Shown: piece after piece, positions 1-64,000 of the stretch
How the letters are laid out: each line of letters opens with the position of its first letter
Position numbering within the stretch: position 1 is the first letter of the stretch
Made by a program: the position numbers and the translations under genes
Source of the DNA: Candidatus Harrisonbacteria bacterium
GTDB taxonomy: Bacteria; Patescibacteriota; Minisyncoccia; UBA6257; 02-FULL-45-10c
Direction of reading: 5' to 3'
Length of the DNA stretch: 64,000 nucleotides
NCBI GenBank assembly: GCA_016214655.1
Contig: JACROC010000005.1
Location: 195,078-259,077 of the forward strand
Notes under the pieces: model-generated
Database searches by the model: none
What the model was told of the DNA's origin: nothing
Seen by the model: only the letters and a program-made list of their open reading frames with translations

Positions 1-71
1 TTAGCCTCCAAAGCTTCTTTTTCCTTTAGGGCCTCTTCTTGAGTTTGTTGTATAACCTTTTTCTTTCCCAT
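1..71 (-). CDS. rpsK: 30S ribosomal protein S11, N-terminus (runs off window edge)
   Basis: ATG at 71 reads MGKKKVIQQTQEEALKEKEALEA.. directly downstream of rpsM; called from conserved position, core domain is outside the window. Confidence 0.7.
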   Translation of the reverse strand, partial: MGKKKVIQQTQEEALKEKEALEA

Positions 72-83
72 ACCAAATTTATT

Positions 84-467
84 TTATTTGAGCTCTGTCT
101 TCCTCTTACCGCTGCCGGCAGTCTTACGAACATTACCGCGAACAGTCCGAGAATTAGTTTTTGTCCTTTGACCCCTTACCGGCAAATGCCTCATATGGCG
201 AATACCCCGATAAGCCTGCAAATCTTTCAATAAATTGATATTTTGCTTAATCAACTGACGCAGCTCGCCCTCGATTTTATAATTCTTCTCAATAAATTCT
301 TTTATCCGGTTAACTTCATCCGGCGTTAAATCTTTAGCCCGCTTATTCATATCTACCCTAACCGCCGACAAAATTTTCTGCGATAAGGTTCTGCCGATCC
401 CATAAAGATAGGTTAATGAAACTTCAATTTTCTTATTATCCGGAATATTTATACCACTAATACGCAT
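84..467 (-). CDS. rpsM: 30S ribosomal protein S13
   Basis: MRISGINIP..YLYGIG..YRGIRH..LPVRGQRTKTNSRT motifs. Confidence 0.98.
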   Translation of the reverse strand: MRISGINIPDNKKIEVSLTYLYGIGRTLSQKILSAVRVDMNKRAKDLTPDEVNRIKEFIEKNYKIEGELRQLIKQNINLLKDLQAYRGIRHMRHLPVRGQRTKTNSRTVRGNVRKTAGSGKRKTELK

Positions 468-488
468 ATTACAATATATATATATTTA

Positions 489-602
489 TTAGCCTTGCCG
501 CTGCTTGTGTTTTTTAATTTTGCAAACGACATAAACTCTATTACTCCTTCGGACCACCTTACAATCTTTACAAATTGTTTTTACCGATGAACGTACCTTC
601 AT
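489..602 (-). CDS. rpmJ: 50S ribosomal protein L36 (not in ORF track)
   Basis: Hand translation [37 protein letters not shown]; lies between infA and rpsM. Confidence 0.97.
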
Positions 603-606
603 AAAT

Positions 607-825
607 TTAAAGTCTTCTAATAATCCGTCCCCGCTTATCATCGTAAGGGGTCATTTCCATCGTTACTCTATCCCCGGGCAAAATTTTTATATAATTCATT
701 CTCATTCTGCCAGCCAAATGCGCCAAAACCTCTTTGCCATCACTCGTCTTAACACGAAAAGAAGTCCCCGGAAGGGCTTCCTCAACCACGCCTTCAACTT
801 TTATAACATCCTTACTATTATTCAC
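607..825 (-). CDS. infA: Translation initiation factor IF-1 (probable GTG start at 825)
   Basis: [39 protein letters not shown]. Confidence 0.96.
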
Positions 826-890
826 AGCTAGAACAGATGGTTTAAAGTATACCACCTGTTTTACTAAAATGTCAATCCCCCTTTCAAAAT

Positions 891-2477
891 TTATTCTATT
901 TTTATCGTAACCTTTCTAGGGTTAGTAGGTACGGTCTTAACATAAAACGGCCAAAGAGACACAGTGGCGCTCTTTAGGCCCGGCAAGGCAAAAACAGTAG
1001 TTTTAAGCTCAATTTCTGATTTACCGAGTATTTTAGATTTCAATTCCTCAGCGTTAATGCGCTTTGCCAGAATAGCTTTAAAATTCACTGGAAAAGTAAG
1101 GAGGCCGCGGTCGAAATCCGCTCTAGCTAATTCATAATCTAAAGTATTTTCTCTCATATCCAAATCTTCTCCATTATCGCGCTTAGCGCGTTTATCCAAT
1201 AACTCCTTAAGGTCATTCTCCTTAAACGCAATAATCGTCATTTGAGCCTCACTGAAAATTCCAAATGATCCGCCCTCATCAGTTTCCGAATCCACTTTTT
1301 GTTCCAGAACCTTATATCTGGTAGAGCCGTCCAAAACTTTAAATTCTTTTGGAATCTGCATTAAAAGCACAGTCTTAACTGAATCCTCCAGAGCAGCCTG
1401 AGCTTTTTCTTTTGCATTCTTGATATCGCTGTCCGTCGGATAAGCTACCTCCCCGATAAATCCGCCAGTCATATTGCCAGTGGATTCGCCATAAAATGAT
1501 TGATACTTTGGCGTACCCTTAAATCCGGGAATGGTAAACAATTTTACCGGACCGATATTATAATCCGGACCAGGTTTGTCAGCTGACACTTCGGTGTCAA
1601 TACTGGATGGAACTATCTTTCCTTCAACAATCTTGGCGCCCGGAACCGTAATGGTCTTAGTTAAACGATAAATTTTACCGTCCGGCGTAATAAACCTAGT
1701 CTGTTCCACCAACGGCTGAGGATCGGAGCTATAGCTGTTAAACACCGTTATCGTGCCGCCGGCTTTTCTTTCAACTTGCCTCCTGCCAGTAGCCGGAAAC
1801 TTCAGCTGAACATTCTTCTTCTCAGAAAAAACCTGGTTCGGGATAGTCATTTTAACCGGATCCAAAACTGCCGCTTTATCCGTAATAATTGAATCGTTAT
1901 ACGACCACTCCTGCGTTTGGGCGACAATAACCACAGTTGCACTTGGTAAAATTTTCAACAGATTAAACCCAAACACCGCAACAGTGAAAATCACGAATGC
2001 CCAGATAAAAAAACGCGGGCGGAATTCGGTGGCCGGAAGAGTAAATTCCGGCGGCGCGATCTCCGGTAATCTGAATTTCCATGACTTATCACTTTCCGGC
2101 ATCACCGGCTCTTCCACTGGCAACCTTTCTTCGGCTTCTTCCTGGAAAACTTTGGCAGCTGGCTTTCTTTTGGTAATTTTTACGGCTTTAGGCGCAACAA
2201 TATCGGAAAATTGCCTTTTAGTTTTAGCAAAAAACGGATTAAGCGCAGTAAGGCCGCTCATTTCCGCCAGCTCCACTATATGATCATCTACTGATTCTAT
2301 GCTGATTTTTTTCCCCAGAGCATCCGCTTCCCGTTTTAAAAGATGAAAATTACTGAGCGATTCGCCAAGATGAGAAAAACGGGGAATATTTAAAACTATC
2401 TCCTCGTCCGGAGCTTCAATAATCTTTTCAACGATAATTGCTATTTCGTCACTTTTATTTACGGAAATCTTCTTCAT
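891..2477 (-). CDS. Conserved CPR membrane-anchored protein with baseplate-J-like extracellular region
   Basis: Cytoplasmic N-terminus, single TM (FFIWAFVIFTVAVFGF), then KAGGTITVFN..TRF..ADKPGPDYNI..FTIPG..MTGG pattern; adjacent to FtsA-like gene. Confidence 0.65.
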   Translation of the reverse strand: MKKISVNKSDEIAIIVEKIIEAPDEEIVLNIPRFSHLGESLSNFHLLKREADALGKKISIESVDDHIVELAEMSGLTALNPFFAKTKRQFSDIVAPKAVKITKRKPAAKVFQEEAEERLPVEEPVMPESDKSWKFRLPEIAPPEFTLPATEFRPRFFIWAFVIFTVAVFGFNLLKILPSATVVIVAQTQEWSYNDSIITDKAAVLDPVKMTIPNQVFSEKKNVQLKFPATGRRQVERKAGGTITVFNSYSSDPQPLVEQTRFITPDGKIYRLTKTITVPGAKIVEGKIVPSSIDTEVSADKPGPDYNIGPVKLFTIPGFKGTPKYQSFYGESTGNMTGGFIGEVAYPTDSDIKNAKEKAQAALEDSVKTVLLMQIPKEFKVLDGSTRYKVLEQKVDSETDEGGSFGIFSEAQMTIIAFKENDLKELLDKRAKRDNGEDLDMRENTLDYELARADFDRGLLTFPVNFKAILAKRINAEELKSKILGKSEIELKTTVFALPGLKSATVSLWPFYVKTVPTNPRKVTIKIE

Positions 2478-3683
2478 TTATGTCACCAGCCATCGCACGC
2501 GCCTATTCGCCAGATGGCTCATTTTATCATTTTGCGGAAGAAAATTAATTTCTAATAATGCCGCGAGAATAGTCGCGAGATTCTTCACAGAAACCGAATG
2601 TTTAAATTGTACCTCAAAACCGGATTTTTCGATAATGAGATTTGTAGATAGAGGCAGAAGCTTAATAGGCTTTTGAAACCGGCTATGAAAACGGTCGGAA
2701 AAAATGAGTGGCGGCAAATTAAAAAAAGAATTAACATAAATATCCGAAGACTCTTTCTCAACTAAAGTTTCCAATCCATTGGCGAACATCTGCAATTCTT
2801 TCAACAAGATATTTTCAAACCTCCGGAGAAAATTCTCCGAAGCATTTTCAGCAGAATAGCTCTGGATAATAGTTTTAGCGATCAATGGATCTACCTTAAG
2901 ATAGCGTCCCAGCAGATGAGTCAGGTCGTTCTCGCCCCATTCAAAATTATCCAAATGTCCAAGCCGGCCGCTGGATGAAAAATAAATTGAGGTCTGGTTG
3001 GGGAAAAGGTTCGCAATGAAAAACCGGTCTTGCCCGGCAATTCTGGAAAAAACATGGCTTATGGCAGTGCCAGCTTCGGTAACCAGCGCAATATTTTCTT
3101 TAGATAATAAATCCCGGAATCCGCGCATCAAATCCCGCGAAGTGAATGTCTGACTAAAATAAATCTCTACTGCCTTCGCCTTAAATCCAATGGGATTAAC
3201 AATTTTATGGCCATCCAACCTGATACCGCGGATACGGACGTCGCCTAACAAAACATCCACGTCATCGATATTCATTTTTTGGGCAACTTTCAAACGGTGA
3301 CGGTCAAAAAATCTCCAGATCGCCTGTGAAATCAAATTATCAATATCCGCCTCGTCGATGGTTTCTTTAGAATTCGGGCGCACTAAAGAAATGGAAGAAT
3401 AAATTGTGGTGGCGAAATCGGAATCCAAACTTAAAATGATTTTATATCTGTGCAGTTTCCTTACGTTTTTCAGCAAGAACTTGATTTCCTTCAAAATATT
3501 GAAAGTGCTGAATTCCGCAACCAGGCTCACCCAATTTCCCAAGATCCTGATTTTTTTCTTTTCAAAATCAGCTTTCAAAACCGTAACCTGCACATAATGA
3601 TTCAGCGCCTCGATCAAAAGATACCTATCGCCCCGGAAGAGCAAATTGGCCAGGAATTCTTTTATGTAATTTAGTCCCAACAC
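2478..3683 (-). CDS. Degenerate FtsA/PilM-like actin-fold protein
   Basis: RPNSKETIDEADIDNLI..IRLDGHKIVNPIGFKAK..FEWG pattern like CPR FtsA-like paralogs; no clear ATP-binding motifs. Confidence 0.55.
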   Translation of the reverse strand: MLGLNYIKEFLANLLFRGDRYLLIEALNHYVQVTVLKADFEKKKIRILGNWVSLVAEFSTFNILKEIKFLLKNVRKLHRYKIILSLDSDFATTIYSSISLVRPNSKETIDEADIDNLISQAIWRFFDRHRLKVAQKMNIDDVDVLLGDVRIRGIRLDGHKIVNPIGFKAKAVEIYFSQTFTSRDLMRGFRDLLSKENIALVTEAGTAISHVFSRIAGQDRFFIANLFPNQTSIYFSSSGRLGHLDNFEWGENDLTHLLGRYLKVDPLIAKTIIQSYSAENASENFLRRFENILLKELQMFANGLETLVEKESSDIYVNSFFNLPPLIFSDRFHSRFQKPIKLLPLSTNLIIEKSGFEVQFKHSVSVKNLATILAALLEINFLPQNDKMSHLANRRVRWLVT

Positions 3684-3701
3684 TTTTTATTATAACACAT
3701 A

Positions 3702-3733
3702 TAGGCGATTAGCGGTTAGCGACTAGCGACTAG
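3702..3733. repeat. Heptamer tandem array (TAGCGAC/TAGCGGT)
   Basis: taggcga-ttagcgg-ttagcga-ctagcga-ctag. Confidence 0.7.
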
Positions 3734-3759
3734 TTAAAAAAACGGCTCATTTTGAGCCG

Positions 3760-3969
3760 TTATGTAAGGAAAAGGACTGAGGGTTGGTAATAGATGTATT
3801 CCGTTGAGTTGTACATGCCGCCGTCAGCGCCGCGGACCATCGTCTCGCGAATACGAAGCTCGGCGTCGTTATCCAGCTCCAAAATCAAAATGCTTTCTTT
3901 GGAAACGATTCCAACGATTCTTCTGCCAATCAGCAGCCTCGCCACTTCCTCGTTTATTTTGTTATGCAC
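3760..3969 (-). CDS. Small hypothetical protein
   Basis: 69 aa ORF, GTG start with AGAGGAG RBS, hairpin aacggctca/tgagccgtt at its 3' end. Confidence 0.6.
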   Translation of the reverse strand: MHNKINEEVARLLIGRRIVGIVSKESILILELDNDAELRIRETMVRGADGGMYNSTEYIYYQPSVLFLT

Positions 3970-4028
3970 CCCTCTCCTCTTTTATTTAAGAAAACTGCTG
4001 AATTAAAGATAAATTAAAAACAGCCATA

Positions 4029-5777
4029 TTACAAGAGGATAACAACAGCTCTTATTCTCCGTACGCCAGATCCAACAGCTTCCTGTTTCAAAATCTTAAA
4101 TTTTCCGATTTTAAAAGTATTGGCAACATGCGGTCCGCCGCAAAATTCTTTGCTAAAATCACCCATAAAATAAACTTTTACTTTTTCAGGATATTTTTGT
4201 TTAAAGAAATAAAGCGCGCCGGTTTTTTTAGCTTCTTCAATCGGCAACTCTTTATAATAAACTGGCAAGTCTTTTTGGATTGCCTCATTGACTAAATCTT
4301 CTATCTTTTTAACTTCTTCGTCGGTGAGTTTGCGGCTAAACGAGAAATCAAACCTGGTTCGCTCTGCAGTTATATCCGAACCCATCTGATGCACATCTAG
4401 TCCAAGCACATTGCGTAGCGCCTGTTGAAGCAAGTGAGTCGCGGTATGGAGCCGGGTGACTTTTTCCACTTCTTCGGACGTAGAAGCTTTGAGTTCTCCG
4501 GTATCTAAAATAAGACCGTGACCGCCAAATTTTTTCTCCGAACCGGCACGAGAAACCTCCTGATGCTTTTTAAACTCCGCATCAAAATTATCTTTATTTA
4601 AACCTCTTACCTTGGCCGGCACTAATTCACCCAGCAATTCCCACGGCAATCCGAAAGTTTCATAAATATAAAATGCGTCTTTGGCAGTAATAACGTCGTA
4701 TTTTTCGATCTCTTTTATTCCCAGGGCGAGCGCTTTTTCGAATTTTGATTTTTCTTCCATCATTACTGCGAAAATTTCTTTCGTATTTTTCACTTCCGGA
4801 TACGCATCGCCAAAAGTTTCTCTGACAATATCCACAGCCAAAGCAAAAAGCTCCGCGTGAATATCATATTTAATTTCATAAACCATTATCCGGCGAAGTA
4901 ATCTCCTCAAGATATAACCGACTTCCTTATTAGACGGCCGGACGCCGTCGGCAATTAAAAATATTGATGCCCGCAGATGATCCGCCAAAACTCTCAATAC
5001 TTTATCTTCTAGTCCGGATTTTACTTCCTGAATTTTTGAAACAAGCGGATGAAAAAGATCGGTTTCAAATACATTATCAACACCCCGAAGCATTGTGGCT
5101 AAGCGCTCCAGGCCCATGCCGGTATCCACACCAGGCGTTTCCAATTTCCGCAAACTCTTGTCCGAATTCTGATAATATTCGTTAAAGACTAAATTCCAAA
5201 TCTCCACGCCGTCAACATAAATTTCCGTTGTCGGCCCGCAGGGACCTTCATTGCCGGTTGGTCCCCAAAAATTATCCGCCCGGCCATGCTTTTTAATTTT
5301 CTCCTTCGGCAAGCCGATTTCTTCATGCCAAATTCTGAATGATTCTTTATCAAATGGAATCGGGACTTGCCCTGGGCCTGCCGAAAGGTCGCCGCCAAAA
5401 ACCGTAACGGTAACCCGTTCGCGGTCAATTCCTAATTCATTTATGACAAAATCATGCGCCCACCGGATCGCTTCTTTTTTAAAATAACCGCCAAAACTGA
5501 AATTTCCAAGCATCTCAAAAAATGTCAGGTGAGTTTTATCGCCTACCTCATCAATATCCGAAGTCCGAAAACACTTCTGCACCGAAGCGGTATTTTTACT
5601 GCCGAAATCACGAATTGGATCGGCCTTACCAACATAATACGGCTTGAACTGTTGCATACCCGCAGTTGTCAGAAGCACCGAAGGATCGTCCGGAGTCAAA
5701 GAAGAAGACGGCACTACGGCGTGCCTGCGCTCTCGGAAAAAATCTGAAAATTTTTTACGGATTTCGCTAGATTCCAT
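4029..5777 (-). CDS. alaS: Alanine--tRNA ligase (compact, no C-Ala domain)
   Basis: TTAGMQQFKPY, HLTFFEMLGNFSFG, DTGMGLER, editing HTATH and CGGPH. Confidence 0.97.
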   Translation of the reverse strand: MESSEIRKKFSDFFRERRHAVVPSSSLTPDDPSVLLTTAGMQQFKPYYVGKADPIRDFGSKNTASVQKCFRTSDIDEVGDKTHLTFFEMLGNFSFGGYFKKEAIRWAHDFVINELGIDRERVTVTVFGGDLSAGPGQVPIPFDKESFRIWHEEIGLPKEKIKKHGRADNFWGPTGNEGPCGPTTEIYVDGVEIWNLVFNEYYQNSDKSLRKLETPGVDTGMGLERLATMLRGVDNVFETDLFHPLVSKIQEVKSGLEDKVLRVLADHLRASIFLIADGVRPSNKEVGYILRRLLRRIMVYEIKYDIHAELFALAVDIVRETFGDAYPEVKNTKEIFAVMMEEKSKFEKALALGIKEIEKYDVITAKDAFYIYETFGLPWELLGELVPAKVRGLNKDNFDAEFKKHQEVSRAGSEKKFGGHGLILDTGELKASTSEEVEKVTRLHTATHLLQQALRNVLGLDVHQMGSDITAERTRFDFSFSRKLTDEEVKKIEDLVNEAIQKDLPVYYKELPIEEAKKTGALYFFKQKYPEKVKVYFMGDFSKEFCGGPHVANTFKIGKFKILKQEAVGSGVRRIRAVVILL

Positions 5778-5847
5778 ATTTACTTAAAAATTTTAACATG
5801 ACGCCAAAAATAAAAAAAGCGCCGGTCCTCAATCGGCGCTTGTCGTC

Positions 5848-7404
5848 TTACTGCAATACTCTCTGTATCAACGGCTGAGAGGCGCGCTGAGCTTCTGTTT
5901 CCTCCGCTAATTTACGCAGTAAATTCTTCAAAGATTGTTCGGTATCTAGGAGTAAAGCTTTGACGTCTTTTAAAACCGCCATTATTGAATCGGGTTTGGC
6001 ATTTTTAGTTTTTAAATCCGAAAGATTCGCCAGAGATTTTTCAGCTGAAGTTAAAAGTTTGAAAAGCTCCGGCGAATTTTCCGAAGTCAAACCGTTTCTC
6101 CCCGAATCATATGAAATCCGGTCAAAATCTGTTTTTAAATTCCTGAGCAAATTTTCTAAATTGCCATAATCAATCAATTGCCGCAAGGCATTTCTTGCCG
6201 CGGCCGCCGCAATACTAGCCTGACCAAAGGCATTTGCGTACTGCGAATTACCAAAAGAGTCTTTTGCCTGCTTAAGATTAAATTCACTCAAAGAAAACAG
6301 GGCATCGGTGGATTGGCTTCTTAAATTCGCTTCAACGATCTTTTCTTTAAGCAATCTGGCCAAATTTTCCACATCATTCATCAATCTTTCCGCTTCTGAT
6401 TTACCGATGCTCCGACTGCGGGAAGCCAACTCTAAAATTAGTTGGCGAATCACACCTAAATCATTCTTTAGTTCGGAATCAGCCAAATACTCCCTTACTT
6501 CGTCCAAAACTTTTATTCTCCGCCAGGCATCTCCGGGTAATTGCTGAAATACCGCCGGCAAAGTAGAACTTAGATTTTCAGCGCCGATTTTCATTTGTAT
6601 TTTTAAGAACAAATCTTCTTTAAGCGCCAAAACTACCTCCCGCGCTTTGGAATTGTAAGGAGTTTTATCCTCTACCCGATCCAACCGCTCCAAGGCGCGG
6701 AATTCTTTAAATACTCCTCCCCCGCCTTGATCTACAACAGCTAAAAACCGTGAACGGAAACTCTCCGGGGAATCAAGATATGCCAAAGTATCTGCGATAA
6801 TTTCGCTAATACGGCTTTGTAAAGAATCCAGTTTTTCTTTATTTCGCGCATCACTTTTTAATTTCAAAACATCGAATAAACTCAAGTGTTTTAAGCTGCG
6901 ATCCAAAAGTTTATTCAATAATCTATCAACACCAGCATTGGAACTGTCCTCTTTAATTGACTTTAAAAGAGCCGGCAGACGATCTAAATTTTCTTTATAC
7001 ATTTCAAGCGCCTTAGCCAAAGCAACTTCGTTATCAGGTAAAATTTCTTCCAACCGCTTCAACTCTGCAGCTTTTTCATTTAAGAAGTCTAACTCTAAAT
7101 CAGCTTTTTGAACCGGGTTTATCTTAAATACCCTTTGAGTAGACCGCCGCCAATTCTTCATGAAATAAAAAGGATTAGACTGTAAAAGCCCCGGATCTTC
7201 TATCCCCAGATCTTCTAATTTGACAGCCTCTTGGGCAACCAGCCTCAAAACCAGGCTATTTTCAGGATTAATCTCTCCTTGAGCCAAACTGACCGCCGGA
7301 ACCAAAACAAGGCTGAAAATGGCGGTTTTTATGGCTATTTTACATATAAATTGTCGTTTACCCATGTTTCCAATATAAAAACCCTTATTTAACAGGGTCC
7401 TCAC
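5848..7404 (-). CDS. DUF5667-like secreted helical protein
   Basis: Signal peptide-like segment then DPGLLQSNPFYFMKNWRR..KA..EKAAE; true start may be downstream. Confidence 0.65.
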   Translation of the reverse strand: MRTLLNKGFYIGNMGKRQFICKIAIKTAIFSLVLVPAVSLAQGEINPENSLVLRLVAQEAVKLEDLGIEDPGLLQSNPFYFMKNWRRSTQRVFKINPVQKADLELDFLNEKAAELKRLEEILPDNEVALAKALEMYKENLDRLPALLKSIKEDSSNAGVDRLLNKLLDRSLKHLSLFDVLKLKSDARNKEKLDSLQSRISEIIADTLAYLDSPESFRSRFLAVVDQGGGGVFKEFRALERLDRVEDKTPYNSKAREVVLALKEDLFLKIQMKIGAENLSSTLPAVFQQLPGDAWRRIKVLDEVREYLADSELKNDLGVIRQLILELASRSRSIGKSEAERLMNDVENLARLLKEKIVEANLRSQSTDALFSLSEFNLKQAKDSFGNSQYANAFGQASIAAAAARNALRQLIDYGNLENLLRNLKTDFDRISYDSGRNGLTSENSPELFKLLTSAEKSLANLSDLKTKNAKPDSIMAVLKDVKALLLDTEQSLKNLLRKLAEETEAQRASQPLIQRVLQ

Positions 7405-7475
7405 ATATATTTTCCCGATTAATTAACTCCTTATTTACTTACAATTAGTATAACATATCAGATACTAAAAAGCCA

Positions 7476-7513
7476 GTAAAAAGAAAGCCCCCTCAACTAC
7501 CAGAAGAGGGGGC
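7476..7513 (-). terminator. Intrinsic terminator ending the unknown RNA
   Basis: gccccctc (7487-7494)/gagggggc (7506-7513) stem followed on the minus strand by TTTCTTTTT. Confidence 0.8.
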
Positions 7514-7927
7514 GGCGAGCGCCTCGTTTGTCGCTGGTCTCTGATAACCAGCCTAGTCCCGTCGGACTGAGACACTCTAAGGAGCTTATTTGGTTAGATC
7601 GCGCGTACTCCCTATGTCAACCACGCGCGACCAGGAACGCTTACCAGGTGGTCAGAAGACCTGGCGTATCTGTGAGCTGTCTCCCGTGCCCTGCACGAGA
7701 TAACAACCAGGATGCGCTCCACGGTAATACGGATGGGTTTTTCGCTAGGTGGCAACCCAGCTAAAGCAACCTCACGCGTTGCTTTCCTCCCACCGCCCCA
7801 TAATGATCCCTCTTTGAGAAACCACGCTGGAACCAGATTCCAAACTGATGCCTCGGTCCGGTGCCAATGAAGGTACTACAGTCTAGCCGGGGCGCCCCTT
7901 GCGGAGCCTTCCGTCAGCTTCGACAAA
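7480..7927 (-). ncRNA. Candidate large structured ncRNA, family unknown
   Basis: GC-rich intergenic region with many hairpins, end pairing TTTGTCG/CGACAAA, own promoter and terminator. Confidence 0.7.
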
Positions 7928-7930
7928 TTA

Positions 7931-7959
7931 AATATAGCATATAATCCAATTCTTGTCAA
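7931..7959 (-). promoter_or_regulatory. Sigma70 promoter TTGACA-17-TATATT with extended -10 TG
   Basis: -35 at 7959-7954 overlaps the rpoD stop codon; -10 at 7936-7931. Confidence 0.8.
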
Positions 7960-9194
7960 TACCCCTCAATTGTGTGCGATTTGCCGTGCTGACGGATGCG
8001 GCTGAGAGCCTTCGCTTCAATCTGGCGGATGCGCTCGCGGGTGACTGCAAACTCCTTTCCTACTTCTTCCAAAGTATGGGTAATTCCATCCTCCAGACCA
8101 AAACGCATCTGAAGAATTTTCTGCTCTCTCGGAGTCAGGTCAACTAAAATTTCTTTGATCCTTTCCCGAAGTAAAGTTTGGGATGCTACCTGCGAGGGAG
8201 TAAGGCTGTGAGTATCTTCAATAAATTCGGACAAAGTTGATTCGTCGTCATCTTCGCCAACCGGCGCCTCAAGCGAAACCACTTCCTGGGAAATTTTCTG
8301 GATATGATGAACCTTCTCCACCGAAATATTCATTTCAATGGCAATTTCTTCCGGCAAAGGATCACGCCCCAATTCCTGCATTAAATGCCGCTTAGCTTGG
8401 GTATATTTAGAAATAGTTTCCACCATATGGACCGGAATACGGATAGTTCTGGATTGGTCAGCAAGAGCGCGGGTAATAGCCTGGCGAATCCACCAGGTTG
8501 CATAAGTAGAAAATTTAAAACCCCGGCGGTAATCAAATTTTGTAACTGCCCTGGCAAGGCCGATATTGCCCTCCTGAACAAGATCTAAAATACTGAGATG
8601 CGGAGTCCTGTTGACGTAGCGCTTGGCAATAGAAACTACCAGCCGGAGATTGGCTTTAATAAATTGCTGGCGGGCCTCTTCATCCCCCTTCTCAATTTTT
8701 TTAGCCAATTCCCGTTCCTGTTCCTGTTTCAAAAGCTCAGTCTTGCCGATCTCTTTAAGATATTGCTGGACTGAATCCGGCAGCTCTCCCTCAAAATGAG
8801 TCGCTTTTTCTAATTCCTTTTTGCTGATTTCATCTTTAGGAAGCTCGATTAACTGGCTGGTTTCCAAAACCTTAATATTAGCGGTCTCCAGCCGGTTATA
8901 AATTTCCTCCAAAAAAGCGACGTCGTCTTCCACGCGCGGAAAATAATGGAGCACTTCCGTATCCGTCACAAAACCACGGCTCTTTCCGCGGTCAATCAAT
9001 TCATTTAAAGCCTCCTCTTCAGCCATAGCTTTCTTCTCGCCCCCCGCTACTTTCTTCGCAGCCACGTTCTTTAAAATTTTCTTTATCTTTTTGATTTTCT
9101 TAGCCTTCTTGGTTTTTTTAACCTTCTTAAGTTTCTTTTTCAGCTTTTTAATTTTTGGCTTTTTTATTTTTTTATTTTTCTTCTTTTTGCTCAT
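7956..9194 (-). CDS. rpoD: RNA polymerase primary sigma factor (probable start MSKKKK at 9194)
   Basis: [66 protein letters not shown]. Confidence 0.97.
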
Positions 9195-9207
9195 AAAATA
9201 AGACAAT

Positions 9208-10950
9208 TTATGCATTATGTAACTCTTTAGATATATTAGCAAACTCCCGCATCGCCGCCTGGAGCTTATTCTCATCGCCCTCTCCCTCCAGTATTTTAAT
9301 TAAATCGCTGATTTCCTGCCTTTTATCCTTTAAATATTCAACCCTTAATTCCCGTAAAAGGTTCCTCATTTCTTTCTTCAGATTTTCAACGTCAAAATCC
9401 TGATTTTCAAAGCTAAAACGCAAGCTAATAGAATTCATGAAATCTCCCAAATCTGATGATACATTCACGCCTTTATTTAAAAGTAAGTCCCGATAGATAG
9501 TAAGGTATTGTTCTGGGAAATATTTAAGGTGGTCTTCAATGGTCTGCATATCATTTTGCAGATGCAGCATCACCCCCAGAAGCCTTTGCGAAATCAATTC
9601 CCGGCGAGACAATTTTTGGCTTACACTAACTGCCGGTGCGCCCGCCGGAACTATAGCCTCGGCCACGCCAGCCGGCGTCAATATTTCCATTTCTTCAGCC
9701 AAAACCCGCTCATCGATTCTAGCAATTTTAGAGAGCTGATTAAGCCAATGGCTCCGCTCAATCGGACTGGAAAGATTTTTAATCTTGGCGAGCACTACCC
9801 GCAGATTCTGCTTTTTAGCTTTAATGTCAGTGGACGCATTATTAAAATATTTATAAAAATAATAATCCATTGCAGACTTTGCGCCGCCAAGCAAATCTTT
9901 GATTTTACCGGGCTGTTCTCTGACTACATCTGCCGGATCTTTAAATTTTGCATCTTCAATTACCAAAAGTTTCACCGCGAAATCATGCGCTCCCGCCAAA
10001 TCAATACTTCTCTCCGCGGCTATCTGCCCTGCCAGATCAGCATCAAAACTTAACACCACCTCATCAGCTAATCTCCGCAAAACCGCCAAATGATCTTGGG
10101 TCAGAGCAGTCCCGGAGGTAGCTACAGCGTTTTTAATTCCATCCTGCCAGACCATCAGAAAATCCATCTGTCCCTCAACTAAAACTGCAGTTTTAGCCTC
10201 ACGAATATCACTCTTAGTTCTATGAAATCCATATAAAATTTTAGATTTCTGAAAAACCGGGGTTTCCGGACTATTTACATATTTGCCAACGTTAGGATTA
10301 TTATTTCCCGGCAGGATTCTGCCGGTGAATGCAACTACTTTGCCAAAATGATTATAAATCGGAAACATTATGCGGCCACGGAACCTATCCCAATAAGTTC
10401 CCCGCTCGGTTTTAATTGCCAAGCCGGCTTTTTCAATATCCAAAATATTATAGCCAAGTTTTAAAAGATGGTGCGTCAGTATATCAGAACCGTCCGCAGC
10501 AAAACCGATTTCAAACTCCTGAACAGTTTCATCTTTTAATCCCCGCTCCCTCAAATAATTTCTAACTAAGTCGGACTTCACAAGATTAGATCTAAAGAAA
10601 TTTTTAGCCGCCTCCATTACGGCATATAAAGAATTATAAGATTTAAAATCACGATTGCCGGAGGTCTTAATGTCCACGCCGGCTTTTTCCGCCAAAACCT
10701 TTAAAGCATCATAAAATTCCAAATTCTCATATTTCATCAAAAACTTTATGATGTCACCGCCTTCATTGCAGGCGCCAAAACAATGCCAGGATTGCCGTTC
10801 CGGCGAAACCATAAAAGACGGAGTTTTCTCTTTATGGAAGGGGCAGCACGCTTTCATATTTTTACCTGCCGGCTTCAGCTGGACATACGGCCGCAAAAAA
10901 TCCACAATATCTAACTTTTCCTTTATAAGTTGGGCTGTATCAGAAGACAT
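9208..10950 (-). CDS. dnaG: DNA primase
   Basis: [11 protein letters not shown] zinc finger, [24 protein letters not shown]. Confidence 0.98.
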
Positions 10951-11031
10951 ATAGAAATTTTAATCCAAAATTTTCTAAATTAAAAGCCTTGACACTAAAA
11001 ACTAAAACCTATAAGCTAAAAGCTATCTTAC

Positions 11032-11226
11032 ATGAAACAATGCGAACTTTGCGCCAAAAGTTATTTGATGGGCGGCACCCGCAAATTACTCCGCGGCCAT
11101 TACAATCAAACTAATAAAGGAAGGAAACAGCCAAATCTTCAATGGCTTCATTTGCCAGGCCAAACTGGCCGCGTTAAGGCATGCGTGAAGTGCCTAAGAC
11201 AAACAAAAACGGCTGCAACTAAGTAG
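11032..11226 (+). CDS. rpmB: 50S ribosomal protein L28
   Basis: C..C..RKLLRGHYN..QPNLQW..CVKCLR. Confidence 0.85.
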   Translation: MKQCELCAKSYLMGGTRKLLRGHYNQTNKGRKQPNLQWLHLPGQTGRVKACVKCLRQTKTAATK

Positions 11227-11239
11227 CCGTTTTTTAATG

Positions 11240-11310
11240 TCGGAGTGCCGAGAATCGAACTCGGGCTACATGCACCCCATGCATGCGGACTACCATTATC
11301 CCACACTCCG
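11240..11310 (-). tRNA. tRNA-Pro(GGG)
   Basis: Cloverleaf CGGAGTG..CATGC-ATGGGGT-GCATG..GTTCGATT..CACTCCGA. Confidence 0.93.
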
Positions 11311-11377
11311 TCATCGATAGAATAACCCAGAAAGTTCTTTTGTTCAACAAAAATCCGCTAAAAGGCGGATTTTAAAT

Positions 11378-12382
11378 TTACTTTAAAAGCGGTTCAATCA
11401 TTCCAAAAACTCTTTCCTCATCTGCCCTTGTGCTGGTTAACACTAATTCGCGGTGCTCTACTGTATCCGGTAAGCAAAACTTCTTTGCGTCTTCAATAAA
11501 AACTGCTTGTCTTTGCGAATCCTTAATCCCACGCCGTTCCAAATTTTTCTTTAAAACCTCATCTGAAGCCGGACGCAACAGAATGATTGCCACATTGATT
11601 TCGTACCTGCAACCATAAAGCGCCTCTGTACCACGCGGAGTAAGCGCCATAATGCCGTGAGAGTCACGAAGTACGCTTTTCGTTTCATCTAAAGAAGAAC
11701 CGTAGTACTGATCCAGCCGATGATCATGCTCATCTCTGTAATGATCATGCTCTAAGAAGGCGCAATTTCTTATCCCTTCCTCAAACTGTTCTTTGGCAAG
11801 AAAATAATAATATTTCCGGTCATTCTCATCACGGGGCTGTCTAGTGGTTACATTTCTTACTCTCTGCAGTTTGCTGCCGAATTTCTTTTTTAGTTTTTCG
11901 GTCCAATAAGTTTTGCCAATAGCGCGCGGCCCCACAAAATCAATCAGCCAATAACGTCCCCGTAAATCTCTGGAGACATCGCCATATCGGGAATCCTTGC
12001 TTAATTTCTCATATTCCTCGTCCCATCTTCCATCAAACTCTCCCGCCGCATCTCCCCTGAATATTCTGATATTCTTCGCCGGGTCCCATTCCAAACGGTC
12101 ACGCCATTCGCCCATCACTCCTTCAGATATTCCAAAAACACCGGTAGAACCACAGCTGCGCTGAATATTCAAATCCAGCTTCAGAATTGCCGAACGGCCA
12201 ACTCTGCTTTTTTCCAAATTCCGGCCCTTATATCCTTGAATATCAAAAGGGTCTATGCCTTCATAGCCCAGGCTGTCCACAAACGCCTTTAATCTTTCGC
12301 CCTGATTAGCGTTGCGGCTGGGATGCGCCAAATACATAAGAGCCGCCTCTCCCGTCTTCGGCTTCAGCCATTCAGGAGTCAT
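11378..12382 (-). CDS. Fusion of nucleoside-deoxyribosyltransferase-like N-domain and guanylate-kinase-like C-domain
   Basis: C-half VGPRAIGKT, TTRQPR..YYFL..FLEH..YYGS (Gmk); N-half YLAHP..IDPF..ISEGVMGE. Confidence 0.65.
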   Translation of the reverse strand: MTPEWLKPKTGEAALMYLAHPSRNANQGERLKAFVDSLGYEGIDPFDIQGYKGRNLEKSRVGRSAILKLDLNIQRSCGSTGVFGISEGVMGEWRDRLEWDPAKNIRIFRGDAAGEFDGRWDEEYEKLSKDSRYGDVSRDLRGRYWLIDFVGPRAIGKTYWTEKLKKKFGSKLQRVRNVTTRQPRDENDRKYYYFLAKEQFEEGIRNCAFLEHDHYRDEHDHRLDQYYGSSLDETKSVLRDSHGIMALTPRGTEALYGCRYEINVAIILLRPASDEVLKKNLERRGIKDSQRQAVFIEDAKKFCLPDTVEHRELVLTSTRADEERVFGMIEPLLK

Positions 12383-12461
12383 TTATGCCTTATACTGATT
12401 TAACAGAGCTGTATTTAAAATAACTCATCTGAAAAAAATCGGCAAATTAAAAACCCGCCTT

Positions 12462-13064
12462 CTAAGCGGGTAAGTACCGTGCAGGAAAATAAGGCAATAA
12501 AACTATTGTTCTATTCGGACGCCGGTCAACGATTTCAAAAAGCGGAAAATAATTAAATTCCTGATGTTGATTTTCATCCGGTAAATCTAAAAATAAGTTA
12601 ACCGTATCCCGATATACTTTAAACAAAAGCAGACCCTTCGTCTCTAAGTCGAATGGACGATAATCAATATTTTCTAAAAAAGCGCGCCTTTGATTCAAAA
12701 ACTTCAGAACTTGGCTGCGCTCCCGCGGTTCCAGACTGGAAAGGTAGGTCTTTTGACCGCGCACCCTATCAATTTCATTAAAAAGATACTTGATTTCCGC
12801 CTTAAAAAGATGAAAGGCTAATAAATCTTCTTTGGGTTTAGTAATATTGATGGCAATCGGCTCGGGAAGAAATAACACTTTATTTCGGTGTAAAATAATG
12901 ATCGCCTCATCAGCGCTATCAATTATTTTCTTAAGTGATGTTTCTGTGGTTATAATCTTAAACAGTTCTTCCAATTTATCTTTTTTACGAAAATAAATCG
13001 TGACATAAATCGTAACTGCAACTACCGGGAAAACAATAAATAGAAACATGCCGAAAACCAGCAT
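12462..13064 (-). CDS. Hypothetical protein with N-terminal TM helix
   Basis: 200 aa ORF, GGAGGG RBS. Confidence 0.7.
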   Translation of the reverse strand: MLVFGMFLFIVFPVVAVTIYVTIYFRKKDKLEELFKIITTETSLKKIIDSADEAIIILHRNKVLFLPEPIAINITKPKEDLLAFHLFKAEIKYLFNEIDRVRGQKTYLSSLEPRERSQVLKFLNQRRAFLENIDYRPFDLETKGLLLFKVYRDTVNLFLDLPDENQHQEFNYFPLFEIVDRRPNRTIVLLPYFPARYLPA

Positions 13065-13141
13065 AACACCCTCCTTTCAAAGAACTTAATTTAAATATAA
13101 GTTAATTCCTGAAAATAAACCAGAAATATGTTATGATAAAA

Positions 13142-13295
13142 GTGACCTCCTGAAAAGGATGTGTCATAAAATCTCGCTCGTTTTCCGGATCAAATTGTTT
13201 ATAAAGGGAGGGCAACATAGCTGCGGCCTGCGGGCTGTAGTTGAGCCCACCCACCTGCTTCATAGCCGGGAACAATTGGGCGAGATTTTATTTTT
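13142..13295 (+). ncRNA. Candidate rod-shaped ncRNA (6S-like shape)
   Basis: ataaaatctcgc (13166-13177) pairs with gcgagattttat (13280-13291); inner stems; TATGAT -10 just upstream. Confidence 0.4.
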
Positions 13296-13354
13296 ATTGA
13301 AAAAATAAATTGTATCTGATATACTACAGCCAGCACTTCTCTAAAGAAAAAGTC

Positions 13355-13708
13355 ATGGATCGACGAGTCGGCTGCGAATACTGCAAATTAATATACGGAT
13401 TTGAGGAACCAAAAAGAGAAACAATCTTTGCTACGCGTCATTTTCTAGCATTCTGGGACGATGAAACAAAACAGAAAATCCTGGTTATCGGTAAAGATCA
13501 CGGCTGGACACCACAATGGACGTCCACACCCCAAGGCGAAAAAGAGATAGATTTCAAGAAGGCACAAAATCAAGCTATGAATATTCTAAGTAAAAATCAC
13601 CCGAGCAAACTGGTCAGCACATATGCCGGTGACCCAAACCAGCCGCCCAAAGATCATTTCTCACTGATAGCTCAGGCTACAGAAGTACCGCCAAACTACG
13701 GATGGTAA
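13355..13708 (+). CDS. HIT-like small protein (degenerate)
   Basis: GCEYC..IFATRHFLAFWD..ILVIGKDH..HFSLI resembles the HIT fold without a full HxHxH. Confidence 0.5.
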   Translation: MDRRVGCEYCKLIYGFEEPKRETIFATRHFLAFWDDETKQKILVIGKDHGWTPQWTSTPQGEKEIDFKKAQNQAMNILSKNHPSKLVSTYAGDPNQPPKDHFSLIAQATEVPPNYGW

Positions 13709-13740
13709 ATCAAAAAACTCCGACTTTAATCGGAGTTTTC

Positions 13741-14259
13741 TTATTCAAGGACACTATCCAAGTTTACATCATACAAAATCTTCTCGCGAACACTCTTATA
13801 ATTCACCAACTCGCTATCCTTAAACCAAACTTTGGTTTCTTTTTCCGCATCATCGGTGCTGGAAGAAGCGTGCACCAAATTCCTTACTGCACGTCCGTCT
13901 TTATCGGCGAGATCATAAGAATCCAAGGTAAAATCGCCGCGGATTGTGCCAACATCAGATTGAAGCGGTTCAGTTGAACCAACTAATTTTCGCACTACGG
14001 GAATTGCTTTATTGCCTTCCAATACCATCGCCACTACCGGGCTGGCAGACAAAAACTTAGCCAGATGATCAAGTATAGTCTGTGGAAGATTAGGATTTAT
14101 TTTATAATGCATATATGCCTGTTCCTTAGTTGGAAGCAAAAACTTCATAGCCACAATCTTCAGTCCAGCCTTTTCAAACCGGCCGACAATCTCCCCAACC
14201 AGATTCCGCTGGACTGCGTCAGGTTTTAATAAAACTAGAGTTCTTTCTTTAACATTCAT
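13741..14259 (-). CDS. ndk: Nucleoside-diphosphate kinase
   Basis: ERTLVLLKPDAVQR, GTIRGDF, NLVHAS. Confidence 0.96.
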   Translation of the reverse strand: MNVKERTLVLLKPDAVQRNLVGEIVGRFEKAGLKIVAMKFLLPTKEQAYMHYKINPNLPQTILDHLAKFLSASPVVAMVLEGNKAIPVVRKLVGSTEPLQSDVGTIRGDFTLDSYDLADKDGRAVRNLVHASSSTDDAEKETKVWFKDSELVNYKSVREKILYDVNLDSVLE

Positions 14260-14260
14260 A

Positions 14261-14965
14261 TTAATTAATTATTGTACCAACAAACTTTTTATTTTTAAAG
14301 TAGTTATCCAGATTCTTCAAATTATCACCTCTTAAAATAACCGCCTTTATCCCAAGCTTGCTGGCTTTTGCGGACGCAATGGGATCAAAAGGAGCATTCA
14401 GGCCCGGACCCCACTTACTTCCGACTAATTTTTTAAATTCTTTCCAAGAAATTTTATTAATCGGTTTTGCATCAGAAAATTTCTTCGGATCTTTGTCATA
14501 TACTTGTTGAATATTAGAAAGATTAATCACGGTATCAGCTCCATAATCTTTACATAAAAGTACGGCATCGTAATCAGTAGACCACCCAGGTTTCCAGCCG
14601 GCGCCTATAACTACCGGTTCAGCTGCCTTGCGAATAACGCCGTAATCTTTGATTATATTAGGATGGGCAATATCTCTAAAAATAGTTCGTAAAAGATGCG
14701 CGTTTAATCTAGTTGCGTGAATGCCAAGCCAGTCCAAATCATCAGGAGTTAATTCTTTGCCAACCACTTCTTTTCCCGCATCCCGGTAATTCCTGGCTAC
14801 TTTCCCGCCGCCGACCACAATAAAAAATTGCCGATTTTTATTCTCTGCCAATTTTTTACGAATAAAGCGGTTAAATTCCGATAAAAATTTAGTATTAGGG
14901 CCGCCATCCGGCACCACCAAGCTTCCACCTAAAGAAATAACTATTTTATCTTTCGCGTCGCTCAT
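14261..14965 (-). CDS. pyrH: UMP kinase (archaeal-type)
   Basis: ISLGGS, VVGGGKVAR, ATRLNA, GWKPGWSTD, VYDKDP, PFDP. Confidence 0.93.
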   Translation of the reverse strand: MSDAKDKIVISLGGSLVVPDGGPNTKFLSEFNRFIRKKLAENKNRQFFIVVGGGKVARNYRDAGKEVVGKELTPDDLDWLGIHATRLNAHLLRTIFRDIAHPNIIKDYGVIRKAAEPVVIGAGWKPGWSTDYDAVLLCKDYGADTVINLSNIQQVYDKDPKKFSDAKPINKISWKEFKKLVGSKWGPGLNAPFDPIASAKASKLGIKAVILRGDNLKNLDNYFKNKKFVGTIIN

Positions 14966-16350
14966 TATTTTTTCTTTTTAATTTCTAATCCCAATTCTTT
15001 CAACTGTTCTTTACTTACCTCTGATGGCGCTTCCATCATCAGATCCCGGGCATCACCGGTTTTCGGAAATGCAATCACCTCCCTGATATTCGGTTCATTT
15101 TCTAAAATCATTATTAATCGGTCTAAGCCCGGAGCAATTCCGCCATGCGGAGGCGCGCCGCTGCCAAGCGCTTCCAGCATATGCCCGAAATTGTTCATAA
15201 TTCTCTCTTCCGCAAGGCCCATGATTTCAAAAACTTTCTTCAACGCTTCCGGCTGGTGATTACGGATGCTTCCTCCGCCAACCTCAAAACCATTTAAAAC
15301 AATATCATATTGAGTAGTTAATATTTCGCCGATATTCTTTTTCTCCATCAGCCACTCCACGTGCTCCGGTTTAGGTGAAGAAAATGGATTATGAGTGAAT
15401 GTCCATCTTTCATCAGTTTTTTCGAAGAACGGAAAATCTACCACCCAGCAAAACGCCAAAAGATTTGGGTCATCTTTAGTTTCGCGCAAATCCGGCCGGT
15501 CAGTCCCATATTTTTCCATTGCTTCTTTATAGCTCATTCTGGGAAACGGCATTTGCTGAATTTTCTTCCCTGGATAAAGCGTCTGCACGGCTTTAATAAA
15601 CATCTCCTCAATCAAACTCATCACATCCTCTTCTCTGACAAAACTCATCTCCAGGTCCAGCTGGGTAAATTCCGGCTGCCGGTCGCCGCGAGTATCCTCA
15701 TCTCGGAAACAACGCGCCACCTGAAAATAACGCTCCATCCCGGCAACCATTAAAAGCTGTTTATATTGCTGAGGAGATTGCGGAAGCGCATAAAATTTTC
15801 CATTATATAAACGCGAAGGCACTAGATAATCTCTTGCTCCCTCCGGAGTTGATTTACTTAAAATCGGCGTCTCCACTTCCACAAAATCCCGCTCGCGCAA
15901 AAAATTTCGCATAAAGGCGATCACCTTATCCCGATTCCGAATATTTTTTTGTAGCCGCTGCCTTCGTAAATCAATATAGCGATATTTCATCCGCACATCT
16001 TCCCCGACTTCAGTCCCATCCGTTCCGACCTCAAAAGGCGGAGTTTTTGCCTCATTCAAAACTTCTAATTTTTCTGCTAGGACCTCATATTCTCCGGTTG
16101 GCAAATCTTTATTAACCATAGCCGGCGGACGCTTATTTACTTGCCCAACAATCTTAACCACCCACTCTGAACGGAGCTTATCTGCTTTTTCATAAAGCGC
16201 CTTGCCGACAAAAACCAACTGGCAAATGCCAGATCTATCCCGGAGATCAATAAAAATAAGCTTGCCGTGATCACGGCGAACCGAAACCCAGCCCATCAGC
16301 TCAACCTTTTGGCCTTCTTTGTTTACAATATCCTTAACTAAAATTCGCAT
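14965..16350 (-). CDS. aspS: Aspartate--tRNA ligase (compact, lacks GAD insertion)
   Basis: STPEGARDYLVPSR, ALPQSPQ, CFRDED..RQPEFTQLDLE, GAPPHGGIAPGLDR. Confidence 0.97.
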   Translation of the reverse strand: MRILVKDIVNKEGQKVELMGWVSVRRDHGKLIFIDLRDRSGICQLVFVGKALYEKADKLRSEWVVKIVGQVNKRPPAMVNKDLPTGEYEVLAEKLEVLNEAKTPPFEVGTDGTEVGEDVRMKYRYIDLRRQRLQKNIRNRDKVIAFMRNFLRERDFVEVETPILSKSTPEGARDYLVPSRLYNGKFYALPQSPQQYKQLLMVAGMERYFQVARCFRDEDTRGDRQPEFTQLDLEMSFVREEDVMSLIEEMFIKAVQTLYPGKKIQQMPFPRMSYKEAMEKYGTDRPDLRETKDDPNLLAFCWVVDFPFFEKTDERWTFTHNPFSSPKPEHVEWLMEKKNIGEILTTQYDIVLNGFEVGGGSIRNHQPEALKKVFEIMGLAEERIMNNFGHMLEALGSGAPPHGGIAPGLDRLIMILENEPNIREVIAFPKTGDARDLMMEAPSEVSKEQLKELGLEIKKKK

Positions 16351-16493
16351 TATTTAGAAAATAATTAGCATTATTTGCGATTACTCCGTTTAAATATAAC
16401 TTATTTTTATAAAAAGAAAAAGCTCTCTTGAAAGAGAGCTTTGAAAAACAAAAAAAGGGGTTTATTCGCAGAAGGAACCGTGCAAGGGTCTTG

Positions 16494-17273
16494 TTACAAT
16501 GCCTCCTGTTCAGACCAGTAGAAATAGTACATAGCTCCGCTCCACAAAACGAAGAAGATCAGGGATAAATAAAGGCTTGTCTCAAAACCGGAATACCATC
16601 CCCAACTAAAATTTGCCCCTAAACCGGACACCAAACCGACGATCGCGCCTCCGAAAAACAGGCTTATGAACACCGCGGCAATAATCGTTATCAGAAAGCA
16701 CTGATAAAAATTAAAATTCATTTCCATTGGCAAGGGAGAGACGCCGATCGCCATCCCCAGCCAGAAACCGTAGTAAAGATCACTATCGCTTTGCACATAG
16801 AAAAATCTATGCTCTTCAAGGACAGAAATCACCCAAATTATCCCAAAAAAGGCTTCCAGATAAACAGAAAACATAAGCATATCTTTCCAGGAAAAAACGC
16901 CGAGATTGGCAAAGACTAAAGCGCCATTAAGATGCATCAGCGATACGGTTTTCCTCAGCGCCAGCCATATGACCGAATAGGAACAAAGACAGAACAGAAA
17001 AATCTTCAGCATAGTAAGGCTGGTATGCTCTTTTACAAATCTCTTTCGCATTGATCTTAGAGAATATTTTTCCCGAATCAGCTTTCTCTTTGCCAAATAA
17101 TCGTCTATTGCGGTTTGCGGCAAACCCCTTGCTTTTAAAATCGTGGCGATCACTTCCTCAAGAGTCATTCCTTTTTCCGCGATAAACACTTCCTTAATCG
17201 TCTTCATGGTCAGCTGCTTATCCCTATTTTTTAAAAGTTCGAGTAACTGCGCTGCGGCGCTTTCTTCAGCCAT
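16494..17273 (-). CDS. Hypothetical multi-pass membrane protein
   Basis: 259 aa, several hydrophobic segments, AAGGAGG RBS. Confidence 0.7.
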   Translation of the reverse strand: MAEESAAAQLLELLKNRDKQLTMKTIKEVFIAEKGMTLEEVIATILKARGLPQTAIDDYLAKRKLIREKYSLRSMRKRFVKEHTSLTMLKIFLFCLCSYSVIWLALRKTVSLMHLNGALVFANLGVFSWKDMLMFSVYLEAFFGIIWVISVLEEHRFFYVQSDSDLYYGFWLGMAIGVSPLPMEMNFNFYQCFLITIIAAVFISLFFGGAIVGLVSGLGANFSWGWYSGFETSLYLSLIFFVLWSGAMYYFYWSEQEAL

Positions 17274-17342
17274 TCAATCCTCCTTATTTTTTCAAATCAC
17301 AACTGCATATAAGGTAACACAAACCACCGTGCCTGTCAAAAT

Positions 17343-18200
17343 TTACCTTTTGAAGGTATGTAGATTTAATTTGCCGCCGGCAAGCACTAATTTTAAAAGA
17401 CCATCCCTATCCGTTCTATAAACCCCTCCGAAACTCGCAAGCCGCTGGAGCGCTTCTTTAGTCGGGTGGCCATAACGATTTTTGCCAACTTCAATAACCG
17501 ATAATTTGGGGCGGGCTTCTTTCAGGAATGATAGGTCAGAAGAATATTTAGATCCGTGATGACTGACTTTTAAGATGTCCACATCTACATCGTATAAATT
17601 CGCAAGTTGTTTCTCTTTCTCGCCGCTGATATCGCAGCCATAAAACGCTTTTAAACCGCTACTTTTTAAGATTGCCACAAGACACAAATCATTAACATTT
17701 TTTGCAATATCCGAATCTCTAGGATTTAAAATATCTAGTTCCGAACCTCCATACTTTATTTTATCTCCGGCGCGCATTACCACGGTTTTTAAATTCTGAT
17801 CCTTGATTACTTTTTCCAGCGCCCGCCAGGAGACATTCGGGCTGCCGTATTCACTCATCAGCACCGCGCCAATCTTATAATTTTTAAATAGCTTTATAAA
17901 CCCGCCGAAATGATCGAGTTGCGGATGAGAAATCATCACCAAATCAATATAGCGGTCACTAATTCGTAAAATTTTTTCTAAATTTTCTTCCAACCGGCCG
18001 TTCGGGGGACCGCCGTCAATAAGTACTTTTATTCCGCCGGGTAAAACTACTAAGGAGCTGTCTCCTTGTCCGATGTCTAAAAAATATAATTTCAGTTTGT
18101 CCGCGCTCGCCGGAAATAAAATTAAAAGCCAAACTGCAATATCAATTATAACCAGTGAACTAAGAATTATTTTAAAATATTTAAACCCTTTTTCTTTCAT
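17343..18200 (-). CDS. ComEC-associated metallo-beta-lactamase-fold protein
   Basis: FLDIGQGDS, SHPQLDHFGG, KVSHHGS, NRYGHP. Confidence 0.9.
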   Translation of the reverse strand: MKEKGFKYFKIILSSLVIIDIAVWLLILFPASADKLKLYFLDIGQGDSSLVVLPGGIKVLIDGGPPNGRLEENLEKILRISDRYIDLVMISHPQLDHFGGFIKLFKNYKIGAVLMSEYGSPNVSWRALEKVIKDQNLKTVVMRAGDKIKYGGSELDILNPRDSDIAKNVNDLCLVAILKSSGLKAFYGCDISGEKEKQLANLYDVDVDILKVSHHGSKYSSDLSFLKEARPKLSVIEVGKNRYGHPTKEALQRLASFGGVYRTDRDGLLKLVLAGGKLNLHTFKR

Positions 18201-19587
18201 AATAAACTATCCAACCAATTAACAATGCATAATAGATTATTGAGGCAGAAAAACCAAATGACCGAGTAGCAATCGGCAGAGAAAATTTGGAAAAAATATC
18301 AATAATCCAAAGCTCATAAGACAAAAGTAAATTCACTATCAAACCAATCATCTGCGCCAAAAAATCGGAAATAAATCCAAGCCCCGCCATCATAAAACCC
18401 AGCCCCATAGTCAATGGTACGGCTTCAGCTATCAGAACGTTAGAAAACAAAGAAGTTAAAGAAAACGTACCGAAGTTTCCCAAAAGCAGCGGCACCACTG
18501 CCAACTGGGCAGAAAGCGCAGTTAAAATATTTTCTTTCCATGATAAAAATCCGGAATCCTTAAATTTTAAATTTTTTTTGAGTACCGGCAGCAGATAAAC
18601 AATTCCAAGAAGCGCTGCAAAAGAGAGCTGGAAACCTAAATCAAATACCAAAACTTTAGGATTATATAAAACCATCAGAAACGCCGCCACTATAATTGCA
18701 TTCCGTATGCTAAAAATACGTTCAGTTTCTTTAGCCAAGATGGCAATAATACCCATAATCGCCGCCCTGACAACCGATGCCTCTCCTCCAGTCATTAAAA
18801 CAAACAGCACGATAACTAAAATGCTTAAATAAAAAGAAGTCGATTGTGAAAAATAAAGTCCAAAAATAGCGGCGGTAGCCAGGGCGATAATGGAAATATT
18901 ATATCCAGACAACGCCACCAAATGAGTGGTGCCGCTAAGCGACATTTTCCTTTGTAATTCCTTAGAAAAATCTTCCCGCTCTCCCAGCGTCAGGCCTGAC
19001 AAAAATGCCGCCTTTTCACTCGGTAAAGCTCTTTTAAAAATCACAACAATCGAATTTTTAAAGTCCAACAATCTCGCCTTGATGGGATTTCCTAGTCCAG
19101 ACTCAATCAGATCAATTTTTGAGAAACGCATGGTCCCCAAAATTCCATTTTTGGCCAGATAATCTGCCGATTCCGGCGAAGGCCGGTTAATAATTCCGGC
19201 TACCTTAACCAGATCCCCATACTGGAAACTTTGGTATGGATCGGTATTAGCCTGAATCTTGCCGCTGTAAGGCTTTTGCAGCTCCAGCACCAATTTTTGT
19301 CCGCCGGCGGTCCGCTCCAGCGACTTAATAATTCCGGTAAATTCTGTTTTTAAACCAACAGGAAAACTGACGCTCTTCTGATAATAATCAGACACTTGAT
19401 AATACAAAGCTCCGGCAACAATTAAAAAAGAAAGTAAAACTAGAGAATGCCGTCTGAAAATTAAAAAATAAAGAGCAATTAGAAATGTAACTAAAATTAC
19501 CGCCGGCAATACTTTAAAAACGCTTATCAAAAAAATACCCAATAAGAAAAAGACGCAGAACCAAAAGGCTGAATCGTGCAAAAACAT
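18181..19587 (-). CDS. comEC: ComEC/Rec2 competence channel (membrane part)
   Basis: GTTHLVALSGYN, ASVVRAAIMG, DLGFQLSFAA. Confidence 0.93.
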   Translation of the reverse strand: MFLHDSAFWFCVFFLLGIFLISVFKVLPAVILVTFLIALYFLIFRRHSLVLLSFLIVAGALYYQVSDYYQKSVSFPVGLKTEFTGIIKSLERTAGGQKLVLELQKPYSGKIQANTDPYQSFQYGDLVKVAGIINRPSPESADYLAKNGILGTMRFSKIDLIESGLGNPIKARLLDFKNSIVVIFKRALPSEKAAFLSGLTLGEREDFSKELQRKMSLSGTTHLVALSGYNISIIALATAAIFGLYFSQSTSFYLSILVIVLFVLMTGGEASVVRAAIMGIIAILAKETERIFSIRNAIIVAAFLMVLYNPKVLVFDLGFQLSFAALLGIVYLLPVLKKNLKFKDSGFLSWKENILTALSAQLAVVPLLLGNFGTFSLTSLFSNVLIAEAVPLTMGLGFMMAGLGFISDFLAQMIGLIVNLLLSYELWIIDIFSKFSLPIATRSFGFSASIIYYALLIGWIVYYERKRV

Positions 19588-19640
19588 ATCTTATAAAATA
19601 CAAAACGGCTCAAACTATTACAAGTCTGAGCCGCAAAATT

Positions 19641-20036
19641 CTATGAATCGCGCTCCCAACCAGCCACATTGCCGAAATCCGAAGGAAATAAAAGTATCTT
19701 GGTTGTTCCGGGTAGAAATTTCAGAAGAAACTTAACCCGGCTCTCAATCTCCGGATCGTCTAAGCCCTTAAAGCCGGTTAACTCCTTTGTTTTTAGTTCC
19801 GCCAGCAAACACTCGACATCCGATTCCCGCTCCTTCGCCAATTCCCGGCGATAAAAATCGGTAATCTCCTCATTGCCATTTTTATAAACCGCTTCGGCAA
19901 TTTCCACCGATTGCCAATAAATTCTCTTAAGCCGCTTAGCCTGCTTGGAAGAAATTCTTAATTCGTCCGCCACCCTATCTACGCCATATCCATTATTAAA
20001 GAGATTGAAAGAGCGGGCGATCGTCCGCAAATCCAT
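19641..20036 (-). CDS. Hypothetical protein with possible N-terminal HTH
   Basis: GYGVDRVADELRISSKQAKR; GAGGAGG RBS. Confidence 0.6.
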   Translation of the reverse strand: MDLRTIARSFNLFNNGYGVDRVADELRISSKQAKRLKRIYWQSVEIAEAVYKNGNEEITDFYRRELAKERESDVECLLAELKTKELTGFKGLDDPEIESRVKFLLKFLPGTTKILLFPSDFGNVAGWERDS

Positions 20037-20120
20037 AAATCCTCCTCGGTAATCTGTTAAGATAATATCACAAAAATTTAATTAACGCAACATCAAAAAA
20101 ATAACCCGCCAACAGGCGGA

Positions 20121-20492
20121 TTATGATTTTTTGGTCAACTCATCTAATTTTTCTAACGTGTTTGCTTCCAATTCTATTTTTTGATCTTCGTATTCCGCTT
20201 GTATAGATTCCAATTCTGACTTTAAAAAATTATTTAACGTTTCATTTTTAACGCTCAAGTATCCTTCCTCCAGCATATTAGTTAAAATATCCAGTTGCCC
20301 CGGCGTAGCGGTATCTAAAATTCCAACAATGGCGGCCTTAACATCATCGTCTAAAGAGGAAGTCGCCAGCAAAAATCCCAATTTTCTTCCCTGGGCATCG
20401 GCCAAATCCAAAATCTGTTCCTTGGATAATTCTTCAATTTTTAATTGTTCTTTAGCCATAAGGTTAATTTTTTTATTTAAATACATCGCCAT
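20121..20492 (-). CDS. Acidic helical hypothetical protein
   Basis: ORF coupled to the upstream 964 aa gene; likely start at MAKEQ. Confidence 0.65.
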   Translation of the reverse strand: MAMYLNKKINLMAKEQLKIEELSKEQILDLADAQGRKLGFLLATSSLDDDVKAAIVGILDTATPGQLDILTNMLEEGYLSVKNETLNNFLKSELESIQAEYEDQKIELEANTLEKLDELTKKS

Positions 20493-23367
20493 ACTTTTTT
20501 TCCAATTTTAATATTGTATCCGCGATATGCTTAGCCAAAAATCTTGCCCGCGGACTTTCCCCTTTCTCGGATCTCACAAGTTTATCCACCACCTTCTTTA
20601 AAAAAGCAACTTCAGCTGCTCCTGATTCTACCTGCTGCCGACTTGAAACTAATCCACTCGATGACTTCTCGTGCATAACTTCTAACCAATCTTTTTTTAA
20701 AAGCTTTTTGCCCGCTTTAGAGAAATGCTCCATAATATCTCCCCCTTCGTGGCCAACGCCAATGATTTCATTTTTGGCATTAACTCGGAAAAGAACTGGG
20801 ACGCCATCAACTCTTATAGGCTTCACCCGCACCCCTTCATCAATCATATCTTTTATAATAGTTTTATGCGCTTCAGCCGCTTCTGAAAATACCGTTGGCT
20901 TTTTTCCCGCCGCTACTTCGACTAAATATTGATGCGCCCGTTTCAGATAAGCTTCAACGCTCTCATTCTCCCTAATGGGAAGGTCAGTTTCTTTATGCAT
21001 TTTCTCAATTAATTTCTTGGCTTCCGCCCGCAGTCCTTCCTCGTGCCAATCTAAAGTCTTGCCGACATGCGCCCCGAATTCTCCTTTTTCAGCATCAGCC
21101 GCGGAAATTCCTTTAATGACTTTCCACACCTCTTCATCTTCCTTCCCCCTAAAAATACTCTTAACATCTTGTAGGGTAGCTTCTGTACCATCTAATTTTG
21201 CGGCAATATCCTGCCGTGCCAATTTACTGGTTGCCCGGATCAAAAATTCCTCTATGGTTTCGCCCTGTTTTGGCGACTCTTGCGACTTTTTCGCCAGCTC
21301 TTTTATATAATCCAGCAACTGCTGTTGATTTTTAATTTCCGACCTCTCCAATTTTTCACCAACCATCGTAAATTTATAATCATCCGACAAAACTTCAGTA
21401 GCTTTTAGCCTGCTATGCACTGCCAACTCTTCCGCTCCTCTTTTCCCAATTTTCCCAAACCATCCTCCATAAATTCCCCTCATATCAGATTCTAAATTTT
21501 TAGGTCCATGGAATTCCTGTATTTGCACGGCAACCGCAACGTCATGTTCCCTGACTTTTTCCAATACAGCCCTAGTTTCTTCTTGGGGATTCCAATGATA
21601 CTCATGCTTATTTGATACCTCTACCGTGTCATCTGATTTTAATAAATAAACAGACGGGTCCTTGGAATCCAAAACCCTGATTTCCTCGCCGGTTGAAGGA
21701 ATAATAAAATGATTTTTAACCGCTAATTCATAAGCTTGATGCTGAGCCCATTGGTGCAAAGCCAGCTTATCACTTAAATCTCCGTTATAGCCATGAGATG
21801 CCGGATCGGCTTCCAATTGCCGAACAAAAGCATGGGTTATACCTTCGCCCTTATGAATCGTAGCCAATTCGCGCACGTGCTCTAATTTCGCAACTTCTAC
21901 TACTGCCCTTTCGGATTTTAATTCTGATATTTTAGCTCCTTCGGCTTGGGCGGTTGCCGCTGCCTTTGCCTCAACTAATTTCCTAGCTGCTTGTTCTGGA
22001 TTTTCCGATAAACCAATATAAGACAATAAACGCCGTGCATTCATCACCCAATTTTCTCCACCTTGTTTCGCGGCCTCACCCAATTTGCCTTCTGATACGG
22101 CGCCCCAAAACTTTTCTGCGCCTTCCCGCATAGTTAATGTCCCGTTACGGAGCGCAACTTCAAATTCTACTAACCCTACCGCCCTAAAAAGTTTGGAGTA
22201 AGCCGCAACCGCTTCAGCCGTGGTCTGAAGTTTACCCTTTGTTTCTCTATTAAAAAGATTAAACGTAAGTCCATTAAAAGTCTCTCGCGCCGCATCAATG
22301 GTCAAATTTTTAGCCAGAAAACCCAATTTTTCTACTTGACTGCCCTCTTTTTGGAAATGTTCTTTCTCATAATTCTCAGCCGCTTTTACAGCACGTTCTC
22401 CTATAGCCAAGCCGGTGTAACCAACTGTCCGCAGCCACGGCATCATAACCATAATTGAAGCAGTATTAACTGCTTCTCGCGCCACCACCATTCCTTGGAC
22501 CGAATTATTTATATATAAATCTAAAACTTTACCGACTTTTTCAGTACGAGCCTTATCTGAATTCTTTCCCTCCTTTCGATAATCCCTTAAAATTTGCGCC
22601 ATCTCTTTTCTCAAGGCCAATTTTTCCTTGGCTGGCAACTTGGCTTCTTTTAATTGTTCGTTTAATGCTCCGATTTTAGCAGCTACTGGATTAGTTACCA
22701 ATTCCTCCACGCCTTCTGGTAATTCTTTCTTTTTTAATCTCACTTCTTCTAAAAGTGCAATAGTTGATTCACTAATTTTTCCCCGCTGTTCTTTCTTTTG
22801 GAAATAGTCGCGGATTAATTTTGGCGCTTCCAGAAAGAATCGCGCACCAAAAACAGAACCAAGCGTATCTAAAACGCCTTTCCCAACAAGTGCCTGAATA
22901 CTTTTAGGTTCTTCAAATCCTCTTCGTTCTGCGCGGCTCTCTTCTATTTTCTTTTCTAATCCTGATTTTCTGGCTTCACTGGATGCTTTTTCCTCTGGCG
23001 TCATCATTTCCTCGGCTTTTGCTTCTCTTACTTTTTTTTCCTCTGCCTTAGCTTTTACTTCCTGCTCCTTTGCCAATTTAGTTGCTATTTCAGCATCCTT
23101 CGCCATCTTTTCAGCTTCTGCCATCCTTTCTTTTTCAATCGCGGCCAATTGCTTCGGACTTGGCGGCGCAGGAGGCAAAGATGCTAACGGAACTTCTGCC
23201 TCTGGAAACACAACTGCTGGTTTCTCAGCAGCTGCTGCTTCCGGTTGGTCTAGTGACCGAACTTTTTGCGGCACCCCTAAAGTTTCTATTGGCACCGGCT
23301 TTACGGCTTCCTCTGGCTTGGGTTGTGCTTTTGGTGGTCTTTCGCTCATATTAATTAAATTATACAA
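20473..23367 (-). CDS. Large hypothetical protein (Pro/Glu/Lys-rich N-terminus, coiled coils)
   Basis: 964 aa open frame; no recognisable catalytic motif. Confidence 0.75.
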   Translation of the reverse strand: MYNLINMSERPPKAQPKPEEAVKPVPIETLGVPQKVRSLDQPEAAAAEKPAVVFPEAEVPLASLPPAPPSPKQLAAIEKERMAEAEKMAKDAEIATKLAKEQEVKAKAEEKKVREAKAEEMMTPEEKASSEARKSGLEKKIEESRAERRGFEEPKSIQALVGKGVLDTLGSVFGARFFLEAPKLIRDYFQKKEQRGKISESTIALLEEVRLKKKELPEGVEELVTNPVAAKIGALNEQLKEAKLPAKEKLALRKEMAQILRDYRKEGKNSDKARTEKVGKVLDLYINNSVQGMVVAREAVNTASIMVMMPWLRTVGYTGLAIGERAVKAAENYEKEHFQKEGSQVEKLGFLAKNLTIDAARETFNGLTFNLFNRETKGKLQTTAEAVAAYSKLFRAVGLVEFEVALRNGTLTMREGAEKFWGAVSEGKLGEAAKQGGENWVMNARRLLSYIGLSENPEQAARKLVEAKAAATAQAEGAKISELKSERAVVEVAKLEHVRELATIHKGEGITHAFVRQLEADPASHGYNGDLSDKLALHQWAQHQAYELAVKNHFIIPSTGEEIRVLDSKDPSVYLLKSDDTVEVSNKHEYHWNPQEETRAVLEKVREHDVAVAVQIQEFHGPKNLESDMRGIYGGWFGKIGKRGAEELAVHSRLKATEVLSDDYKFTMVGEKLERSEIKNQQQLLDYIKELAKKSQESPKQGETIEEFLIRATSKLARQDIAAKLDGTEATLQDVKSIFRGKEDEEVWKVIKGISAADAEKGEFGAHVGKTLDWHEEGLRAEAKKLIEKMHKETDLPIRENESVEAYLKRAHQYLVEVAAGKKPTVFSEAAEAHKTIIKDMIDEGVRVKPIRVDGVPVLFRVNAKNEIIGVGHEGGDIMEHFSKAGKKLLKKDWLEVMHEKSSSGLVSSRQQVESGAAEVAFLKKVVDKLVRSEKGESPRARFLAKHIADTILKLEKKYGDVFK

Positions 23368-23447
23368 TAATTATATATTTTAGTCAATACTTACTACTAT
23401 AATATCCCAATTGTTAATTACTAATTAGTATATCACATCAACTACAT

Positions 23448-24590
23448 CTAAACTATTACTCCTCCACCGAGCATTCGACCCTCGTCATCATAAAATACAG
23501 CAGATTGACCGGAAGCAACGAATTTTTGGGATTTATTAAATACTAATCTAAGGTCTTGCGATGACCTTAATATTAATTTTGCCTTTGCTAAAGGTTGGCG
23601 ATAACGAACGCGAGCAAGTACTTGAGTCATGAATTTTGAATTATGAATTATGGGATTGATCAAATTAACGCCTTTCAAAATAACTTCTTTACAAAACAAA
23701 GCTGGATTATCGTCTCCTTCGGCTACAAGTAAGGTATTAGTTTTAATATCCTTTTCCGCAACATAAGACGCCCTTCGTTCATTTTGACCCTTAATTCCTG
23801 ATTCATAATTCTTAATTCCAAGATGCCGCTGGCCGATCGTATAAAAATGCGCTCCGCTATGCTCGCCAACCACCTTACCGGCGGTATTCAAAACCAAACC
23901 GCGCTTTTGCGGAAGATAATTGCCCAAAAAATCTTTAAGAGTCACTTGGCCCAAAAAACAAATCCCCTGCGAATCCTTTTTCTCCGCATTCGGCAGACCG
24001 AACTTCTTCGCCAGCTTCCTCACCTCCGGCTTGGCATAGTCCCCGATCGGAAATAAGCAATGCCTAAGCTGGTCTTGCGTCAAAGTCCAAAGAAAATAGG
24101 ATTGGTCCTTTTGCGCGTCCCGCGCAGCGTATAGGGTATAGGGTATAGGGTATAGTGATTTTTTTCTAGTTTTACTAAACCCTGAACCCTGACCCCTAAC
24201 CCCTAATCTCACATAATGCCCAGTCGCTACATAATCCGCTCCCATTTCCAGTGCCTTTTTCAAAAACAAGCCGAACTTTATCTCTTTATTGCACATCACA
24301 TCCGGATTCGGCGTAATGCCGCTTCGATAACCATCGATCATGTATTTCACCACCTTCTCTTTATATTCTTTTTCAAAATCAAAGACATAAAAAGGAATAC
24401 CCAAAACCTCCGCAGCTCTCCGCGCGTCTTCAGCATCCTGCTCCGCGCACCCGTCAACGTTATAGCATTTCATATGCGCGCCAATTACCTCATATCCTTT
24501 TTGTTTAAGCAATGCCGCGGCAACTGAAGAATCTACGCCTCCGGACATTGCACAAAAAACTTTTTTATTTTTCACGTTTGACATATTCAA
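23448..24590 (-). CDS. mnmA: tRNA 2-thiouridylase MnmA, with repeat-derived in-frame insertions
   Basis: AMSGGVDSSV, TPNPDVMCN, ATGHY, KDQSYFL, KKDSQGICF, GQSAVFY. Confidence 0.97.
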   Translation of the reverse strand: MNMSNVKNKKVFCAMSGGVDSSVAAALLKQKGYEVIGAHMKCYNVDGCAEQDAEDARRAAEVLGIPFYVFDFEKEYKEKVVKYMIDGYRSGITPNPDVMCNKEIKFGLFLKKALEMGADYVATGHYVRLGVRGQGSGFSKTRKKSLYPIPYTLYAARDAQKDQSYFLWTLTQDQLRHCLFPIGDYAKPEVRKLAKKFGLPNAEKKDSQGICFLGQVTLKDFLGNYLPQKRGLVLNTAGKVVGEHSGAHFYTIGQRHLGIKNYESGIKGQNERRASYVAEKDIKTNTLLVAEGDDNPALFCKEVILKGVNLINPIIHNSKFMTQVLARVRYRQPLAKAKLILRSSQDLRLVFNKSQKFVASGQSAVFYDDEGRMLGGGVIV

Positions 24591-24641
24591 ATAAATATAT
24601 TTTACTATAAAAAGGCCGCTAAAATCAACTGGGAGATAGGT

Positions 24642-24818
24642 ATGAGGAAAAAAAATAAAAATGAAGGCCCGGCTGAATGGTATCTTAAAAAATCAATCGA
24701 ATATGCAAGAAAAGCCGAAGGCCATCTCTTTTCCGGCAGAAGCAATGACCTTTCCCTTATCTCGATCGCTTATGGCCTAATCTGTCAAAACTGCCGCGAC
24801 CTGGAACGCCAGCGATAA
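24642..24818 (+). CDS. Small hypothetical protein, 58 aa (not in ORF track)
   Basis: GGGAG RBS; MRKKNKNEGPAEWYLKKSIEYA..ICQNCRDLERQR; followed by a terminator. Confidence 0.55.
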   Translation: MRKKNKNEGPAEWYLKKSIEYARKAEGHLFSGRSNDLSLISIAYGLICQNCRDLERQR

Positions 24819-24833
24819 TCTTCTTCCAAACAC

Positions 24834-24864
24834 AACGCCCAACCTACACAGGTTGGGCGTTTTA
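24834..24864 (+). terminator. Intrinsic terminator
   Basis: aacgcccaacct-acac-aggttgggcgtt followed by T residues. Confidence 0.75.
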
Positions 24865-25046
24865 CTTAAACAACTCTATTCAAAACCCAAATTACCAAAA
24901 TAGAAAATAAAAGCCATGGCTTTTATTTTCTAAGTATAGACATTTACGGCACTTCAACGCGTCGGAGTATCAAACAAACGAAGCTTGGTCAGAATTGGCA
25001 AGGTTTCAAAGATGTAAATATAATTTTATTGTATAATTATTAAATA

Positions 25047-25688
25047 ATGAATAAACCTGAATCCAAAACTCCTATTAATCCGATCATTAAAGTAATGATT
25101 TATTCCGATTTCCTGGTTCTGTCGGCTCTTTCCATCTACGGACCGATTTTTGCGCTTTTTGTTACCCGGCAAATCACTGGCGGCTCAGCACAAGTAGTCG
25201 GATTTGCCGCGGCCAGCTATTGGCTCACCCGGTCAATCGTCCAATTGCCCATATCAAGATTTTTAGACAAATATGACGGCGAAAAAGACGATTTCTGGGC
25301 AATGGTTATCGGCTCAATTTTATTTAGCGCAGTACCTATTTTATTTATCTTTGCAAAAATGCCTTGGCACATCTATCTTTTTCAAGCAATTTACGGCTTA
25401 GCCGACTCCTTAGCAGTTCCTACTTATCTAGCAATTTTTTCCCATCACATTGATAAAGAAAAAGAAAATTTTGAATGGGGTTTGCACTCAGTCTCAATTG
25501 GAATCGGCGTTGCTCTTGGAGCGGCGAGCGGTGGTTATCTGGTAGATAAGGTGGGGTTTAACGTAATCTTCATATTGACTAGCATTATTACTTTTCTAGG
25601 CGCAGCAGTATTAATTACCATTCGGCAAACACTGCTCACTAAACCGCAACCAGTAATACCAATCATTACGAGAAAAAACCATATCTAG
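25047..25688 (+). CDS. Half-size (6-TM) MFS-family transporter
   Basis: PIFALFV..VGFAAA..LPISRFLDKYDG; 213 aa. Confidence 0.8.
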   Translation: MNKPESKTPINPIIKVMIYSDFLVLSALSIYGPIFALFVTRQITGGSAQVVGFAAASYWLTRSIVQLPISRFLDKYDGEKDDFWAMVIGSILFSAVPILFIFAKMPWHIYLFQAIYGLADSLAVPTYLAIFSHHIDKEKENFEWGLHSVSIGIGVALGAASGGYLVDKVGFNVIFILTSIITFLGAAVLITIRQTLLTKPQPVIPIITRKNHI

Positions 25689-25695
25689 CCACACT

Positions 25696-26979
25696 TTAAC
25701 GCGTTAAAGCGCCCAATAATAAATCTCCTACCTTATATATATCCCCCGCACCCATGGTCAAAATAATATCTCCTTTCTTCGGTTCTAATATTAGAACCGA
25801 GGCCGCATTATTAAAAGAATCAACATACCGCACATTTTTATGAAACTTTTTCATTTTATTTACTAATTGAGTTGAATGTGTCCCGTCATCTTTTTCCCGC
25901 GCCGCATAAATATCCGCCACCAGTACCGCATCGGCATCATTAAAACTTTTGGAAAAATCATTTAAAAGCAATTTAGTCCTACTGTATAGATGCGGCTGGA
26001 ATATGCAAAAAATCGCGCTATGCGGAAATGCTTGCCTGGCGCCGGCAAGCGTTGCTTTGATTTCCGTAGGATGATGTCCGTAATCGTCGTAAACATACGC
26101 ACCACTCCTAGTTTTCCCTTTATATTCAAATCTCCGCCAGGTGCCGGAAAAATTTTCCAAAGATTTCCGCGCCTCGGATTCTTTAACTTTCAATATCTTA
26201 GCCACTGCAAATGCCGCCTGCGCATTATCCAGGTTATGATCTCCAACAACTTTTAATTTTAAATTCCGCGGCGATTTGGTGTAATCAACAATCTTGCACT
26301 TTGCGTTTTTAACAACCGAATCTAGATACCTGCCGCGCGGATTACAAACTAAATAATCCTCTGAAGTTAACTTAGAAACAAACTCTGAAAACGCTTTTTG
26401 GATATTCCGCACATTTCCATAATAATCCAGGTGATCATTATCAATATTCGTAATAACAATAATCTTCGGATTTATATTCAGAAAAGACTTTTTATATTCG
26501 CAGGCCTCCACGACAAAATATTTTCTGCGTCCGGCTACAAAATTAGACTTAGAATCCTTCAATAAACTCCCAACAATAATCGTCGGATCCAGACCACTAT
26601 CCTTTAGGATAGTGCCGATCATTGCGGTTGTAGTTGTTTTTCCATGCGCGCCGGAAACCGCAATCGTATATTTATCGCGTGAAATAATTCCTAGCATCTC
26701 GGGGTAGGAAAGAGTTTGGATGCCCAGCTTTTTTGCCTTAACCAATTCTGGGTTATTTTCTTTCACGGCTGGCGTATAAACTACCAAATCAACATCTTTT
26801 AAATTTTTTTCATCATGACCAAAATAAATTTTCGCCCCGAGCTTTTCTAATTCATCAATAATCTCCGATCGCGAAACATCCGAACCGCTGACCTCTTTAC
26901 CCTCCCCCAGCATCATCCTTGCAATCGCCGAAATCCCAATTCCGCCGATGCCAATAAAATGCGCTTTCCGAATATCCAT
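25696..26979 (-). CDS. murC: UDP-N-acetylmuramate--L-alanine ligase
   Basis: HFIGIGGIGIS, GAHGKTTTT, EACEY, DDYGHHPTEI, FQPHLYSRT. Confidence 0.97.
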   Translation of the reverse strand: MDIRKAHFIGIGGIGISAIARMMLGEGKEVSGSDVSRSEIIDELEKLGAKIYFGHDEKNLKDVDLVVYTPAVKENNPELVKAKKLGIQTLSYPEMLGIISRDKYTIAVSGAHGKTTTTAMIGTILKDSGLDPTIIVGSLLKDSKSNFVAGRRKYFVVEACEYKKSFLNINPKIIVITNIDNDHLDYYGNVRNIQKAFSEFVSKLTSEDYLVCNPRGRYLDSVVKNAKCKIVDYTKSPRNLKLKVVGDHNLDNAQAAFAVAKILKVKESEARKSLENFSGTWRRFEYKGKTRSGAYVYDDYGHHPTEIKATLAGARQAFPHSAIFCIFQPHLYSRTKLLLNDFSKSFNDADAVLVADIYAAREKDDGTHSTQLVNKMKKFHKNVRYVDSFNNAASVLILEPKKGDIILTMGAGDIYKVGDLLLGALTR

Positions 26980-26983
26980 AACT

Positions 26984-27961
26984 TTATTTTAAAACTATCC
27001 GGCGCAATTTGTAAGCATTCCCATGCCTCAATAATCCCAAATAAGAATTTATGATTTCTGGTTTTGGCAATTCTTGTATCCTCTTCATCATCCTTCTTTT
27101 AGTCGTTGTCCTTAATATCCGATGATCTAAAAAATTCACCCAGCCAAGAAAATCCACTCCGGAAGCAAGAGTTTTGATGGAAACTTTATTCGGGTGAAGC
27201 TCTAAAGATAATGTCTCATTCAGGAACGCTCTTATAAATAAGAGTGAGCGATTTAATGATTCTTTGTTTTCAGACAAAATCACAAAATCATCCGCATATC
27301 TTATGTAATATCTGGCCTTTAGTTTGTGCTTCATAAATCGGTCAAATTCATTCATATAGATATTGACTAGTAATTGGGAGGTTAGATTGCCTAGCGGCAA
27401 GCCGATTCCTGGCTTAACCTCAAAGCTATCAATGACTCTATCCAATAACCATAAGATATCTTTGTCTGGAATATGGCTGACCAGAATCTTCTTTAAGATG
27501 GAATGGTCAATATTGGCAAAGAATTTCTTGATATCGCACTTTAATATCCAGTAAGTTTGAGTGTTATTTTGACTGACTTTGTAGGAAAAATCCCGAAATC
27601 GGTTAATGGCTTTATGAGTTCCTTTGTTTAGACGGCAGGAATAGGAATCGGCAATAAAAATTTGGTCAAAAAATGGGTAGAGTATCCTATATATTGCGTG
27701 GTGTAATAATCTGTCTCTTACTTGGGCTTTATGGATATTTCTGGGTTTAGGGTCGCAGATATTGAATGCCTGGTACCCGCCGTGTACATACGTTTGGTTG
27801 CGAAGATCATTATGAAGCGATAGGATATTATCCATCAGATTAAAAGAGAATTCCTGGACATCTGGCTTGCTCCTTTTCCCTCTTACAAATTCTTTCCAGG
27901 CCTCTAATAAATTCTCAATGCTAATAATATCTTCAAATTTATGGCGCAATTGAATTTTCAT
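26984..27961 (-). CDS. DGR reverse transcriptase
   Basis: PKPRNI, RDRLLHHA, LKCDIKKFF, GLPLGNLTSQ (DGR-type SQ), YIRYADDF, VDFLG; no maturase or endonuclease domain. Confidence 0.95.
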   Translation of the reverse strand: MKIQLRHKFEDIISIENLLEAWKEFVRGKRSKPDVQEFSFNLMDNILSLHNDLRNQTYVHGGYQAFNICDPKPRNIHKAQVRDRLLHHAIYRILYPFFDQIFIADSYSCRLNKGTHKAINRFRDFSYKVSQNNTQTYWILKCDIKKFFANIDHSILKKILVSHIPDKDILWLLDRVIDSFEVKPGIGLPLGNLTSQLLVNIYMNEFDRFMKHKLKARYYIRYADDFVILSENKESLNRSLLFIRAFLNETLSLELHPNKVSIKTLASGVDFLGWVNFLDHRILRTTTKRRMMKRIQELPKPEIINSYLGLLRHGNAYKLRRIVLK

Positions 27962-27985
27962 AAAAATAATTTTTCCCGGGAAGCG

Positions 27986-27996
27986 CCCCCCCCCCC
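27986..27996. repeat. C11 homopolymer between divergent RT and avd starts
   Basis: aagcg-CCCCCCCCCCC-gact. Confidence 0.9.
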
Positions 27997-28001
27997 GACT
28001 T

Positions 28002-28370
28002 TTGCCGCTAATCCAGAAAACTAAGGACGCCTATCTGCTTTGGTATGGCTATTACCAAATCCTGCCTAAACTCCACCGGCACTCTCTAGGTCAGAAAGTT
28101 GATACTCTTTTTGTTGAAATTATAGAAATGCTCTCAACAGCCAATTTTCTTATCAGAGAAGAAAAATTGCCCTATGTTCGTGTGGCTATAAGAAAAGCAG
28201 ATACGCTGAAGATATTTTTAATGATGCTTTGGGAAACTAAATCGCTGGATAATAAAAAATACATCGCATTATCAACACAAATAGGCGAAATAGGCAGAAT
28301 GCTAGGCGGTTGGAGCGGCCAGCTTATCAAACAAGCTCAAGATAAACAAAACTCTCCTGACAAAAAGTGA
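28002..28370 (+). CDS. avd: Avd-like four-helix-bundle accessory protein, antisense to TR/RT; start uncertain (TTG 28002, or ATG 27941 if the tract is C10)
   Basis: LPKLHRHSLGQKVD..EIGRMLGGW signature of bAvd; located between TR and RT. Confidence 0.88.
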   Translation: MPLIQKTKDAYLLWYGYYQILPKLHRHSLGQKVDTLFVEIIEMLSTANFLIREEKLPYVRVAIRKADTLKIFLMMLWETKSLDNKKYIALSTQIGEIGRMLGGWSGQLIKQAQDKQNSPDKK

Positions 28371-28391
28371 GGAGAGAAATGAAGAGAGTTT

Positions 28392-28514
28392 CGAGAACGG
28401 CAGACGGATCGTTAACATTCCAGTCGTTGTCAAGCCAGTTGTAGTTCCAGTTCCACCTGCCATCGTTCCAGTACAGATACAGGACGTAGCGGTTGCCATT
28501 CGGGTTCCGAAGAA
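28392..28514 (-). repeat. DGR template repeat (TR)
   Basis: 123 bp aligned ungapped to 28879-29001; 10 Asn (AAC/AAT) codons; 29 adenines on the minus strand. Confidence 0.95.
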
Positions 28515-28783
28515 TTATATGGAATATCGTCTGTGCCACCACCCCTTGAATACTCTTAGAGTTGTATCGTATCCGGTATATCATTCAGTAGAATGACCTA
28601 CTGGGTTAATACCTTAATATTCCATACCAAGTATCTTCATTTTTTGTTGAAGTGTCTGCATACACCACTCTATCCGAAACCGTGATCGCGGATACTCCCG
28701 ATGTATGGATACTGGGTTCGGTAGCGGAAAACCGTAATCGTCCGCGTATTCACCTACTGCCAAATTTATTTTAGCAAAAAAAT

Positions 28784-28817
28784 AATCCCCTGCACAGGCT
28801 TGCCTGTGCAGGGGATT
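28784..28817 (-). terminator. Perfect hairpin 3' of the VR (DGR cruciform and/or terminator)
   Basis: aatcccctgcacaggc-tt-gcctgtgcaggggatt, followed on the minus strand by ATTTTTT. Confidence 0.8.
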
Positions 28818-28870
28818 CTAAGGGCTAAGTTGCAAAGGGCATACAGTGCAAAGTAACCCAGTACTGAAGA

Positions 28871-29506
28871 CTAACTTGCGAGAACGGCAGACGGACCGTC
28901 AACATCCCAGTCGCTGCCAAGCCAGTTGCAGCTCCAGTGCCACCTGCCATCGAACCAGTACAGACACAGGACGTAGCGGTCGCCATCCGGGTACCGAAGA
29001 ACCGTTCCATCAAAGAAGATGAAACGGATGTTGCCGTTCACCTTCTCTTTCCACGATTCGGGGATGAGGAGCTGGTTCTCCCAGAGCGTCTGGAAGACCT
29101 TGGCATCCAGGCGGATGTGACCCGCCTTCTTCAGCCGTTTCAGCTTTTCCTCACCGGTGATCGACGTCTCGTTCGGATTGAGCATCGTCTCGAAGCGGAC
29201 CTTGGACAGGTCGACTTCGGTGAGCGCCTCCGAACGGGCGTCCGTGTCTTCGCCGACAACCGACCAACCCTTGCCGATGAAGGCGACGGGGTCGAACGGC
29301 TTGGCGCGATCGATCTTCAGGATCTTCGGTTCCCCGACGAGGACCTTTCCGCCGTTCTTGAGGAAGGCAGTGAACTGCTGTCCCGCCTGACGAGGGTCGT
29401 TGATGATTTTCTGGATGGTGTCGCTATCCAGATTGTCCCAGTCTGCGTTGTTAGCGAGGACTGAGAACAGGTTGAGGGACTGACCGGTAGTGATGGCTTT
29501 TCCCAT
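28871..29506 (-). CDS. DGR target protein with C-terminal variable region
   Basis: C-terminus LRYPDGDRYVLCLYWFDGRWHWSCNWLGSDWDVDGPSAVLAS matches the TR translation; AAAGGAG RBS; visibly GC-richer than host genes. Confidence 0.93.
   Translation of the reverse strand: MGKAITTGQSLNLFSVLANNADWDNLDSDTIQKIINDPRQAGQQFTAFLKNGGKVLVGEPKILKIDRAKPFDPVAFIGKGWSVVGEDTDARSEALTEVDLSKVRFETMLNPNETSITGEEKLKRLKKAGHIRLDAKVFQTLWENQLLIPESWKEKVNGNIRFIFFDGTVLRYPDGDRYVLCLYWFDGRWHWSCNWLGSDWDVDGPSAVLAS
28879..29001 (-). repeat. DGR variable repeat (VR)
   Basis: 14 mismatches to TR: 10 A>G, 3 A>T, 1 A>C. Confidence 0.95.
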
Positions 29507-29702
29507 TTCCGTTTCTCCTTTTTATCCGTTGCCTGACCGCCGTCCGTATTTGGCAGCCATAGCCAGAAAACCTCAATATTTAAGGGCTTTTGGCTATGGC
29601 CATCTTACAAATTACTAAATATAGTATAGCACTATTAGAGCTATTTTGTCAAGTTCGCCGTAGATAAACTACAATTATTTTTAACAACTAATATGAGGAA
29701 AT

Positions 29703-29799
29703 AAAATAAGGTTTTTGGATATTCAGGCTGGCGGTGGGATCGATTTCGCTCCCTTTAGGGAGCTTTATAAATATAGGCGATATCCAAAAACCTTATTTT
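29703..29799. repeat. 20-bp perfect inverted repeat enclosing a small hairpin
   Basis: aaaataaggtttttggatat (29703-29722)/atatccaaaaaccttatttt (29780-29799). Confidence 0.8.
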
Positions 29800-30551
29800 G
29801 TTTCCGAATCCCACTCTTTAATGGCTTTTTCCCAACGCTGTAAATTCCCACAGTCATGCCACTTCCCTTTTGATTTATAAGCCGCAAGTTTTCGTTCGGC
29901 GGCAAGCTTCGGAAAAAGGTCCTTTTCAATCATTAAAAATTTTTCACCGCTTTGTATTTTGTCGCTTAAATGTTCACGCACTTTCGGGTCAATTAAATAA
30001 AGACCCGAAGAAATAAAATTTGTCGGCGGATTTTCCGGTTTTTCCAAAAAACTGTGGATGTGATCGCCATCGCAAATTAAAACACCATACTCCTGCGGAT
30101 TTGATACTTCCACTGCCGCAATAGTTGCCAATCCTCCGACCTTGCGATGGTGGGCCGCCATTTCAGTCAAATTTACCTCTTTTAATTCATCGCCATTAGT
30201 TAAGAAAAATGGCTCACTGCCAGTCCAGGTATGTAGCTTATGTGCCCAATAGCCAAGCGTACCCATTGGCTCCTCCTCAACCATCAAATTTACCCACACG
30301 CCGCCAAGGTCATTCTGCCAACGCCGCAACCACCAAGAAAAATCTTCAAAATCACCTTGCCTGACCGTAATAGCAACTTCTTCTATGCCATGCTTTTTAA
30401 ACATCTCGATCAAATAATTTATGATCGGTTTTTTATTGACAGTTAAAAGCGGTTTTGGAGTTTCCAAGGTCACCGGATAAAGACGAGCGCCTTTCCCGCC
30501 GGCTAAAATTATTGCTTTGCGAACTTTCTGCATATTATTAAAATACAACAA
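29793..30551 (-). CDS. NDP-sugar pyrophosphorylase/nucleotidyltransferase
   Basis: AIILAGGKGARLYPVT..PKPLL, NGD, FLEKP, WHDCG. Confidence 0.9.
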   Translation of the reverse strand: MLYFNNMQKVRKAIILAGGKGARLYPVTLETPKPLLTVNKKPIINYLIEMFKKHGIEEVAITVRQGDFEDFSWWLRRWQNDLGGVWVNLMVEEEPMGTLGYWAHKLHTWTGSEPFFLTNGDELKEVNLTEMAAHHRKVGGLATIAAVEVSNPQEYGVLICDGDHIHSFLEKPENPPTNFISSGLYLIDPKVREHLSDKIQSGEKFLMIEKDLFPKLAAERKLAAYKSKGKWHDCGNLQRWEKAIKEWDSETK

Positions 30552-30587
30552 ATTTTAAGTAATAAAAGTCATAGAGCTAATTTTGCT

Positions 30588-30737
30588 AATATCCGTCGCT
30601 TTCTTCCGTGCGGCAATTACGGAACCCTGAAATACTTGGATTTTTGCGAAGCAAAAAATTTCAGGGTGAGGCATAGGCGCTCCGATCCGCAGGAGATCGA
30701 AGACGCCGGTGCCGGTAGGAAGAAAGCAATGGATATA
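30588..30737. other. Structured intergenic element (three-way junction)
   Basis: atatccgtcgctttcttcc/ggaagaaagcaatggatat closing stem; accctgaaat/atttcagggt and ggcgctccgatc/gatcgaagacgcc arms. Confidence 0.5.
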
Positions 30738-30751
30738 AATAAAAATTAAAT

Positions 30752-31105
30752 AAAAAAAGGCCGGGGAAACCGATGTCGCGTTACAGGCGACTGGTTTCCC
30801 CGGCGGGTAAAACGTTGGCAACGCCCCATCTTAAGCCGTGTATAGGCAGGATGGATAGCGTTGCCAAAATTGGCGGTCGGAAAATGCACTTGGCACTTCA
30901 GGGGGTCGAAGTTTACCTTGGCCCCCTTACTATGCACGCCTTTTGCTCAATTGCCCCCACTTTAGAATAAAGGGGCGGGAGTCGGATGGTTGGCGACCTG
31001 GGAGGATTTCTGCGATCGCCGCGCTAAGGCTCCCATTGAGCAGTCAGGTACCCGCGAAATTATTTGCCTTTCGTGGGTTGCATTTTCCGACCAAATCAAA
31101 GAACG
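30752..31105 (-). ncRNA. Candidate large structured ncRNA, family unknown
   Basis: 14-bp long-range helix 30875-30888/31079-31092, many hairpins, TTGACA-16-TATTGT promoter (31145-31118), terminator 30760-30804 plus U-tract. Confidence 0.65.
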
Positions 31106-31317
31106 AACTGTAAATATACAATAGCATACTATAAAATTTTGTCAATAGTGACAAATCTTAGAATGGGTTATATAATTTACAATAAATTTGAATAAAGTAC
31201 CCCGTATAAATTTTACTCTTGGATATAGTAAAGATAAAATTTATACGGGATGCTCATTTTTGCAGCCAATCGGGCTGCGTTAGTAAATTAACTTGCCCTC
31301 TTGGGCAAAAATGGCAC

Positions 31318-31893
31318 ATGCTAAGCTACAACGAATTAAAAATTGGAACGATGTTCAAGTTTGAAGGAACTCCGTATGAGGTGCTGGATTATGAGTTCCT
31401 CCGGATGCAACAGAGAAAACCGGTCGCCAAGACTAGGATTAAAAATCTGCTTACGGGCCAAGTAATTGAACGAAACTTCCACCAAAATGAATCGCTGGAA
31501 TCCATAGAAATAGACAGGCAGGAGATCGTCTACTTATACAATAATCGCGGTGAGTTTTGGTTCTGCGAAAAAGGCAACCCGAAGAACCGCTTCAAACTGG
31601 AAGAATCCAAAATCGGACCGGCTGCAAAATTCCTAAAATCAAACAGCGAAGTCACGGCTGTAAAACTGGATGACCAGATTATCAGCGTTAAAGCGCCGAT
31701 TAAAATTGATTTGAAAATTACCGAAGCGCCTCCAGGAGAACGAGGCAACACTGCCCAAGGCGGAAGCAAGCTGGCTACCGTAGAAACTGGCGCTCAAGTT
31801 TATGTGCCGCTCTTCGTAAACACGGGTGATGTCATACGGGTAAATACAGAAACCGGACAATACGTTGAAAGAATGGAAAAGTCCAAGGAATAA
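31318..31893 (+). CDS. efp: Elongation factor P
   Basis: MLSYNELKIG..RMQQRKPV..PPGERGNTAQGGSK.A.VETG..VPLFVN.GD..GQYVER. Confidence 0.95.
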   Translation: MLSYNELKIGTMFKFEGTPYEVLDYEFLRMQQRKPVAKTRIKNLLTGQVIERNFHQNESLESIEIDRQEIVYLYNNRGEFWFCEKGNPKNRFKLEESKIGPAAKFLKSNSEVTAVKLDDQIISVKAPIKIDLKITEAPPGERGNTAQGGSKLATVETGAQVYVPLFVNTGDVIRVNTETGQYVERMEKSKE

Positions 31894-31895
31894 CT

Positions 31896-33521
31896 TTATT
31901 CTTGTTCACCCATATCCTCAAAATCATCGTCTAATGTGTCGGCAGAACTTAAGGCCTTTGCCAAAGCGGATTTTAAATCAGTAATATCCACCTTTTTCTT
32001 TTCTTGCTTCGGCACTTCCGGCATAGCTGGTTTTGGGATTACCGGTACAACCGGTTTTGGCATTGTCGGAACGGTCTCCTTTGGCGCCACCCCAGAAAAA
32101 GGTTTCGGTGGGCGAGACGATAAAGATTTGCGCCGCTCCGGACTGCCGACAAAAGAATCAATCGGCTTTAAAACTTTGATCAACGGCAGTTCGCCTTTTC
32201 TGGATATCTTTTCTTCTGCCGCCCTTTCTCCCCCCGCCATCCATTCCCCGGCTATTTTTTCTTCAACAATTTTTTTCGGGGTGCTATATTCTCTCCGACT
32301 ATTTTCTATAATTACATCTTTAAAATTTTGATCCGGTATTTTATAAGGAGAAATACCAGTTGCCGAGAACGGCCGGGAAGAAATGCCGTCAATTAAAAGT
32401 TTGATATAAAAATTATGTTTTGGGAGATTTACGAAGTCATTGGCCATAAAATCCGGCTGAAATTCCTTTTCCAAAAATTCCGCGTCTTCAGCGCCGATTC
32501 TATAAGAAACTATCGTCCCGACATTGCCAAAAATAGCATCCCGGACTTTAGTATTGGTGTCATGAACCAATTGCCGGATATATTGGTGGGCCAGAATAAG
32601 ACAAAGGCGATATTTTCTGGCTTCAGATAAAATATTAGCAAAAGAATCAGTAGCGAAATTTTGAAACTCATCAACATAAAGATAAAAGTCTTTGCGGGCG
32701 CTCTCCGGAATATCCACCCGGGACATGGCTGCCAGCTGAAGCTTGGTAATAATCAGAGCGCCTAAAAGTGCTGAATTATCCTCTCCAATTTTTCCTTTAG
32801 ATAAATTTACAATCAAAATTTTTCCCTCGTCCATTATTTTCCGCATATCAATAGAAGACCGGGACTGGCCCAAAATATTACGTATGAGCGGATTAGTAAC
32901 AAACTGTCCAACTTTGTTTTGAATTGCGGCGGTGGCCTCAGTTTCAAATTTCTGGCTGTATTTTGCAAATTCATTTACCCAAAAACCTTTTACTACCGGA
33001 TCTTTTAAGCTATCCACAACCTTTTTACGATAATCTTTGTCATTGAGCATACGCATAATCCCAAGCAAAGTAGAGCCGGGATACTCAAGTAAAGCAAGTA
33101 GGGTATTATTTAAAATGTATTCCATCCGAGCAGACCAAAGATCAACCCAAATTTTTTTAAATACACCCATGATTCCGGATGCTACTAAATGCCGGAATTC
33201 AGTCCCAACCTGCTCTAAAGGATTAAAAGCAATCGGATAATTCATGTCTGAAGGATCTATATAAACCACATCTTTAATACGCTCTGCCGGAACAAAATCC
33301 AGCAATTTTTCAGCAAATTCGCCGTGCGGATCCACTACTCCAACACCTCGGCCAGAAAGAATGTCGGCAATCACCATATTCTCTAAAAAAGTCGTTTTCC
33401 CCATTCCAGTTTTCCCGACCACATACATATGGCGACGGCGGTCATCCATTTTAATACCAAATTCTATCTGCCGGTTACGGAAGTTGATTATACCAAAGGG
33501 GGTTATTTCATCTTTAATCAT
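31896..33521 (-). CDS. TraD/VirD4-HerA-like ATPase (type IV secretion DNA-binding domain family)
   Basis: RRRHMYVVGKTGMGKT, DPHGE, LYVDEFQNF..LSEARKY..AHQY. Confidence 0.88.
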   Translation of the reverse strand: MIKDEITPFGIINFRNRQIEFGIKMDDRRRHMYVVGKTGMGKTTFLENMVIADILSGRGVGVVDPHGEFAEKLLDFVPAERIKDVVYIDPSDMNYPIAFNPLEQVGTEFRHLVASGIMGVFKKIWVDLWSARMEYILNNTLLALLEYPGSTLLGIMRMLNDKDYRKKVVDSLKDPVVKGFWVNEFAKYSQKFETEATAAIQNKVGQFVTNPLIRNILGQSRSSIDMRKIMDEGKILIVNLSKGKIGEDNSALLGALIITKLQLAAMSRVDIPESARKDFYLYVDEFQNFATDSFANILSEARKYRLCLILAHQYIRQLVHDTNTKVRDAIFGNVGTIVSYRIGAEDAEFLEKEFQPDFMANDFVNLPKHNFYIKLLIDGISSRPFSATGISPYKIPDQNFKDVIIENSRREYSTPKKIVEEKIAGEWMAGGERAAEEKISRKGELPLIKVLKPIDSFVGSPERRKSLSSRPPKPFSGVAPKETVPTMPKPVVPVIPKPAMPEVPKQEKKKVDITDLKSALAKALSSADTLDDDFEDMGEQE

Positions 33522-33543
33522 ACGCTAGTATATTGATATCGCA

Positions 33544-34836
33544 TTATCTAATTGGTAAATTTCCAGGCGGTTCGCCTTTCCTAGTTTCTAAACGGCGCAA
33601 CAGCGGCGCCTCAACAGTAACCAAAGGAAAATGGAAGATGGTTGCCAATTCTTCGGTATTCAAAATAGAAAATTTCGGCGGAAACCAGCGCAATTTATAC
33701 ATATCGTAAATCAAACGCTTGCGATAATGCAGTTTTTGCCTGCGAAACCAGCTTTTGGTGGTTAATTTTTTGCTGGTAACAAAAGTAACGGTTTCCGAAA
33801 TTAAACCCAATTTATTCATGTCTTGAGTACTGAATTGTTTAAAAGCGCCCTGAACCGCGGCTACATTAGCCGGTGAAAAACTGTCTTGCCGGTCAATGTA
33901 AATAAAGCGAATTGCGGTTTCAAACCCAAGCTTAGAAATTTTATTTTCTACCCCCTCCAAGATATTTTTTTCTCCGGGTGATAAAGCGAGTATCTTAAAT
34001 TTTTCTTCTTTTTTTTCACCCCCCGGCCAAGTTGGAACTTCTGTCGGAGCAATTGTTAAATTCCTTAAAAAAATAAAAAATTCTTTGATGAGTGATTCAA
34101 GAATGCCGGCCGGCTTCTCTTTTTTCCGCTGCATTATTTTATCCCTGATTTCTTCACCTTCCTTTTTCCAATAATCAGAGACTGGGCGAATCAAATATTG
34201 CAGCCAAATCGCCTCCCCTTCTTTAAGGCGGGACATAACCTCCGTAATAGCTGCTAACGGATCCAAACGCTGTTCCTCAACCTGGGCCTCGAAAAATTCA
34301 TAAGTCCTGATAGGATACGGGCTTTCTTTCGATAAAACATAGTCATTGCCCCACAAGTCATAAACCTCGTTGGGCAGCACGTCCGGCAAAAGGCCGGTAT
34401 AATCTTCCGCTTCAGCAAATTCCGCGTCCGGATATTCCGAATAAATCGCCGATTCTATAAGATTACGGTGGCGTTTTGTACAACGGACATAAAAATGGAC
34501 GCCTCCGGCATAACCCACCAGCTCAAAAGTAAACCAAGACAAATCAGTACCGCTCAAATACCTGTCCTCAAAGGTCATTTCAGTGGCATAAACCGCATGG
34601 AGCGCGGAAAAAATATTTTCCATTGCTTTGGGAGTTTTCAAGATATTTCTGGGAATCTTGATCTCCAGCATCACCCACTCAATACTTTTTTTCCACATCC
34701 GGTTCAGCCCCCAGACCCAAAAACCCTTCCAGACGAAAAATAAGCCGAGGGGCAAAATTGCCCACCAGCTGATTGAAATTACCCGCCAAATATTTTTAAA
34801 AATCTCCAGCTCAAAAGCCAATAGATCAATGCCCAT
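33544..34836 (-). CDS. Conserved CPR membrane-anchored partner of the TraD-like ATPase
   Basis: N-terminal TM, LEIKIP..PKAME..YPIRTY..ILNTEELATIFHFP. Confidence 0.7.
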   Translation of the reverse strand: MGIDLLAFELEIFKNIWRVISISWWAILPLGLFFVWKGFWVWGLNRMWKKSIEWVMLEIKIPRNILKTPKAMENIFSALHAVYATEMTFEDRYLSGTDLSWFTFELVGYAGGVHFYVRCTKRHRNLIESAIYSEYPDAEFAEAEDYTGLLPDVLPNEVYDLWGNDYVLSKESPYPIRTYEFFEAQVEEQRLDPLAAITEVMSRLKEGEAIWLQYLIRPVSDYWKKEGEEIRDKIMQRKKEKPAGILESLIKEFFIFLRNLTIAPTEVPTWPGGEKKEEKFKILALSPGEKNILEGVENKISKLGFETAIRFIYIDRQDSFSPANVAAVQGAFKQFSTQDMNKLGLISETVTFVTSKKLTTKSWFRRQKLHYRKRLIYDMYKLRWFPPKFSILNTEELATIFHFPLVTVEAPLLRRLETRKGEPPGNLPIR

Positions 34837-34840
34837 ATCA

Positions 34841-35037
34841 GTGACCTCTAATTAAATATCTTTAATAAATTGAAATCTTGATTTTGTATCAAGTTCCAGG
34901 CACGACGACGAAATTGTGGTGATAACCACATTGTTGCTCGTCGGAAAGGTAGGTAACCCTACGATTTCCTCCTCGCGCCTTGTATTTATTATAAAATTTC
35001 TCTTATCAATTAGCAAAGATATTTAATTAGAGGTCAC
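34841..35037. mobile_element. MITE-like element with 23-bp perfect terminal inverted repeats and internal palindromic units
   Basis: gtgacctctaattaaatatcttt/aaagatatttaattagaggtcac; internal AGGCACGACGACGAA-GTGG..CCAC unit. Confidence 0.7.
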
Positions 35038-35117
35038 AAATTTTAAAACGTTATTATTAAAAGAACAAAGTGAATAAAAACTACTAGATTCTAGATATTA
35101 GATCCTAAATTCTGCAA

Positions 35118-36176
35118 TTAAACCAAGACAGTATACTTGCCGTCTTCTAAGCGCTTAAAGAATTTGCGGTTTTGCAAATTAATCATCACCGTATTCTTCT
35201 TGAGCATTCTTTCTTTCAGAACTAATCCCAATAACTCCTTCGGAGATAGCGGTCCATGCTGTTTCAGAATTCTTCCCATAACTTCTTTAGCTGTTCCCGG
35301 CATAAGCCCGAATTCCTGCAAACCATACATTCCGCGGCCAACTAAAACAAATCTTTGATCTTTAATTAGTTCATTATGAACAGTTTGTGGATGGGCTAAT
35401 TTCCGAGAATCTTTACGGATTCTATTGATTAATTTCGCAATATCCTGGAAATGCAGCGGCTTTCTTTCTTTCTTTAAAACTATATGCGCCCAATCTCTCA
35501 CGGTTTTCGGATTAACTTCCGGCCAATGGGAAAGGCCAAAATCTCCAAATTCATTAACATGGAAATCCTTAGAAATAGAGATAAAATTTAAGGCAACTAA
35601 ATCTTTCAAATTATGCGGTCCGGTTGCGTCTTTTAAAAGTAAATCGATATTGCCGTGAGTGACTACCTCACCTTTTTTCACTTCCATTAACTTAACCAGC
35701 TTAGCGACAAAACCGGTTGCCTTTTTTTGGTCATCGCCGGATAAATACCAATATGAATAATTATCGTTCCCCTCGGATACAAACTTCGGATCACCGGCCA
35801 CTTCCAGCAAAAAACGGACTTTATTTCCAAGATATTGAGTATTGGGATCGCCGACCATCATCTTAAGATCAGTCAAAAGCAAAGCTTCCCGGCGAACTCC
35901 CCCGATATTCTTTAAATGAGTTTTAACCAGATTAACGAAAGATCCATCGGTTTTAGCCAAAAGAACTCTGACTTCCTGAAGAGCTCCGGCCTCTATCTGG
36001 CGCACTCGCTCGCGGGTAATAGAATTTTTCTCGCCGATTTCCGCTAAAGTTCTGACCTCGCCATCTTTCAAACCATAACGCCCTTCCAGCACTTCGCGCT
36101 GTCTTTGGTCCAAACTAGCCAACACGCCGGAAACCAATTTAGAAACATTTATATTCATTGGTTTATATAATACCAC
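35118..36176 (-). CDS. Sigma-70 region-4 HTH plus RpoE(delta)/HARE-HTH-like protein
   Basis: RYGL..TLAEIG..ITRERVRQIE; PLHF..HPQTVHNELIKDQRFVLVGRGMYGL. Confidence 0.8.
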   Translation of the reverse strand: MVLYKPMNINVSKLVSGVLASLDQRQREVLEGRYGLKDGEVRTLAEIGEKNSITRERVRQIEAGALQEVRVLLAKTDGSFVNLVKTHLKNIGGVRREALLLTDLKMMVGDPNTQYLGNKVRFLLEVAGDPKFVSEGNDNYSYWYLSGDDQKKATGFVAKLVKLMEVKKGEVVTHGNIDLLLKDATGPHNLKDLVALNFISISKDFHVNEFGDFGLSHWPEVNPKTVRDWAHIVLKKERKPLHFQDIAKLINRIRKDSRKLAHPQTVHNELIKDQRFVLVGRGMYGLQEFGLMPGTAKEVMGRILKQHGPLSPKELLGLVLKERMLKKNTVMINLQNRKFFKRLEDGKYTVLV

Positions 36177-36270
36177 AGCTATTTATAAATAGCAAGCCAT
36201 AGCATTAACTTTTAAATTATTAATATAATACCACGACCCAATAAAATAAGTCAATAGCTTAACCAATAAC

Positions 36271-37158
36271 CTAGTATTTAGGCTTAAAAAACGTCAATAG
36301 CGGGCTGGCAACAAAAATCGATGAATAAGTGCCGGTAATTGTTCCTACCAGGATCAGAAGAGTAAAATAGCTCAGATTATGCGCCCCGAACAAATAAAGC
36401 GCCACCAAGACCAATACTAAAGTAAGGGAGGTATTAACCGATCTTGCAAAAGTCTGATTAACGCTGGCATTAACAATTTCACTGAAATTTTCTTTATGCT
36501 TGGAAAGCAAAAGATTCTCCCGGATACGGTCAAAGACTACGATAGTATCATGAACCGAAAACCCCATTACTACTAAGATTGCCACTATAAAATTAGTATC
36601 CACTTCAGCTCCGCGCAACTGTCCCAAAATGGCAAAAGCTCCAGCTGGTATTAAAGCATCATGAAACAAAGTTACCAAAGTTATAAATCCATACTTCCAG
36701 GAACTGACCGGATAAGAAACCTTCCTAAACGCAAAAGCAATGTAAAGTGAAATTCCCAACAGCACTAAGAAGAAAGCTAGGAGAGCGCGATTTCTAAGTT
36801 CATAACCAATCGCGGGACCGATGCTGGCAAAACTCAACTCCTCCATCTCACCAAATTGGGAATTTAGCTGGCGAAGCAATTCCTGGTGCCGTTCCTCACC
36901 AATCTCCTTGGTCCGGATGGAAAATTCTTTCGGCGTTGCACCCTGCCTGACTAAAACATCTTCCAAACTCTGGGTTGCCAAAAATCCATTTAATCCATCT
37001 AAAGTCGCGCTTTCGGAACTAAATCGCAATTGCCAGAGAGTCCCGCCGGCAAAATCAATCCCTTGCTTGAAACCAAAAAACACTATACCAACAACTGCGG
37101 CTATAGTTAAAATTGTAGAAAAACCAATGAATATATATTTGTACTTTATAATGTTCAT
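36271..37158 (-). CDS. secF: Protein translocase subunit SecF
   Basis: GIDFAGGT, GFSVHDTIVVFDRIREN, GTYSSIFVASP. Confidence 0.96.
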   Translation of the reverse strand: MNIIKYKYIFIGFSTILTIAAVVGIVFFGFKQGIDFAGGTLWQLRFSSESATLDGLNGFLATQSLEDVLVRQGATPKEFSIRTKEIGEERHQELLRQLNSQFGEMEELSFASIGPAIGYELRNRALLAFFLVLLGISLYIAFAFRKVSYPVSSWKYGFITLVTLFHDALIPAGAFAILGQLRGAEVDTNFIVAILVVMGFSVHDTIVVFDRIRENLLLSKHKENFSEIVNASVNQTFARSVNTSLTLVLVLVALYLFGAHNLSYFTLLILVGTITGTYSSIFVASPLLTFFKPKY

Positions 37159-38417
37159 AATTTTGAAAATGCCCTTAACATTGTTCTGGTGACTGTTATG
37201 GCGCTGAACATACTCATCACCACACCAATCAGCAGAGTCAGCGCAAATCCTTTAACAAAACTAGAAGTAAGATAAAAAAGAATCAAGGAAGTAAGAATGG
37301 TCGTAAAATTGGAATCCCTGATAGATGTCCAAGCACGGTTAAAACCGGTATCGATAGCCGCGCCGCGTGAGGATCCCCTTCTTAACTCTTCTTTGGTGCG
37401 CTCAAAAATTAAAATATTGGCGTCCACTGCCATCCCGATGGAGAGAATAAAACCGGCTATACCGGCAAGCGACATAGTGATAGAAAACAATTTAAAGACT
37501 GCCAAAGTCAGAACAATGTAAATACAAAGAGCTGCTACAGCAAAAAACCCGAGACCGTGATAATACAAAAGCATGAACAACATCACCGCAAAGGTACCGT
37601 AAACTCCGGCCCAGATCATTTTCTGAAGAGAATCTTGGCCAAGCGAGGCTCCAATGGTCTGCTGATTGACCAATTTAATCGGCGCCGGCAAAGCCCCGGC
37701 ATTAAAACGTTCCACCAACTTCTTGGCCTCTTGAATGGTGAATCTGCCGGTAATTTGCGCCCGGCCACCACTGATTTTTTCAGAAACCCGCGGAGCGCTC
37801 AGTAAATTATTATCCAAAAAAATCGCCAGTGGCTTGCCGACGTTCCTGCTGGTCACTTCTTCAAAAATTTTTGCCCCCTCACCGGTGAATTCCAAAAATA
37901 TTTGCGGTTCGTTGCCGACTCGTCCGAAAGCCAGCTGAGCTTTTTTAACATAACGGCCGGTAAGTTCGGTGGGCTTAAACTTCGGCTGCTTTTCAAGATC
38001 CGCCTGTTCCGCTGATTTATCCGCCGATTCCGGCATTTCTACTTCAGCAAAAAATAGAAATGGGGTTTCACCAATCTGCTTGATTGCCTCACTGATGTCT
38101 TTTACGCCCGCCAATTCCACCAATAACCTATAAGAACCCCCCGCTTTGGAAGTAACAATACTTGGTTCACTGACGCCAAAAAGATTTACCCGGCGCTCAA
38201 TTACGTCGCGAAGACCTGCTATTACCAAATCGCGGTCTCCGGAAGCTACTCCGGACATATCCACTTCATAAATCAATTGGCTCCCGCCAACCAGATCTAA
38301 TCCCAAGCGCCATGGTAATAATTTATTCACATACGGACTCTTGGGATAGACAAAAAGTCCCGCCGCTACCGCGACCAACAAGATTAAAAGCAGAAGTAAA
38401 AAAGATTTTAAGCGCAT
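37155..38417 (-). CDS. secD: Protein translocase subunit SecD
   Basis: LGLDLVGG, GALPAP, GMAVDANILIFER, VKGFALTL. Confidence 0.96.
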   Translation of the reverse strand: MRLKSFLLLLLILLVAVAAGLFVYPKSPYVNKLLPWRLGLDLVGGSQLIYEVDMSGVASGDRDLVIAGLRDVIERRVNLFGVSEPSIVTSKAGGSYRLLVELAGVKDISEAIKQIGETPFLFFAEVEMPESADKSAEQADLEKQPKFKPTELTGRYVKKAQLAFGRVGNEPQIFLEFTGEGAKIFEEVTSRNVGKPLAIFLDNNLLSAPRVSEKISGGRAQITGRFTIQEAKKLVERFNAGALPAPIKLVNQQTIGASLGQDSLQKMIWAGVYGTFAVMLFMLLYYHGLGFFAVAALCIYIVLTLAVFKLFSITMSLAGIAGFILSIGMAVDANILIFERTKEELRRGSSRGAAIDTGFNRAWTSIRDSNFTTILTSLILFYLTSSFVKGFALTLLIGVVMSMFSAITVTRTMLRAFSKL

Positions 38418-38446
38418 TAAAATATATTCTTAATCAAAAATAAAAT

Positions 38447-39067
38447 TTATTCAACCGCGATCCCGGTGACGGCCGCATCAACCATTGGATGATCATTCTG
38501 ATTACGAGGCAAATTTTCAATTTTAGCCACCACCTCCATACCCTTGATTACCCGGCCAAAGACCGTATGCTTGCCATCCAGCCAAGGCGTTGCTTCGGCA
38601 GTTACAATAAAAAACTGGCTGCCATTGGTATTCGGTCCGGAATTAGCCATAGCCAGCGTTCCACGGACTAGTTTATTAGAATTAATCTCATCTTCAAATA
38701 CATAACTCGGACCGCCAAAACCATCATCAGACCAGTCATTATCTCTGCTATTCGGATCACCACCCTGAATCATAAATTGCGGGATCACCCGATGAAACTT
38801 AGTGCTATTATAAAATCCTTCTTTAGCCAATTTTACAAAATTAGCCACAGTCTTCGGAGCATCTTTGGCAAAAAGTTCCAGCTCAATATCGCCGAAACTG
38901 GTTTTTAAAATCACTGTTTGTAAATCATTTTTTGGCTCCATGATTCGTATTTGTCCGCTTTGATTAGCCGTCAAAACAGATTTGGTTACTTCAACATTCT
39001 GTCCATGCCAATTATAAGCTATTCCAAAAAATCCTGCCAGAACTAACGTGGTAATCAAATATTTCAT
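38447..39067 (-). CDS. Cyclophilin-type peptidyl-prolyl isomerase with signal/anchor
   Basis: [41 protein letters not shown]. Confidence 0.95.
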
Positions 39068-39117
39068 ATCAAAAGATTTTACCTTAAAAATAGAAAGGCG
39101 TCTAGCGACGCCTAATA

Positions 39118-39498
39118 TTAACTTTTCCCTTTATCCGCATCACCCCGGTCAACATTCTTAAGCAAGTTTTTAGCGTTTATCAATGCCTGAAGATATTGCT
39201 TTAAAACCTGGAGCACCAGCTCCTCCACTTCTTTCCAATCAAATGCCATACTGACTGTCACTGTAACTATATAGCCATCTATTCCCACTGTCTGGACGCC
39301 ATCTATCTCCAGCAAGTTCTTTGCCAAATCATAGCGATGATTCCGCTCATCTTCTACATTGAATTCATACGCATCAGCCAAGCCATTATACCACTCCGGA
39401 TAATAGGTCAGTCTTTGCCGGGTATGAAATTCCTTTGATTCGGGATTGTCACTCTTTTGAGTAACAACTTTTAATTCCAAGTCATTCTGTTCCGACAT
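39118..39498 (-). CDS. Small protein with NifU/Nfu N-terminal-like domain
   Basis: [34 protein letters not shown]; GGAGG RBS. Confidence 0.55.
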
Positions 39499-39588
39499 CC
39501 AACCTCCGGATATTTAAAGTGCTTATAAGTAATATAAATGGCCGCGGATTTATTTACAAGTTAAAGAAATTATATTATAATTTTATAA

Positions 39589-39862
39589 GCTTTCTCTCCT
39601 CATATTAATCTCCGACGCGACACTGCTTATTTTATTATCAGCGCCAGGCGCGACGACGAAACCGTGGTCTAGACCACATTGGGGAGGAGCAACGCAGCGA
39701 TGTAATAAAATAAGCATGTCCCAAAGGGTTGTTGCCAAAATGAAATATCTCTTCGTTATTCCTCCTCGCCGTGGTTAAAACCACCAGCTTGTCGGAAATG
39801 CCTTGATCTAATTCATTTTGGCTAACAACGCGTCTAGAGCTAATATTATGAGGAGAGAAAGC
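39589..39862. mobile_element. MITE/BIME-like element: two inverted palindromic units inside 16-bp terminal inverted repeats, abutting tRNA-Lys
   Basis: gctttctctcctcata/tatgaggagagaaagc; units at ~39645-39700 (+) and ~39750-39810 (-). Confidence 0.7.
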
Positions 39863-39864
39863 AT

Positions 39865-39935
39865 GCCCCCATAGCTTAGTGGTAAAGCAGCTGCCTTTTA
39901 AGCAGTTGACCTTGGTCCGATTCCAAGTGGGGGCA
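39865..39935 (+). tRNA. tRNA-Lys(TTT)
   Basis: GCCCCCA..CTGC-CTTTTAA-GCAG..TGGGGGCA cloverleaf; T-loop reads TCCGATT. Confidence 0.9.
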
Positions 39936-40122
39936 CAAAAAATAATCTACAAAACAAAAGGCCCGGGCCCGCCTTTTGAGTCTCACTCGCGACCGGCGCC
40001 GTCGCCAGTCGCTAAGTGAAAGTCCCCTAGTGGTTTAATCCCGCTCGGGGACTTTTTTATTTGACTCTCTCATAAAGAAAATCTTAAAATAAGATATTCC
40101 TTGAAAACTTGAAGGGGTTGAG

Positions 40123-40659
40123 GTGGACAAATGCATCGTCTGGATGGCGAAATTGATTTTCTTTAGTTTATTGCTTTTCGGCAAAAATCTGCATGCACAT
40201 ATTAACTTTTGGCCAACATTGATCACAATTTTAGTTGTCATAATTGCAATATTCGCTATCAGCTACGCGGCTGAATCCCGACTGCTAAATAAATCCCAAG
40301 AAACAGCCGCCGTCATCACTATCAGCACAATAACCCCAATCGCCTTCTTATTATCTAATCTTCAGGAAATCGGAGTCATATTATTTTCAATAGGCTGGAT
40401 ATTAAATCGCCTGGCGATACTTGCAAACCAAGGAAAGATGCCTGTAGACTCGGAAGCGCTTGATAAAACATTAGTCCCAATTCCTTACGGAGAAGTTGAG
40501 GAATCCGATTTACATTCAATAATGACTCCGGAAAGCAAATACAAATTCCTCTGCGACTGGCTGTATCTGCCGTTTAATCTCGGCCTCGGAATCTGGAGCA
40601 TAGGAGACGTACTTATAATTCTCGGAATGCTCGTCCTGGATTACAAATATTTTATATAA
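40123..40659 (+). CDS. DUF5317-like membrane protein
   Basis: LN..AILANQGKMPV..FLCDW..WSIGDVLI. Confidence 0.75.
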   Translation: MDKCIVWMAKLIFFSLLLFGKNLHAHINFWPTLITILVVIIAIFAISYAAESRLLNKSQETAAVITISTITPIAFLLSNLQEIGVILFSIGWILNRLAILANQGKMPVDSEALDKTLVPIPYGEVEESDLHSIMTPESKYKFLCDWLYLPFNLGLGIWSIGDVLIILGMLVLDYKYFI

Positions 40660-40696
40660 ATTAAAAATTGCTCGGTTAAGGGCAATTTTTGTTTAT

Positions 40697-42067
40697 CTAA
40701 AAATCAGTTTTAACCGCTTTAAGACCTGTTCGCGTTCCCTCAGCAACAAAATTGAATTTCCCGGCAATAGCAGCACCAGAAGATCCGGTGACAGTGTAAG
40801 TTGTTTCCCCGACCGGAACCAGCCAGGAATCAGCCGGCAAATTAAAAAAAGTGGCTCTGCCATCCGAAGCATTAATTGGACCGGCAACTAATTTTCCCGA
40901 CGGACCCCAGATTTTTACGTTTTGAACCTGCAGAGATCCGGCCAATTTTATTTCAAAACTGAAAACCCGCATCGGCTCGCGATTAACCGCTAAAATAAAA
41001 TTTCCCAATTTTTCCTCGCCTAAATATTGAGTCAAAAAAAGATTCCACGGAGAAACTTGCATTGAACCGGCTCTAATAGTATGCGCCGCAGAATCATGAG
41101 TGTTATAACCCAAAATCCCATATCCATAATTAACTCCGGTTGCAGTCAGTGATACCTTTAATGAATCCACAAAATCAATTGTCCGCCCAACGCCGGATAC
41201 CGGCTCTCCGCTGATATAAATTTCCGCTGCGTCCCCTTTTTCCATCCTGATTCCGGAATCTAGTGCCGCAATCCACTCATGCTGCGGATTCGAACCGGTA
41301 GAATACGGATCAGTCGGGAAAGAAAAAATTTGTCCCTTATAATTTACGTTAGTGGTTAAATTCGTTATATCTTCCGGTCCGGCAGACCCAAGCTGGGTCC
41401 AAATTACATATTGAAGGACTAAAGGCTCGGCCTGACCAACGTCTATACGAATTGAATTAAAAACTTTTTTCTCGCCAGTGGTAAGATTTTGCGCAGCGCC
41501 CGGATCGAGCGGCCCCTGGCTGACAGTCATCGAACCGATAGTAAGCATTGAATTAATGATATGCGCCGGACCAACAACCGGAAGCCCCTGAACAGTTGCG
41601 TCAGAATCTATATTTACTACCGCCAACTGCGGCTTCTCGCCGTCATAACTTGAAAGCGAAGCCTCCATATCTCCCATTATTTTAAACGTCCTGGTTTCGC
41701 CTTTTTTAATAGTAAAATTATATCGGGTGTTATGCTGATGATCCGAATTTAACGCCTTCGCCTTGCCGATATCCTGATCTGTCCCGATTTCTCTGACTTG
41801 CACATATAAAAAAGCGCCGTCTCTCGCCACACCCATCCGCTGAACCGTAAGATTGTTGACATTCACGTCTCCGCGCAAAGCTGTCAATTTGAATACGGTA
41901 AAAGTTTGCTCCCAAGAATTAGCAACAGCTAATGTGGGCGCCGGGTGATCTCCGGGTTCAACCAAAAGAATCGGTTGATTATCCTGCGCTTTAAGTATAT
42001 TTATAAACAATCCAGCAAAAACGGCTAATATGAATAAATTTAAAAAAATCTTTTTAAAAAGTGACAT
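40697..42067 (-). CDS. Secreted beta-rich surface protein
   Basis: Signal peptide, Ig-like/beta-strand-rich sequence. Confidence 0.7.
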   Translation of the reverse strand: MSLFKKIFLNLFILAVFAGLFINILKAQDNQPILLVEPGDHPAPTLAVANSWEQTFTVFKLTALRGDVNVNNLTVQRMGVARDGAFLYVQVREIGTDQDIGKAKALNSDHQHNTRYNFTIKKGETRTFKIMGDMEASLSSYDGEKPQLAVVNIDSDATVQGLPVVGPAHIINSMLTIGSMTVSQGPLDPGAAQNLTTGEKKVFNSIRIDVGQAEPLVLQYVIWTQLGSAGPEDITNLTTNVNYKGQIFSFPTDPYSTGSNPQHEWIAALDSGIRMEKGDAAEIYISGEPVSGVGRTIDFVDSLKVSLTATGVNYGYGILGYNTHDSAAHTIRAGSMQVSPWNLFLTQYLGEEKLGNFILAVNREPMRVFSFEIKLAGSLQVQNVKIWGPSGKLVAGPINASDGRATFFNLPADSWLVPVGETTYTVTGSSGAAIAGKFNFVAEGTRTGLKAVKTDF

Positions 42068-42151
42068 ATCTAAAGATTACTACCAATAATACCATACTCG
42101 CCAAATCAAAAAACGGGGCTAAATCCCCGTTTTTTATTTTTTACAGATATC

Positions 42152-43234
42152 TTACCCCTCCAGCGCCTTTCTGATCTGAGAATCAATTTTTGGAATCTTT
42201 ATATCAAAATCAACATACAGATCGCCGCGGCCGTGACTACCGAATCTCGGCATACCCTCTCCGGAAATTCTCAATTTTTCCCGCAAATTAAAGCCAACCG
42301 GAATTTCAACCTGGAGCTTGCCGCCGGAAAGAGTCGGAATTTCTATTTTTTTCCCGACTAAAACTGCCAAAATATCTAAGTCTTTTTTAACAACCATATC
42401 ATTGCCAATGCGTTTAAAAGTGTGGTGTGGCTTAACTTTGATGCGAACATATAAATCTCCAACGCCAGCTCCGCGCTCTCCCGCCTGACCGGCACCCACG
42501 ACTTTGATCAGTTGTCCGTCGGCTATGCCAGGCGCAATTGTTATCTCAACATTTCTCTTAGAATTTATTCTGCCACTCCCCGCGCAAGACTTGCAAAGTT
42601 TATTCGGAACCTCTCCTTCTCCGTGACATTTCGCACAAATCCTGACCTGCGAAAATTGCCCAAAAAAACTCTGCCGAGTTTCTCTAATTTCTCCGCGCCC
42701 ATCGCAAATATTGCATTTTGTAAAGCCATCTTTTTGAAAATGGCCAAGACCACCACATTCACTACAGGGCATATAGGTTTCAAAGTTAAAGGCGCTAGTC
42801 ATTCCATGAAAAGCCTCCTCTAAGGTAATCTCTTTTAAAACTTCGATATCTGCACCGCGATGGTAAGTTTTCCTCCTTTTTACTCCCAGACCCTCAAAAA
42901 ACGCGTCGAAAATATCGCTGACATTAGATAAATCTTCCAAATTAGACGGGTCAAATCCGAAACCGAAATCAAAACCACCATCCGTGCCGCGGGAAAAATC
43001 AAAACCGCCGAACCCTCCCGACGCGTCCGAAACTCTTCCAAAACGATCATACTGAGTGCGCTTTTCTTTACTGGACAAGATCTGATAAGCTTCGTTGATT
43101 TCTTTAAATTTTTTTTCATCCCCGCCAGATTTATCAGGATGATATTGATGTGCCAATTTCCGATAAGCTTTTTTTATTTCTTCCTCATTAGCGCTTTTAT
43201 CTACGCCAAGAATTTTGTAATAGTCTTTTGCCAT
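42152..43234 (-). CDS. dnaJ: Chaperone DnaJ
   Basis: HPD J-domain, G/F region, four CxxCxGxG. Confidence 0.97.
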
Positions 43235-43314
43235 AAAATAGTACGTAGTACGTAGATCGTAGGGCGTAGTTTATAAAATTTCTACGAACTACGGGCTACT
43301 GCCTACAACCTAAA

Positions 43315-44286
43315 TTATTTTAAAACGACAATTTCCCTGCTCCTCGATTCCAATGCCAATCTGGCGAAACCGGTTAAAATAGCCAATTGATAAACCAAAT
43401 AAGCCGGAATGGCAATAACCCAATGAAATAACGATCCGACTCCTTTTAGCGTCAAAAATAGCAAGGCACCCACGGCAATCGGAATAGCGGCGCGGAAAGA
43501 TTCCGGAATTTTCTTAATTTGATTGAAAACAAAACCATACAGGACATCAATAATTTTATCCGTTCCCTTAAAAGAAATTCCGTATTGGCTTGCCTGCTTA
43601 CTCAACTGTCCAACGGTTTGAGAAATCAAAGAATTCCTTGCACTGATCGGCAAAGCAGCTGCTTCGGCGCCCAACTGCTTAATAACCAGGGATTCTACCA
43701 ATTTAGTCATAGTCATATTCAGCGAAAAATCCTTAAAATAGAATTTCTGAATTAGCGGCTCTGCCGGCAATAAGATAGATTTAATGTTCTGCTCGGAAAC
43801 CATCCCTCCGCCGGCAACTACGTAGATAATACTAATAAAAATAGCTAAAGCGGTCAGGGTGTATGACATAACCGCCTTTTCAAATTGGAAAAATCTGATC
43901 TTAAGTTGATTATCTAATTGCTCCCTCCCCATTCTAACGGCAAGCCACCAAAATAGAATTAATAAAAACCAGGCGGATAAAATAACCGAAGAAAATAATC
44001 TGATCGAGACAAAAGTTAAAGCCAAACTTTCTAATAAAATAATGATTCCGATAATTTGCTTACTCTTGATGAAGAGCGTCTGGAGTAAAAACACTATCAA
44101 AAAAGCAACCGCCGAAAATAAGGCCGGCAATAGTTGGCTCGATCCATTATCTAAAACTGCCAAGTTCAAGAAAAAACCAAACAAACCGGACAAAAGAACG
44201 CCGATTACCCCCAACCCAATGACCTTAGGCTTGGAAGTATCCACAGATACCTCATCCGTTAATTTAGCTCCAGTTAAAGAATCCAT
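43315..44286 (-). CDS. Hypothetical multi-pass membrane protein between dnaK and dnaJ
   Basis: 323 aa with hydrophobic helices. Confidence 0.75.
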   Translation of the reverse strand: MDSLTGAKLTDEVSVDTSKPKVIGLGVIGVLLSGLFGFFLNLAVLDNGSSQLLPALFSAVAFLIVFLLQTLFIKSKQIIGIIILLESLALTFVSIRLFSSVILSAWFLLILFWWLAVRMGREQLDNQLKIRFFQFEKAVMSYTLTALAIFISIIYVVAGGGMVSEQNIKSILLPAEPLIQKFYFKDFSLNMTMTKLVESLVIKQLGAEAAALPISARNSLISQTVGQLSKQASQYGISFKGTDKIIDVLYGFVFNQIKKIPESFRAAIPIAVGALLFLTLKGVGSLFHWVIAIPAYLVYQLAILTGFARLALESRSREIVVLK

Positions 44287-44299
44287 TCGCTTGATTTAA

Positions 44300-46144
44300 T
44301 TATACTTTATCTTCAGGCTTCTGTCCCTCTTCCGGCTTCGCCTGTCCTTTATATAAATGTTCCCCGATTTTTTGAAGTTCTTGAGATAAATCCTGAAGCG
44401 CCTTTTTAATCGCCTCCGCATCTCCGCTGTCTTTAACAGATTTTAATGCTTCGATCTTCTTATTAACCGCGTCTTTGATATCCGCCGGAACCTTATCACC
44501 CGCTTCACGCAAAGATTTTTCTGCAAGATAAACCGTGCTTTCAGCGGTATTTTTGAGTTCCACTAATCCACGTTTTTTCTTATCTTCATCTTGATGCGCC
44601 GCGGCTTCATTTTTAAGCCGTTCAATCTCTTCTTTAGACAATCCGGTACTGGCCTCAATCCGGACCGACTGGCTCTTACTGGTCGCTTTATCTTTCGCAG
44701 AAACATTCAAAATACCGTTTACATCAATGTCAAAAGTCACTTCTACTTGCGGCATGCCACGCGGAGACGGCGGAATACCATCTAAAATAAACTTAGCTAA
44801 TGTTTTATTGTCCGCAGACATTTCCCTCTCTCCCTGAAGCACATGAATTTCCACTGAAGTCTGGTTATCAGCGGCCGTTGAAAAAACTTGGGTTTTTGCG
44901 GTGGGAATTGTAGTATTTTTTTCAATCAATTTAGTGAATATGCCGCCAAGCGTTTCCAAACCAAGTGAAAGCGGAATCACATCTAAAAGCAGAATATCTT
45001 TCACATCCCCCTGCATAATGCCGGCCTGGACTGCCGCACCCACTGCCACCACCTCATCTGGATTGACTCCCTTGTGCGGCTCTTTGCCGAACATTTTTTT
45101 CACCGCTTCCTGCATTGCTGGCATCCTGGTCTGACCGCCGACCAACACCACTTCATCAACATCTTTTACATCAAACTTAGCCTCTTTAATCGTTTGCAAA
45201 GTAAGTTCCACAGAATGATCAATAAACGGCTGTACTAATTCTTCCAGCTTTGCCCTAGTCATTTTCATTAAAAAATGTTTCGGCCCGGACTCGTTAGAAC
45301 TGATGTAGGGCAGATTAATTTCGGTTTCCAAGGCGGCAGAAAGTTCATGCTTAGCTTTTTCCGCGGCTTCTTTTAAGCGTTGGACTGCCAATGAATCTTT
45401 GGAGATATCAATGCCTTCTGATTTTTTATACTCAGAAACCAAGTATTCAATTATTTTTTTATCAAAATCATCTCCGCCCAAATGAGTGTCGCCGCCGGTA
45501 GCTTTGACTTCCACCGTATCGTCGCCAACTTCCAAAACCGAGACATCAAAAGTTCCGCCGCCAAAATCATAAACCACAATCTGTTCATTTTTTTTCTTAT
45601 TCAAACCATAGGCCAGCGCCGCCGCAGTCGGCTCATTTAAAATTCTTTTTACCTTCAAACCAGCAATCTCCCCGGCGTTTTTAGTGGCCTGTCTTTGACT
45701 GTCATCAAAATAAGCCGGCACCGTGATCACCGCTTCTTCTATTTTTTCTCCGAGAAGTGCTTCGGCATCAGCTTTCAATTTCGCCAGCACCATTGCAGAA
45801 ATTTCTTCCGGCTTAAGCCACTTATCACCCAATTTAACTTCTACTCCGCCATTTGCCGCTTCGCGGATATCATAAGACAGCCACTTTTTGTCATTTTGGA
45901 CTTCGGCATCGCTAAACTTGCGCCCAATCAGCCTTTTAACCGAAAAAATTGTGTTCTTCGGATTAGTAACCGCCTGCCGTTTTGCAAGCAATCCAACCGA
46001 ACGTTCACCGGATTTATTAACTGCCGCAATTGATGGCGTAGTGCGATTACCCTCGGCGTTTTCCAAAACCCGAGGTCCGCTCGCCTCCATAATCGCCATT
46101 GCTGAATTAGTTGTACCTAAATCAATACCTAATATTTTTGACAT
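44300..46144 (-). CDS. dnaK: Chaperone DnaK
   Basis: [32 protein letters not shown]. Confidence 0.99.
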
Positions 46145-46217
46145 AATGTTTAGACATCAGGCATAAGTTATAAGAAATAAGAATAAATTTTAATTCTTAT
46201 GGCTTGTGACTAATTTC

Positions 46218-46676
46218 TTATTTACTAAGCTTAACTCTTGCCGGCCGAATGACCTTATTTTTTAATTTATATCCGGAACTTATTTCAGCCGCAATTTTTC
46301 CAGATTCTAATTCTTTTACCTCCATTTCTCCGACTGATTCATGAATACTAGCATCAAACGGATCGCCTGGAGAAACTTTGATTTTTTCCAACCCATATTT
46401 TTTTAACATATCCTCCAGCTGAATTTTTATCCTCTGCAAACCATCGTTATTAGTTTCTACTCTAAGCGCCAATTCCATACTATCTAAAACCGGAACCAAA
46501 TCGCCAATCACCACTTCTCTGCTGTAATTCATCATTTCTTCAAACCGTTTAGCTTCGTCTTTCTGATAATTAATCAGATCTGCCTTGGCGCGCCTCCAGC
46601 CATTCAAGTACTCTTCACATTGCTTTTTCAATTCATCAAGCTCGGTAGTATTAGGTTGTTTTTGCTGTTCCTCCAT
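46218..46676 (-). CDS. grpE: Nucleotide exchange factor GrpE
   Basis: RAKADLINY, FDASIHE, GY..VIRPARV. Confidence 0.95.
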   Translation of the reverse strand: MEEQQKQPNTTELDELKKQCEEYLNGWRRAKADLINYQKDEAKRFEEMMNYSREVVIGDLVPVLDSMELALRVETNNDGLQRIKIQLEDMLKKYGLEKIKVSPGDPFDASIHESVGEMEVKELESGKIAAEISSGYKLKNKVIRPARVKLSK

Positions 46677-46678
46677 AA

Positions 46679-46785
46679 AACTATGATACTAATATACAAA
46701 TGGTACTAATGATACGAATGATACTAATTCTTTTTTATATTCGTATGATTGGTATCATTCGCATGCATTAGTATATTGGTATCGC
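46679..46785. repeat. 9-mer-based inverted repeat element, copy 1 (hrcA-grpE spacer)
   Basis: Shares 19-nt and 34-nt identical ends with 58967-59054. Confidence 0.85.
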
Positions 46786-46786
46786 A

Positions 46787-47488
46787 TTATTTTAACTCAT
46801 CTTTCAAATTCTTAAAAACTTTTAAAGTTTTATCATAATCCATCCGCTTGGGACCAATAACCGCCACTAAAACTTTGCCATCTTTAATATTAAAACTGTC
46901 CATCACCACGGAAAGATTTTTACTTTTAGTAATCGGGCTTTTACCGATAAAAACCTGCGGCAAGCGCAAAGTATTAAAAATCTTTTCCCGCACCTCTTCT
47001 ATGCGGCGGTCCAATAATTCAAAATCACTCACCACTTCGGACATTTCTTTTTTAGTTGCGACATCCAAATGCTCTATCAGCTCTTTAAGGCCGCTTTTAT
47101 GCGCCTCTTTTTCTTTTTCTTTTTTACTTACACCCAAAAGCTTCATCTCGTCCGAAAACGCGCCTACGAATTCTTTAAGCTTTCCGGCGCGAAGATCTCC
47201 CGCCAGCATGCCATAATGGCCTTCCAGAATTTTCTTTGATTCCACCACGTTTTCCAAAGTGGAAGCCACAAACATTTGATATCCCTTATCTGTCGGCACC
47301 CTCCCGCCAGAAGTGTGGAGCTGAGATAAAAATCCTTCCTGCGTAAGAAGGTTTAATTCGTTGCGAATTGTTGCTTCTTTCGCGCCAAAATCATAAGCCT
47401 TCTCCAATAAACGCGAGCTAACCGGTTTTCCGCTTCTTATATATTCTTTAACTGCGGCCTCTAATACCGATTTAGAACGTAAATTCAT
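46787..47488 (-). CDS. hrcA: Heat-inducible repressor HrcA (short form)
   Basis: PVSS..ATIRNE..HTSGGRVPTDKGY; VIGPKRMDY. Confidence 0.93.
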   Translation of the reverse strand: MNLRSKSVLEAAVKEYIRSGKPVSSRLLEKAYDFGAKEATIRNELNLLTQEGFLSQLHTSGGRVPTDKGYQMFVASTLENVVESKKILEGHYGMLAGDLRAGKLKEFVGAFSDEMKLLGVSKKEKEKEAHKSGLKELIEHLDVATKKEMSEVVSDFELLDRRIEEVREKIFNTLRLPQVFIGKSPITKSKNLSVVMDSFNIKDGKVLVAVIGPKRMDYDKTLKVFKNLKDELK

Positions 47489-47506
47489 TCACTAATTATA
47501 AGAACG

Positions 47507-47533
47507 TTATCACTCTCGTGTCAAGAGTGCCAA
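47507..47533 (-). promoter_or_regulatory. CIRCE operator overlapping the -35 of the hrcA promoter
   Basis: Minus strand TTGGCACTC-TTGACACGA-GAGTGATAA; TATAAT 18 nt after TTGACA. Confidence 0.9.
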
Positions 47534-47561
47534 AACCCTTGTTATGTTATAATAAAATTGA

Positions 47562-48470
47562 ATGAGAATCATTAAACATAAACTTACTTGGATAGACGTA
47601 CAAAATCCGACTAAAAAGGATATTGAATTTATCCGCAAACAACACCGTTTCCATCCGATTATCTTGGATGAGCTTTTGCATACTTCTGCCAGATCCAGAG
47701 TCGAACCGTATGAAAAGTATCTTTTCATGACCTATCACCTGCCGATGTATGACAAGAACATTAAAAGTTCGCGAAAGGCGGAAGTAGATTTTTTAATTAC
47801 CAAAGATAGAATCATCACCGTTCACTATGAAGACCTGGAGCCATTGAATAATTTCTGGCGGCATCTCAATAATGACAAAAATTTTAAAGAACGCGCTCTT
47901 GGTGAAAGCACCGGCCGAACGGCTTATTATCTGATTGAAGAAGTTTTGGCATTCGCCCAGCGGCAACTCCGCCACATTGAAGAAAATGTTTCCGAACTCA
48001 CGAAAGAATTGTTCCAAAACAAAGAGGCTCAGCTTTTACAAAGAATATCTTATTTAAAAAGAGACATTCTGGATTACAGCATTATCAGCGATCCGCAAAA
48101 AATTATCCTGGAATCTCTGCGAGAGGTTGGCGGAAAATTCTGGAATGAAGAAATGAAAATTTATTTATCCGACTTAGCCGGCGACCATCTGAAAATCATG
48201 CAGCAATTGCAAAATTTCAAGGAAACCGTTGAGGCGCTGGAACAAACCAACTCTCAGCTGCTAAGCGCCAAAACCAACGCCGTTATGCAAAGATTCACAG
48301 TTCTGGCTTTTCTGACTTTTCCGCTGGTTTTATTAACTTCACTCTTTAATGTCGGGGCGATCGATAAATTAATTAACAGTAATCCAATCATCTTTGGCTT
48401 CAGTTTTGTCTTAGTTTTAATAGTCACCATTCTATTGCTGATACTTTTCAGAAAACGAGGCTGGCTTTAA
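47562..48470 (+). CDS. corA: CorA-family Mg2+ transporter (lacks the canonical GMN)
   Basis: TWIDVQNPT, FHPIILDE, KTNAVMQRFTVLAFLTFPL; two C-terminal TMs; SLFNV in place of GMN. Confidence 0.85.
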   Translation: MRIIKHKLTWIDVQNPTKKDIEFIRKQHRFHPIILDELLHTSARSRVEPYEKYLFMTYHLPMYDKNIKSSRKAEVDFLITKDRIITVHYEDLEPLNNFWRHLNNDKNFKERALGESTGRTAYYLIEEVLAFAQRQLRHIEENVSELTKELFQNKEAQLLQRISYLKRDILDYSIISDPQKIILESLREVGGKFWNEEMKIYLSDLAGDHLKIMQQLQNFKETVEALEQTNSQLLSAKTNAVMQRFTVLAFLTFPLVLLTSLFNVGAIDKLINSNPIIFGFSFVLVLIVTILLLILFRKRGWL

Positions 48471-48500
48471 ACAAAAAGATTTTTCCAGTAAGATTAAAGC

Positions 48501-49949
48501 ATGCTCCGCATTTTTAATACTCTTTCCAGAAAAAAAGAAGGTTTTAAGCCGCTCCGCAAAAACCAGGTTGGACTTTACACTTGCGGACCGACTGTTTACA
48601 ACTACGCGCATATCGGCAATTTGCGCACTTATATTTTTGAAGACGTTCTGCAGCGCACGCTGGAATACAACGGCTACCAAGTAAAGCGCGTCATGAACAT
48701 TACCGATGTCGGACATTTAACCTCTGATGCCGACACCGGCGAAGATAAAATAGAAAAAGAAGCCCAATTAGAGAGAAAATCAGTATGGGAGATAGCCGAA
48801 TTTTATACTAAAGCTTTTTTGCGGGACATTAAAAATCTCAATATTAAGATCCCCGAACTGCTGATACCAGCAACCAAGACCGTTCCTGATCAGATTAAAA
48901 TTATCAAAAGACTACTGACAAGCAGATTCGCCTACGAAACCTCCAAGGCTATTTATTTTGAAGTTTCCAAATTCAAAAACTATACCAAACTCTCCCGCCA
49001 GCCCTTAACCGAAAAAATAGTAGCCGCACGGGAAGAAGTCATTGCCGATCCGGAAAAGAAAGGTGCGGCGGATTTTGTGCTTTGGTTTAAATTAGTAGAT
49101 CGGTTTAAAAACCATATTATGCGCTGGCCTTCGCCGTGGGGAGACGGATTTCCCGGATGGCACATTGAATGTTCGGCTATCTCCACCAAATATTTAGGCC
49201 AGCCATTTGACGTCCATACCGGCGGCGTGGATCACATCAGCGTTCATCATACCAATGAAATCGCGCAATCAGAAGCCGCTTTCAGTAAGTCATTAGCCAG
49301 ATATTGGATGCACGGAGAATTTCTTACTATCAATCAAGGGAGGATGGGAAAGTCACTTGGTAATTTTATAACCTTGCAAGACCTGCAAAAAATGGGCTAT
49401 AACCCGCTTGCCTATCGCTACCTAGTTCTCAATTCGCACTATCGGTCGCACCTGGACTTTAGTCTGGAAAGCCTGAAATCTGCCGAAAATGCCTACCACG
49501 GCCTTAAAAATAATCTTGCCGCTTTTAAAAACTGCGAAGCTAAGATTAAAGATTCCTCTGCTGATAAAACCGCGAAAAAAGCAATAAAACTTTTCCAAAA
49601 AAAATTCTCAGAAGCAATCAATGACGACCTGAACACCGCTAAAGCCCTGGCCTCCGTCCATGAACTTCTTAACCAGTCTAATTCTATAAAAGCCGGCGGA
49701 AAATTAAACGGGAGAATCGCCAAGGAAGTATATAAGGCAATAATGAACCTTGATAAAATACTTGGCTTGAAGCTGGCAGAAATGCCCAAAATTCCCTCCA
49801 AAATTATCGGATTAACCAAGAAACGGGAGTTATACAGGGTCCGTAAACAGTTTATTCAAGCTGACGCCTTGCGCAAAGAAATAGAAACGCTAGGATACAG
49901 TATAGAGGACACGCCGCAAGGACCACTGGTCCTTCCCAAAAGCGTTTAG
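48501..49949 (+). CDS. cysS: Cysteine--tRNA ligase
   Basis: [30 protein letters not shown]. Confidence 0.97.
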
Positions 49950-50029
49950 CGGTTAGAGTTTAGTGGTTAGGATTTAAAAATTTTTATAAATTAAATTCTA
50001 TACCCTATACTCTATACCCTATACCCTAA
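49945..50029. repeat. Inverted heptamer arrays (TTAGNGG)n ... (CTATACC)n
   Basis: Fill the cysS-dnaB spacer; same units as the mnmA insertion. Confidence 0.8.
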
Positions 50030-51373
50030 ATGACACAGTCATTAAAACTTCCTCCGCAAAATTTAGAAGCCGAGCAATCGGTGCTTGGCGCTTTAATGCT
50101 GGATAAAAACTCTATTATTAATGTAGCGGATATTTTATTGCCGGAAGATTTTTATAAACCGGCCCACGCCAAAATTTATGAAACTGTATTAAATTTATAT
50201 GAAAAACGGGAACCGATTGATATCTTGAGCGTTACCGCAAAATTAAAAAATGAAAATGTATTGAAAGAAATAGGCGGCAACTCCTATCTAACTCAATTAA
50301 TCGAGTCGGTACCAACTGCCGCGCACGTGGAGCATTATGCGAAAATAGTCAAAGAAAAAAGGGTTTTGCGTGATCTCATCAAAGCTTCTGCGGAAATCAC
50401 TGAAAATGCTGTAGATGCAACCGAAGATATTGAAACTATCCTGGACGGCATAGAACAAAAAGTTTTTGCGATCTCCCAGCATTCTTTCAAGCAAAAATTC
50501 ATTAAATTAAAAGATGAACTTCTGGGCGCCTATGAAAGAATCGAGAAACTGCATCGCGGCGAAGGCGGTTTGCGCGGAGTAACCACCGGATTTTCGGAAA
50601 TTGATAATATGCTTTCTGGACTGCAAAAATCGGATATGATAGTTCTTGGCGCCAGACCATCGCTCGGAAAAACCTCGCTGGCACTGGATATAGCCAGAAA
50701 TGCGGCGCTGAATGACAATCAGCCAGTGGCAATTTTTTCCTTAGAAATGTCGCGGGAACAAATTGTAGATAGATTAATATCTGCCGAAGCTCAAATCCCG
50801 CTCTGGGAATTAAGAACCGGACGCTTAAAAAATGATGAGGATTTTGAACTGATCCAGCACGCATTAGATCAGTTATCTAAGGCGCCGATTTTTATAGACG
50901 ACACGCCATCCCCCACTGTTCTTCAAATGAGATCCATGGCTCGCCGTCTGCAGGCTGAACACGGATTAAGCCTGATAATAGTGGACTATCTCCAGCTGAT
51001 ACAGCCCAGAGCCCACTCCGACAGCTTGGTTCAGCAGGTTACTGAATTTTCCCGCGGCCTAAAATCCATGGCCCGAGAATTAAACGTGCCGGTATTGGCG
51101 GTTTCCCAGCTTTCCCGCGAAGTTGATAAAAGAGAAATAAAAAGGCCGCGTCTGGCAGATCTCCGGGAATCCGGCGCCATTGAACAAGATGCCGATGTGG
51201 TGCTTTTCATTTACCGCAAAGATCAAGACCGGCTTAACCCGACATCTGAAGAACAAAATACCGCAGAAATCATTATTGCCAAACACCGCAATGGTCCGAC
51301 TGGCACGGTGAAATTGAAATTTGATCCAGAAAAAGCGAGTTTTAGATCAATAGATAAACACCATGTTGCCTGA
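50030..51373 (+). CDS. dnaB: Replicative DNA helicase
   Basis: PPQNLEAEQSVLG, ARPSLGKT, FSLEMS, DYLQL, LRESGAIEQDAD. Confidence 0.98.
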   Translation: MTQSLKLPPQNLEAEQSVLGALMLDKNSIINVADILLPEDFYKPAHAKIYETVLNLYEKREPIDILSVTAKLKNENVLKEIGGNSYLTQLIESVPTAAHVEHYAKIVKEKRVLRDLIKASAEITENAVDATEDIETILDGIEQKVFAISQHSFKQKFIKLKDELLGAYERIEKLHRGEGGLRGVTTGFSEIDNMLSGLQKSDMIVLGARPSLGKTSLALDIARNAALNDNQPVAIFSLEMSREQIVDRLISAEAQIPLWELRTGRLKNDEDFELIQHALDQLSKAPIFIDDTPSPTVLQMRSMARRLQAEHGLSLIIVDYLQLIQPRAHSDSLVQQVTEFSRGLKSMARELNVPVLAVSQLSREVDKREIKRPRLADLRESGAIEQDADVVLFIYRKDQDRLNPTSEEQNTAEIIIAKHRNGPTGTVKLKFDPEKASFRSIDKHHVA

Positions 51374-52013
51374 TCCTATTAAAAATTTCGTTACTATTTT
51401 TTCTAAATTGCCTTCTATTGGACCGCGGCAAGCTACGCGGCTTGCTTTTTATATCAGCGGGCTTGGTAAAACTAAAGTCAAAGAAATTGCCGACGCCATT
51501 GCCGAATTAAATACTTTAATCACCTGTGCCCGCTGTTTCCGAACATTCACCCCGCCAAGGGCGGGACAAGCAGGCTCTGGCAAACTTTGCTCCATTTGCT
51601 CCGATCCAACCAGGTTAAAAAATCTCATTGCTATCGTAGAAAAAGAAACTGATCTTTTATCTTTAGAGAAAACGAAAAAATTTACCGGCTGGTACCTGGT
51701 AATCGGCGAACTGCATAAAAATGGCGAGCTTGAACCGGAACAAAAATTACGCTTATCCAGCTTAAAAAGCTTCATTCAAAAAGAGTTGGGAGGGAAACCC
51801 TCCTCCGCTGAAACTACGGCGGGCAAGGCCGAAGAAATAATCCTCGCCACCAATCCTACTGTTTACGGTGATCTTAACGCCGCTACCCTCAAAAAAGAAC
51901 TTGAGGGCCTTGCAAAAAAAATCACTCGCCTCGGCCGGGGAATCCCGACAGGCGGAGAAATAGAATTTGCCGATGAGGAAACCTTGGGACAGGCGCTTGA
52001 GCGAAGAAACTAA
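51363..52013 (+). CDS. recR: Recombination protein RecR with two small palindrome-derived insertions
   Basis: LPSIGPRQATR, C4 zinc finger, ATNPTVYG, RGIPTGGEIEFAD. Confidence 0.95.
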   Translation: MLPDPIKNFVTIFSKLPSIGPRQATRLAFYISGLGKTKVKEIADAIAELNTLITCARCFRTFTPPRAGQAGSGKLCSICSDPTRLKNLIAIVEKETDLLSLEKTKKFTGWYLVIGELHKNGELEPEQKLRLSSLKSFIQKELGGKPSSAETTAGKAEEIILATNPTVYGDLNAATLKKELEGLAKKITRLGRGIPTGGEIEFADEETLGQALERRN

Positions 52014-52038
52014 AAACAGTTGCCCTAGGCGACTGTTT

Positions 52039-52347
52039 TTAGTTCACTGAAACTATCTCCAATTCTGTAAAGTGTTGCCTGTGTCCTTTTTTCTTTTTAT
52101 ACCTAGTCTTGGAATGATATTTAAAAATAATTTTCTTGTCCCCGCGGCCTTGCTCTAAAACTTTAGCCTCCACCTTAGCACCACTAACGTACGGAGCCCC
52201 GACTTGAACATTCTCACCATCGGCAACCAATAAAACTTTATCCAAAGTTAAAGACGCGCCCGGTGCGGCATCTAATTTTTCCACTTTTAATTTCTGTCCG
52301 GGAAAAACTCTGTACTGTTTCCCTCCGGTTTCTACTACAGCAAACAT
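52039..52347 (-). CDS. rplU: 50S ribosomal protein L21
   Basis: AVVETGGKQY..KKGHRQ. Confidence 0.97.
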   Translation of the reverse strand: MFAVVETGGKQYRVFPGQKLKVEKLDAAPGASLTLDKVLLVADGENVQVGAPYVSGAKVEAKVLEQGRGDKKIIFKYHSKTRYKKKKGHRQHFTELEIVSVN

Positions 52348-52350
52348 AAA

Positions 52351-52695
52351 TTAGTTAATAGAAATAATAGCATTAACTGCTATTAAAATCAATATGGATA
52401 CAATCAAAGTATTACCGGCAAATATGTAAGATAAGAACTTTTCTCTCGAGTAAAGCTCCTTTGTCAGAAATAAGTTTATTAAAAAAATTGCCATAGCTGT
52501 AAAAACTATTTCAAAAACATCATACTTTTCTCCAAAAAAGTCTGCACCCCTATAACTATCAAAATGGATAACTAAAAGATTATTGGCTCCGGATAAATTT
52601 ATAAAGGCAGTTGCTGCCGCTATAACTAAAATAACCGCGCTCGCGGCAAAAACCGACATAATATATTTATCTTTTAAAATCATCGGGGCTGCCAT
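52351..52695 (-). CDS. Small 3-TM membrane protein
   Basis: 114 aa, LVIHFDSYRGADFFG. Confidence 0.7.
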   Translation of the reverse strand: MAAPMILKDKYIMSVFAASAVILVIAAATAFINLSGANNLLVIHFDSYRGADFFGEKYDVFEIVFTAMAIFLINLFLTKELYSREKFLSYIFAGNTLIVSILILIAVNAIISIN

Positions 52696-52696
52696 G

Positions 52697-52771
52697 TGGT
52701 CCCATCGGGATTCGAACCCGAGTTTTCGCGATGAGAACGCGACGTCCTAGGCCAGGCTAGACGATAGGACC
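52697..52771 (-). tRNA. tRNA-Glu(CTC)
   Basis: GGTCCTA..TCGCG-TTCTCAT-CGCGA..GTTCGAAT..TGGGACCA. Confidence 0.93.
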
Positions 52772-52920
52772 AAAGTGATCTCCACACTAATGGATAAAAA
52801 TACTATAATATAAAAAATGACTACTTCAAAGTAGTCATGTAATAGGAATAAAGTTCCCTAATTTCCTCCATCCCGACGCTTCGGTCGGGACCCCGACCTT
52901 CTTGGGGCGTCAGGGCTACC

Positions 52921-54162
52921 CTAAAATTGTTGAATCTCTTCAACAATTTTATCTAATCTGATGCCATGCGATCCTTTAACCAAGATCAAATCCCCTTTTC
53001 TAATCAGTTTTTGTACTTCCGGCGCCGCTTCTTCCGCAGTATCAAAACTATAAATATTTTTAAGATTCATTCCTTCGGCTTTGGCGGATTCGCCAATAAA
53101 TTTAGCCCTGGATCCAACAGTTACCAAAATATCAAAATTATCAGGTATTAATTTCCCGATGCCCTCATGCGCTTCAACGGTATATTTTCCTAACTCCAGC
53201 ATATCCCCCAATACCGCTACTTTACGTTTTGCCGGCCAGCTTCTAATCGTATGGATAGCAGCCTCAACTGAAAGCGGGGAGGCGTTATAAGAATCATCCA
53301 AAATATAAGAATGTTTGATTCCAGAAATTATTTTTCCTCTGCCAGGTGGCGCAGAATAGTCCCAAAGAGCTTCGGCAATTTTAACCAAATTTAATCCAAA
53401 AGCTATTCCCACACAAGCAGCCGCAGCTGCCGCATAAGCTTGCGCCTTGCCAAAACATCCGTCGAGACGGATCGGCACAAAACTGCCGCCATAATTTAAT
53501 TTAAAAGCGATGCCGGCCGGCCTTTCTCCTTCCATGCGAGTTTCATAATTGGTCATTTGAACTTGCGCGCCCTCGCCAAATCCAAAAGTCATTATATGAG
53601 CCCTAGTCCGTTCTTTCATATTTAAAACGATTTCGTCATCATAGTTCAAAATAGCAAAACCAGTAACTGATAATGCTTCAATAATTTTTGATTTCTCTCT
53701 GGCAACCGCTTCCGGACCGCTGTAAAACTCAACGTGAACCGGCATATTGCCAACCGTTGTTACCACTCCAATTTGCGGCCTGGCAATATCAAGGAGATAT
53801 TTAATATCGCCTGGCTTATCGGCCGCATATTCCAAAACCAAAAGCTCCGGATATCGCATCCTGAATATTAAATGCAAGACAGAAACAGCTATTGCCTTAA
53901 TCCAGAAAAGTTTCCCGCTGATAATCTGCCAGTCTCCAAGAATAGTTAAGGGCAATCCGATTTCATTATTAAAATTTCCACTGCTTTTCCTGACATTACG
54001 ATGCTTCTTTAAAACAGTGTAAATCGCCTCTTTTGAGGAAGTTTTTCCGACGCTTCCAGTAACTCCAATGACTCCGGGCTGATATTTGCGGAGAGTCCAC
54101 ATTGCCAATAGCCGCAATGTAGTTTGGAGGTATTGTTGAAGTTTTTCCTTATTCATAAGCAT
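52921..54162 (-). CDS. murF: UDP-MurNAc-tripeptide--D-Ala-D-Ala ligase
   Basis: GVTGSVGKT, NNEIGLPL, DDSYNASP, LGDMLELG, LVKGS. Confidence 0.95.
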   Translation of the reverse strand: MLMNKEKLQQYLQTTLRLLAMWTLRKYQPGVIGVTGSVGKTSSKEAIYTVLKKHRNVRKSSGNFNNEIGLPLTILGDWQIISGKLFWIKAIAVSVLHLIFRMRYPELLVLEYAADKPGDIKYLLDIARPQIGVVTTVGNMPVHVEFYSGPEAVAREKSKIIEALSVTGFAILNYDDEIVLNMKERTRAHIMTFGFGEGAQVQMTNYETRMEGERPAGIAFKLNYGGSFVPIRLDGCFGKAQAYAAAAAACVGIAFGLNLVKIAEALWDYSAPPGRGKIISGIKHSYILDDSYNASPLSVEAAIHTIRSWPAKRKVAVLGDMLELGKYTVEAHEGIGKLIPDNFDILVTVGSRAKFIGESAKAEGMNLKNIYSFDTAEEAAPEVQKLIRKGDLILVKGSHGIRLDKIVEEIQQF

Positions 54163-54291
54163 TAAATTCTAAATCCTAATATCTAAATTCTAAATAAATT
54201 CAAAATGCTAAAATTCTAATAATCCAAATTTTTTAAGTTTTTATATTTGAATTTAATCATTATTTAGGATTTCGTGCTTAGTGCTTAGAAA
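54163..54291. repeat. Inverted heptamer arrays (TAAATYC)n ... (TTAGGAT/TTAGTGC)n
   Basis: Fill the ftsI-murF spacer. Confidence 0.7.
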
Positions 54292-55923
54292 TTATTCTAA
54301 ATGGTCCGGTGCCACATTATAATAATTTAAAATAAATTCCGCTAACTCTCTGAACGCCGGGACTACGGTCAATCCGGCCAGCGGAGCGCCTTGCGGCTTA
54401 TCTATTCTTATTAAAATTGTAAATCTCGCATCGGAAGCCGACGCAAAACCTATATAAGTATGGATATATTCTTCAGTATAACCGCCATGCTTAAAATCCG
54501 GAATTTGGGCAGTTCCAGTCTTACCAGCCACATCGAATTTAGGTATTTGCGCAATGGTTGCTTTTTTCACTGCGGAAATCATCATTTTAGTCGCTTCTTG
54601 AGCCGCTTCTTCAGAAATCACCCTCCTCATAACCTCCGGCTTTTCATCTCTCAATAAGTGAGGCTTCATTAACAATCCGCCATTAGCAATAGCCGAAAAG
54701 GCATTTATCATTTGAAGCGGCGTAACCGAAACTCCCTGTCCAAATGCCGCTGTAGCGAAATTAACATCCCGATAAGTTGACTTCAAATTGCCCAAACTGC
54801 CGCTTAACTCTCCGGGCAGAGCAATGCCAGTTTTCTGGCCAAATCCGAATTTCACTAAATAATTATAAAAAATGTCTTTGCCAATTAATTTCTGCGCATA
54901 AGCCGCTCCGGTATTGATAGACTGCTCGATCACCTCTGTCATAGTTATTTTGCCATGCGCTTTATTATCCCAATTTTTTATAGTCCGCCCGTCCAGCATC
55001 AAAGATCCGCTATCATAGAAAGTAGTGTCTGGTGTCAATTTATGGCTATCCAATCCGGCAGACATTGTAATTACCTTCATCACCGAGCCAGGCTCATAAA
55101 TAGCTTGAATTACCGGGTTCAAAAAAGATTCAACTTTATTTTCTGAATAATTATTCGGGTCAAAATTGGGATAAGCCCCTAAAGCCAAAATTTTCCCAGT
55201 CTTCGGTTCCTGGACTAAAAACATTCCCTTCTCGGCCTTATATTTTTTAATCAATTCTATTAGTATCTCTTCAGCTCGAGCCTGAATGTTCGGATCAATA
55301 GTCAAATAAAGATTTTCTCCGGCCACCGGGTCAATAATACGATCATCATCCAAGCGTCCGGCTTCGCCATCCAATTGATCATTATAATATAATTCCAATC
55401 CATAACGCCCCCGAATGGCCCGGTCTTCAGCGTTTGGACCGGTAAAACCTATTAATTGAGCCGCTAAATTTTTAAACGGATAAAAACGGTCATTTTCCGT
55501 ATCGATATAAACACCGCGAAAATTTAACTCGCGTACAGAATTTACTTGTTCTCCGGACGCCTTGCGCAATAATAATTCATAGGGGTCATTGGATTTACCT
55601 AAAGATGCCAGTAATTTTTCTTTATCAAGATTCAGGATATTACCCAAAGATTCTGCGGCCCATTGCGGATTTTCCAATTCTTTGGGCACCGCAAAAATTA
55701 CCGGGTATTCCTTAGTTATGGCCGCTGGAACGAAATTATTATTCCGATCAGAAAAATAAATACTGCCCCTTTGCGGCTCCAAAAAACCGGCCAACCTATG
55801 TTGAGAGGCAGCCCGAGCAGAATAATAGCCGCCCTTTTCAATTTGTAAATTATAAATATTAAAAATTAAGGATGAGTATAAAAAGGTGAAAAATAATATT
55901 ACTAAAAAAAGACGGTAGCGCAT
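54292..55923 (-). CDS. ftsI: Class B penicillin-binding protein (FtsI/PBP3)
   Basis: EPGSVMK (SxxK), SIN, KTGTAQ; dcw context. Confidence 0.9.
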   Translation of the reverse strand: MRYRLFLVILFFTFLYSSLIFNIYNLQIEKGGYYSARAASQHRLAGFLEPQRGSIYFSDRNNNFVPAAITKEYPVIFAVPKELENPQWAAESLGNILNLDKEKLLASLGKSNDPYELLLRKASGEQVNSVRELNFRGVYIDTENDRFYPFKNLAAQLIGFTGPNAEDRAIRGRYGLELYYNDQLDGEAGRLDDDRIIDPVAGENLYLTIDPNIQARAEEILIELIKKYKAEKGMFLVQEPKTGKILALGAYPNFDPNNYSENKVESFLNPVIQAIYEPGSVMKVITMSAGLDSHKLTPDTTFYDSGSLMLDGRTIKNWDNKAHGKITMTEVIEQSINTGAAYAQKLIGKDIFYNYLVKFGFGQKTGIALPGELSGSLGNLKSTYRDVNFATAAFGQGVSVTPLQMINAFSAIANGGLLMKPHLLRDEKPEVMRRVISEEAAQEATKMMISAVKKATIAQIPKFDVAGKTGTAQIPDFKHGGYTEEYIHTYIGFASASDARFTILIRIDKPQGAPLAGLTVVPAFRELAEFILNYYNVAPDHLE

Positions 55924-56007
55924 AATTCCGAAAATAGTATTGTCCGCCTATCAATTGGCAAGCGGTTTATGTTCATGAACCATAATATATTATTTTCCCT
56001 AATTGAT

Positions 56008-56104
56008 AAGGGGAATTTTGATCTAGCCTCAAGGCTGGCTGACGAGTTTGTGGTTGAATACCACAGCGAGGAAGCATAACGCAGAAGATAGACAAAATTT
56101 CCTT
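56008..56104. repeat. Single palindromic unit of the AGGC..GTGG-CCAC..AACGCAG family
   Basis: caaggctggctgacgagtttgtggttgaataccacagcgaggaagcataacgcag within a closing stem. Confidence 0.65.
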
Positions 56105-56124
56105 ACCCTTCGGGAATCTTGATT

Positions 56125-56430
56125 TCAATTTAGGGAAGATAACATGTTATGGGTCATATAATCTGGATTCTTATCTGAAACAAGATTTTGCTTATCCACA
56201 ATAGAAGAAAGGTTTCGGGAATCTAAGATTTGATACAGCTGATTGCGCAGATCGGCGTTGGTAACTTCCAATTTTTGTACAACTTTTTCTTGCAAACTAA
56301 TTTTGTATTTCAAACTGACATTAGAATTGTAAAAACGGATATTAAAAATGGCTAACATCAAAATAAGAACGGCAATATATAAAAATTCGTTGGTATAATA
56401 TCGATTTTTTGTTGGTTCAATGATTGTCAT
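56125..56430 (-). CDS. FtsL-like bitopic coiled-coil protein
   Basis: TM plus leucine-zipper-like segment between rsmH and ftsI. Confidence 0.7.
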   Translation of the reverse strand: MTIIEPTKNRYYTNEFLYIAVLILMLAIFNIRFYNSNVSLKYKISLQEKVVQKLEVTNADLRNQLYQILDSRNLSSIVDKQNLVSDKNPDYMTHNMLSSLN

Positions 56431-56437
56431 ATATATT

Positions 56438-57313
56438 TTAGAATATTATTGCTGCCCGGAGTTTCGCCGACCTAGAACGGGGGTTTTTTTTAATTTCCTC
56501 CAAGCTAGCGGTAATGGGTTTTTTAGTTAAAATTTTTAATCGACCCGCTTTGGCTAATTTCCTAAAACTGTTTTTCACTATCCGGTCTTCCAGTGAATGA
56601 AATGAAATAACTACTACCCGACCTCCAATTTTCAAAATCTTTTCTAATGAACCTAAAACTTTTTCTAAATTTTCTAATTCTTTATTCAAATAAATCCGGA
56701 ATGCTTGGAAGGTCCTGGTCGCCGGGTGAATCCGCCCATACTCATAAGACTTTGGCGTTGCCTGCCGGATGATTTCCGCTAATTGCCGGCTGGTAGAAAT
56801 CTGGTGCTTATTTCTAAAAATGGCTTCGGCTATTTTCTTCGCATAACGCTCCTCGCCATAAATGTTAATAATTTCTGCTAATTCCTCAATAGAAGCTTTC
56901 TTCAGAAAATCCGACAGCGGCTGCATTTTTTCGTCATAAGTCATAATCAACGGCTCATCGCTCCGGAAACTAAATCCTTGCCCGCTTCCTTCCAGCTGAT
57001 CCGAGGAAAATCCCAAATCCAGAAGCAAGCCGTCGGATTTAAAAAAATCATATTTCTCCATAATTTCCGGCAAATCGGCATAATTACCATGAACAATTAA
57101 AAGATTTTTCTGATTTTTAAATTCGTCCTTCAATTTTTCCACCGCCTTTTTATCCCAATCAACTATTAATAATCTTCCTTCCGGACCAGCGATTTTAGCC
57201 AATTCCCTGGCGTGACCACCGCCGCCTGCGGTTCCGTCAATCATTATTTCTCCCCTCTTTGGGTCGAGTAACTCAATTACTTCTTTTAAAAGAACAGAAA
57301 CGTGCGCCGTCAT
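56438..57313 (-). CDS. rsmH: 16S rRNA m4C1402 methyltransferase
   Basis: HVSVLLKE, DGTAGGGGH, DLGFSS, HPATRTFQA, SFHSLED, NPRSRSAKLR. Confidence 0.97.
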   Translation of the reverse strand: MTAHVSVLLKEVIELLDPKRGEIMIDGTAGGGGHARELAKIAGPEGRLLIVDWDKKAVEKLKDEFKNQKNLLIVHGNYADLPEIMEKYDFFKSDGLLLDLGFSSDQLEGSGQGFSFRSDEPLIMTYDEKMQPLSDFLKKASIEELAEIINIYGEERYAKKIAEAIFRNKHQISTSRQLAEIIRQATPKSYEYGRIHPATRTFQAFRIYLNKELENLEKVLGSLEKILKIGGRVVVISFHSLEDRIVKNSFRKLAKAGRLKILTKKPITASLEEIKKNPRSRSAKLRAAIIF

Positions 57314-57741
57314 ATACCGAGCCCCTCCAAGTTTTCTGCAATGTCCTCCGAAGAGGCCTCGGTTTTATCTTTATACTTCTTCCAGCTTTCCTCATCCCAG
57401 ATTTCCAAACGATTATATAAGCCAGCTATCACGGTTTGCTTTTTTAATCCGCCATATTCGCGCAAATAATCAGGAAGTAAAATCCTTCCCTGAACATCCA
57501 AATTTACTTCCATCGCACCGCCCAACATTAAACGGCTAAATGCCCTGGAATTAGCCTGGGATATCGGCAGAACTTTTATTTTTTCCGCTAATACATCCCA
57601 TTCTTTTTTTTCAAAAACAAAAAGACAGCGATCCAGTCCGCGCGTTACAATCGCGCCATTTTTAAAAGCCTCGCGGAACTTCGCCGGTACCGCTACTCTG
57701 CCCTTATCGTCTATTGAATGTTTAAATTCGCCGATGAACAT
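57310..57741 (-). CDS. mraZ: Transcriptional regulator MraZ (start MFIGE at 57741)
   Basis: IDDKGRVAVP, LDVQGRILLP, RLEIWD. Confidence 0.96.
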   Translation of the reverse strand: MFIGEFKHSIDDKGRVAVPAKFREAFKNGAIVTRGLDRCLFVFEKKEWDVLAEKIKVLPISQANSRAFSRLMLGGAMEVNLDVQGRILLPDYLREYGGLKKQTVIAGLYNRLEIWDEESWKKYKDKTEASSEDIAENLEGLGI

Positions 57742-57754
57742 ATATTTAGGTTGA

Positions 57755-57825
57755 TTATCCCCAGATTTGAGGGTTATCCCCATACTTATCCACAATTCCC
57801 CACTACAATTTAATTGTACCCCACT
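57755..57825 (-). promoter_or_regulatory. Probable MraZ-binding TGGG(G) repeats
   Basis: Repeated CCCCA/TCCACA on the + strand directly upstream of mraZ. Confidence 0.6.
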
Positions 57826-57912
57826 AAGGTCAAAAAATAAAATAGCTTAAAATAACCAAATTCCCTTCAATTTCCCTCTTAAAAGCCCGTTTTTATCCTC
57901 AAGTTATCCACA

Positions 57913-58054
57913 CCCCGTGACCATAACAAGAATTGCTTGCAGTTTAAGAGCGGATGACCGGAGTTAAGTTGATGTCTTAATCTTGGAAAATCATGTATCG
58001 ATTGCCATACCATATTTGCAAGAATGAGCGCTAGATTCTTGTTATGGTACGGGG
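57913..58054. ncRNA. Candidate rod-shaped ncRNA (strand unknown)
   Basis: ccccgtgaccataacaagaat pairs with attcttgttatggtacgggg; inner stems. Confidence 0.4.
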
Positions 58055-58141
58055 CACACCCCCCAATAAAAATTTGTAATCCCCCATAAAATCAACTATT
58101 ATCTTATAAGCTCTCAACGATGTGAAAATGGAGAATGTTAA

Positions 58142-58384
58142 ATGGTACCAAAAGATAGCGCTTTTTTCCTCAGCCTGGACTGGGATACTATAAACATTAA
58201 GACCCCTTTTTCTAAAGATGAAAACGGAATCAAAAAGGTTACTTCAATAACGGCCTGGCCGGATAACCCGGAAGCTGATAATCCAGAAAATTCAGAGGCA
58301 GCCTTCCGACTTGACCAAAGCACCAATACCGCCCACAGCTTTCTATACCGGAAAAACATGTGGAAAGAACCTACGCCAAATTGA
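58142..58384 (+). CDS. Small hypothetical protein
   Basis: 80 aa ORF with GGAG upstream, followed by a hairpin. Confidence 0.45.
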   Translation: MVPKDSAFFLSLDWDTINIKTPFSKDENGIKKVTSITAWPDNPEADNPENSEAAFRLDQSTNTAHSFLYRKNMWKEPTPN

Positions 58385-58454
58385 AAATCGGAATTGAAAT
58401 AATTATTACCCCCATACAAGAACAAAAACCGGACTAACCGGCTTTTTATATTTG

Positions 58455-58526
58455 TGGGCGCTACAGGGATCGAACCTGTGAGCTCTCGAATGTGAATCGA
58501 GCGTTCTACCACTGAACTAAGCGCCC
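58455..58526 (-). tRNA. tRNA-Val(CAC)
   Basis: GGGCGCT..CTCGA-TTCACAT-TCGAG..GTTCGATC..AGCGCCCA. Confidence 0.93.
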
Positions 58527-58580
58527 GTGAAATAACTATAAATAAAAAATACCCCGATTTCAATCGGAGTATTTTTTATT

Positions 58581-58955
58581 TTATTGAAGTTCAGCGGTGG
58601 CTCCTGCGCCCTCAAGCTTCTTCTTCAGATCTTCCGCCTCTTCTTTTTTTAGCCCTTCCTTTACAACTTTCGGAGCGGCATCGACTAAGTCCTTGGCTTC
58701 TTTTAAGCCGAGGCCAGTTACTTCCCGGAGAACCTTAATCACTTGGATCTTCTGGCCTCCGCCTTCTTTTAACAAAACGTTCCAGGCGGTTTTCTCTTCA
58801 GCCGCCTCCCCTCCTCCGGCCGCAGCTCCGCCGGCAGCCATCACCGGCATTGCCGCAGAAACTCCGAATTTTTCTTCCATCGCCTTTACTAATTCGGCAA
58901 GCTCGGTAACTTTCATTTCTCCAATTTTAGTTAATAAATCGTTATATTTTTCCAT
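58581..58955 (-). CDS. rplL: 50S ribosomal protein L7/L12
   Basis: [28 protein letters not shown]. Confidence 0.98.
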
Positions 58956-58966
58956 ACGCTTACGCT

Positions 58967-59054
58967 AACTATGATACTAATATACGAATTTTACTAATGA
59001 TACGAATATTTGTATTATTAGTATCATTCGCATGCATTAGTATATTGGTATCGC
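58967..59054. repeat. 9-mer-based inverted repeat element, copy 2 (rplJ-rplL spacer)
   Basis: Matches 46679-46785. Confidence 0.85.
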
Positions 59055-59055
59055 G

Positions 59056-59562
59056 TTAGGTTAATTTTTTCGACCTCTCATTTAAGACTAATAATAATTT
59101 CTTAATTGGCATTGTTAACATCATCGCAACCTGCGCCAGCAATACTTCTCTTGGCGGCAGAGTGGCAATTGCCTTAAACTCATTAGAATCAACAACTCTA
59201 TTCTCATTGGCATCATAAGCTCCCGCTACCAAAAACTCTCCTTTTTTCTTTTTAGCCAAGTCCTTGGCGAATTTATGCACCAATCCGGCAACCGAAGTTA
59301 AATCGCCTTTAGAAAATATCGTGGCTAACTGGGTTTTTGTATTGGCGGGATCAAAAGAAACTCCGGTATTCTTCAGCACTAAATTAAGCAGTCTCTTTTT
59401 CAAAACTTTCACCTCTGCTCCAACTTTTTTCAATTCACCCCTGAGCTTTTTTAAATCCTCAACCAATACCCCATTAAATTCGGTAAAGACCAGAGATTTG
59501 CTTTCCTTAACTTTCTTGATGCCTTCCTCTATAACTGATGTTTTTTGTTTTTTAGTTAACAT
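59056..59562 (-). CDS. rplJ: 50S ribosomal protein L10
   Basis: LRGELK..VLKKRL..LPPREVLLAQV; upstream of rplL. Confidence 0.95.
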   Translation of the reverse strand: MLTKKQKTSVIEEGIKKVKESKSLVFTEFNGVLVEDLKKLRGELKKVGAEVKVLKKRLLNLVLKNTGVSFDPANTKTQLATIFSKGDLTSVAGLVHKFAKDLAKKKKGEFLVAGAYDANENRVVDSNEFKAIATLPPREVLLAQVAMMLTMPIKKLLLVLNERSKKLT

Positions 59563-59590
59563 ATTACTTAACTAACTATTAAATTAAAAT

Positions 59591-59940
59591 AGACCTTTCG
59601 GTCCATAGACAACCACAATAAAAGTGGTAACTTCCTCGACGGGACTTAACAGTACCTTTTGTACAAATGCAGCGATATATTGGAAGCTCACAAATTAAGA
59701 TGAGATCAAGGCGCGACGACGAAACTGTGGTTTTAACCACGTTGAGGAGGAGCAACGCAGAGATCACTTAATTTTAAGCTTCTCTACGAGCCAGAATCTT
59801 TTTTCTTCTGGCGTTGTTGCTCGTCGCTAGTGTATCTAAAGATACACTTCGCTTCTCGCGCCTAGCCAGAGAGAAAAAATCTTTCTGGCCAATAATCGTT
59901 GAATTTATATAAAAGGTACACTTGCCCGTTGTCTACGGAT
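59591..59940 (-). promoter_or_regulatory. L10 leader RNA interrupted by a repeat element
   Basis: CCGTAGACAACGGG..TTAAGTCCCGTCGAGG..GTCTATGG; promoter TTGACA-16-TATACT at 59976-59949. Confidence 0.75.
59668..59905. mobile_element. BIME/MITE-like element with two inverted palindromic units
   Basis: aaggcgcgacgacgaaactgtggttttaaccacgttgaggaggagcaacgcag (+) and a reverse unit at ~59808-59870. Confidence 0.7.
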
Positions 59941-60008
59941 TAATAACTAGTATAGCAGGCTTATAAAATATGTCAACAAAAAACCGCCCAAGGGGGCGGC
60001 TTCGCCTC

Positions 60009-61274
60009 TTAGGCGGCTGACTCTTCTTTATAAAAAACTATTTTCTTCTTCCCGCTTCCCTCCTCAAATTTTACCAAAACTACATCATTGGCTTTCACTT
60101 CGCCCCGATTCTTCAATCGGCCAAGCGGCTCCCGAATATATTTGCTGATTTTATTCCTCAAAAGCCTGGCGCCAGACTGAGGTCGGTCAGAAGCTTCATC
60201 AACAACAAATTCTTTGACTTCCTGATCAAATTTCAAGAAGACTGGAAATTTCTTAGCAACCATTTCCGCAACTACCTCTTGAATCAACCAGTCAAAAATC
60301 TGAAGCAAAATTTCACGAGACAAAGGGCGGAAAACGCTGATACGATTAAATCTCCCGAGAAACTCCGGCCGGAAAACATTATATAACTCCTCCGATGCCC
60401 TGGAGTAAATCTCCTTATCAACGGTTTCTACTCCTTCTCCGTGCTTAAATCCCATTCCCCGCCGTCCCTTCAAAATATCAGATATCTGCTTGGAACCAAC
60501 ATTAGAGGTCATCAGAATCACCGATTGATTGAAACGAGTTACGTCTCCGTTAGCTAATTTGATCGTTCCCTTATCCATTATCTCCAATAAAAGATTATGC
60601 AAAGTTTCGTAAGCCTTCTCTACTTCATCAAATAAGAGTACGGAGCGATAAATATTTTTTTCCGGATCATAAGCGTATTTTATCCTAATGCCTACTATTT
60701 CTTTGGAGATCTCCGTCGCCCGATCACCGCTCTTGCCCCGATCATCCCTATTTCTGAAGATTCCTCTGCCGTCGCCGCCAATCTTCTGCAATTCATCAAA
60801 CAAAACAGCTTCGCGTTTCTTATCATCCGTATATTTTCTGCTCTTTTTTAACCTTTCCATCCGGCTCAAATAATCGTGCCTATCGATATTCCACTGCGAT
60901 AGCTGCGGTTCGGTGCCCCGATGCATGGGGTCGCTCGGATCGTAAAAACCAACATAGCCGGGCGGAGAGCCGATTAAATCGGCAACGCGATGCGGTTCGC
61001 TATATTGAGCGCAAGCAACTTTAGTAAACGCTTTACGCGAACCAAACAAATATTCAGCCAGAACTTCCGCCATCAAGGTCTTGCCGACGCCGGAGGGTCC
61101 CAAAAATAACACTATATAAATGGGCTTTTCCGGATCTTTTAAGCCGGAATTATAAAGATCAAACATATCCACCAGATCATCAATGGTCTTATCCTGGCCC
61201 TTAATTCTTGCCCGCATGAATTCTCTTAATTTTTCCGCTTCCTCACTGAATTTATCCGGATCCAGTTTTCTCAT
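60009..61274 (-). CDS. ClpA/B-family ATPase, D2 module only
   Basis: IKGQD, FLGPSGVGKT, LIGSPPGYVG, LFDEVEKA, MTSNVG, FRPEFLGR, GARLLR. Confidence 0.88.
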   Translation of the reverse strand: MRKLDPDKFSEEAEKLREFMRARIKGQDKTIDDLVDMFDLYNSGLKDPEKPIYIVLFLGPSGVGKTLMAEVLAEYLFGSRKAFTKVACAQYSEPHRVADLIGSPPGYVGFYDPSDPMHRGTEPQLSQWNIDRHDYLSRMERLKKSRKYTDDKKREAVLFDELQKIGGDGRGIFRNRDDRGKSGDRATEISKEIVGIRIKYAYDPEKNIYRSVLLFDEVEKAYETLHNLLLEIMDKGTIKLANGDVTRFNQSVILMTSNVGSKQISDILKGRRGMGFKHGEGVETVDKEIYSRASEELYNVFRPEFLGRFNRISVFRPLSREILLQIFDWLIQEVVAEMVAKKFPVFLKFDQEVKEFVVDEASDRPQSGARLLRNKISKYIREPLGRLKNRGEVKANDVVLVKFEEGSGKKKIVFYKEESAA

Positions 61275-61376
61275 CTAAATCTCTGTATAAATTTTCAAAG
61301 TGATAACTATAATATAAATCAAAAAACCAAAGGTGGCAAACAAAAAGGGCTGCATTGCTGCAGCCCATGATAATGT

Positions 61377-63398
61377 TTATCTCCAAGGCAACTGAGTTAA
61401 TTCATCCACCTTCTTACAACGCTCAAGCACCATAGCGGTAGTCAGATTATCCGCGAAAACGAACTTCGCGTCTTCCGGAACAATATCATCGAAAAACTCG
61501 ATGGTGTCCGAAAGCAACTGACCCTGCTTATTCAGCTGGACCGAAACCTTGACCATTCCATGCTCAACCGCCTTATTGATATTATTCTCAAACTCCGTAT
61601 CTTTCAGCATCGCGGCGCTCATAACTCCCAGGATAGTCTTGCCAAAATGCGAAGTGTGGATGGAAGACGCCTCATGGAAATTAGCCACCATTACCACACA
61701 AAGCTGCTTCAAATCCCGATCCGGATAATATGCTAATGCTTTCTCGAAGAAGCTGGCTGTCTGCTGGATTCGGGCGCCCTTGTTCTGAGTATTACCCTGA
61801 CGAGGATGTTTAAGACCAATAACCGCGTCGGAAACCTTAATCGTTCGGCTCTCGCCCACCCTGATAATTTTTTCATTGATCAACTTAACCAACTCGTCAA
61901 AACGCACATCCGAAGCGCGATTCTCCGACTGCAAAAAAGCAGTCAGCAGCATCACCATTTCGGAGCGAAGTTTCAAATCAAAAATATGAAGCGCAATCGC
62001 GTCCTTAGACTTGCTGAATCGCGATTCATCATGGTTACCAACGTTATAAACGAAAGTAACCAGGCATTTCTGCAGCATCTCCTTGGTAGGAAGCTTTAAA
62101 GCAACCAGCCTTGCCCATCGGCGCCGGAAAATATCCAGCAGGATAATAGCCTGCATAATCGCAGCAGCGCTCTGATGCTTATCCGGACCATTCATCGTAG
62201 CCAGCATCTCGCCGTTATATTCGTAGTTGTGGGAAATACCCTGTTGGACATCGCCATTCAACACGATCACATCGGCATCGTCAGCCAATTCCGGCTCTTT
62301 CTTCAACACCGTGAAATAAAGCGCTTTCAGCGCGCCAACGTGCCAACAAGATTTAATAACAAACGTTAACGTCCGGGAATCTTTGGTAAACTGCTCCAAC
62401 GTCAGATTAGCCTCATTATGAAGCGACTCTCTGATCGCATAGCGATGGCCCTTTTCGTAATAAACTGCCAGCTTCTTTTTCTGAAGATCCTCGACAATTC
62501 CTTGAACCGTTTCTAATTCCCAAGGATTCCTGGCATTGCTATTCAAACGGAACTGAATAGTCTTCAAGCTAGCAGAGCTAGACTTGAGAACATCCAAAAC
62601 CTGCTTGTGTCGCCGAGACAAACCATCCGGCAAAGCCAGATTGTATTCATCGGCAAGAGCCGTCCGGAAATCATAGGTCGTAGAACGAATCCTGAATTTG
62701 TCGCCATCCTTCGTAATAGTAACAGCCACACAACCAACCATATTCTCCGTAGAAAGCTGATCATCCAGCTTATGAAGTGCCGGGACAGCAATACACGGAA
62801 CACCTTTGTAATAAGGCAAGTTAGAACCGGTACCAGTGCAGCCAACTAAGATAAGCGGCGGCTTGCCAGAACCAGTGCGCATGGCAAAACCATTCACTAA
62901 ACGCTGAAGCAATCCGGTAATATTCTCATAAAACCAAGGTTGCTTGCGCGGAACGATAACCCGCATCTCGCCGAAACCAGACAACTGGATCGGCATCTTA
63001 GTTTCCGGATTATCAGAAAGACGGATATCATCGCGCCGCTTACGGAGTTCATCCAAGATTTTATAACCGATCGGCCGGTCATAAATCTTTTCCGCTACCA
63101 CAATATGGTAATTAACGTCCTTGATCTTCGGCAAAAAGGAATCCAGAGACTCAATCATCTCCTGATAAAATTTCTGCCCCGCCTCTTCGCGCTGATTCTT
63201 TGGAACCTCGCTTAATCTAAGCTTGAGCAGCTGCTCCAGATCCTTGCCGGCGATCGTGTGACCGGCTCCAATAATGAATTTAGCGCCATGAAGATTAACA
63301 ACACCTTTTACCAGATTCATCAAATACTTGCGGCTCTTCACCGGGAAATTGATTCCCGAGATCACCACGAAAGTCACGGAACGGTTTTCCGCGGTCAT
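61377..63398 (-). CDS. Multi-domain protein with divergent calcineurin-like phosphoesterase domain(s) and a central wHTH
   Basis: SCWHVG, NGDVQQG, VGNHD, KHP, ANFH; central LSRRHKQVLDVL..; AAGGAGG RBS. Confidence 0.6.
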   Translation of the reverse strand: MTAENRSVTFVVISGINFPVKSRKYLMNLVKGVVNLHGAKFIIGAGHTIAGKDLEQLLKLRLSEVPKNQREEAGQKFYQEMIESLDSFLPKIKDVNYHIVVAEKIYDRPIGYKILDELRKRRDDIRLSDNPETKMPIQLSGFGEMRVIVPRKQPWFYENITGLLQRLVNGFAMRTGSGKPPLILVGCTGTGSNLPYYKGVPCIAVPALHKLDDQLSTENMVGCVAVTITKDGDKFRIRSTTYDFRTALADEYNLALPDGLSRRHKQVLDVLKSSSASLKTIQFRLNSNARNPWELETVQGIVEDLQKKKLAVYYEKGHRYAIRESLHNEANLTLEQFTKDSRTLTFVIKSCWHVGALKALYFTVLKKEPELADDADVIVLNGDVQQGISHNYEYNGEMLATMNGPDKHQSAAAIMQAIILLDIFRRRWARLVALKLPTKEMLQKCLVTFVYNVGNHDESRFSKSKDAIALHIFDLKLRSEMVMLLTAFLQSENRASDVRFDELVKLINEKIIRVGESRTIKVSDAVIGLKHPRQGNTQNKGARIQQTASFFEKALAYYPDRDLKQLCVVMVANFHEASSIHTSHFGKTILGVMSAAMLKDTEFENNINKAVEHGMVKVSVQLNKQGQLLSDTIEFFDDIVPEDAKFVFADNLTTAMVLERCKKVDELTQLPWR

Positions 63399-63473
63399 TT
63401 CACCCTCCTTGAATCAGTTATCGAACTGCTGATAAGAGTGTAAAATAAAAACTCCTAAAAGTCAACGTGAAAA

Positions 63474-64000
63474 TTAAGATTCCGGAACAGCGAAGGTGAA
63501 AGTACTGCCTTTGTCTAATTCCGATTCCACCCAGATAGCGCCGCCATGCGCCTCAATAAATCGCTTCACTAGATAAAGCCCCAAACCGGCGCCATCGGCA
63601 ATTTTCTTAACGGCATTTTTAGCGCGAAAAAATTTGGTAAATAATTTCGGCATATCCTCTTGAGCAACGCCAATGCCGGTGTCCTTAACGCTGAAAACCA
63701 GAACTGGTTTGCCTTCTGATTCCCCCTCCCAGATACTCACTATTACCTTGCCTTTTTCCGGCGTGTAATGAATAGCATTTCTAATTAAAATCTTGCAGAT
63801 GCGGTGAATCTTTGTAGGATCCAATAATACTTCTTTCAGCGGGGCCTTACTCCGGTCAAAGATCACAGACACCCTTTCCCGTTCAGCTTCTTTCTCCTGT
63901 TCTTTCAAAACGTCTGCAACAATTTCCCACAGCTGGCTCGGCTTTTTTTCAATCGCTAAAGTTTTTCCTTCAATGGCCAAAACGTCATAAACATCCTCAA
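63474..64000 (-). CDS. Sensor histidine kinase, C-terminal HATPase domain (5' end outside window)
   Basis: NAIHYT, VKDTGIG, FFRA..GAGLGL, HGG. Confidence 0.9.
   Translation of the reverse strand, partial: EDVYDVLAIEGKTLAIEKKPSQLWEIVADVLKEQEKEAERERVSVIFDRSKAPLKEVLLDPTKIHRICKILIRNAIHYTPEKGKVIVSIWEGESEGKPVLVFSVKDTGIGVAQEDMPKLFTKFFRAKNAVKKIADGAGLGLYLVKRFIEAHGGAIWVESELDKGSTFTFAVPES

What the first reader, a model, noticed from the sequence alone, without database searches (positions are those of the whole stretch)
7476..7959. Unnamed ~450-nt structured RNA gene directly downstream of rpoD
Seen: near-consensus promoter (TTGACA-17-TATATT with TG extension, -35 built on the rpoD stop codon) and a strong terminator. 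The ends pair (TTTGTCG 7527-7533/CGACAAA 7921-7927). Internal helices are dense: 7533-38/7547-52, 7599-7606/7623-30, 7644-49/7659-64, 7763-70/7778-85. The region is GC-rich in an AT-rich genome and has no credible ORF. It lacks RNase P (GAGGAAAGUCC), tmRNA tRNA-like ends and SRP signatures. Inference: a stand-alone large ncRNA retained in a minimal genome, possibly a new class.
Basis: partly seen in the sequence, partly recalled or inferred. Interest (0 to 1): 0.8.

Follow-up and report, generated by a model that had tools for sequence, protein, structure and literature searches.

The report
Orphan structured RNA gene after rpoD
A GC-rich stretch of about 445 bases right after the sigma-factor gene rpoD of a tiny Saccharibacteria genome is a conserved, non-coding, base-paired RNA gene that matches no catalogued RNA family, is found in only three related lineages, and likely acts as a compactly folded free-standing RNA whose job is still unknown.

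Summary
A near-consensus promoter sits on the rpoD stop codon and an intrinsic terminator closes a minus-strand unit of about 445 nt. It is 56.7% GC in a 41.9% GC genome.

It has no Rfam match, even at E<=10. RNase P RNA and tmRNA lie elsewhere in the genome. The genome lacks Ffh and FtsY, so no SRP RNA is expected.

Homologs exist in three lineages only: the window, two identical metagenome contigs with the same synteny, and one family member at a different locus. Covariance-model and BLAST searches of about 550 other Saccharimonadia genomes found none.

On the three sequences:
- 95% of 276 pair cells are paired, against 30-38% in slid controls.
- 11 pairs changed on both sides.
- G·U pairs outnumber A·C 26 to 4.
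- The core is 91% identical where rpoD DNA is 79%.
- Substitutions show no codon periodicity.

It is therefore a real structured ncRNA of a new, narrow family. It is an insertion between rpoD and a DUF5667 gene, not a "retained" housekeeping RNA. The same genome holds several more cassettes with the same strong promoter and GC-rich transcripts.

Function is inferred only: a trans-acting folded RNA or RNP. Earlier scan notes describe similar orphan RNA cassettes in other Saccharibacteria, on other DNA.

The parts
7931..7959 (-). Sigma-70-type promoter, TTGACA-17-TATATT with TG extension. The -35 hexamer overlaps the rpoD stop codon. The predicted start is near 7925.
   Evidence: One search gives 11 of 12 matches. 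The same layout is kept in L018 (CTGACA-17-TATATT, TG). The identical promoter type occurs at 9 other places in the genome.
7478..7925 (-). Predicted RNA transcription unit of about 445 nt. The ends are inferred from the promoter and terminator, not measured.
   Evidence: G·U pairs outnumber A·C 26 to 4 over 276 pair cells, which favours the minus strand as sense.
7868..7925 (-). Variable 5' leader. It includes a hairpin capped by a GCAA loop.
   Evidence: Apart from one 7-base word, BLAST aligns nothing of this leader with L018. The first-reader 'end helix' 5' strand (7921-7927) lies here and is not conserved.
7514..7867 (-). Conserved core of 354 nt, alignable in all three lineages.
   Evidence: Alignment A4. 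From column 82 on, identity to L018 is 90.9% and to G021 69.0%. The rpoD DNA is 79.3% identical to L018.
7841..7860 (-). Helix Ha, 8 bp with a GGCA loop.
   Evidence: 4 pairs vary on one side and 23 of 24 cells are paired. RNAalifold predicts it independently.
7791..7827 (-). Variable peripheral hairpin. It is replaced by another sequence in L018 and absent in G021.
   Evidence: A further variant is seen as a loose end of a contig in run X3.
7763..7785 (-). Helix Hb, 8 bp, with a loop ending in the invariant GUGAG.
   Evidence: 3 pairs changed on both sides.
7744..7761 (-). Helix Hc, 6 bp, with the invariant loop UUGCCA.
   Evidence: 1 pair changed on both sides and all cells paired.
7677..7710 (-). 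Helix Hd, a two-part hairpin with an AGG loop.
   Evidence: helices 7 and 8: 1 pair changed on both sides and 4 on one side. The lower register is uncertain.
7634..7720 (-). Long-range helix Hj (7714-7720 with 7634-7640), enclosing Hd and He.
   Evidence: 2 pairs changed on both sides, but only 85.7% of cells are paired. G021 fits better with a one-column shift (my reading). This is the weakest helix.
7644..7664 (-). Helix He, 6 bp, with a loop holding the invariant UCUGACC.
   Evidence: 1 pair changed on both sides.
7597..7632 (-). Helix Hf, 11 bp and G+C-rich, with a loop ending in the invariant GGGAG.
   Evidence: 10 of 11 pairs never vary, so this helix says nothing either way. A contig of run X2 shows a variant of its 3' strand.
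7517..7577 (-). 3' three-way junction. It comprises closing helix Hg (7570-7577 with 7517-7524), hairpin Hh (7555-7568), hairpin Hi (7533-7552, loop UUAUCAGAGA) and junction strand GACAAA.
   Evidence: Hi has 3 pairs changed on both sides and Hg has 4 pairs changed on one side. RNAalifold predicts the same junction.
7540..7656 (-). Predicted loop-loop contact of UCUGA (7652-7656, He loop) with UCAGA (7540-7544, Hi loop). Two more predicted contacts are UGGCA 7862-7866 with UGCCA 7750-7754, and GUGAG 7771-7775 with CUCAC 7672-7676.
   Evidence: Complementary in all three sequences but with almost no variation: 14 of 15 pairs never vary and one changes on one side (helices 1, 4 and 10). These are inferred only, and 5-base matches of this kind are expected by chance at roughly one per RNA of this size (my estimate).
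7478..7509 (-). Intrinsic terminator: a stem of 7 or more pairs, then CUUUCUUUUU.
   Evidence: L018 and G021 end with terminators of different sequence at the same relative place.
7447..7455 (-). Predicted extended -10 (TGTTATACT) of the downstream DUF5667 gene's own promoter, which marks the 3' border of the insert.
   Evidence: Sequence reading. The same element follows rpoD directly in G001 (L021), which has no RNA. The scanner did not call it because there is no -35.

Best explanation
This is a real non-coding RNA gene of about 445 nt that folds into at least ten conserved helices and belongs to no catalogued family. It is predicted to be transcribed from its own strong promoter, and by read-through from rpoD, and it likely works in trans as a compactly folded RNA or RNA-protein particle rather than as a switch for a neighbouring gene.

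Shown:
- Promoter and terminator signals.
- Conservation above that of the neighbouring essential gene.
- Pairing kept through compensatory changes.
- No conserved reading frame.
- No match to any known family.
- Presence in three lineages at two different loci.
- Insertion into an otherwise short, conserved spacer.

Inferred:
- Transcription and the exact ends.
- Three loop-loop or loop-junction contacts that would compact the fold.
- Action in trans.
- Any partner or chemistry.

It is one of several cassettes in this genome that combine the same consensus promoter with a GC-rich, tightly folded transcript.
For: 1. Signals. Promoter 11 of 12 with TG extension, and a terminator. Both are kept in L018. 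A terminator of unrelated sequence is kept in G021.

2. Selection. From alignment column 82 on, the core is 90.9% identical between the window and L018 (24 differences in 265 columns). BLAST gives 91.6% over 261 nt. The adjacent rpoD DNA is 79.3% identical, with 162 of 225 differences at third codon positions.

3. Structure.
- 93 pairs in 14 helices, with 95.3% of 276 cells paired, against 29.7-38.1% when partners are slid.
- 11 pairs changed on both sides, against 0-3 in slid controls and 4.7 +/- 1.7 in shuffles (0 of 500 reach it).
- Between the window and G021, 28 nested pairs changed and 22 stayed paired. Of the 11 that changed on both sides, 10 stayed paired.
- RNAalifold finds most of the hairpins unaided.
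- Fold z = -4.35.

4. Strand. 26 G·U cells against 4 A·C cells.

5. Non-coding. Substitutions fall 7/10/6 by position modulo 3. Indels of 1, 1, 2, 3 and 6 bases occur. Stop-free frames shift between homologs.

6. Not a known RNA. No Rfam hit. RNase P RNA lies at C3:6586-6939 (112.9 bits) and tmRNA at C7:71724-72096 (125.5 bits).

7. Stand-alone.
- In G021 it sits between a small CxxC protein gene and an M50 protease gene, not near rpoD.
- In the window and L018 the downstream gene keeps its own -10 element after the RNA's terminator.

8. Cassette context. 10 sites in the genome carry the TTGACA...TG(C/T)TATA(A/C/T)T promoter type that the pattern allows. 5 of them are followed by 250 bases of 51-57% GC. 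These include a second ORF-poor unit of about 470 nt with a terminator at C3:5466 and small GC-rich ORFs.
Against: - No RNA data: transcription, ends and abundance are unmeasured.
- Only three distinct full-length sequences exist. All 11 two-sided changes separate G021 from the other two, so they amount to one comparison. I also drew the structure from these same sequences, which favours it in the controls.
- Between the window and L018, only 8 of 12 changed pairs stay paired, and both pairs that changed on both sides are broken.
- Helix Hj and the lower part of Hd are uncertain in register.
- The tertiary contacts never vary and may be chance.
- The patchy distribution (2 of 23 family genomes) and a GC content well above the genome's own RNase P RNA and tmRNA fit a horizontally moving or dispensable element as well as a cellular function.
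- No partner protein or target was identified.
- G021's copy has no recognisable promoter of its own and may be the 3' part of an mRNA.
Confidence: 0.6

Rival explanations
1. It is cargo of a mobile or horizontally exchanged cassette (promoter, GC-rich RNA, terminator). It spreads or is gained and lost among Saccharibacteria, with little or no function for the cell.
For: - It is found in 2 of 23 family genomes and in 1 of 5 species of genus g11, at two unrelated loci.
- It is an insertion into a spacer that is short in most relatives.
- G019 carries an unrelated promoter-to-terminator GC-rich insert of about 230 nt at the same spot.
- GC is 56.7%, against 45.8% and 40.5% for the genome's RNase P RNA and tmRNA.
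- In G021 the RNA and the preceding small gene form one island of 59-61% GC.
Against: - No integrase, transposase, terminal repeats or target duplication flank it (sequence reading).
- No match in phage records, plasmid records or viral contigs.
- There is a single copy per genome.
- The core is under stronger constraint than rpoD DNA, which a functionless passenger would not show.
Confidence: 0.15
2. It is a 6S- or Ms1-like RNA that binds RNA polymerase and tunes sigma-factor use, which would explain its place beside rpoD.
For: - It lies directly after rpoD in two of three lineages.
- No 6S RNA was detected anywhere in the genome.
- It has a strong promoter.
Against: - No match to the 6S model.
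- The fold is multi-branched, with ten local helices, not a long rod with a central bubble.
- It is about twice the usual 6S length.
- The G021 copy is not near rpoD.
- A polymerase regulator would be expected in most relatives, not in 2 of 23.
Confidence: 0.07
3. It is a cis-acting element: a long structured 3' UTR or terminator region of the dnaG-rpoD operon, or a leader or riboswitch for the DUF5667 gene.
For: - No terminator lies between the rpoD stop and the RNA, so rpoD transcripts would run into it.
- It ends in a terminator about 75 bases before the next gene.
Against: - It has its own near-consensus promoter.
- The downstream gene keeps its own -10 element and leader hairpin after the terminator, as in relatives without the RNA.
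- In G021 both neighbours are different genes.
- 18 of 21 rpoD loci in the family lack it.
- No riboswitch family matches.
Confidence: 0.07
4. It is a divergent copy of a universal RNA (RNase P RNA, tmRNA or SRP RNA), or it encodes small proteins.
For: - The size is right for RNase P RNA or tmRNA.
- No SRP RNA was detected in this genome.
- Long stop-free frames exist in the GC-rich sequence.
Against: - RNase P RNA and tmRNA are found elsewhere, above their cut-offs.
- The genome has no Ffh M domain and no SRP54-type GTPase, while SecY is found by the same method. So no SRP RNA is expected.
- It is present in 2 of 23 family genomes.
- Frames are not conserved and substitutions show no periodicity.
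Confidence: 0.02

Closest known systems
Orphan large structured bacterial ncRNAs found as long GC-rich intergenic regions (OLE, ROOL, GOLLD, raiA motif RNAs). These names are recalled; the Breaker-lab GC-IGR papers PMC11109978 and PMC8632094 were seen as search listings and term searches only.
   Same: - A stand-alone gene several hundred nucleotides long.
- Many conserved helices with conserved loops.
- GC-rich in an AT-rich genome.
- No coding potential and unknown biochemical function.
- Complementary conserved loops that could build a compact or multimeric fold.
   Different: - No sequence or structure match to any Rfam model at E<=10.
- A far narrower distribution (three lineages of one Saccharibacteria family).
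- No associated protein genes or prophage context.
- The two papers do not mention Saccharibacteria, TM7, Patescibacteria, candidate phyla or rpoD in their main text.
6S RNA and Ms1 RNA (RNA polymerase-binding RNAs)
   Same: An abundant-type promoter, a non-coding transcript, and a genomic link to the transcription machinery (next to rpoD in two lineages).
   Different: A branched rather than rod-like fold, no 6S model match, a length of about 445 nt, and absence from most relatives.
Bacterial RNase P RNA (type A)
   Same: A similar size (the genome's own copy is 354 nt), a multi-helix fold and long-range loop contacts.
   Different: - The true RNase P RNA is at C3:6586-6939.
- This RNA gets no RNase P score at E<=10.
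- The GAGGAAAG-like word in the window is not kept in G021.
Other orphan promoter-to-terminator GC-rich RNA cassettes noted by this scan in Saccharibacteria (AI notes e1-1307326, e1-1023780, e1-2064582, e1-2053504, e1-2742864, e1-1288140)
   Same: The same architecture (consensus extended -10 promoter, GC-rich folded non-coding body, terminator), the same phylum, a lineage-restricted distribution and no Rfam family.
   Different: - They are different sequences. A word search with this RNA found only its own stretch.
- This case has cross-lineage homologs with compensatory changes, which several of those lacked.

Membership tests
Any Rfam 15 family (4227 models) | A covariance-model score at or above the gathering threshold, or at least E<=10 with permissive filters | tested here: not met
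   (gathering) found only 4 tRNAs in the whole window. One search (E<=10 on 7350-8050) found one chance hit on the opposite strand (17.1 bits against a cut-off of 70). One search found nothing on the homologs L018 and L011.
RNase P RNA, bacterial type A (RF00010) | A match to the model, and being the genome's only RNase P RNA | tested here: not met
   The genome's RNase P RNA is at C3:6586-6939 (112.9 bits). This locus has no score.
tmRNA (RF00023) | tRNA-like ends and a tag reading frame | tested here: not met
   ARAGORN finds no tmRNA in the window. The genome's tmRNA is at C7:71724-72096 (125.5 bits).
SRP RNA (RF00169, RF01854) | A domain IV hairpin matching the model, and an Ffh partner present in the genome | tested here: not met
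   No model hit at E<=1 in the genome. There is no Ffh M domain and no SRP54 GTPase domain, and no tblastn hit with the one Ffh-like ORF from relative G007.
6S RNA (RF00013) | A rod-like hairpin of about 180-200 nt with a large central bubble | tested here: not met
   No model hit. The consensus fold is branched, with 10 or more local helices.
6S RNA (RF00013) | Binds the sigma-70 holoenzyme and templates product RNAs | not testable with these tools
   This needs co-purification with RNA polymerase.
Riboswitch or cis-regulatory leader | Lies in the 5' UTR of the regulated gene, with no promoter between it and that gene, and with the same gene class downstream in homologs | tested here: not met
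   The downstream gene keeps its own -10 element after the terminator. The downstream gene is DUF5667 in two lineages and an M50 protease in G021.
Structured ncRNA gene (generic) | Pairing kept through compensatory substitutions across homologs | tested here: met
   11 pairs changed on both sides and 95.3% of cells are paired. Of 28 pairs changed between the window and G021, 22 stay paired. Caveats: there are three sequences, and the structure was drawn from them.
Structured ncRNA gene (generic) | A discrete transcript of the predicted size and strand | not testable with these tools
   No RNA run is listed for this DNA; see Tried and rejected.
Mobile element (IS, intron, retron, phage or plasmid cargo) | A linked recombinase, reverse transcriptase or integrase; terminal repeats; multiple copies; or presence in phage or plasmid records | tested here: not met
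   The neighbours are alaS, DUF5667, rpoD and dnaG. There is a single copy. No phage, plasmid or viral-contig match was found.

The most novel reading that the evidence does not exclude
The RNA is a ribozyme-grade, self-compacting or self-assembling RNA, held together by three invariant loop contacts. It belongs to a Saccharibacteria-specific repertoire of fast-turning-over, very strongly transcribed GC-rich RNAs and mini-genes. That repertoire would have a shared role in these SRP-less epibionts, for example at the interface with the host bacterium, rather than a housekeeping role.
Probability: 0.12. Interest if true: 0.85.

Novelty: new variant of a known kind. Interest (0 to 1): 0.52.

Why it matters
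Large, intricately folded bacterial RNAs without a known job are rare, and several have turned out to be ribozymes, RNP cores or RNA-only assemblies.

This one adds a new family from the Candidate Phyla Radiation, where almost no non-coding RNAs beyond the universal ones have been described. It comes with enough homologs to give a first secondary-structure model.

The wider pattern may matter more. This genome, and by earlier scan notes other Saccharibacteria, carry several lineage-specific cassettes that pair the strongest promoter type with GC-rich, tightly folded transcripts. That suggests a class of rapidly evolving, highly expressed RNAs in ultra-small epibiotic bacteria.

The narrow distribution limits its general importance until a function is found.

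Tried and rejected
- Exact-motif scan of 185,579 species genomes. It found G021 plus two other loci. The covariance model showed that one lies inside a coding region and the other shares only the hairpin. Both were taken as chance.
- Metagenome motif scan. It found two contigs carrying the same RNA (L018 = L019).
- Viral contigs. One motif gave 0 hits and another gave 3 hits that the model rejected.
- blastn against phage and plasmid records found nothing.
- BLAST of the core against 400 other genomes of the class found only two 23-base hits at E of about 5e-4 to 7.5e-4. I took them as chance. One of the two genomes (G036) was also negative with the model.
- Sequencing runs. No RNA holder is listed, so expression could not be examined.
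- Contigs of four DNA runs gave only pieces of 33-196 bases. One is identical to the window, one is L018-like and two are further variants. They were too short to add rows to the alignment.
- G019's RNA-like insert at the same spot looked similar to the window RNA's first 80 bases by eye. BLAST found nothing beyond 7-base words, so I treat it as unrelated.
- The small protein gene upstream of the G021 copy is real, with 7 proteins (one is G021's own) that align well.
- That gene is not in the window's genome. It is also absent from viral contigs and from a 401-genome sample of the phylum, so it gave no further RNA loci.
- A GC-rich RNA-like unit of about 225 nt at C5:82189-82384 was considered as a divergent SRP RNA. 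It has no Rfam hit and no BLAST match in the other 22 family genomes.
- The rpoD tree did not resolve whether the window and L018 are sisters.
- An internal promoter-like match in L018 and G021 is not kept in the window.
- Literature. Searches listed no paper describing this RNA. I saw listings and abstract starts only, plus term searches in two papers.

Full report
**What is there**

On the minus strand, the stop codon of rpoD (ORF 7956-9275, with all five sigma-70 regions) is embedded in a TTGACA hexamer. This hexamer, a 17-base spacer and TG-TATATT make an 11-of-12 promoter at 7959-7931.

About 445 bases further on lies an intrinsic terminator, with a stem at 7509-7488 followed by a T run.

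The stretch between is 56.7% GC in a 41.9% GC genome. It is also well above the genome's own RNase P RNA (45.8%) and tmRNA (40.5%).

It folds 4.35 standard deviations better than dinucleotide shuffles.

The fifth, the pairing of the two ends, is perfect only in this genome.

**What it is not**

- cmscan against the 4227 Rfam families gives nothing at the gathering scores. With permissive filters at E<=10 it gives one 17-bit chance hit on the other strand. The homologs give nothing either.
- ARAGORN sees only four tRNAs in the window.
- The genome's RNase P RNA (C3:6586-6939, 112.9 bits) and tmRNA (C7:71724-72096, 125.5 bits) lie elsewhere.
- The small and large SRP RNA models and the 6S model hit nothing in the genome at E<=1.
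- For SRP there is a simple reason. The genome has no Ffh M domain and no SRP54-type GTPase domain. SecY is found by the same method.

**Relatives**

- BLAST over 60 relatives found one real homolog, on a 2.3-kb contig of G021, a Saccharibacteria MAG of the same family but another genus.
- The metagenome scan added two contigs with an identical copy (L018 = L019).
- In L018 the synteny is the same: rpoD, then the RNA, then DUF5667.
- In G021 the RNA lies between a small conserved CxxC protein gene and an M50 protease gene.
- A covariance model of the 3' 181 columns (R1) found the RNA in 2 of 23 family genomes. It found only the window's own copy among 151 genomes of the order and among 151 of the class.
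- A model of the middle 160 columns (R2) found it in 2 of 41 relatives.
- BLAST of the core against 400 other genomes of the class found only two 23-base chance hits.
- The exact-motif scan of 185,579 species genomes found only G021 plus two chance loci.
- Phage, plasmid and viral collections hold nothing.
- Short DNA contigs from four coded runs (two groundwater, one biofilm, one unspecified metagenome) hold pieces: one identical, one L018-like and two further variants.
- These genome sets are samples, so the RNA is 'not found in those searched', not proven absent.

**It is an insertion**

- Across the family the order rpoD then DUF5667 is conserved.
- In 15 of the 18 loci that show both genes, the spacer is at most about 120 bases (derived from the tblastn coordinates; an example is).
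- Two loci have about 160-210 bases.
- G019 has about 545 bases that hold a different promoter-to-terminator, GC-rich, well-folding unit of about 230 nt. That unit has no BLAST similarity to this RNA or to any other family genome.
- In the window and in L018 the DUF5667 gene keeps its own extended -10 element and leader hairpin after the RNA's terminator, as in G001, which lacks the RNA (my reading).
- The rpoD tree leaves the window, L018, G001, G011 and G008 unresolved. One gain and several losses therefore cannot be told apart.

**Evidence that it is a functional structured RNA**

Conservation:
- Window against L018, the core from alignment column 82 on has 24 differences in 265 columns, or 90.9% identity. 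BLAST gives 91.6% over 261 nt.
- The adjacent rpoD DNA is 79.3% identical, with 162 of 225 differences at third codon positions.
- The 5' 68 bases and one internal hairpin (7791-7827) are free to change or to be lost.

No coding signal:
- Substitutions fall 7/10/6 by position modulo 3.
- Indels of 1, 1, 2, 3 and 6 bases occur.
- The long stop-free frames of this GC-rich sequence sit in different frames in different homologs.

Pairing, on the three-sequence alignment A4 with a structure of 93 pairs in 14 helices:
- 95.3% of 276 cells are standard pairs, against 29.7-38.1% with partners slid by 1-3 columns.
- 11 pairs changed on both sides, against 0-3 in slid controls and a mean of 4.7 in shuffles (0 of 500 reach 11).
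- Between the window and G021, 28 nested pairs changed and 22 stayed paired. Of 11 changed on both sides, 10 stayed paired.
- G·U cells outnumber A·C cells 26 to 4, which fits the minus strand as sense.
- RNAalifold predicts most of the hairpins without my input.

**Limits of that evidence**

- There are three sequences, and every two-sided change separates G021 from the other two.
- I drew the structure from these same sequences.
- Between the window and L018, 4 of 12 changed pairs are broken.
- Helix Hf never varies.
- The register of Hj and of the lower part of Hd is uncertain.

**Anatomy**

- After a variable leader, the core runs 7867-7514.
- It holds hairpins Ha, Hb (loop ending GUGAG), Hc (loop UUGCCA), Hd and He (loop with UCUGACC).
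- The long-range helix Hj encloses Hd and He.
- The G+C-rich hairpin Hf follows, then an A-rich linker.
- A 3' three-way junction (Hg, Hh, Hi) has the loop UUAUCAGAGA and the junction strand GACAAA.
- Three pairs of conserved single-stranded words are complementary: UGGCA with UGCCA, GUGAG with CUCAC, and UCUGA with UCAGA.
- They would tie the 5' end to Hc, Hb to the strand after Hd, and He to Hi.
- 14 of these 15 pairs never vary and one changes on one side, so they are predictions only. Matches of this length are not rare by chance.

**Context in the genome**

- The promoter type (TTGACA, 12-14 bases, TG(C/T)TATA(A/C/T)T, as the pattern allows) occurs at 10 places in the 0.91-Mb genome.
- 5 of the 10 are followed by 250 bases of 51-57% GC.
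- These are this RNA, a second ORF-poor unit of about 470 nt with a terminator (C3:5466), a long GC-rich non-coding stretch before a tRNA (C7:48331), and two small GC-rich ORFs.
- A further unit of about 225 nt with a variant promoter lies at C5:82189-82384. It has no Rfam hit and no BLAST match in the other 22 family genomes.
- Earlier notes of this scan describe the same kind of cassette in other Saccharibacteria. I used them as leads and checked only the pattern in this genome.

**Reading**

- Most likely (0.6 for the whole statement; about 0.8 that it is a genuine structured ncRNA gene of a new family): a stand-alone RNA that acts in trans as a folded RNA or RNP.
- The rivals are a horizontally exchanged cassette of little use to the cell (0.15), a 6S-like polymerase binder (0.07), a cis element of rpoD or DUF5667 (0.07), and a divergent universal RNA or small protein genes (0.02).
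- The function itself is not shown by anything I could run.

**Novelty**

- It is a new RNA family of a known kind, the orphan large structured bacterial ncRNA.
- Four literature searches listed nothing on it. The two GC-IGR survey papers do not mention Saccharibacteria, TM7, candidate phyla, Patescibacteria or rpoD in their main text. Their supplements were not read.

Noticed in passing
Whole genome G000 (outside the finding); relatives G001-G060: The SRP pathway was not found. The own genome has no SRP RNA (RF00169 and RF01854 at E<=1), no Ffh M domain (PF02978) and no SRP54-type GTPase domain (PF00448; Ffh or FtsY), while SecY is found. RF00169 hit 0 of 23 family genomes. PF00448 passed its cut-off in 2 of 61 genomes of the order: G007, whose hit is split into two pieces, and a marginal 23.6-bit P-loop hit in G030. 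Two literature searches (listings, and passages of one paper) showed no statement on this. If it is real, an SRP-less bacterial order would deserve its own follow-up.
   Followed up: partly
L029 (G019:C8) 1030-1262, minus strand: At the same place, between rpoD and DUF5667, a genus-g11 relative carries a different GC-rich unit of about 230 nt. It has the same promoter type and a terminator, and it folds well (z = -3.98). It has no Rfam family above threshold and no BLAST match in the other 22 family genomes.
   Followed up: partly
G000:C3:5466-5990 (+), outside the window: A second large ORF-poor GC-rich unit of about 470 nt lies behind an almost identical promoter and ends in a strong terminator. 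Only a sub-threshold Rfam hit was found (36.5 bits against a cut-off of 64).
   Followed up: partly
G000:C5:82189-82384 (+), outside the window: A promoter-to-terminator unit of about 225 nt (56% GC) with no Rfam hit and no BLAST match in the other 22 family genomes.
   Followed up: partly
G000:C5:127500-127690 and C8:14500-14690; L013 (G011) about 1160-1290: A dispersed GC-rich structured repeat with shared ends (a word like GUGCGGCAA.UACGGA at one end and GCCGGUGCCGGUAGGCA at the other) occurs at least twice in this genome and once in a relative, between unrelated genes (by eye).
   Followed up: no
G000:C7:45761 (-) and C7:148833 (+), outside the window: The same strong promoter type also drives small, very GC-rich ORFs (about 110 and 44 codons) with Shine-Dalgarno sites and terminators. 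So the GC-rich cassettes are a mix of RNA-like and mini-protein units.
   Followed up: no
Window 7405-7446 (minus strand), and L021 1380-1460: A conserved hairpin followed by a U run lies between the DUF5667 gene's -10 element and its start codon, in genomes with and without the RNA insert. It could be an attenuator or leader of that gene (by eye).
   Followed up: no
L011 (G021:C101) 1838-2110, minus strand: A conserved protein of about 89 aa, with a CxxC motif, an HKPCG motif and a Trp/Arg-rich tail, has no Pfam family. It is found in a few CPR metagenome contigs and lies directly upstream of the G021 copy of the RNA within the same GC-rich island.
   Followed up: partly

Follow-up and report, generated by a model that had tools for sequence, protein, structure and literature searches.

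A cytosine run at the avd/RT junction of a Patescibacteria DGR: a probable slipped-strand switch of the avd reading frame

A 64,000-nucleotide stretch of Candidatus Harrisonbacteria DNA, analysed here as a whole and referred to as the window, carries a complete Patescibacteria DGR in which a run of eleven cytosines separates the likely start codon of avd from the body of the gene. The run is one base too long for the avd frame. Comparison of this junction with homologous loci makes it probable that the C11 tract mediates translational phase variation of avd by slipped-strand events, with the gene being mostly OFF. Such a switch would be random and heritable, and targeted hypermutation would be rationed by it.

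The element displays the order target–TR–(avd)–RT and consists of the following parts:

26984..27961, minus strand: DGR reverse transcriptase (RT), 325 aa, with YADD at residue 222 (RVT_1, E 1.4e-24)
28002..28370, plus strand: avd body; its product has 122 aa, is basic (pI 9.6) and resembles the four-helix bundle of Bordetella phage Avd
28389..28514, minus strand: template repeat (TR)
28606..28776, minus strand: conserved structured non-coding leader 5' of TR, between the VR hairpin and TR
28784..28817, minus strand: perfect 15-bp hairpin with T-tail, downstream of VR
28871..29506, minus strand: DGR target gene, 211 aa, without Pfam family
28876..29001, minus strand: variable repeat (VR), 15 changes, each at a TR adenine
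29623..29652, minus strand: sigma-70-like promoter match (11/12, consensus match only), upstream of the target gene

Both genes are what the preliminary description had named them. The avd product scores 41.6 bits with the Pfam family bAvd (PF22296, cut-off 40), and the RT carries the RVT_1 domain with its YADD motif. When the PDB was searched by sequence, only chance hits were obtained and Avd was not reached. An AlphaFold model of a naturally in-frame Avd homologue is a four-helix bundle, the top PDB matches of which are Xcc0516 (2GSC) and Bordetella phage Avd (4DWL). The match to 4DWL has a TM score of 0.90 over the target and rmsd of 1.5 A at 15% identity (Foldseek E 1.1e-3).

All 15 mismatches between TR and VR, over 126 nt, correspond to TR adenines. 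VR forms the 3' end of the target gene, whose ORF ends 5 nt beyond the VR end. A GC-rich inverted repeat downstream of VR, a common though not universal DGR trait, is present here, and the hairpin at 28784..28817 may be the DGR target hairpin and/or a terminator. Two long intergenic inverted repeats lie further along the window, at 29697-29805 (26-nt arms, 96%) and 34841-35037 (92-nt arms, 71%). Upstream of avd, positions 27600-27940 contain no plus-strand sigma-70 match.

The non-coding leader at 28606-28776 was matched in 119 of 133 related loci. Two-sided changes were found in 19 of its 36 predicted pairs, it contains two similar hairpins, and an extended -10-like motif, TGnTAnAAT, can be read off the alignment at its 5' end. 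It has no match in Rfam and is likely to be the 5' part of the TR RNA of DGRs with the B3 architecture (see below). TR itself is situated within an open 85-codon frame with an ATG (28327-28584, minus strand), which is without Pfam match. Patescibacteria account for most of the named relatives; among nine candidate stretches from viral contigs, none encodes a relative.

The junction between avd and RT, where the two genes diverge, has these elements:

27941..27943, plus strand: likely true avd start ATG, exact antisense of the RT His7 codon CAT
27944..27985, plus strand: avd leader codons with predicted disorder, in part antisense to RT codons 1-6
27951-27953, plus strand: TGA closing the avd frame upstream
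27986..27996, plus strand: C11 homopolymer, exceeding by one base the length that the avd frame requires; putative slipped-strand switch
28002..28004, plus strand: TTG (Leu) where helix 1 begins; may serve this genome as a weak leak start
28022..28024, plus strand: TAA after the 27-codon out-of-frame product from ATG 27941

All these positions agree exactly with those of the preliminary description. Downstream of the TGA at 27951, the only start available in the avd frame is TTG 28002. The distance from ATG 27941 to the avd frame is 61 nt (3n+1), so that the shortening of the tract to C10 or its extension to C13 would bring both in frame, as had been proposed. C11 begins 45 nt after ATG 27941, which places an over-threshold repeat near the 5' end of the inferred avd reading frame. 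On the minus strand, RT starts with the ATG at 27961 and its first seven codons overlap ATG 27941 head-to-head; the complementary G11 lies 25-35 nt upstream of this RT start, in the RT 5' leader and outside the RT frame. The tract is about 1 kb away from VR.

C11 is the sole C/G run longer than 6 in the window, and in the whole 909,521-base genome only two C/G runs of at least 10 were found, C11 included. The other one is C12/G12 on another contig, near its end (G000 C4:108586-108597). It is located just past the stop of an ORF that resembles helix-turn-helix proteins by eye and before a minus-strand ORF resembling membrane proteins, and represents a second candidate variable repeat. Among the listed sequencing runs, the locus occurs in one DNA run and in no RNA run, and the listed contigs of that DNA run, which are of low depth, leave 27685-28259 uncovered. 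A putative EF-P-like ORF (31219-31893, recognised by sequence look) is situated 3 kb from avd with its proline-run start, probably by coincidence.

Homologous avd/RT loci were compared in two sets. The first comprised the window together with the 80 best loci out of 131 from genomes and the 80 best out of 353 from metagenomes; 14 loci were dropped due to contig edges or Ns and identical junctions were merged, which left 134 loci. The second set, fetched separately, originated from GTDB genome searches. It contained 114 loci, 40 of these stretches having been chosen among the highest-ranking matches without a locus so far, and was reduced to 99 by removal of 15 (eight with an edge or N, four without a divergent RT start, three duplicates of the first set). 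Since kin loci are not independent, p-values given below overstate significance.

In the first set, C/G runs of at least 8 are present at 105 of 134 distinct homologous junctions, as compared with two in the 611,112 bases that make up the rest of these loci, which exceeds chance, and the frame they leave avd in is variable. Tract lengths range from 7 to 13 and all three frames are found. In 15 loci, of which two belong to the first set and 13 to the second, CA, GA, CT, CAAC or CGAA repeats occupy the position of the tract. It is the repeat that is conserved and not its sequence. The units are 1, 2 and 4 nt long, none of which is a multiple of three, and changes in their number toggle the frame. 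In repeat-free relatives, proline runs are encoded by mixed codons.

Frame state of avd goes along with presence of the repeat. In the first set, avd is in frame in 12/78 loci with C8 or more, in 0/7 with C7 and in 10/13 with C6 or less. The three exceptions in the last group are a locus with a CGAA repeat, one with C10 just outside the search window and one with C6; one of the ten in-frame loci is a CA repeat. In the second set, avd is in frame in 16 of 81 loci with a repeat and in all 18 loci without one (Fisher p 9e-11, with kin not independent), and these 18 all use an upstream in-frame ATG. When loci with the His-antisense ATG and C7 or more are pooled from both sets, 18 are in frame and 62 and 46 fall into the two offsets. 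In other words, 108/126 are out of frame, and so are 10/13 loci with di- or tetranucleotide repeats. Among the pooled C7+ loci, the in-frame state falls short of a one-third share (p 2e-6), and no significant difference exists between the two offsets (p 0.15).

Several genomes and loci deserve separate mention. G475 has three such DGRs (L207, L253, L254), the CA-type repeats of which differ in length. G155 has two C10 paralogues (L196, L236), one in frame and the other out of frame via a base outside the run. In L001, L130, L174 and L242, insertions of about 100-200 bases separate the RT start from the tract, the one in L174 being a G-rich array of short repeats with an N gap. The genome studied here itself contains two further divergent avd/RT loci, one on contig C5 near 172 kb and the other on contig C4 near 60.6 kb. 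Both are repeat-free and have avd in frame, so Avd made from them could in principle complement the out-of-frame copy in trans. RT of the locus on contig C5 aligns in two pieces and may be frameshifted.

Interpretation of the tract depends on where translation of avd begins. Several lines of evidence argue that the avd start is under selection and that ATG 27941 is likely to be the real start. Among 108 intact RTs, 80 have histidine at position 7, and it is encoded by CAT in 79 of them, while the share of CAT at 13 other RT histidine columns is 42-80%. Because CAT is nearly invariant there in comparison with other histidine columns, ATG 27941 is not a mere by-product of RT His7. The frame that starts with this antisense ATG is open to the tract in 84/85 loci of the first set, the other two frames being open in 5 and 6; elsewhere in RT, 63% of antisense windows of the same length are stop-free. 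The second set gives the same picture (41/41 loci, with 7 and 10 for the other frames). In the repeat-free paralogue of the same genome (G000 C4 near 60.6 kb), too, the His-antisense position is occupied by an in-frame ATG.

According to the preliminary description, a family in which homologues start at the equivalent of TTG 28002 and lack the tract would speak against a switch. This is not what the alignments display: the TTG position has no start codon in 43/76 loci, and repeat-free loci begin at the upstream ATG. The codon preceding the TTG position encodes Leu, Ile or Val in 81/85 loci and is spread over synonymous codons, which suggests that translation passes through the TTG position from upstream. 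TTG accounts for 48% of Leu codons at the first body position and for 6-35% at 15 other Leu columns. In the model of the in-frame Avd homologue, residues 1-14 have pLDDT under 50 and helix 1 begins at about TTG. With a disordered leader and helix 1 starting there, a weak TTG start would yield a complete fold in this genome. Another in-frame ATG is available in 10/73 out-of-frame loci.

We also examined closely related records for changes of tract length. Four near-identical pairs differ, so tract length is not invariant between close records; invariance was the outcome that the preliminary description had named as unfavourable to a switch. Two of the pairs are discordant in frame: L081/L088 have C9 in frame and C10 out of frame with no other difference in 1,158 bp, and L086/L098 have C10 in frame and C11 out of frame with one SNP in 3,736 bp. 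The other two, L089/L090 (C10/C9) and L007/L008 (C11/C8), are out of frame on both sides. All these records are assembly consensus and may in part represent one sample assembled twice, so that stutter and real heterogeneity are inseparable in them. Thirteen other near-identical pairs are the same throughout, many of them being probably one data set filed twice. None of 41 A/T runs of 6-8 nt differs in 11,134 shared bases; because these A/T runs do not exceed 8 nt, they cannot serve as an error control for C runs of greater length. Frame state does not cluster on a quickly built RT tree of 75 rows, where it changes 37 times as compared with 37.8 in shuffled data, suggesting that the frame changes faster than these lineages diverge. 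This lack of tree signal speaks indirectly for switching within populations.

Slippage rates are raised where MutS and MutL are missing. Neither had a match in this genome, which is 98% complete, while 11 of 14 controls were matched.

Out-of-frame avd genes are preserved. Their body is intact in 72/73 loci of the first set and 65/65 of the second, and the median dN/dS is 0.08 (31 unsaturated pairs). RT is intact in 51/57 out-of-frame and 11/11 in-frame loci. TR/VR differences in out-of-frame loci are adenine-specific, with counts of 903 vs 46 in the first set and 973 vs 16 in the second. Intact avd and RT, taken together with adenine-specific TR/VR differences, suggest that Avd is made at least sometimes in these loci.

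The preliminary description had gone a step further and proposed that the OFF state freezes a useful VR variant. Its frame switch at the 5' end of avd, presently out of frame, is retained by our comparison; freezing of VR is not. VR is unchanged across the discordant pairs L086/L098 (in/out) and L089/L090 (both out), the comparison having left out L007, which ends inside VR, and L081, which is too short. Non-adenine TR/VR drift was detected in 16/57 out-of-frame and 0/18 in-frame loci of the first set (p 0.008; p 0.011 in another version of the test), and in 9/55 and 5/30 loci of the second (p 1.0). Given this null result in a separately fetched set, the drift was rejected as evidence for a link between frame and activity. 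In-frame and out-of-frame loci do not differ in the share of adenines that are mutated (p 0.42). A dependence of the rate of VR change on frame state is unsupported.

The main competitor of phase variation is a constitutive attenuator, in which every cell would make a little Avd through polymerase or ribosome slippage or through a weak TTG start, and the tract would drift almost freely. We regard it as unlikely, if well worth keeping in mind. In its favour, tRNA-Pro slips readily on CCC codons, the first body codon shows an excess of TTG, and disorder is predicted for the leader ahead of it. Out-of-frame loci also look refreshed as recently as in-frame ones, clean VRs fit a leak equally well, and VR is the same in the in/out pair L086/L098. 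Several observations stand against it, in particular the lack of a fixed shift: a shift of +1 would be required in 62 loci and one of -1 in 46 (p 0.15). No structure was detected downstream of the run (z +1.2), the TTG position is without start codon in 45/73 out-of-frame loci, and length differs at DNA level in the four pairs. Moreover, the same slot is filled by di- and tetranucleotide repeats such as (CAAC)11 and (CGAA)n, which are units of DNA slippage and, to our knowledge, not ribosomal slippery sites. A leak of this kind can coexist with phase variation. A fixed programmed frameshift was rejected, since both offsets are common, unit and length are variable and downstream structure is lacking; offsets that do not differ significantly, along with the deficit of in-frame loci, argue against one programmed shift.

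The remaining explanations have much less room. The tract could exert its effect through the opposite strand, where a G-tract in the DGR RNA or the leader of RT would influence spacing, structure or the RT frame, with the avd frameshift as a side effect. Its location in the RT 5' leader, 25-35 nt from the RT ATG, would fit, as would 6/112 tract-bearing loci without RT start between the tract and codon 7, but the other 106/112 have their own RT start downstream of the run, and TG, TC, AG, GTTG or TTCG repeats replace G-rich sequence in 15 loci. As it further leaves unexplained both the selection on the antisense ATG and the in-frame state of repeat-free loci, we consider it very improbable. Two specific forms were dismissed: a two-strand switch that also frameshifts RT is ruled out both here and in those 106 loci, and the G-run as a Shine-Dalgarno sequence of RT disagrees with its distance here and with non-G repeats elsewhere. 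Slightly less probable still is neutral decay, by which a mutable run would have arisen through collapse of polyproline codons, and avd genes that are out of frame would be pseudogenes in DGRs that are dying out. Mixed-codon proline runs in repeat-free relatives suit such an origin, and RT is broken in 6/57 out-of-frame but 0/11 in-frame loci; purifying selection largely refutes it, as avd is intact in 137/138 out-of-frame loci with dN/dS of about 0.08, TR/VR differences remain adenine-specific and several repeat types share the spot. We give the least credence to sequencing or assembly error, by which the real tract would be in frame in this genome and its relatives alike. Errors are frequent in long C/G runs, and N gaps occur at or beside the run in four loci (L030, L034, L174, L180). 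However, such an error would require a wrong consensus in 108/126 C7+ and 10/13 di- or tetranucleotide loci with all 18 repeat-free loci being right, and the gap in length between L007 and L008 amounts to three bases. A mistake confined to this one genome is conceivable and would leave the result for the family as it is.

Phase variation of avd by slippage of the tract, the reading we prefer, could proceed as follows. C11 sets ATG 27941 and the avd body one base apart in frame, and slippage during replication would lengthen or shorten this run of C's. Most cells would then make a short out-of-frame peptide and keep the current target variant. In a minority of cells Avd would be made, adenine-specific retrohoming would take place and VR would be diversified, until a further slip locks the resulting variant. 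Translation from ATG 27941 and switching at the level of population are inferred from the sequences compared. The need for Avd in the Patescibacteria DGR family is presumed by analogy with BPP-1, the source of the view of Avd as an essential, RT-binding pentamer required for retrohoming (PMC12875486, PMC5758913).

DGRs, the B3 architecture and SSR phase variation are each known; the question is the repeat in avd. The element shares with architecture B3, TR-(avd)-RT, the order of target, TR, opposite-strand avd and RT, as well as adenine-specific TR/VR changes and a GC-rich inverted repeat after VR (PMC5758913). B3 makes up 90% of the CPR DGR set of Wu et al. 2018 (PMC5758913), the main text of which does not contain the string "homopolym" and, in its accessible part, describes no repeat or frame switch in avd. 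The DGR of BPP-1 (avd-TR-brt; 4DWL, 8UB7) has the Avd fold and the logic of RT, Avd and TR/VR in common with the one described here. In BPP-1, avd is co-oriented and upstream of TR (PMC12875486, PMC5758913). Here, unlike in BPP-1, avd is antisense and overlaps the RT start head-to-head, with the repeat in its first codons. We know of no repeat in BPP-1 avd.

Programmed ribosomal frameshifting and transcriptional realignment are known to involve an out-of-frame homopolymer junction in a conserved gene. The avd locus shares such a conserved junction with programmed frameshifting; it differs in that direction (62 vs 46), length (7-13) and unit are not fixed and that downstream structure is missing. 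The resemblance to SSR contingency loci of Campylobacter, Neisseria and Haemophilus is closer in features: a repeat within the 5' end of the reading frame and a frameshift to an early stop (PMC6321876, which is also the source of the definition and cut-offs used here, 7 or more C/G or di-/tetranucleotide units), to which length variable between near-identical records and a host without MutS/MutL match can be added. Contingency loci concern surface, capsule or methyltransferase genes, whereas the gene gated here encodes a mutator subunit, so that one mutational device would control another. The host, an uncultured bacterium of free-water or groundwater type, is also unlike the usual hosts of such loci. 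No phase-variable DGR was found in the literature searched, which comprised openly available main texts in part.

As for the family, we lean slightly to the view that a large share of Patescibacteria DGRs are phase-variable mutators, in which a hypermutable repeat, having arisen anew with at least six different units, holds the essential Avd subunit OFF in about 5/6 of consensus genomes. This has practical implications. In the majority of these genomes avd is overlooked or cut short by gene callers, and a CPR DGR rebuilt from a consensus genome would likely carry the OFF state. The tract and VR can be phased on single long reads.

A 2026 paper describes the control of DGR activity in nature as an open frontier (PMC12875486). 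A DGR that is always active would erase good variants as fast as it makes them. The repeat in avd would act as a simple brake that can be recognised in the sequence alone, and this in the lineage with the greatest wealth of cellular DGRs. Activity of Patescibacteria DGR clade 2 is reported to be below average, with the qualification that purifying selection may mask activity (PMC8144416), and the brake would give a testable reason for this lower activity. If our view of the family is true, targeted hypermutation would fire in rare ON lineages and the next slip would re-lock it. Such DGRs would then possess a two-tier evolvability switch, in which generation of variants is decoupled from their keeping.

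Follow-up and report, generated by a model that had tools for sequence, protein, structure and literature searches.

The nearest known counterparts of the locus reported here fall into two groups. RNAs such as raiA, OLE, ROOL and GOLLD are large orphan 'ornate' bacterial ncRNAs that emerged from comparative genomics and are represented in Rfam. Orphan families of structured RNA with few members are a common finding. Terminating riboswitches form the other group and include the lysine and cobalamin riboswitches, in which a P1-closed aptamer is combined with a terminator, while the glmS ribozyme acts as a sensor of a cell-wall precursor. CPR/Patescibacteria possess tiny genomes with little spare DNA and their non-coding RNAs are, to our knowledge, almost entirely uncharacterized. 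A literature search at the level of listings, with passages of PMC11665869, found no description of such CPR RNAs.

Our analysis of the window, by which is meant the whole 64,000-nt stretch of DNA analysed, indicates that a block of about 360 nt adjoining efp is a real feature, likely a stand-alone structured RNA gene, whose family lies outside Rfam 15. It is a new RNA family of a familiar kind, that of the orphan structured ncRNAs, and its known distribution is very narrow. Similar to raiA, OLE, ROOL and GOLLD, it is a GC-rich block free of ORFs within a genome that is otherwise AT-rich, with covarying multi-way junctions, transcription signals of its own and neighbours that are uninformative on function. 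Unlike these RNAs, it is smaller, with a 222-nt core, and far narrower in occurrence (known from two genera and from two partial, near-identical copies in metagenomes), and it had no match to their models at E≤10. The likeness to terminating riboswitches lies in a P1 helix that closes a junction of several helices, a terminator that comes next and a sugar-nucleotide/cell-wall gene downstream on the same strand, whereas a competing anti-terminator fold and an Rfam match are both lacking, the RNA is missing before the same gene in most relatives and the downstream gene here appears to have its own promoter. The same window holds a further GC-rich orphan RNA without an Rfam match (about 7440-7955). 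It has no similarity to the efp-side RNA, as the initial annotation had stated for 7480-7927, and the core model of the efp-side RNA matched only itself in the whole window.

The host genome (G000; 909 kb in 8 contigs, rated 98% complete) carries the RNA unit on the minus strand from 31145 to 30752, with promoter, leader, core, long hairpin and terminator in that order. The unit is divergent from efp, encoding elongation factor P (31315..31893, plus strand), for which a start ATG at 31315 was inferred from relatives beginning MLSYNELK. Downstream on the minus strand is a gene for a sugar-1-phosphate nucleotidyltransferase of 246 aa (NTP_transferase; 29793..30533; PF00483, E 6.4e-41) whose NCBIfam matches were all below equivalog cut-offs, and beyond it lies a DGR (target 28871-29506, Avd, and RT 26984-27961).

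The TTGACA-16-TATTGT promoter noticed initially is present on the minus strand at 31145-31118, where it matches the consensus at 10 of 12 positions and has a TG-n ahead of the -10 box; this near-consensus promoter lies 17-18 nt ahead of the 222-nt core. Transcription is predicted from the -10 box to start near 31111, which would give an unpaired 5' leader of about 17 nt (31095..31111, minus strand) containing the boxA-like GUUCUUUGA at 31104-31096. The core (30873..31094, minus strand) is followed by a long hairpin of 60 nt (30811..30871, minus strand), for which the MFE fold gives 19 pairs plus 3, made up of UUGGCAACGC paired with GCGUUGCCAA and their extensions, and then by an intrinsic terminator (30752..30806, minus strand) composed of a 12-pair GC-rich stem (30804-30760) with an inner 5-pair stem-loop, CC and a U7 tract that ends at 30752. 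Both the long hairpin and a 12-bp GC terminator with U-tract had been proposed from the letters alone, and both were recovered here. The terminator was missed by a simple terminator scan because the scan has a loop limit of 8. Taken from these signals, the transcript would extend from about 31111 to about 30752 (~360 nt), and its termination is probably constitutive.

The core folds as a four-way junction of 222 nt, an assignment drawn from the MFE structure, the homolog and covariation. Its closing helix P1 (31093-31079 / 30888-30874) comprises 15 pairs, including 14 perfect Watson-Crick pairs; the perfect 14-bp helix described initially corresponds to 31092-31079 pairing with 30888-30875, to which the MFE structure adds a U-G pair. 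Stacked directly on P1 is the P2 hairpin (31078-31050). The 8-pair stem P3 (31042-31035 / 30951-30944) encloses an inner three-way junction, formed in the MFE structure together with a short hairpin (30976-30953) and a long, variable arm (31034-30977), and the P4 hairpin (30937-30892) carries a GNRA-plus-A loop; all of these helices are on the minus strand. Among the inner helices named in the initial annotation, UGCUCAAU/AUUGAGCA and GGGGG/CCCCC are present as claimed, but ACCCACGAAA/UUUCGCGGGU is interrupted on the RNA strand by a single A-C mismatch. The MFE of the 359-nt stretch was -157 kcal/mol in comparison to -112.7 ± 6.1 in 100 shuffles (z -7.2), none of which was as stable, and the complementary strand had an MFE of -170.5 (z -8.5). 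As both strands fold equally well, energy alone cannot tell the strand.

One full homolog was identified, in a genome from another genus of the same family (G001), where it lies at L027:694-927 on the minus strand (58.5 bits, E 8e-18) according to a covariance model (R1) built from the single G000 core and its MFE structure. This homolog occupies the same efp/nucleotidyltransferase gap, divergent from efp, and was also matched by sensitive blastn in a comparison of efp neighbourhoods from 20 family genomes (E 7e-8); the covariance model found nothing beyond this copy among the 20 efp loci. Whole-RNA blastn against 40 relatives gave no match except G000 itself. With G000 included, the RNA was found in 2 of the 23 genomes from the family, in 2 of 151 from the order and in 1 of 151 from the class, where the order and class sets are samples that were searched with strict filters and a single-sequence model that may miss distant relatives. 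A scan of genome contigs with a conserved 20-mer returned one match, identical in model score and alignment to the G001 copy, and the same 20-mer had no matches in metagenome contigs. A three-motif pattern had no matches in viral contigs, and its 7 metagenome matches were rejected as chance, since none fits the model at E≤1 and their contexts are unrelated and mostly GC-rich.

Partial copies were recovered from two groundwater runs. Run X2 contained a 151-nt contig over 30799-30949 with 9 differences (~94% identical), which covers the long hairpin, and run X3 a 438-nt contig over 30904-31145 with 24 differences and 7 gaps (~90% identical). Pieces from run X1 were 100% identical and may come from the source sample, and they are hence not treated as independent; stretches without contig cover in runs X1-X3 are uninformative. 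The long hairpin is confined to copies of the G000 type and is absent from G001, where the terminator, a 9-pair stem with a T-run, follows P1 in the fold after 9 unpaired nt. The G001 promoter (TTGACA-16-TG-TATAAT, 12/12, minus strand) lies 360 nt further upstream, ahead of an extra structured 5' domain (L027:925-1290) that is single copy in G001 and has no similarity in the window or in G000, and the G001 transcript would be about 620 nt in length.

Conservation of the fold was evident in several comparisons. When folded independently, the G001 copy produced an identical P1/P2/P3/P4 layout (z -7.5). In the G000 to G001 alignment (A4), which is model-fitted and holds two sequences so that its covariation represents one deep comparison among known copies numbering two full and two partial, 97% of 132 cells were paired and 20 of 71 pairs were changed on both sides. 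Shuffles reached the observed pairing and covariation values in 0 of 500 cases, and controls in which the 3' partners were slid by 1-3 columns gave 0-3 compensatory pairs and 32-49% pairing. Compensatory changes affected 5 of the 8 pairs in P3. The central stretch of the long arm is 17 nt versus 41 nt between the two genomes according to the model alignment, with the base of the arm kept. Letters invariant across both genera were found at three sites, namely CGGAAAAYGCA / UGCRUUUUCCG in P1, GCCAAG just before the 3' strand of P1, and YUCCCGCCC ... GGGGCAA at the inner junction. The independent G001 fold and the partial copies support the conserved structure separately from the model-fitted alignment. 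Homolog search with covariation analysis, which had been suggested initially as a check, has thus borne out the structure.

The core substitutions listed for the partial copies amount to 17 (14 of the 24 differences in X3 and 3 of the 9 in X2). Nine fall in stems, where eight keep a standard pair, and five of these eight create a G-U pair that would be an A-C mismatch if the plus strand were read. The two-genome alignment likewise contains 8 G-U cells versus 1 A-C cell, although its structure was taken from the minus-strand fold and leans that way. The promoter block (31118-31145) is free of any difference among the 19 of 24 that are listed for the ~90% identical X3 copy, and the X3 alignment ends exactly at the -35 box. 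Reading of the RNA from the minus strand is therefore supported by the promoter and terminator in both genomes, the G-U cells, the substitutions that create G-U pairs and the X3 promoter block. A small protein gene was rejected as an explanation, as no ORF is conserved between the homologs: stops occur in every frame in both genomes, and the length differences between copies would not keep a reading frame. A tblastx comparison of G000 with G001 returned only matches of ~16 aa, in several frames alike, as from plain nucleotide conservation. A conserved small ORF had been named at the outset as the observation that would speak against an ncRNA, and none was found.

The initial annotation had also read a boxA-like motif at the 5' end of the RNA. 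The 9-mer itself, GTTCTTTGA, is present on the minus strand at 31104-31096. It occurs twice in the window in comparison to 0.71 expected, and two or more occurrences were seen in 17 of 100 shuffles. The motif sits where the ~90% identical X3 copy is most divergent: among the 19 of 24 differences listed, 3 substitutions and 4 indels fall at 31093-31110, the 9-mer being hit by 3 substitutions and 2 insertions, and most indels lie between the -10 box and P1. Its G001 counterpart is loose and shares only a UCUUU-containing stretch, and by eye no identical motif was seen in the 16S leader. The 9-mer is treated as a chance occurrence, and its reading as boxA, a Nus-factor antitermination site, was rejected.

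The RNA had been described as unnamed, and this was confirmed in a search of the 4227 models of Rfam 15, where no family reached its gathering threshold over the RNA and the matches in the window were 4 tRNAs. With permissive filters at E≤10, the interval 30752-31110 gave only a partial plus-strand match to rli47 (16.7 bits versus a gathering threshold of 200), and locus L027, which holds the G001 copy, had no Rfam match at E≤1. Weak matches at 31176-31290 (trpB motif, 29.3 bits versus a gathering threshold of 59, and others) are below threshold and belong to efp leader hairpins outside the RNA. Identity with RNase P RNA or tmRNA was rejected, because both are encoded elsewhere in the genome, at G000:C3:6586-6939 (112.9 bits) and G000:C7:71724-72096 (125.5 bits), respectively.

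Proximity to the DGR had raised the question of a connection, flagged as speculative from the beginning, and this connection is not supported. The gene order in G001 is mnmA-murC-nucleotidyltransferase-RNA-efp, with murC overlapping the nucleotidyltransferase gene and no DGR at the locus, which indicates that the G000 DGR is an insertion beside a pre-existing RNA locus. G001 does encode a DGR-type RT, on contig C6, in comparison to the RNA on C7, and both RNA carriers hold a DGR somewhere in the genome. Overall, 9 of the 23 family genomes had a DGR-type RT and 2 had the RNA, leaving 7 RT-bearing genomes without the RNA. An accessory RNA of the DGR was rejected on the grounds of the missing DGR beside the G001 copy, the separate contigs of RT and RNA there and these genome counts.

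A separate structured repeat of ~125 nt, here called element 2, lies 30 nt downstream of the RNA (30602..30723, minus strand). Element 2 is dispersed: it occurs in 11 of 23 family genomes, G000 contains at least 10 copies and the number in a single genome reaches 14, and 24 of its 43 pairs are compensatory among 10 copies. Both element 2 and the RNA are structured, intergenic, supported by covarying pairs and limited to the same bacterial family, but element 2 has a three-way junction and is multi-copy whereas the RNA has a four-way core and is single copy, and the two have no sequence relation. A guide-like pairing between the core and element 2 was rejected, as the duplex energies (-71.9 and -66.4) were within those of shuffles (means -67.6 and -69.3). 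The dispersed nature of element 2 also led to rejection of a role as private riboswitch of the nucleotidyltransferase gene.

With somewhat better than even confidence, we interpret the RNA as a stand-alone, trans-acting folded RNA, a predicted protein-binding scaffold that is possibly catalytic, and not as a control element of a neighbour. The initial annotation had called it an independent ncRNA, a claim that is supported by its absence from Rfam, the conserved fold, the lack of an ORF and the promoter and terminator that bracket the fold in both genomes. An RNA of this type would act in trans as a constitutively terminated molecule of ~360 nt, its conserved junction letters would form a putative binding or active site for a partner, and the nucleotidyltransferase gene would be transcribed from its own promoter beside the ATG. 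A scaffold or ribozyme role may be regarded as the default reading for such RNAs and is proposed with low confidence. Alternatively, the RNA could be a cis-acting leader of the nucleotidyltransferase gene, riboswitch-like or a protein-binding attenuator, in which a ligand or factor at the P1 junction sets terminator read-through. In both genomes the RNA immediately precedes the orthologous gene and is read from its strand, which is consistent with this, as is the classic aptamer-plus-platform layout of a P1-closed multi-helix junction with an intrinsic terminator, although common descent alone would be expected to give a position shared by two genomes. The carriers share the downstream gene but also the whole neighbourhood, and in six relatives that have the gene pair no such RNA was found in the gap. 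G001 offers further points for a leader, as its terminator is 45 nt from the ATG, a simple scan found no other minus-strand promoter there, and the overlap of the nucleotidyltransferase gene with murC forms an apparent operon that might sensibly respond to a cell-wall precursor. G000 is less accommodating, with the 60-nt hairpin, the terminator, the dispersed repeat and ~220 nt between core and gene, and in relatives that share the gene pair the two genes are only 57-87 nt apart, with no RNA between them. By eye, a -10-like hexamer was seen 6-9 nt before the nucleotidyltransferase ATG, without a Shine-Dalgarno sequence, in G001, G007, G008, G009 and G014 and less clearly in G000, which suggests that the nucleotidyltransferase mRNA is leaderless with its own promoter. 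No anti-terminator pairing was found, and when the 5' strand of P1 was kept from pairing, the terminator was still present in the MFE structures of both G000 and G001. Because the terminators are predicted to form regardless of P1, an independent, constitutively terminated RNA is favoured over a riboswitch or other leader, which we consider unlikely.

The variability of the gap itself brings in another interpretation, namely that a selfish or mobile structured element inserted at a hot spot and that the RNA is its cargo or what is left of it, with a structure kept for the element itself or recently decaying and without host function. The distance between efp and the nucleotidyltransferase gene is 57-87 nt in G008 and G009, where the gaps are AT-rich, and 223 nt in G004, in comparison to 533-887 nt in G007, G000, G014 and G001, and these longer gaps differ in content, with an ORF-like insert in G014, element 2 enclosed by a long inverted repeat in G007 and the extra 360-nt structured domain in G001. 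In addition to this collection of differing inserts, a dispersed structured repeat directly adjoins the RNA, and the occurrence in 2 of 23 family genomes is patchy. The efp identity between the two carriers is 70%, versus up to 82% for non-carriers, and by ATPase and nucleotidyltransferase the carriers are about as distant as the remaining genomes; since each carrier is not the other's nearest relative in efp, the RNA must have undergone several losses or else a transfer between lineages. A selfish origin nevertheless appears improbable, given that the RNA is single copy in G000 with one model match in G001, that its surroundings showed no sign of mobility such as a transposase, an integrase or direct repeats, that a strong promoter belongs to the RNA itself, and that 20 compensatory pairs, together with junction letters kept across genera, point to long selection on the fold. 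The same patchy distribution leads us to infer that the stand-alone RNA is accessory and not housekeeping. It also bears on whether the RNA could be a divergent SRP RNA or 6S RNA missed by standard models, a notion encouraged by the apparently empty slots for both in G000, where the small and large SRP RNA models (RF00169, RF01854) and the 6S RNA model (RF00013) had no match. SRP RNA (RF00169) was, however, undetected in all 23 family genomes while the RNA is found in two, and neither the SRP54-type GTPase domain nor the SRP54 M domain was detected in G000, which may lack the SRP protein altogether. The fold differs as well: SRP RNA is recognized by its helix-8 loops and GNAR tetraloop, which were not seen by eye, and a four-way junction is unlike the 6S rod with a central bubble. 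On these grounds the SRP and 6S readings were rejected as highly improbable.

A more far-reaching interpretation, which we regard as doubtful at present, is that the RNA is the founding member of a new RNA class, a ~220-nt four-way-junction ribozyme or ribonucleoprotein core that is private to a few ultra-small groundwater CPR bacteria and has spread from one genus to another by way of the efp/nucleotidyltransferase hot spot. The few sequences available limit how far the RNA can be interpreted at present. Since a genome of 0.9 Mb retains this structured RNA of 360 nt, which is equipped with a strong promoter and conserved in its fold across genera, the organism probably gains from it. If the RNA works with a partner protein or by catalysis, it would represent a new RNA class from an as-yet unculturable part of the tree, and if it is instead the leader of a nucleotidyltransferase-murC unit, it would be a new sensor of cell-wall precursor supply in host-dependent organisms.

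An SRP RNA was sought in the Harrisonbacteria genome that carries the window (G000), and no match to RF00169 or RF01854 was obtained; likewise, neither the SRP54 M domain (PF02978) nor the SRP54-type GTPase domain (PF00448), which is common to Ffh and FtsY, was detected in this genome. Both domains were detected in 14 of 14 control genomes. Among the 23 genomes of the family there were no matches to RF00169, and PF00448 rose above the cut-off in a single one (G007, one contig). The SRP pathway therefore seems to be missing in G000 and its family, with sequence divergence, the filter of a first-look search and assembly gaps as possible confounders; the portion of the literature available to us yielded no paper on such a loss in this group.

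Analysis of the gene starts flanking the predicted structured RNA concerned the downstream nucleotidyltransferase gene and the divergent efp. In six family genomes a -10-like hexamer lies 6–9 nt upstream of the nucleotidyltransferase ATG (window 30533-30560 and homologous sites) and no Shine-Dalgarno sequence precedes the ATG at these sites, a combination that suggests leaderless nucleotidyltransferase mRNAs. The TTG start at 30551 in the ORF list is probably wrong, and the ATG at 30533 agrees with the relatives. For efp, the ORF list places the start at TTG 31219 and the relatives begin with MLSYNELK, corresponding to ATG 31315; the 5′ extension (window 31219-31314) is probably an untranslated leader.

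Long palindromic hairpins occupy the interval between the promoter of the RNA and efp (window 31176-31310; L027:1325-1410 in G001, a genome of another genus in the family; the L016 gap in G004, a further family genome). The arms in G000 are CCCGUAUAAAUUUUA...UAAAAUUUAUACGGG, and a different hairpin, with arms starting CCCCUUAGUGAAAC / CCCCGUAGUGAAAA, is common to G001 and G004 (blastn E 0.008). Weak sub-threshold Rfam matches (trpB motif, 29 bits) are located in these efp-side hairpins. The sole consensus promoter in G001 (12/12 matches, with TG) is separated by about 360 nt from the conserved core of the RNA, which lies downstream. The intervening stretch (L027:925-1290, minus strand) is rich in GC and strongly structured, and the full 636 nt folds at z -9.1. 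This stretch is single copy in G001 and showed no similarity to any sequence in the window or in G000, and Rfam gave no match at E<=1 anywhere in locus L027. Either it belongs to the same RNA as a second domain, or it is an independent insert.

Between the terminator of the RNA and the nucleotidyltransferase gene lies element 2, a dispersed structured repeat of ~125 nt (window 30602-30723, minus strand). At least 10 copies with 69–88% identity were found in G000, including those at contig positions C5:127534-127661, C3:11638-11765, C3:20059-20183 and C7:164474-164590; all of them are intergenic and orientation differs from copy to copy. The element is present in 11 of 23 family genomes (for example L013:2423-2537), with up to 14 copies in the richest, G008, and was also recovered on several distinct contigs in groundwater runs. 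Comparison of 10 copies supported a three-way junction fold with compensatory changes in 24 of 43 pairs and almost invariant junction letters. Rfam gave no match at E<=10, and element 2 appears to be a small RNA or MITE-like family not described before.

In G000 the DGR cassette (window 26984-29506) sits between murC and the nucleotidyltransferase gene, while in G001 (L035:389-2424) the pair overlaps and lacks an intervening DGR; the cassette is therefore an insertion in G000. In G008 and G009 the gap between efp and nucleotidyltransferase spans 57–87 nt, and in G004 it reaches 223 nt. It is 533 nt long in G007, where element 2 is nested in a long inverted repeat of roughly 25 bp (z -11), 781 nt in G000, 853 nt in G014, where the content resembles an inserted ORF, and 887 nt in G001; the nucleotidyltransferase located 27 nt from efp in G010 is a paralogous one. 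Across this family, the efp/nucleotidyltransferase intergenic region (L012-L027) is an insertion hot spot.
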